Assembly: GCA_000004985.1 (NCBI GenBank)
Contig: GG739091.1
Length of the DNA: 8,148 nucleotides
Source: Naegleria gruberi
Lineage: Eukaryota
Direction: 5' to 3' (one strand)
Part shown: piece by piece, positions 1 to 8,148 of the stretch
How positions within the stretch are numbered: the first letter of the stretch is position 1
How the letters are laid out: every line of letters starts with the position of its first letter
Program-made: the position numbers and the translations under genes
The notes under the pieces: model-generated
What the model saw: only the letters and a program-made list of their open reading frames with translations
What the model was told of the DNA's origin: nothing
The model's database searches: none

Positions 1-616
1 CATTGTATTCGATTCAATAGTTTCGTCTTGGTTAAATTAATCTTGTACATGAAGAAAGCTCTCATAAATCTAAATATTAATGGCCATGCAATCGCCTGTG
101 GGAAAGTAAAGAACCCAATTGTCATCAAACCACATGGAAATGTCTTGCTCGACACTATTCTCCTCAATGTCAACACAACAACAAACCAAATCGAAGCTCC
201 CAAAGTAAAAAACAAATAAACTGGATTCCTAGCACTAACATAACTACTATTCCTCTTCCATATTACTCCCAACAATGAAAAAACCAGTGTTATCAAATAA
301 ACTATTAGAAACGTTAATGTAATTGCGAAGGAAAAATAAGTGTCTGGACAAAGTCCATAATTTAAAGTTGCATTTGATGATTCCCTGCTCCAGGGCGTAT
401 TCATAAGTGAAGGATGACATCTACTAGCGTTTTGATTGTTATTATTGATTAATTGAAGAACAGAGAAGAGATTGTTAAATGGCGACATTTTTTTCTTGAA
501 TGAACTTGTGATGACAATTCCCTAAATGGATGACAGCTAGTCCAAATTAGTATATTTATGTCAATTTGCCATTATAAAACATACGACAATGGTTGTAAAG
601 ATATTAATAATATATT

Positions 617-935
617 AATATATTTACAGTTAATTTTATTGAATTGAAATTGCTTCAACTCTTGCTTTATTTTCCTTCATCTGAAAGAGAAGCTTTAAGT
701 ATTTCCAAATCAAGCGAACCCTTTGGAAATCTGAAAGATTTAGAGAATTGGAAATGACCATTTTCTGTTTTCTTTTCAGCACTAATTGTAATCAAATCAC
801 CAAGTGAATTTTCCTTAATCTTTACCTCAATATCTTTCTTTTCAAACACATCTCTTGGAATGTTATTAATATCAAGTGAGAGCTCATCCATCTTGATTAA
901 TAGTTCTAATCACAAATGGAAACGGACTTTTCGTC
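617..935 (-). pseudogene. Truncated and frameshifted copy of the 3' half (alpha-crystallin-domain region plus 3' flank) of the sHSP gene at 4413-5321.
   Basis: Nucleotides 617-935 align to 4404-4765 with near-identity in the core (about 705-872 against 4533-4700). The six-frame ORF at 667-891 encodes DELSLDINNIPRDVFEKKDIEVKIKENSLGDLITISAEKKTENGHFQFSKSFRFPKGSLDL, a virtual copy of residues 208-267 of the full gene. Relative to the full gene there is a 5-bp deletion near 888 that shifts frame and a deletion of about 40 bp near 672-680 that removes the C-terminal strand and brings in an early stop. The N-terminal ~185 codons are absent. Confidence 0.7.
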
Positions 936-1298
936 AACCTGTATGAAAGAAATGATCAAGACTTTCAGGGGAAATGGTATTAAAGAGTAAATGAATAAGC
1001 GATTTACAGATAAAATCTCATTGGCGAAAATCGTAGTTATCATTCACATTGTAAAAATGGCAAAGAAGAACAATGAACAGCAGGAGATTGACTAAATATG
1101 TATTCAATACCAAAGTTGTGGTCTGACTTGTTTACAATGAGATTGTTCTAAATAGTTTCAAATATGTTTAGTATATCGGCAAGGTACGACTAGATTACAA
1201 CAGTTTGCCTTCCTTTTTAAAAAGGAAGAGAAACAAAATAATCATCGGTTGACATTTACTTATCAAAAAAACTGAGCAAACTATTTACCATCGTTTTT

Positions 1299-1853
1299 GT
1301 GGTCGGCATTTCTTTGTGTTGCGCCACACTACTTGCAGCCTGTTCCTTCTTCATTGCTTCAATAGTTGTCAATTCAACTGCAGATAAATTACAGGAAGAA
1401 TTCTTCGACATTGTCAATGTTAAGATTACAGCCAAAATTGTCAATGTTTTCAATAATTGTAAAACCTATAGAAGAGAGACAGAATGTTATCCAATTGTTC
1501 GAATGGTTGATTTCTATCCATTCCAAATAGAAAATGTTACAAACCCAAACAGCAATAACACAGTTACGAGAGCAACAACCATGGCCACATCCAATCTTTC
1601 AAAACTAAAAGTGGATGAGATTATTTCTCTCTACATTGAAGTGAATACAACACCATCCACAAGTTCTCAAATTACATGGAAGAAGGTAATGTATGAAAAA
1701 CCTGGAAATCCAAAATATGATGAATATCAATACTACAAGGCCGTTTTTAGCCCACTTCTTTTTATCATGCTGGCTTTAATTTGTCTTACTTTTATTTTCT
1801 TGTTTCTTCTTGTTGGTCTTATGTTTGCAAGCAGACCCGTTGGTCTTTTTTGA
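1299..1853 (+). CDS. Hypothetical membrane or surface glycoprotein. It has an N-terminal hydrophobic signal-like segment, multiple N-x-S/T sequons and a C-terminal ~27-aa hydrophobic anchor. The start codon is unresolved: there is no in-frame ATG before 1504.
   Basis: The 184-codon frame is open from 1242, but the first in-frame ATG is at 1504 (MVDFYPFQ...); the track's start at 1299 is GTG. The N-terminus (ISLCCATLLAACSFFIASIVV) and C-terminus (SPLLFIMLALICLTFIFLFLLVGLMFA) are hydrophobic. Sequons include NST, NVT, NNT and NTT. A possible upstream mini-exon is ATG 1163-1182 with GT at 1183 and AG at 1275-1276, which would join in frame. This is speculative. Confidence 0.4.
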   Translation: MVGISLCCATLLAACSFFIASIVVNSTADKLQEEFFDIVNVKITAKIVNVFNNCKTYRRETECYPIVRMVDFYPFQIENVTNPNSNNTVTRATTMATSNLSKLKVDEIISLYIEVNTTPSTSSQITWKKVMYEKPGNPKYDEYQYYKAVFSPLLFIMLALICLTFIFLFLLVGLMFASRPVGLF

Positions 1854-1866
1854 TGAATTAAAGTCT

Positions 1867-2669
1867 GATTACAATAAAGGTGATTCATTATGCATAATTT
1901 GTTTACCGACAAGTCTTATCCTATAATCTAGATAATCCGAGTCCTATTTCATTAATTATTCCTTCTATTTCTTCTGAAATAAATTTGACAATTCCTTTGT
2001 TCAATGTTTAGATGAACTTTAACCGCCAACAATTTAACAATATTTTAATTTAAAAAAAGTCATTGTTTCATGTTCGATCCAGCTGAAGAGCTACGAAAAA
2101 TCATCCAACGATGATAAGACTGAACCAAAGGCTAAAAAAAGGAAACTCCATGATGTAATTAATATAACCATGAATTTTTAGAACAAATGAAAGAATAATT
2201 GGGATGCACTATTGGTGAGATAATCAACTATTCCAAAAATATTAATTCTACAAGGGAATAATTTAATGACCTTTTAATAGAACTTATTTTGCATATGAAA
2301 GACCCGTCGATTAAGACTAGATGGTCAGTCGAAGAATGTATTACACGCTTAAAATCCCAATACAAAACAGAGCTAAAGACAAGGGTTGATCAAAAGGAAA
2401 AGTATAGGGATAGGGTGGATAAATTTAAAAAAACAAATCTATTGTTGATAAAGCACTATTTCAATAAACTTGACAGAAACAGAACATTCTATGATTTCAC
2501 CATCATCCAATGGTCCAAAAGTTTACTGTCTTTCCGTATAAAGGGACAATTTGGTTACAGCAGTTGGCAAATATTGTTAAAAGGATATCAATGAACAAGA
2601 TTGAAAGCAAGTGTTTCTACTAAGGTAGTTTCAGAAATTGTGGAAATTTACGAAACCGTTGAACCAATT
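1867..2669 (+). repeat. Copy A of a duplicated ~600-800 bp segment, truncated by the scaffold gap at 2670.
   Basis: Nucleotides 1867-2444 align to 3775-4337 and 2635-2669 to 4338-4367, with about a dozen substitutions and several small indels (a 16-bp block at 1900-1915 and a 12-bp block near 2112-2123 are present only in A). A carries an extra ~190 bp (2445-2634) that B lacks. Confidence 0.85.
2295..2594 (+). CDS. Small hypothetical basic, coiled-coil-like ORF (99 aa) carried inside repeat copy A.
   Basis: ATG at 2295, preceded by an in-frame TTG at 2289. The product reads MKDPSIKTRWSVEECITRLKSQYKTELKTRVDQKEKYRDRVDKFKK.... I recognise no family. Its B-copy counterpart is truncated. Confidence 0.3.
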   Translation: MKDPSIKTRWSVEECITRLKSQYKTELKTRVDQKEKYRDRVDKFKKTNLLLIKHYFNKLDRNRTFYDFTIIQWSKSLLSFRIKGQFGYSSWQILLKGYQ

Positions 2670-2895
2670 TNNNNNNNNNNNNNNNNNNNNNNNNNNNNNN
2701 NNNNNNNNNNNNNNNNNNNNNNNNNNNNNNNNNNNNNNNNNNNNNNNNNNNNNNNNNNNNNNNNNNNNNNNNNNNNNNNNNNNNNNNNNNNNNNNNNNNN
2801 NNNNNNNNNNNNNNNNNNNNNNNNNNNNNNNNNNNNNNNNNNNNNNNNNNNNNNNNNNNNNNNNNNNNNNNNNNNNNNNNNNNNNNNNNNNNNNN
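2670..2895. other. Scaffold gap (226 N). In copy A it sits where copy B has the sHSP coding region.
   Basis: A run of N. Six-frame ORFs crossing it are artefacts. Confidence 0.95.
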
Positions 2896-2927
2896 CCTTC
2901 TAAATTTGCTTGTTTTGTTGGATTCAT
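2896..2927 (-). CDS. Possible 5' end of a minus-strand gene that runs into the scaffold gap. Its position is equivalent to the sHSP start in copy B.
   Basis: A minus-strand frame is open from 3035 with its first ATG at 2927 (MNPTKQANLE...) and continues into the Ns at 2895. The region 3075-3283 on its upstream side is homologous to the sHSP upstream region 5380-5517. The N-terminus differs from that of the sHSP. Confidence 0.2.
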
Positions 2928-3058
2928 TGTATGTAGCAAGTGGTTGAGAAGGAGAGATTTGAGTGGATGAAGTTGTTGGTTTGGTTGAGAGAAGGATTTT
3001 GGTTTTCTACCCCTCTTCTTCTTGGTTGCTGTTAATCAATCCATTTGTTATTTAAATT

Positions 3059-3178
3059 CCGGTCTGACTTTTCCGGTCTGGTTTTTACTTCTAATTTCGG
3101 AATTAAAAATAGTCTATTTTTAATTTTTAAAATTTTATTTTTGGATGAGAGACCGGAAAATCTGGTCATTGACTCTGG
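3059..3178. repeat. Imperfect inverted repeat: (tt)ccggtctg x2 at 3059-3083 facing agaccggaaaa at 3151-3161, bracketing an AT-rich core.
   Basis: ttttccggtct at 3071-3081 is the reverse complement of agaccggaaaa at 3151-3161. tccggtctg is also directly repeated at 3060-3068 and 3074-3082. The element is extra sequence relative to the homologous region upstream of the sHSP in copy B. Confidence 0.5.
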
Positions 3179-3194
3179 CTTTTCTACTCCTACC

Positions 3195-3283
3195 TTATGA
3201 TTATTTCTTATTCCGAAGTGAACAAAATTGGTCAATTAACAATTAAGGAATTATTAAAGTTCCGTAAGTTTTTAAATTAATTG
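3195..3283 (+). promoter_or_regulatory. Conserved 88-bp upstream element, copy 1 (candidate cis-regulatory module).
   Basis: ttatgattatttcttattccgaagtgaacaaaattggtcaattaacaattaaggaattattaaagttccgtaagtttttaaattaattg is about 97% identical to 5429-5517, while the surrounding sequence carries multiple indels. Confidence 0.4.
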
Positions 3284-3370
3284 CAGAGGAAGATACGCGG
3301 TGTTAAAATGAGAGGGTGGTAAAAACCTCCCAGCGATGGCTGTACAAAAAAACTCGGCTGATAATTAATA

Positions 3371-3401
3371 CCTGCAGTATTTTAAAAATAAATACTGCAG
3401 G
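3371..3401. repeat. Perfect inverted repeat or hairpin: 12-bp arms (cctgcagtattt / aaatactgcagg) around a 7-nt A/T loop.
   Basis: Read directly: cctgcagtatttTTAAAAAaaatactgcagg. It contains two CTGCAG sites and lies in a locally GC-richer patch (3286-3420). Confidence 0.8.
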
Positions 3402-3623
3402 CACCTATTATTCCATGCCGGAAGATTATGTATTATTATGTATCAAATGATTATTATTTAATACAAATTGTTTGCTTCATTATGATTAAACATTAAACTA
3501 GGTTTTATTAATAATAAATACTGTTAATTTATTCAACAAATAGTAATATATATAAATAAACGTTAATATTTCAATAAACGTAAATAAACTTAAAAAGACG
3601 TTACTATTTGTAATTATTTGATA

Positions 3624-3678
3624 TAAATAAACGTAAATAAATGTAAATAAACGTAAATAAATGTAAATAAATGTAAAG
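3624..3678. repeat. 10-bp minisatellite (taaataaa[c/t]g) x5, with dispersed half-copies at 3555-3584.
   Basis: Five head-to-tail units (taaataaacg, taaataaatg, taaataaacg, taaataaatg, taaataaatg) followed by taaag. Copies of aaataaacgt recur at 3555-3564 and 3575-3584. Confidence 0.85.
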
Positions 3679-3724
3679 TCATGAAAATAGTTTATTTTTC
3701 TTCTGCAAAAAGCTTTTTCAATTC

Positions 3725-3774
3725 NNNNNNNNNNNNNNNNNNNNNNNNNNNNNNNNNNNNNNNNNNNNNNNNNN
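3725..3774. other. Scaffold gap (50 N) directly abutting the start of repeat copy B.
   Basis: A run of N. Confidence 0.95.
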
Positions 3775-4367
3775 GATCACAATAAAGGTGATTCATTATG
3801 CATAATTACTTATCCTATAATCTAGATAATCCGAGTGTCCTATTTCATTAATTATTCCTTCTATTTCTTCTGAAATAAATTTGACAATTCCGTTGTTCAA
3901 TGTTTAGATGAACTTTAACCGCCAACAATTTAACAATATTTTAACTTAAAAAAAGTCATTGTTTCATGTTCGATCCAGCTGAAGAGCTATGAAAAATCAT
4001 CGACTGAACCAAAGGCTAAAAAAAGGAAACTCCATGATGTAATTAATAACCATGAATTTTTAGAACAAATGAAAGAATAATTGGGATGCACTATTGATGA
4101 GATAATCAACTATTCCAAAAATATTAATTCTACAAGGGAAATAATTTAATGACCTTTTAATAGAACTTATTTTGCATATGAAAAACCCGTCGATTAAGAC
4201 TAGATGGTCAGTCGAAGAATGTATTACACGCTTAAAATCCCAATACAAAACAGAGCTAAAGACAAGTGTTGATCAAAAGGAAAAGTACAGGGATATGGTG
4301 GATAAATTTAAAAAAACAAAAATCTGTTGAAAAATTGTGGAAATTTATGAAACCGTTGAACCAATTG
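3775..4367 (+). repeat. Copy B of the duplicated segment, immediately downstream of the 50-N gap and immediately upstream (on the plus strand) of the sHSP 3' end.
   Basis: Direct alignment with 1867-2669. The junction of the ~190-bp deletion relative to A shows 1-2 bp of microhomology (atctgttga|aaaattgtgg). Confidence 0.85.
4178..4330 (+). pseudogene. Truncated paralog (50 codons) of the 2295-2594 ORF in repeat copy B.
   Basis: The first 47 residues match A apart from D3N, R31S and R40M. The ~190-bp deletion then brings a TGA in frame at 4328-4330. Confidence 0.3.
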
Positions 4368-4412
4368 ACCCAAATACGAAATTGGTTGTACAGACAATAG
4401 TTTCAGTTAATT

Positions 4413-5321
4413 TTATTCAATTGAAATTTCTTTAACTCTTTCTTTAATTTCTGGTTCATCAATTCTTGGAATTTTCACACTCAAAGTTCCTTCATCTGAA
4501 AGAGTTGCTTTAACTTTATCCAAATCAAGCGAACCCTTTGGAAATCTGAAAGATTTAGAGAATTGGAAATGACCATTTTCAGTTTTCTTTTCAGCACTAA
4601 TTGTAATCAAATCACCAAGTGAATTTTCCTTAATCTTTACCTCAATATCTTTCTTTTCAAACACATCTCTTGGAATATTATTAATATCTAGTGAGAGCTC
4701 ATTCTTTCCATCTTGATTAATTGTTCTAATCACAGATGAAATTGGACCTCTACGTCTCAATGGCTTATCAGTAGATGTTTCACTCATTGAAGAACTTTCA
4801 CTTGATGATGAAGATGAAGAGCTAATACTCTTTTGAGCATTATTATTCATAGAATTGAAAGAATTGGTATAATCTTCCCACCATTGATGATCATCAAAGA
4901 GGGAAGGCAACATGTTTGATCTTCTCATCATGTTATTCATTCTTCTTCTCATGGAATTGAAAGATTCATCAAAGTTAGAAAAAGGTGATGATTGAAACCA
5001 TTGATTATCAAACCAATCATTCTGATATCCTTGGTTCAATCCTTTCATCAACTTTTTCCAAATATTCTTCTTTGATTTCTTCCTTGATAACTTTTTAGAT
5101 TTTTCTGTTTTAATATTTAATTGAGGATTTGATGAGGAAGAGTATTTACCAGATTGATCATGATCTGGTAATGGTGTTGTTGATTGTCCCTCCTTCTCAA
5201 CACGTACCTCTTCCTCTGCTGTTATAAGGGAAATATCTAAACAATAAACAATGAAGAGTACTGCAAGTAGACTTGAAATGATTACTGTTGTTTTGAATTG
5301 TTGTTGATTTATCTTCATCAT
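4413..5321 (-). CDS. Small heat-shock protein (Hsp20/alpha-crystallin domain) with an N-terminal hydrophobic signal-anchor or signal peptide, a basic patch, a W/F/D/N-rich segment and a poly-Ser tract.
   Basis: Uninterrupted 302-aa ORF running from ATG to stop. The C-terminal ~90 residues (nt ~4464-4739) read GKNELSLDINNIPRDVFEKKDIEVKIKENSLGDLITISAEKKTENGHFQFSKSFRFPKGSLDLDKVKATLSDEGTLSVKIPRI. This matches the alpha-crystallin-domain beta-sandwich pattern, including the C-terminal V-K-A-x-L-x-D-G-x-L-x-[IV]-x-[IV]-P-[KR] stretch. Residues 11-33 (TTVIISSLLAVLFIVYCLDISLI) form a hydrophobic helix after a basic n-region. Residues 162-180 are a poly-Ser run. Residues 100-150 carry a W/F/D-rich region of the kind seen in sHSP N-terminal arms (WDPF-like). 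Confidence 0.8.
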   Translation of the reverse strand: MMKINQQQFKTTVIISSLLAVLFIVYCLDISLITAEEEVRVEKEGQSTTPLPDHDQSGKYSSSSNPQLNIKTEKSKKLSRKKSKKNIWKKLMKGLNQGYQNDWFDNQWFQSSPFSNFDESFNSMRRRMNNMMRRSNMLPSLFDDHQWWEDYTNSFNSMNNNAQKSISSSSSSSSESSSMSETSTDKPLRRRGPISSVIRTINQDGKNELSLDINNIPRDVFEKKDIEVKIKENSLGDLITISAEKKTENGHFQFSKSFRFPKGSLDLDKVKATLSDEGTLSVKIPRIDEPEIKERVKEISIE

Positions 5322-5428
5322 TATGATTTTCTTTTTGAGAATTGATGTTCTATGAAGCAGTTGATGATCAATTTATTGTACTTCGGAATAAAACACGTAT
5401 TATTGTTGTCTATTTTTAATACTTAACA

Positions 5429-5517
5429 TTATGATGTTTTCTTATTCCGAAGTGAACAAAATTGGTCAATTAACAATTAAGGAATTAATAAAGTTCCGTA
5501 AGTTTTTAAATTAATTG
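5429..5517 (+). promoter_or_regulatory. Conserved 88-bp upstream element, copy 2, lying 108-196 bp upstream of the sHSP ATG (minus-strand gene).
   Basis: Same sequence as 3195-3283. It sits in the 5' flank of the sHSP CDS. The sequence directly abutting the ATG is aaaatcataATG. Confidence 0.4.
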
Positions 5518-5725
5518 AATTAATAACATACCAATTGTAATTAATTCATTATTTATTTTGGTTCCCCAATTACCTCGTACAGAAGTATTATGATTGTGAT
5601 AGATCTATTGGAGTGTAGATAAATAAGGACTGTGAAACCCATAAGAGTGTATTAACACTAACATTTTTTTGTCAAATACACAAATTGTAGAGATTAATAT
5701 AGCATGATAAGAACCCCTCGAGTTG

Positions 5726-6179
5726 ATGCCTGCCTTTGGCAAATGGGAGGTAATTACTCAGGAAATTGCAACACAAGCTACAGAGAATTTCAAGGATGAT
5801 CCTGACGTTCTTCTTAATGTCATTCGAACCGATATTGCTCAACAAGTTGTCTCAAGAAATGGTCTTTTATTGCAATATTTCTCACCACAAATCAGAGCAA
5901 ACGATGTTGTGAAAATGGCCATTCAACAGAATCCGTCCTCTCTTCAAAAAAGAGTTTAGTCCAGAACGAGGAAATAGTAACAAAAGCAATTCAATATGAT
6001 GGATCAGTGCTACAATTCGCACAAACACAATTTAAATCAAGACAATTAGTATTGGAAGCTTGAGTAATGATGTTAGAGCATACAGATTAATAGATTCTTC
6101 GTTGAGAAGCGATGAAGATATTCTAAAGGTTTACTCCAACTCTACCAGTTGTTGGACTATTACATTCGATGAAAAGTAA
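5726..6179 (+). CDS. DUF4116-type repeat protein gene, interrupted by two apparent -1 frameshifts (at about 5946-5951 and 6058-6063). Read through, it encodes about 150 aa.
   Basis: Three consecutive frames each encode units of the DUF4116 repeat pattern (..D.evvl.Av.qnG.aLqyas.elr.D.e..): DPDVLLNVIRTDIAQQVVSRNGLLLQYFSPQIRANDVVKMAIQQNPSSLQ, then NEEIVTKAIQYDGSVLQFAQTQFKSRQLVLEA, then NDVRAYRLIDSSLRSDEDILKVYSNSTSCWTITFDEK. Both frame breaks coincide with homopolymers: A6 at 5946-5951 and the T-run in gcttga at 6058-6063. Adding one base at each gives the continuous peptide ...SSLQKKSLVQNEEIV...LVLEALSNDVRAY.... Confidence 0.6.
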
Positions 6180-6261
6180 ACACGTTGATTATTCAAAGAA
6201 TAGTTTCTTGACCACATACCATGCATTTTAGGAGACAAATTGATTGTTTTTTTTGAAAATA

Positions 6262-7593
6262 TTAATCATAACTTGGTTCTGGCATGTTTTCATGACATAG
6301 GTCTCTATATCTTTCCACATCCCTTTCCCACTGATAAATATTTTCATGATCTTTTGATGACATGCATAACATCCTTGATACATTATACATTTGACCGTAG
6401 TATTCTGCTGCGTCATCAAGCCACTCATATTTATCAAACTTTTCCTTAATTGCTGATTGATATTGATGAACTAACTCTATCCACACATTATTATCTTTCA
6501 AGAGTTGTGGAATAATGTCCAAAGATGATAAAACAAGCAAAACACCTTGACTGTCAATATTTTCAAGATAAGGGCGTAAATTTTGAAGCATAATATTACC
6601 AATTAAATGCTTTTGGGTATCTTCAAGCTCAAATGAGGAGAGAAGAGCAAACGTAATCCTAAATCTCCATTCATTATCCAGTGGTTCGAATTTGAGAATT
6701 AAAGTTCCAATTTCCTCAACACTTATGAATTCTGCTTCCAAACCAACCACAATTCTCATAATCTCATTTCTATTGTCTGTTTGCGTAATTACGATTAATT
6801 CTGATTCTGATTCTACAATTTTTTTAATGGTAATATTAAAGCCACCTACAACTAATCTCCATTTGCATAACAGTTCAAATGATTTGGAGGTACTATTTGG
6901 GAGTAAATGAAGAATCTGCTTATCCAGCTCATCAATCAAATTGCTTCTATAAACTGGTGTTGAGATTGAATAAACCATCCGCTCCATAATTCCCAAATAT
7001 TCTGTAAAATTAGGGTATCTCAAGTAATAACCCAATACTTGTACTATCATTTTATCTAGAACATATTGTTGGGAAATATCAAAGAATGTGGAAGAGATAA
7101 GGTAGTTTAAACCCTTTTCAGCGTAAGAACTCGTAATGCTACTCAATCCGCTTCTATGGAATAGGTTGAAAAATAGCAAAAGATAAACGCCACCAATATT
7201 TGTCAACTTGGTACAATCATCCTTGACGGTATAAAAAGAATCAACAATAGACTGTAAGTGCTTATGAGTTGGATTGTTTTCAAAATAACCAACCATTTCA
7301 AAGCATGCTTTCAAAAATAACAATTCCTCTTTGTATTTGCTTGTCTTGATATATTTCTCAAACTCTGTTTTAGCTTTGCCCAACCACTTCTCTTCTGGGT
7401 TTCTGTTGTGGTACACGCAAACAAGCAAATAGGCAATAATGTAGCCAATAGAACCATCAGAAAATTGTTGTGTGGAGAGATGATCGATGTTGTTCAACAC
7501 TGTTGGGATCAATTGGTTGGTGAGTGGTTTTTCTGCAGCCGTTTTTATGTTTTGCATAACTTGGTGCATTTGTGAGGGTTGGATACTAAACAT
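6262..7593 (-). CDS. Hypothetical protein, 443 aa. Predicted largely alpha-helical, with no family I can recognise.
   Basis: It is the longest uninterrupted ORF in the window (1332 nt including stop), with non-repetitive composition and balanced amino-acid usage. No TM or signal segment is evident. Its 3' end lies 82 bp from the 3' end of the DUF4116 gene, so the two are convergent. Confidence 0.75.
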   Translation of the reverse strand: MFSIQPSQMHQVMQNIKTAAEKPLTNQLIPTVLNNIDHLSTQQFSDGSIGYIIAYLLVCVYHNRNPEEKWLGKAKTEFEKYIKTSKYKEELLFLKACFEMVGYFENNPTHKHLQSIVDSFYTVKDDCTKLTNIGGVYLLLFFNLFHRSGLSSITSSYAEKGLNYLISSTFFDISQQYVLDKMIVQVLGYYLRYPNFTEYLGIMERMVYSISTPVYRSNLIDELDKQILHLLPNSTSKSFELLCKWRLVVGGFNITIKKIVESESELIVITQTDNRNEIMRIVVGLEAEFISVEEIGTLILKFEPLDNEWRFRITFALLSSFELEDTQKHLIGNIMLQNLRPYLENIDSQGVLLVLSSLDIIPQLLKDNNVWIELVHQYQSAIKEKFDKYEWLDDAAEYYGQMYNVSRMLCMSSKDHENIYQWERDVERYRDLCHENMPEPSYD

Positions 7594-8148
7594 TTTTTTG
7601 AGGCAAGGTAAATTTTTATTTATTTTCTAGGGTTAATTTTCCCAAAATGTTTACTTTTTATTCAAAACCTTATTGAAAATGAATTATTATTGAAAGTAAG
7701 CGATACCAACAACCACCCATTGTTAGAACCTAGTATTAAATTAATATGCTCTGAGTCTTTTCAACTGCGCCAAAACCCCAACACATTATCCACCTTAATT
7801 CTCAATGCTTAACTCAATAATCGCCTATCCAAAAAAAAACATAAATAACAGTTGTTTGAAGCAAATCTTATTCTAAACCAAACTAATCCTTTATTAATAC
7901 CACTAACAATCATTACAATTCGCCAACCAGCAAAACCAAAAAGGACCTTTAAATCTATCGAAAAGTGGGTCCTGAAATTTGGACCCGACTTATTTACTAT
8001 TAAAAATTGAGTGTAATTTGGCTTGAACGCTAGGATTACAAAAAGGTTTTCAAGCTTGGAGAATTATTTGTTCGCTTGCAACTCCCATCAAGAAAATTTT
8101 AATAATCGTGAAAAAACTGGAAGTTTGGATTTTGGAACGTTAAAAAAA

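Follow-up and report, generated by a model that had tools for sequence, protein, structure and literature searches.

Small heat-shock protein (sHSP) genes are known to form local clusters of tandem duplicates that include pseudogene remnants, as at 67B in Drosophila and hsp-16 in C. elegans. Duplications can also be false: Kelley and Salzberg 2010 (PMC2864568; see also PMC9516828) described "duplicated overlapping contigs", false segmental duplications from uncollapsed haplotypes, recognised in neighbouring contigs by overlaps that reach the contig ends at >95% identity. Judged by mate pairs, 5,698 of 5,947, 13,159 of 13,571 and 1,094 of 1,366 candidates were errors in three whole-genome shotgun (WGS) assemblies, against just 8 of 22 in a fourth, and the median identity of the false duplicates was 98.1% (PMC2864568).

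The window analysed here is a whole 8148-bp scaffold of Naegleria gruberi NEG-M, consisting of three contigs split by two runs of N. NEG-M is heterozygous and its assembly was built from Sanger shotgun reads. Heterozygosity of N. gruberi was reported by Fritz-Laylin 2010, as cited in PMC9928731; papers citing the genome paper give no numerical value, so that the only yardstick is internal (a twin identical at 245 of 247 residues, described below). The layout, located from the N runs and the sequence, is as follows, with no strand assigned to these features:

1-2670: contig 1, whose final 804 nt are segment A
1867-2670: segment A, non-coding-looking, matching the 3' flank of the sHSP gene and stopping at the end of contig 1
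2453-2634: 182-nt block in segment A, missing from segment B (self-BLAST, alignment)
2671-2895: gap 1, 225 N
2896-3724: contig 2, roughly the length of a single Sanger read at 829 nt, unique outside a ~100-nt upstream element
3725-3774: gap 2, 50 N
3775-8148: contig 3, opening with segment B
3775-4367: segment B, flanking the intact sHSP gene on its 3' side and starting with base 1 of contig 3

A preliminary description of this DNA had placed both gaps, counting 226 N in the first where there are 225, and had copy B begin directly after the second, which is borne out by position 3775 being base 1 of contig 3. The round 50 N of gap 2 suggests a placeholder value, and the ~1.9-kb period proposed earlier depends on two estimated gap lengths.

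A repeated segment at two contig ends

Self-BLAST of the window pairs 1867-2452 with 3775-4334 (E = 0.0) and 2635-2669 with 4332-4366 (97%). In a global alignment, the main block contains 11 substitutions over 555 aligned columns (98.0% identity) and seven small indels of 14, 2, 12, 2, 1, 2 and 3 nt, while BLAST, counting gap columns, reports 92.4%; the earlier figure of about 96% with several indels was thus a fair one. Since the homology opens with base 1 of contig 3 (3775) and closes with the terminal base of contig 1 (2669/2670), it forms a suffix-prefix (dovetail) overlap. The first difference between the segments lies at 3778, 3 nt into contig 3, and the last base of contig 1 is also mismatched, the pattern that the two ends of a heterozygous bubble should show. 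Both the sequence relationships and the contig geometry are directly visible in the scaffold.

Searches of the segment for a coding identity returned nothing with Pfam or with a word-indexed search, and the two phmmer matches of an exhaustive search, tandem-repeat proteins aligned over many weak stretches, were rejected as compositional. In the A/B alignment, three of the four substitutions within the longest open reading frame (ORF) of the segment are non-synonymous. Lacking a conserved ORF or credible homologues, the segment looks like fast-evolving non-coding DNA, whose alleles can differ by the amount seen between A and B. To the left of segment A, an unannotated ORF (1299-1853) has no homologues.

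Since both copies adjoin gaps, either assembly redundancy or ordinary local duplication may have produced them. We consider the duplicated 0.6-0.8-kb segment most likely to be assembly redundancy and not two loci on one chromosome, at a probability of about one half and with an allelic origin that we infer. Mechanistically, the AT-rich DNA 3' of the sHSP gene would have ~2% substitutions between the two haplotypes, together with an indel of 182 nt and several others of slippage type, and the assembler, failing to merge the alleles, would leave one at the end of contig 1, joined to the left flank, and the other at the start of contig 3, joined to the right flank. In turn, the scaffolder, unable to overlap these contigs, would set them head-to-tail, a minimum gap replacing the impossible (negative) distance. 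The read-sized contig 2 would be a structurally different allele of what lies upstream of the gene; alternatively, mate pairs would have drawn in a related piece. The locus would then hold one intact ER/secretory-type small heat-shock gene, a dead 3' fragment (581-935) and no hidden second gene.

The locus resembles the duplicated overlapping contigs of PMC2864568 in being Sanger WGS of a heterozygous organism, in its suffix-prefix overlap of >300 nt reaching both contig ends (1867-2670 against 3775-4367), and in its identity of 98.0% over aligned columns, to which are added copies at gaps, a tiny scaffold and a gene with a near-identical counterpart on another scaffold. It differs from them in that a largely unique third contig separates the two copies, and in an identity that is 92% once indel columns are counted, plus the 182-nt indel. 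The dovetail geometry, the round 50-N gap and the 99% twin add weight to the haplotype reading; the position of both copies at gaps, the 8148-bp orphan scaffold and the absence of a second close sHSP copy from the proteome (see below) also speak for redundancy. On the other hand, contigs 1 and 3 are not neighbours, and a simple dovetail leaves no place for the 88%-unique contig 2 between them. Eight indels in ~600 nt, one of them of 182 nt, are also many for alleles.

The intact sHSP gene and a decayed partial copy

The sHSP gene, its partial copy and a neighbouring gene lie on the minus strand:

4413-5321, minus strand: NAEGRDRAFT_76695 (copy B), intact sHSP-like gene, 302 aa, Pfam HSP20, 100% match to N. 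gruberi EFC35647.1
581-935, minus strand: copy C, frameshifted pseudogene fragment with the sHSP 3' half (alpha-crystallin domain) and a little 3' flank
6262-7593, minus strand: NAEGRDRAFT_76696 (orf443), 443 aa, neighbour of the sHSP gene

The sHSP ORF reported earlier at 4413-5321 is real, with residues 221-301 matching PF00011 at E = 1.5e-8 and 35.1 bits, above the Pfam HSP20 cut-off of 20.8. A hydrophobic N-terminus and an EEExxVEKEG motif are followed by a low-complexity linker and a C-terminal alpha-crystallin domain, the latter conserved across Naegleria homologues in the alignment. The protein is like a Naegleria-specific sHSP-like family with a hydrophobic N-terminus, comprising P0004 (a 325-aa N. 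gruberi paralogue encoded on a 245-kb scaffold), N. lovaniensis C9374_004885 and N. fowleri FDP41_006955, in its hydrophobic leader, its EEExxVEKEG and RRRMNNM...LPSLFDDHQWWED motifs and its C-terminal alpha-crystallin domain, although its identity to these three is just 41-45%. It is the only intact sHSP gene in the window, and the predicted N. gruberi proteome contains no second copy at an identity of at least 90%. Exact-protein look-ups for independent copies of the locus, made with the sHSP, its paralogue, orf443, the orf443 twin and the copy-C ORF in a contig index without the N. gruberi assembly, gave no record.

The neighbouring gene provides the twin mentioned above: residues 182-428 of NAEGRDRAFT_76696 are identical at 245 of 247 positions to a truncated gene model (247 aa) found on another scaffold, of 695,587 bp, so that redundancy at the ~99% level is present in the assembly at this locus. 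The 8-kb scaffold probably belongs in or beside a gap of the 695-kb scaffold.

Copy C, a third and partial sHSP copy, had been overlooked in the preliminary description. It is disabled by two deletions (5 nt and 37-38 nt) and is ~93% identical to 4374-4756, with tblastn giving 93% over residues 207-278; a 216-nt ungapped block shared with copy B contains 8 differences (3.7%), four synonymous and four non-synonymous. Copy C lies with segment A in one gap-free contig, and a genuine paralogous duplication of the sHSP gene has therefore occurred here, within 4 kb, which counts against redundancy as the explanation.

This evidence bears on a rival reading, which we regard as credible but hold tentatively, that a genuine local tandem duplication runs along the chromosome, with segment A, gene A, element A and a spacer followed by segment B, the sHSP gene and element B, the whole being part of a small decaying cluster of which pseudogene C is another remnant. 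In such an array, gene A would be short or chimeric, with a new 5' end (MNPTKQANLE) possibly fused to an alpha-crystallin 3' half, and the contig breaks would mark the edges of a ~380-nt three-copy repeat beyond the resolution of the assembler. Consistent with this, contig 1 ends at the equivalent of 4367, a few nucleotides short of where copies C and B begin to match (~4374), which would also result if a repeat had broken the assembly of a real three-copy array. Copies A and B differ by 2% in the flank and by 4% in the element, comparable to the 3.7% between C and B in the coding block. Two separate homologous blocks, moreover, are colinear and equally oriented across the three contigs, with the otherwise unique contig 2 sitting between the copies. 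As in tandem sHSP clusters of the kind seen at 67B, an intact HSP20-domain gene is accompanied by a decayed partial copy, here 3.5 kb off, and a short upstream element is possibly common to neighbouring gene starts; what differs from those clusters is that a second functional copy would be hypothetical here and that the second gene start in view bears no relation to sHSPs.

Several observations argue the other way. The copies are head-to-tail in orientation, but both gaps interrupt them: no junction is seen, the one before 3775 falling in the 50-N gap, and the A-to-B junction and all of gene A would lie within gaps. A local duplication offers no special reason why the geometry should be that of a dovetail, mismatched at the very tips of the contigs, and extra events (replacement, gene conversion) are needed to explain why blocks of 98% identity adjoin wholly unrelated sequence. 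The N. lovaniensis homologue stands alone at its locus, as a single copy, and shares no neighbouring genes with the window, the sHSP being the only match; this synteny says little about N. gruberi. Finally, most duplications with such a layout were false in three of the four assemblies surveyed in PMC2864568.

Contig 2 and the first gap

Contig 2 holds an apparent gene start and one of two copies of an upstream element, the latter with no strand assigned:

2896-2927, minus strand: apparent start of an unassigned gene, ATG at 2927, MNPTKQANLE..., running into gap 1, unrelated to sHSPs
3181-3283: upstream element, copy A, 254-265 nt upstream of the ATG at 2927
5413-5517: upstream element, copy B, 92-105 nt upstream of the sHSP ATG

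The core of the element (3192-3283 against 5426-5517) is identical at 88 of 92 positions (E = 8e-38), and with one 2-nt gap the match reaches 3181-3283 against 5413-5517. Of the homology previously drawn between 3075-3283 and 5380-5517, only these final ~100 nt stand, as contig 2, compared with the entire window by sensitive blastn, shows no significant match for 2896-3180 to copy B or elsewhere. The stretch 3284-3724 is equally unrelated to copy B, leaving contig 2 88% unique (~100 of 829 nt matching) and its element flanked by 296 nt and 441 nt of unrelated sequence. With so little matching, contig 2 is unsupported as a simple allele of the copy B upstream region; as an allele of any kind, it requires a large structural difference between the haplotypes. 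A further point against redundancy is that contig 2 carries the second upstream element, with its order and orientation matching those of copy B. Homology between the right end of contig 2 and the left flank of segment A would show unit B continuing leftward; none was found, the score being below the shuffled mean.

Another explanation, which we consider very unlikely, is a dispersed repeat: the segment, the ~100-nt element or both would be members of a family scattered through the genome (for example mobile-element remnants or a shared promoter module), the contigs would have been chained through such repeats, and contig 2 would come from another locus. The element is partly palindromic, copy B pairing in part with an incomplete inverted copy at 5365-5391, and upstream in contig 2 there is a second palindrome of ~100 nt; contig 2 has nothing else in common with copy B, and the segment has no coding identity. 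Against it, the blocks keep a colinear order and a common orientation, neither terminal repeats nor target-site duplications flank the segment, no transposase-like ORF is present, and neither the sHSP protein nor a 30-mer of the upstream element gave any hit when metagenomes were scanned. RNA genes and tRNAs were sought in the repeat and in contig 2, with none found, and the heat-shock-element consensus GAAnnTTCnnGAA, allowing up to one mismatch, is absent from either upstream region, its matches across the window being at chance level.

The sHSP coding region had been said to fall exactly in gap 1, in a ~1.9-kb duplicated unit of segment, gene and element. This had been deduced and not observed: from the segment end to the ATG there are ~955 nt in B versus 257 nt in A, 225 of them N, and the anchors are spaced ~510-520 nt apart in A versus ~1045-1060 nt in B. 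Taken at face value, gap 1 could hold up to ~75 codons and is ~700 nt short of an sHSP gene. A second sHSP gene in gap 1, or an entire unit, is not supported, the gap being far too short and the adjoining 296 nt, gene start included, unrelated to copy B. The unit itself was over-drawn: the segment (555-593 nt) and the ~100-nt element are repeated, the rest of contig 2 is unmatched. No sHSP-like coding sequence was found in 2896-3724, five Naegleria sHSPs matching only copies B and C when run by tblastn against the window, and the peptide from the ATG at 2927 has, as stated before, no likeness to the sHSP N-terminus, nor by tblastn to any Naegleria sHSP. Nothing shows a second gene in the gap.

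A ~380-nt repeat, on the other hand, suits the estimated 225-N gap far better than the 955-nt full gene, in favour of local duplication. An unlikely extension of that reading is that the array is real and gene A a young chimeric gene, a tandem copy of the ER-type sHSP that would retain its alpha-crystallin 3' half and its palindromic element of ~100 nt and would have gained a new leaderless N-terminus (MNPTKQANLE).

Consequences for Naegleria sHSP genes

The view that the assembly is unreliable at this locus is supported. Of the two origins proposed for it, tandem duplication and haplotypes placed head-to-tail, both survive; the hidden second sHSP gene and the entire duplicated unit are not supported. 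Either redundancy or local duplication would be an ordinary outcome. The result serves as a quality flag, in that gene-family counts and "recent duplication" calls made on the 2010 draft of N. gruberi should exclude a second sHSP gene here. If the duplication were real, the locus would be one more small decaying tandem cluster, unsurprising and of local interest for the hydrophobic-leader family of Naegleria sHSP-like proteins. Were the chimeric gene also real, a cytosolic mini-sHSP would have arisen by duplication and 5' replacement, and the shared element would be a common, perhaps stress-responsive, promoter module.

The repeated segment and the ends of the contigs

The window corresponds to one entire small scaffold (8148 bp, AT-rich, G+C ~31%) from the 2010 Sanger draft of N. 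gruberi NEG-M, in which three contigs are parted by 225 N (gap 1) and 50 N (gap 2). Only two annotated proteins are found among its ORFs, the sHSP and a 443-aa protein at 6262-7593.

Contigs and annotated genes of the scaffold
1-2670: contig 1
2896-3724: contig 2, 829 nt, about one Sanger read in size
3775-8148: contig 3
4413-5321, minus strand: sHSP gene, NAEGRDRAFT_76695 (EFC35647.1, 'predicted protein [Naegleria gruberi]'), 302-aa ORF, 100% identity
6262-7593, minus strand: NAEGRDRAFT_76696, predicted protein, 443 aa

A tandem duplication of a unit formed by a segment, a gene and an upstream element had been proposed in the preliminary description. The duplicated segment itself, which is the 3' flank of the sHSP gene, was borne out by self-BLAST: 1867-2452 in the tail of contig 1 (segment A) matched 3775-4334 at the head of contig 3 (segment B) with E = 0.0, far above chance, and 2635-2669 also matched 4332-4366. 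Copy B indeed starts at the first base past the second gap. Global alignment of the main block gave 11 substitutions in 555 aligned columns (98.0% identity; 6 transitions and 5 transversions) together with seven short indels, most of them slippage-type; a 182-nt block of copy A (2453-2634) is missing from copy B. No ORF is kept between the two segments; a 101-aa ORF of A is shortened to 52 aa in B, and in our own reading of the alignment three of the four substitutions it carries change the amino acid. The segment gave no Pfam match, no homologue in the indexed protein search, and no RNA families or tRNAs. Judged from its sequence, it looks like non-coding DNA. Two tandem-repeat proteins returned by an exhaustive search of the segment were rejected, as their scores were summed over many weak stretches.

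That the A/B repeat is redundancy of the assembly has, in our judgement, a probability of about 0.5; this covers both a plain overlap and a structurally heterozygous locus whose haplotypes were placed one after the other. The homology takes in the very first base of contig 3 and the very last of contig 1, which makes it a suffix-prefix overlap. The first difference comes at base four of contig 3, and contig 1 ends on a mismatch; such differences at contig ends are what the opening and closing of a heterozygous bubble gives. The layout resembles the 'duplicated overlapping contigs' of Kelley & Salzberg (PMC2864568), the A/B identity of 98.0% lying next to their median of 98.1%. Most such candidates were errors in three of the four Sanger WGS assemblies of that study; in the remaining one, just 8 of 22 were (PMC2864568). 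The round 50 N of gap 2 would be a floor value for a small or negative estimated distance.

NAEGRDRAFT_76696 provides a yardstick: elsewhere in this assembly, a 695,587-bp scaffold carries a truncated twin of it, NAEGRDRAFT_64207 (247 aa, 245/247 identical; the counterpart of 6310-7050), so that redundancy at ~99% exists for this very locus. The size of the twin, ~740 nt, suggests a further read-sized contig dropped into a gap. Probably the 8-kb scaffold is a haplotype variant of the 695,587-bp one, or overlaps with it at a gap or at one end. By the yardstick of the twin, a divergence of 2% does not exceed the allelic range for AT-rich non-coding DNA. Heterozygosity of N. gruberi has been reported, as cited in PMC9928731.

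Contig 2, gap 1 and the upstream element

A genuine local duplication is rated only slightly less probable than assembly redundancy, and contig 2 speaks for it: this contig, 88% unique, lies between copies A and B, and the second copy of the upstream element that it carries is correctly ordered and oriented. Self-BLAST matched 3192-3283 to 5426-5517 (88/92 identical, E = 8e-38; ~103 nt if one gap is allowed). The distance from the element to the start codon downstream of it is 92-105 nt for the sHSP and 254-265 nt for the ATG at 2927. Homology had been claimed for 3075-3283 and 5380-5517; the last ~100 nt of it stand and the remainder falls, as a sensitive search with contig 2 over the full window matched nothing beyond this element. 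With 296 nt and 441 nt of unrelated sequence on either side of the element, contig 2 cannot be a simple allele of the copy B upstream region.

The placement of a second sHSP coding region 'exactly in the gap' goes beyond what the sequence shows. From segment end to ATG there are ~955 nt in copy B versus 257 nt in copy A, 225 of which are N, and the 296 visible nt bordering gap 1 are unrelated to copy B. Nor does the ~1.9-kb period hold, as it is made up of two estimated gap lengths. The ATG at 2927 (MNPTKQANLE) is present as described and bears no relation to sHSPs. Whichever reading is taken, a second sHSP gene in the gap has no evidence in its favour; a gene in copy A, if present, would probably be short, with a 5' end unlike that of the sHSP.

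Each of the two minus-strand gene starts has a palindrome of ~100 nt with TTCCG / CGGAA cores upstream of it. The one at 5365-5468 overlaps the conserved element, which in copy B partly pairs with an inverted copy at 5365-5391 (fold z = -4.9); the one at 3065-3167 is contig 2's own. Both could be promoter palindromes or relics of MITE-like elements. Allowing up to one mismatch, the heat-shock-element consensus GAAnnTTCnnGAA had no match in either upstream region, and its matches across the window were at chance level.

Contig 2 also holds a perfect hairpin at 3371-3401 (12-bp stem CCTGCAGTATTT / AAATACTGCAGG, 7-nt loop TAAAAAT, fold z = -4.5) within a locally G+C-richer island (3284-3420); its sole Rfam match, mir-3116, was non-significant (E = 0.44). 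Immediately left of the 50-N gap stands an AT-rich minisatellite (3544-3689; ~5-7 copies of the 10-nt unit TAAATAAA(C/T)G), a plausible cause of the contig break. The right end of the contig (3694-3724) reads ...ELKKLFAEEK* on the minus strand. A gene may have its 3' end here; its body would then necessarily lie inside the '50-N' gap, which hints that gap 2 is larger than stated.

A third sHSP copy

The earlier inventory of sHSP copies was incomplete. A third, partial copy, C, is found at 581-935 on the minus strand, with ~93% identity to 4374-4756 and covering the alpha-crystallin half. A 5-nt deletion ahead of the conserved block disrupts its reading frame, a premature stop results from a 37-38-nt deletion, and the eight differences in a 216-nt ungapped block comprise four synonymous and four non-synonymous changes. 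On this sequence reading, copy C is a pseudogene fragment. Since it shares one uninterrupted contig with segment A, paralogous duplication of the sHSP at this locus is real and independent of the gaps.

This proven local paralogy favours a genuine duplication of the A/B segment as well. Contig 1 ends a few nt short of the stretch common to C and B (~4374), and a ~380-nt three-copy repeat suits the 225-N estimate far better than a full gene; left unresolved, such a repeat would account for both gap edges. In addition, eight indels in 600 nt are high for alleles. That the A/B repeat is instead a dispersed repeat seems very improbable. Metagenome scans with the sHSP protein and with a 30-mer of the upstream element returned no matches.

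Gene content and significance

The HSP20 domain of the 302-aa protein scores over the Pfam threshold. The protein has a hydrophobic N-terminal leader, an EEExxVEKEG motif and an RRRMNNM...LPSLFDDHQWWED motif, all three common to one N. gruberi paralogue, N. lovaniensis, N. fowleri and one metagenomic protein (41-45% identity). The leader points to a possible ER or secretory location. In N. lovaniensis the homologue is single-copy and has no neighbour genes in common with the window.

A 184-aa ORF at 1299-1853 (plus strand), hydrophobic at both ends and with several N-x-S/T sites, stops 14 nt short of segment A; it has no homologues among 5.8 billion proteins and no N. gruberi annotation. An ORF with DUF4116 repeats (5723-6180, plus strand; Pfam E = 1.3e-8) extends, by eye, to ~6180 across stop codons and frame breaks. 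Absent from the protein collection, it is probably a pseudogene or an interrupted gene without annotation.

Public Nanopore reads of strain NEG-M, R9 and R10, exist (PMC12695648, PMC12344493; EBI S-BSST1363), as do RNA-seq data sets for 23 °C and 30 °C (PMC12695648). Both candidate explanations are textbook ones: a draft whose haplotypes were left uncollapsed, or a small cluster of tandem genes that includes a pseudogene. The finding, otherwise ordinary, has its value as a warning about this scaffold.

What the first reader, a model, noticed from the sequence alone, without database searches (positions are those of the whole stretch)
4413..5321. Small heat-shock protein with a signal-anchor, basic patch and long low-complexity linker
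The C-terminal ~90 aa form a convincing alpha-crystallin domain, but the architecture is atypical. A 10-aa basic n-region plus a ~23-aa hydrophobic helix sits at the extreme N-terminus, which suggests a signal peptide or type-II anchor. It is followed by an acidic stretch, a lysine-rich patch (KSKKLSRKKSKKNIWKKLMK), a W/F/D/N-rich segment with RRR motifs and a 12-Ser run before the alpha-crystallin domain. Most sHSPs are cytosolic with short N-terminal arms. A membrane-tethered or secreted sHSP with a disordered linker would be a lineage-specific innovation, possibly surface, ER or secretory-pathway associated. There is no KDEL-type C-terminus.
Basis: partly seen in the sequence, partly recalled or inferred. 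Interest (0 to 1): 0.55.

Follow-up and report, generated by a model that had tools for sequence, protein, structure and literature searches.

The report
Signal-peptide small heat-shock protein, Naegleria
This Naegleria gruberi gene encodes a small heat-shock (alpha-crystallin) protein with a conserved secretion signal, one of a small family found only in Naegleria-like amoebae, so it probably acts as an energy-independent chaperone inside the secretory pathway or outside the cell rather than in the cytosol.

Summary
Window 4413-5321(-) is an intact 302-aa ORF, N. gruberi NAEGRDRAFT_76695 ("predicted protein"); the window is that gene's whole 8148-bp scaffold. The C-terminus is a genuine alpha-crystallin domain: Pfam HSP20 35 bits (E 1.5e-8), an AlphaFold beta-sandwich with pLDDT 84-92, and Foldseek hits that are all sHSP cores.

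The N-terminal hydrophobic segment is not a gene-model artefact. All 14 relatives found carry it: N. gruberi paralog, N. fowleri, N. lovaniensis, two Willaertia magna proteins and environmental sequences. Each has a (-3,-1) cleavage-type site. None of 16 outgroup ACD proteins has such a segment.

An exhaustive HMMER scan of 1.8 billion proteins gave only 23 hits, so the family is small and divergent. The best-conserved parts are an [IV]-x-[IV] motif at the predicted mature N-terminus (EEEITVEKE) and another at the extreme C-terminus (I-x-I/V-E-COOH).

The "12-Ser run" is 8 consecutive serines, 12 of 14 residues. There is no KDEL-like end, no upstream HSE, and no literature on these proteins.

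Best reading: a cleaved-signal secretory-pathway sHSP holdase, acquired independently of plant ER sHSPs. Localisation and activity remain untested. Interest is moderate.

The parts
4413..5321 (-). Complete single-exon CDS (302 codons plus TAA stop at 4413-4415) of N. gruberi NAEGRDRAFT_76695, a signal-peptide-bearing small heat-shock protein
   Evidence: ORF listing and sequence. 100% identical to XP_002668391.1.
5217..5321 (-). Predicted signal peptide, residues 1-35. The n-region is 1-10 (5292-5321). The hydrophobic core plus c-region is 11-35 (5217-5291). The predicted cleavage is LITA|EEE. C27|L28 is an alternative cleavage site.
   Evidence: Kyte-Doolittle 15-residue maximum of 2.78. AF2 helix at 6-33. 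The aligned homologs all show A, G or S at -1 and V, I, A or S at -3, directly before the conserved acidic motif. No dedicated predictor was run.
5187..5216 (-). Conserved motif at the predicted mature N-terminus, residues 36-45 (EEEVRVEKEG; family consensus EEEITVEKEG). It contains an [IV]-x-[VI] triplet flanked by acidic residues.
   Evidence: Mean BLOSUM62 column score 2.19, higher than the ACD mean of 1.83. Alignments.
5103..5186 (-). Variable, predicted-disordered linker rich in P, T, S and Q, residues 46-73
   Evidence: pLDDT below 50 for residues 34-83. Column score 0.31.
5043..5102 (-). Lysine-rich patch, residues 74-93 (KSKKLSRKKSKKNIWKKLMK). Its N-terminal half is specific to this protein. 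Its C-terminal half is the conserved basic helix (consensus RxLMKxLRKYQFGNDWF).
   Evidence: 11 basic residues of 20. AF2 helix at 84-98. Orthologs lack the KSKKLSRKKSKK part. The mature pI is 9.0 here against 5.2-6.5 in Naegleria relatives.
4842..5042 (-). Aromatic/acidic N-terminal region, residues 94-160. It carries the conserved SFxxMRRRMNNMxRR (119-134) and LPSLFDDHQWWEDY (138-151) blocks and is the putative client-binding and oligomerisation arm.
   Evidence: 12 F/W/Y in residues 100-160. Column scores 1.71 and 2.18. AF2 helices at 117-137 and 147-164. The function is inferred from what is known of sHSP N-terminal regions.
4761..4841 (-). Ser-rich low-complexity linker, residues 161-187. 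It has 8 consecutive Ser at 167-174 and 12 Ser within 165-178. It is not conserved in orthologs.
   Evidence: counts. (absent from homologs). pLDDT below 50 for residues 163-185.
4464..4739 (-). Alpha-crystallin domain, residues 195-286. It has seven predicted strands, with a very short beta5-beta6+7 turn (TENG) and a family-specific 5-residue insertion in the beta3-beta4 loop (NIPRDVFEKKD).
   Evidence: Pfam PF00011 at E 1.5e-8. AF2 pLDDT 84-92. Foldseek PDB hits to SIP-1, Hsp27, alphaB-crystallin, HSPB7 and SpHsp16, with target-normalised TM up to 0.80. Loop comparison.
4416..4463 (-). C-terminal extension, residues 287-302, ending in the I-S-I-E-COOH motif. The IxI triplet is residues 299-301 (4419-4427). 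There is no KDEL/HDEL-type end.
   Evidence: Column score 2.36, the highest of all segments. It aligns with the C-terminal IxI of SpHsp16 and other sHSPs.
620..927 (-). Degenerate second copy of the last third of the gene (codons ~192-302), a pseudogene fragment. It is 93% identical, with a 5-nt and a 38-nt deletion that break the reading frame. Similarity stops upstream of 927.
   Evidence: The 74-aa remnant ORF 667-891 gives only a sub-threshold HSP20 hit (16.5 bits).
5426..5517 (.). 92-bp block lying 105-196 nt upstream of the ATG. It is repeated at 3192-3283 (96% identical). It could be a promoter-proximal element or part of the local segmental repeat. Its function is unknown.
   Evidence: It contains no canonical HSE.

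Best explanation
The gene encodes a secretory-pathway small heat-shock protein.

Proposed mechanism, step by step:
1. The N-terminal 35 residues act as a cleavable ER signal peptide. This is inferred from sequence and conservation.
2. Cleavage at about A35|E36 releases a ~31-kDa mature protein into the ER lumen.
3. Because there is no KDEL/HDEL-type retrieval signal, the protein probably travels on to a post-ER compartment or the cell exterior. Candidates are the medium, the phagolysosomal system or the cyst wall. The destination is not resolved.
4. The mature protein has the standard tripartite sHSP layout: a long, partly disordered, aromatic/acidic N-terminal arm; a compact alpha-crystallin beta-sandwich lacking the swapped beta6 loop; and a short C-terminal extension.
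5. The two most conserved elements are [IV]-x-[IV] motifs flanked by acidic residues, one at the mature N-terminus and one at the extreme C-terminus.
6. By analogy with alphaB-crystallin and other sHSPs, these motifs would dock into the beta4/beta8 grooves of neighbouring ACD dimers to build or regulate oligomers. The aromatic arm would hold unfolding client proteins without ATP. Such a holdase would suit compartments and surroundings where ATP-driven chaperones are unavailable.

Status of each claim:
- Shown here: the ORF, the ACD (by sequence and predicted fold), conservation of the signal-like N-terminus and the terminal motifs, and the restriction of the family to Naegleria/Willaertia-type sequences.
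- Inferred: translocation, cleavage, destination, oligomerisation through the terminal motifs, and holdase activity.
For: - ORF and identity.
- ACD: Pfam HSP20 at 35.1 bits, E 1.5e-8. Family profile against PDB: SpHsp16 at E 1.5e-8, plus Hsp26, wheat Hsp16.9 and Hsp21. AF2 beta-sandwich at 195-286 with pLDDT 84-92. Foldseek PDB: 45 hits at E<=1e-3, all listed sHSP ACDs.
- Signal peptide: all 14 family members have an N-terminal hydrophobic core (KD15 2.78-3.47), while all 16 non-family ACD proteins are at or below 1.6. All 13 aligned members have A, G or S at -1 and V, I, A or S at -3; in most the site lies directly before the conserved acidic motif, but in P0014 a ~28-residue Q/S/T-rich insert separates them and P0008 lacks the motif. 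The uncharged span is 17-21 residues, typical of an h-region plus c-region.
- Start codon: in-frame stop 17 codons upstream with no ATG in between. Orthologs in N. lovaniensis and N. fowleri are intronless and syntenic.
- Terminal motifs: column scores are 2.19 (N-terminal) and 2.36 (C-terminal), against 1.83 for the ACD and ~0.3 for the linkers. The C-terminal IxI aligns with the IxI of SpHsp16 and other sHSPs.
- Compact ACD: a 4-residue turn between strands 237-246 and 251-260. SpHsp16, ScHsp26 and bacterial-type sHSPs carry 10-15 extra residues at that point.
- No retention signal: every member ends in -I/V-x-I/V-[E/D/N].
- Precedent for signal-peptide sHSPs in the ER of plants: PMC7069362 and PMC9075518.
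Against: - No signal-peptide or topology predictor, transcript data or proteomic data could be used. Localisation is entirely inferred.
- In this particular protein the hydrophobic region is long (25 residues) and interrupted by D29. The exact cleavage site is therefore uncertain, and a signal anchor is not excluded.
- The mature proteins are almost Cys-free and have few or no N-glycosylation sequons, none in this protein. That is unusual for secreted proteins, though normal for sHSPs.
- No HSE-like element lies within 600 bp upstream here or in N. fowleri, so heat inducibility is unsupported.
- The AF2 model does not dock either terminal motif with confidence: pLDDT is below 50 for 34-83 and 293-302.
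- The conserved N-terminal motif could instead be a sorting or propeptide signal.
- No literature exists on these proteins.
Confidence: 0.62

Rival explanations
1. Type-II signal-anchored membrane protein. The N-terminal hydrophobic helix is not cleaved and tethers the protein to the ER, endomembranes or plasma membrane. The linker and alpha-crystallin domain then face the lumen or the outside.
For: In this protein the hydrophobic segment spans residues 11-35 and AF2 models one continuous helix at 6-33. The h-regions in the family (15-19 residues) are at the long end for signal peptides. A long disordered linker after the helix would suit a tethered domain.
Against: - Every member has a polar c-region with a canonical (-3,-1) site.
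- The uncharged span is 17-21 residues including that c-region, which is short for a stable anchor.
- D29 interrupts the segment here.
- In most members the most conserved non-ACD motif begins exactly at the predicted cleavage site, as expected if a free mature N-terminus matters.
- Positive charges on the N-terminal side are few (two Lys in this protein).
Confidence: 0.15
2. Secreted or lumenal alpha-crystallin-domain protein with a non-chaperone role. It could be a structural or matrix component such as cyst-wall or surface-coat material. In that case the conserved EEEITVEKE motif would be a sorting or propeptide signal rather than an oligomerisation motif.
For: - The family is very divergent from canonical sHSPs: only 23 hits at E<=1e-3 in 1.84 billion representatives.
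- The long N-terminal region has family-specific conserved blocks found nowhere else.
- There is no HSE upstream.
- Low-complexity Ser and Lys tracts are typical of extracellular or matrix proteins.
Against: The hallmarks used by sHSP chaperones are retained and are the best-conserved parts. These are the ACD fold, the aromatic N-terminal arm and the C-terminal IxI that aligns with the IxI of known chaperone sHSPs. There are no Cys for cross-linking and few glycosylation sequons.
Confidence: 0.13
3. Ordinary cytosolic sHSP. On this reading the annotated N-terminus is a gene-model artefact (true start at M92, M124 or M131), or the hydrophobic segment is a mitochondrial or other organellar targeting element.
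For: Internal Met residues exist at 92, 124, 128, 131 and 132. No transcript evidence was available. The scaffold is small, gapped and repeat-rich.
Against: - Residues 1-91 are conserved at the protein level in 13 homologs from several species, including the signal-like segment and the EEEITVEKE motif. Non-coding sequence would not be conserved like this at 45% overall identity.
- The ORF is open from M1, with an upstream in-frame stop.
- The n-region is short, lacks Arg and is not amphipathic. It is followed by a strongly hydrophobic core, unlike a matrix presequence.
- Naegleria has separate ~20-kDa Hsp20 proteins for the cytosolic role (PMC4082629).
Confidence: 0.05

Closest known systems
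Plant ER-class small heat-shock proteins (e.g. wheat TaHSP23.9, rice OsHSP23.2; Arabidopsis HSP22.0 from my own knowledge)
   Same: An alpha-crystallin-domain sHSP preceded by an N-terminal signal peptide that takes it into the endomembrane system (PMC7069362; PMC9075518). This gives the same overall logic of an ATP-independent holdase in the secretory pathway.
   Different: - From my own knowledge, plant ER sHSPs end in a K/HDEL-like retention tetrapeptide and have the long beta6 loop typical of plant, fungal and bacterial sHSPs.
- The Naegleria family ends in I-x-I/V-E, lacks that loop, and has a ~160-residue N-terminal region with its own conserved blocks.
- No signal-bearing protein outside the family appeared among the hits at E<=1e-3.
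- The signal peptide was therefore most likely acquired independently.
Metazoan alpha-crystallin-type sHSPs (human HSPB5/alphaB-crystallin, HSPB1/Hsp27, C. elegans SIP-1)
   Same: These are the best structural matches of the predicted ACD: 4mjh, 4m5t, 8pa0 and 4ydz, with target-normalised TM 0.62-0.80. They share the same compact beta5-beta6+7 connection without a swapped beta6 loop. AlphaB-crystallin also carries IxI-type motifs near both termini: I3-A-I5 and the C-terminal I-P-I, from my own knowledge (compare the title of PDB 9bee).
   Different: - Metazoan sHSPs have no signal peptide and are cytosolic or nuclear. Their extracellular release is unconventional (PMC4960997 and PMC12081433, listed).
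- Sequence identity to the predicted ACD is only 18-25%.
- The N-terminal regions are unrelated.
- The high target-normalised TM scores partly reflect that those PDB entries are trimmed ACD constructs.
Fungal sHSPs: S. pombe Hsp16.0 (3w1z) and S. cerevisiae Hsp26 (7oa6)
   Same: These are the best sequence-profile matches among solved structures, at E 1.5e-8 and 1.3e-6. The alignment runs from beta2 through the C-terminal IxI.
   Different: They are cytosolic, have no signal peptide, and carry 10-15 extra residues in the beta5-beta7 loop, which forms the swapped beta6 strand used for dimerisation.
Clusterin and other secreted ATP-independent extracellular chaperones
   Same: Functional analogy only: a signal-peptide-secreted holdase acting where ATP is scarce (PMC12527946 and PMC9867986, listed).
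   Different: The fold and ancestry are unrelated. There is no alpha-crystallin domain.

Membership tests
Small heat-shock protein / HSP20 (Pfam PF00011) superfamily | Significant match to the alpha-crystallin domain profile, above the curated threshold | tested here: met
   PF00011: 35.1 bits against a cutoff of 20.8, E 1.5e-8, residues 221-301. Family profile against PDB sHSPs: down to E 1.5e-8.
Small heat-shock protein / HSP20 (Pfam PF00011) superfamily | Seven- to eight-stranded beta-sandwich ACD fold | tested here: met
   AF2 model: strands at 195-286 with pLDDT 84-92. Foldseek PDB probability 1.0 to many ACD structures. This is a predicted structure, not an experimental one.
Small heat-shock protein / HSP20 (Pfam PF00011) superfamily | C-terminal extension carrying an I/V-x-I/V motif | tested here: met
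   I299-S-I301-E302. It is conserved in all full-length members and aligns with the IxI of SpHsp16 and other sHSPs.
Small heat-shock protein / HSP20 (Pfam PF00011) superfamily | Oligomer formation and ATP-independent suppression of client aggregation | not testable with these tools
   Requires recombinant protein, SEC-MALS or native MS, and aggregation assays.
Small heat-shock protein / HSP20 (Pfam PF00011) superfamily | Stress (heat) inducibility through heat-shock elements. This is typical of the family but not obligatory. | tested here: not met
   No GAAnnTTC or TTCnnGAA dimer within 600 bp upstream in the window or in N. fowleri. No 3-unit HSE with <=1 mismatch upstream of the gene. Expression itself was not tested.
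Plant-type ER-resident sHSP class | N-terminal ER signal peptide | tested here: inconclusive
   A tripartite n/h/c organisation with a (-3,-1) site is conserved in all members. No dedicated predictor or experiment was available.
Plant-type ER-resident sHSP class | C-terminal K/HDEL-like ER retrieval signal | tested here: not met
   The protein ends in -EISIE. All members end in [IV]-x-[IV]-[E/D/N].
Plant-type ER-resident sHSP class | Sequence affiliation with plant sHSPs, including the long beta6-containing loop | tested here: not met
   The loop is reduced to 4 residues. The exhaustive profile search returned no signal-bearing protein outside the family.
Metazoan alpha-crystallin-type sHSPs (HSPB family) | Compact ACD with a fused beta6+7 strand and no swapped loop | tested here: met
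Metazoan alpha-crystallin-type sHSPs (HSPB family) | Cytosolic protein without a signal peptide, of metazoan descent | tested here: not met
   A conserved hydrophobic N-terminal signal is present. The organism is a heterolobosean amoeba. Only 18-25% identity.
Type-II signal-anchor membrane proteins | Uncleaved hydrophobic span of about 20 or more residues, without a signal-peptidase site | tested here: inconclusive
   The uncharged spans are 17-21 residues and each ends in a canonical (-3,-1) site, which argues for cleavage. The span in this protein is 25 residues with an internal Asp. No topology predictor was run.

The most novel reading that the evidence does not exclude
A heterolobosean-specific, classically secreted small heat-shock protein. 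On this reading the protein leaves the ER, having no retrieval signal, and works as an extracellular or post-Golgi ATP-independent chaperone in the medium, the phagolysosome or the cyst wall. Its oligomer would be built or gated by twin acidic-flanked [IV]-x-[IV] motifs at both mature termini docking onto a metazoan-like compact ACD. This would be an independent invention of a secretory sHSP outside plants. As far as the searched literature shows, it would also be the first conventionally secreted one.
Probability: 0.3. Interest if true: 0.6.

Novelty: new variant of a known kind. Interest (0 to 1): 0.4.

Why it matters
sHSPs are regarded as cytosolic or organellar holdases. Entry into the secretory pathway by a signal peptide is documented essentially only for the plant ER class, and animal sHSPs reach the outside only by unconventional routes.

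A separate, conserved family in Naegleria and Willaertia would show that eukaryotes have recruited the alpha-crystallin fold to lumenal or extracellular proteostasis more than once. These amoebae include the thermotolerant pathogen N. fowleri. The family combines a signal peptide, no retention signal, a compact ACD and IxI-type motifs at both mature ends.

It would also give a tractable case for studying how terminal IxI motifs control sHSP assembly. It offers a candidate factor for survival of heat, desiccation or encystment in free-living amoebae. For N. fowleri it is a lineage-restricted, possibly exposed protein.

The finding remains a sequence-based prediction and the protein class is familiar, so the surprise to a specialist is moderate.

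Tried and rejected
- **Heat-shock elements:** I scanned for 3-unit HSEs (<=1 mismatch) and 2-unit HSEs upstream of the gene and of the N. lovaniensis, N. fowleri and one environmental ortholog. There was nothing upstream in the window or in N. fowleri. N. lovaniensis showed only background-level hits.
- **Literature:** searches by locus tags and accessions, 'Naegleria + small heat shock protein/Hsp20', the Naegleria secretome, and signal-peptide sHSPs found nothing on these proteins. The N. fowleri predicted-secretome paper and its supplement do not mention the protein. The Hsp20 proteins in Naegleria and Willaertia proteomics papers are other proteins; the N. fowleri one is a ~20-kDa protein.
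- **Profile-seeded word-index search:** a second search with the 13-sequence alignment added only two bacterial HSP20s.
- **Genomic context of the N. gruberi paralog P0004 and of P0031:** not on record in the contig index. I therefore could not decide which N. gruberi copy is syntenic with the RMI1 / AMP-deaminase locus seen in N. fowleri and N. lovaniensis.
- **Organism behind assembly GCA_037189345.1 (P0014):** could not be identified.
- **A second intact gene copy hidden in the N gap at 2671-2895:** considered, because flanking blocks are duplicated. However, the 296 bp after the gap show no similarity to the gene's 5' half, so the idea is unsupported.
- **Weak Pfam hits of the N-terminal region** (PRTRC_E, PHL; E 0.03-0.08, below cutoff): dismissed as low-complexity noise.
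- **Mitochondrial targeting:** rejected on the character of the sequence.
Full report
**What the window is.** The 302-aa ORF at 4413-5321(-) is 100% identical to N. gruberi XP_002668391.1 / NAEGRDRAFT_76695 / UniProt D2W5K4, annotated only as 'predicted protein'. Its single recorded contig is 8148 bp long, the same as the window, so the window is that whole small scaffold. The scaffold has ~30% G+C, two N gaps (2671-2895 and 3725-3774) and several internal duplications.

**Checking the observation.** The ORF starts at ATG 5321. An in-frame stop lies 17 codons upstream with no ATG in between, and the ORF ends in TAA.
- n-region, residues 1-10, with only two Lys
- hydrophobic segment, residues 11-35, interrupted by D29
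- acidic EEEVRVEKE, residues 36-44
- Lys patch, residues 74-93, with 11 basic residues of 20
- aromatic/acidic region, residues 100-160, with RRR at 125-127 and a second RRR at 189-191
- Ser-rich tract
- C-terminus -EISIE

One correction: the '12-Ser run' is 8 consecutive serines (167-174), or 12 Ser within 14 residues.

**The alpha-crystallin domain is real.**
- Pfam HSP20 scores 35.1 bits against a cutoff of 20.8, E 1.5e-8, at residues 221-301.
- A 13-sequence family profile hits solved sHSPs. These are S. pombe Hsp16 (E 1.5e-8), yeast Hsp26, wheat Hsp16.9 and chloroplast Hsp21.
- The AlphaFold2 model built on that alignment gives a beta-sandwich at 195-286 with pLDDT 84-92.
- Foldseek against the PDB returns 45 hits at E<=1e-3, and all those listed are sHSP ACDs.

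**Relatives.** The word-index search found four relatives: an N. gruberi paralog (NAEGRDRAFT_53591, 325 aa), N. lovaniensis C9374_004885, N. fowleri FDP41_006955 and one environmental protein. An exhaustive HMMER profile scan of 1.84 billion cluster representatives found only 23 proteins at E<=1e-3.

Fourteen of the proteins found share the full architecture. They include two from Willaertia magna, a genus I know to be classified close to Naegleria. They also include several metagenome or assembly sequences, one of them on a 92-kb eukaryotic contig. The rest are ACD-only matches. The family is therefore small, divergent from mainstream sHSPs, and so far confined to Naegleria/Willaertia-type organisms.

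The N. lovaniensis and N. fowleri genes are single uninterrupted ORFs. Both sit between an RMI1 gene and an AMP deaminase gene.

**The N-terminus.** All 14 members have an N-terminal hydrophobic core, with a 15-residue Kyte-Doolittle maximum of 2.78-3.47.

In the alignment every member has a short, weakly basic n-region and an uncharged span of 17-21 residues. This span ends in a polar c-region with A, G or S at -1 and V, I, A or S at -3. Examples are VKA|xEEE in Naegleria and LITA|EEE here. In most members a conserved acidic motif follows immediately.

This is the classic layout of a cleavable signal peptide. Its persistence at ~20-50% overall identity shows that the region is translated and under selection. 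That disposes of the 'downstream start' alternative as far as comparative data can. I could not run SignalP or DeepTMHMM. In this particular protein the segment is long and contains an Asp, so an uncleaved signal anchor keeps some probability.

**Architecture of the mature protein.** Conservation was measured per segment as mean BLOSUM62 column score.

| Segment | Score |
|---|---|
| C-terminal [IV]-x-[IV]-E-COOH | 2.36 |
| Mature N-terminal motif (consensus EEEITVEKEG; EEEVRVEKEG here) | 2.19 |
| LPSLFDDHQWWEDY block | 2.18 |
| ACD | 1.83 |
| SFxxMRRRMNNMxRR block | 1.71 |
| Basic helix | 1.33 |
| Two linkers | ~0.3 |

AF2 predicts disorder for residues 34-83 and 163-185, and helices at 84-98, 117-137 and 147-164.

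The KSKKLSRKKSKK half of the Lys patch and the Ser tract occur only in this N. gruberi protein. They make its mature form basic (pI 9.0), whereas the Naegleria relatives are at 5.2-6.5. They are low-complexity decorations of variable linkers, not family features.

Both termini of the predicted mature protein thus carry an acidic-flanked [IV]-x-[IV] triplet. The C-terminal one aligns with the canonical IxI of SpHsp16 and other sHSPs. From established knowledge, that motif docks into the beta4/beta8 groove of a neighbouring ACD. AlphaB-crystallin also has an N-terminal IxI (compare PDB 9bee). I infer, but have not shown, that both motifs take part in assembly or self-regulation.

**The ACD type.** The turn between strands 237-246 and 251-260 is only four residues, TENG. 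SpHsp16, ScHsp26 and bacterial-type HSP20s have 10-15 more residues at that point, which is the swapped beta6 loop they use to dimerise.

Most of the best Foldseek hits are metazoan compact ACDs: Hsp27, alphaB-crystallin, HSPB7 and SIP-1. This partly reflects trimmed PDB constructs. The family also has a 5-residue insertion in the beta3-beta4 loop, NIPRDVFEKKD. A metazoan-like antiparallel beta6+7 dimer is therefore the most plausible dimer type, but this is unverified.

**Destination and function.**
- No member ends in a K/HDEL-like signal, so simple ER retention is not indicated. There is also no C-terminal hydrophobic GPI-type signal.
- Mature proteins are almost free of Cys and have few or no N-glycosylation sequons.
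- No HSE-like element lies upstream of the gene here or in N. fowleri.
- Nothing in the searchable literature deals with these proteins. The N. fowleri Hsp20 protein in the proteomics paper is a different, ~20-kDa protein; Willaertia HSP20 entries are noted.

The best-supported mechanism is a signal-peptide-directed sHSP that works as an ATP-independent holdase in the lumen of the secretory or endolysosomal system, or outside the cell. The final compartment remains open.

**Comparison with known systems.** Plant ER-class sHSPs are the functional precedent, combining a signal peptide with an ACD. The Naegleria family differs from them in three respects:
- it fails the retention-signal test;
- it fails the sequence-affiliation test;
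- no signal-bearing outgroup was found.

An independent origin is therefore likely. Metazoan HSPB proteins resemble it in ACD compactness and in having IxI motifs at both ends, but they are cytosolic. I rate it a new variant of a known kind, with moderate interest.

**Surroundings.**
- 620-927(-) is a 93%-identical copy of the last third of the gene. A 5-nt and a 38-nt deletion break its reading frame, making it a pseudogene fragment.
- Blocks at 1867-2669 match 3775-4366. A 92-bp block upstream of the gene (5426-5517) recurs at 3192-3283.
- The upstream 443-aa ORF (6262-7593, -) has no family. Residues 182-428 are 245/247 identical to a 247-aa predicted protein on a 695-kb N. gruberi scaffold. 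This small scaffold may therefore be a haplotig, a recent duplicate or a gap filler.
- A DUF4116 fragment lies at 5723-5959(+).

Noticed in passing
window 620-927 (-): A second, degenerate copy of the last ~110 codons of the sHSP gene. It is 93% identical, with a 5-nt and a 38-nt deletion that break the frame, and similarity ends abruptly upstream of 927. It is probably a pseudogene fragment. The remnant ORF 667-891 gives only a sub-threshold HSP20 hit.
   Followed up: yes
window 1867-2669 vs 3775-4366; N gaps 2671-2895 and 3725-3774: A ~600-bp segment downstream of the gene is duplicated at 92-97% identity. One copy has ~180 bp extra, and it abuts an assembly gap. The scaffold is a patchwork of local segmental repeats. 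A hidden second gene copy in the gap was considered, but the sequence after the gap does not support it.
   Followed up: partly
window 5426-5517 and 3192-3283: A 92-bp block, 96% identical between the two copies. One copy sits 105-196 nt upstream of the sHSP start codon. It contains an imperfect palindrome (GGAATTATTAAAGTTCC) but no canonical heat-shock element. It could be a promoter element or just part of the repeat.
   Followed up: partly
window 6262-7593 (-): A 443-aa ORF with no Pfam family. Residues 182-428 are 245/247 identical to a 247-aa 'predicted protein' on a 695-kb N. gruberi scaffold, and no full-length match is in the database. This suggests the 8-kb scaffold is a haplotig, a recent duplication or a piece missing from the larger scaffold, and that the deposited model is truncated.
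   Followed up: partly
window 5723-5959 (+): A short ORF matching DUF4116 (E 1.3e-8), apparently a fragment. A DUF4116 gene also lies upstream of the environmental family member on L002 (3232-4650). This is probably a coincidence.
   Followed up: no
window 3530-3689: An AT-rich tandem array with a ~10-bp period (ATAAACGTAA / ATAAATGTAA units), just before the second N gap.
   Followed up: no
N. fowleri proteins P0005 (FDP41_006955, 272 aa) vs P0028 (CAG4718659.1, 304 aa); loci L006/L007: The reference N. fowleri model diverges after ...IIIRGEKEK into an unrelated tail and loses the end of the ACD and the C-terminal IxI. The 304-aa version from another assembly is intact. This looks like a frameshift or assembly error in the FDP41 model.
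   Followed up: partly
window 1299-1853 (+): A 184-aa ORF with hydrophobic segments at both ends and several N-x-S/T sites, and no Pfam match. It may be a small membrane or secreted protein gene, or it may be spurious.
   Followed up: no
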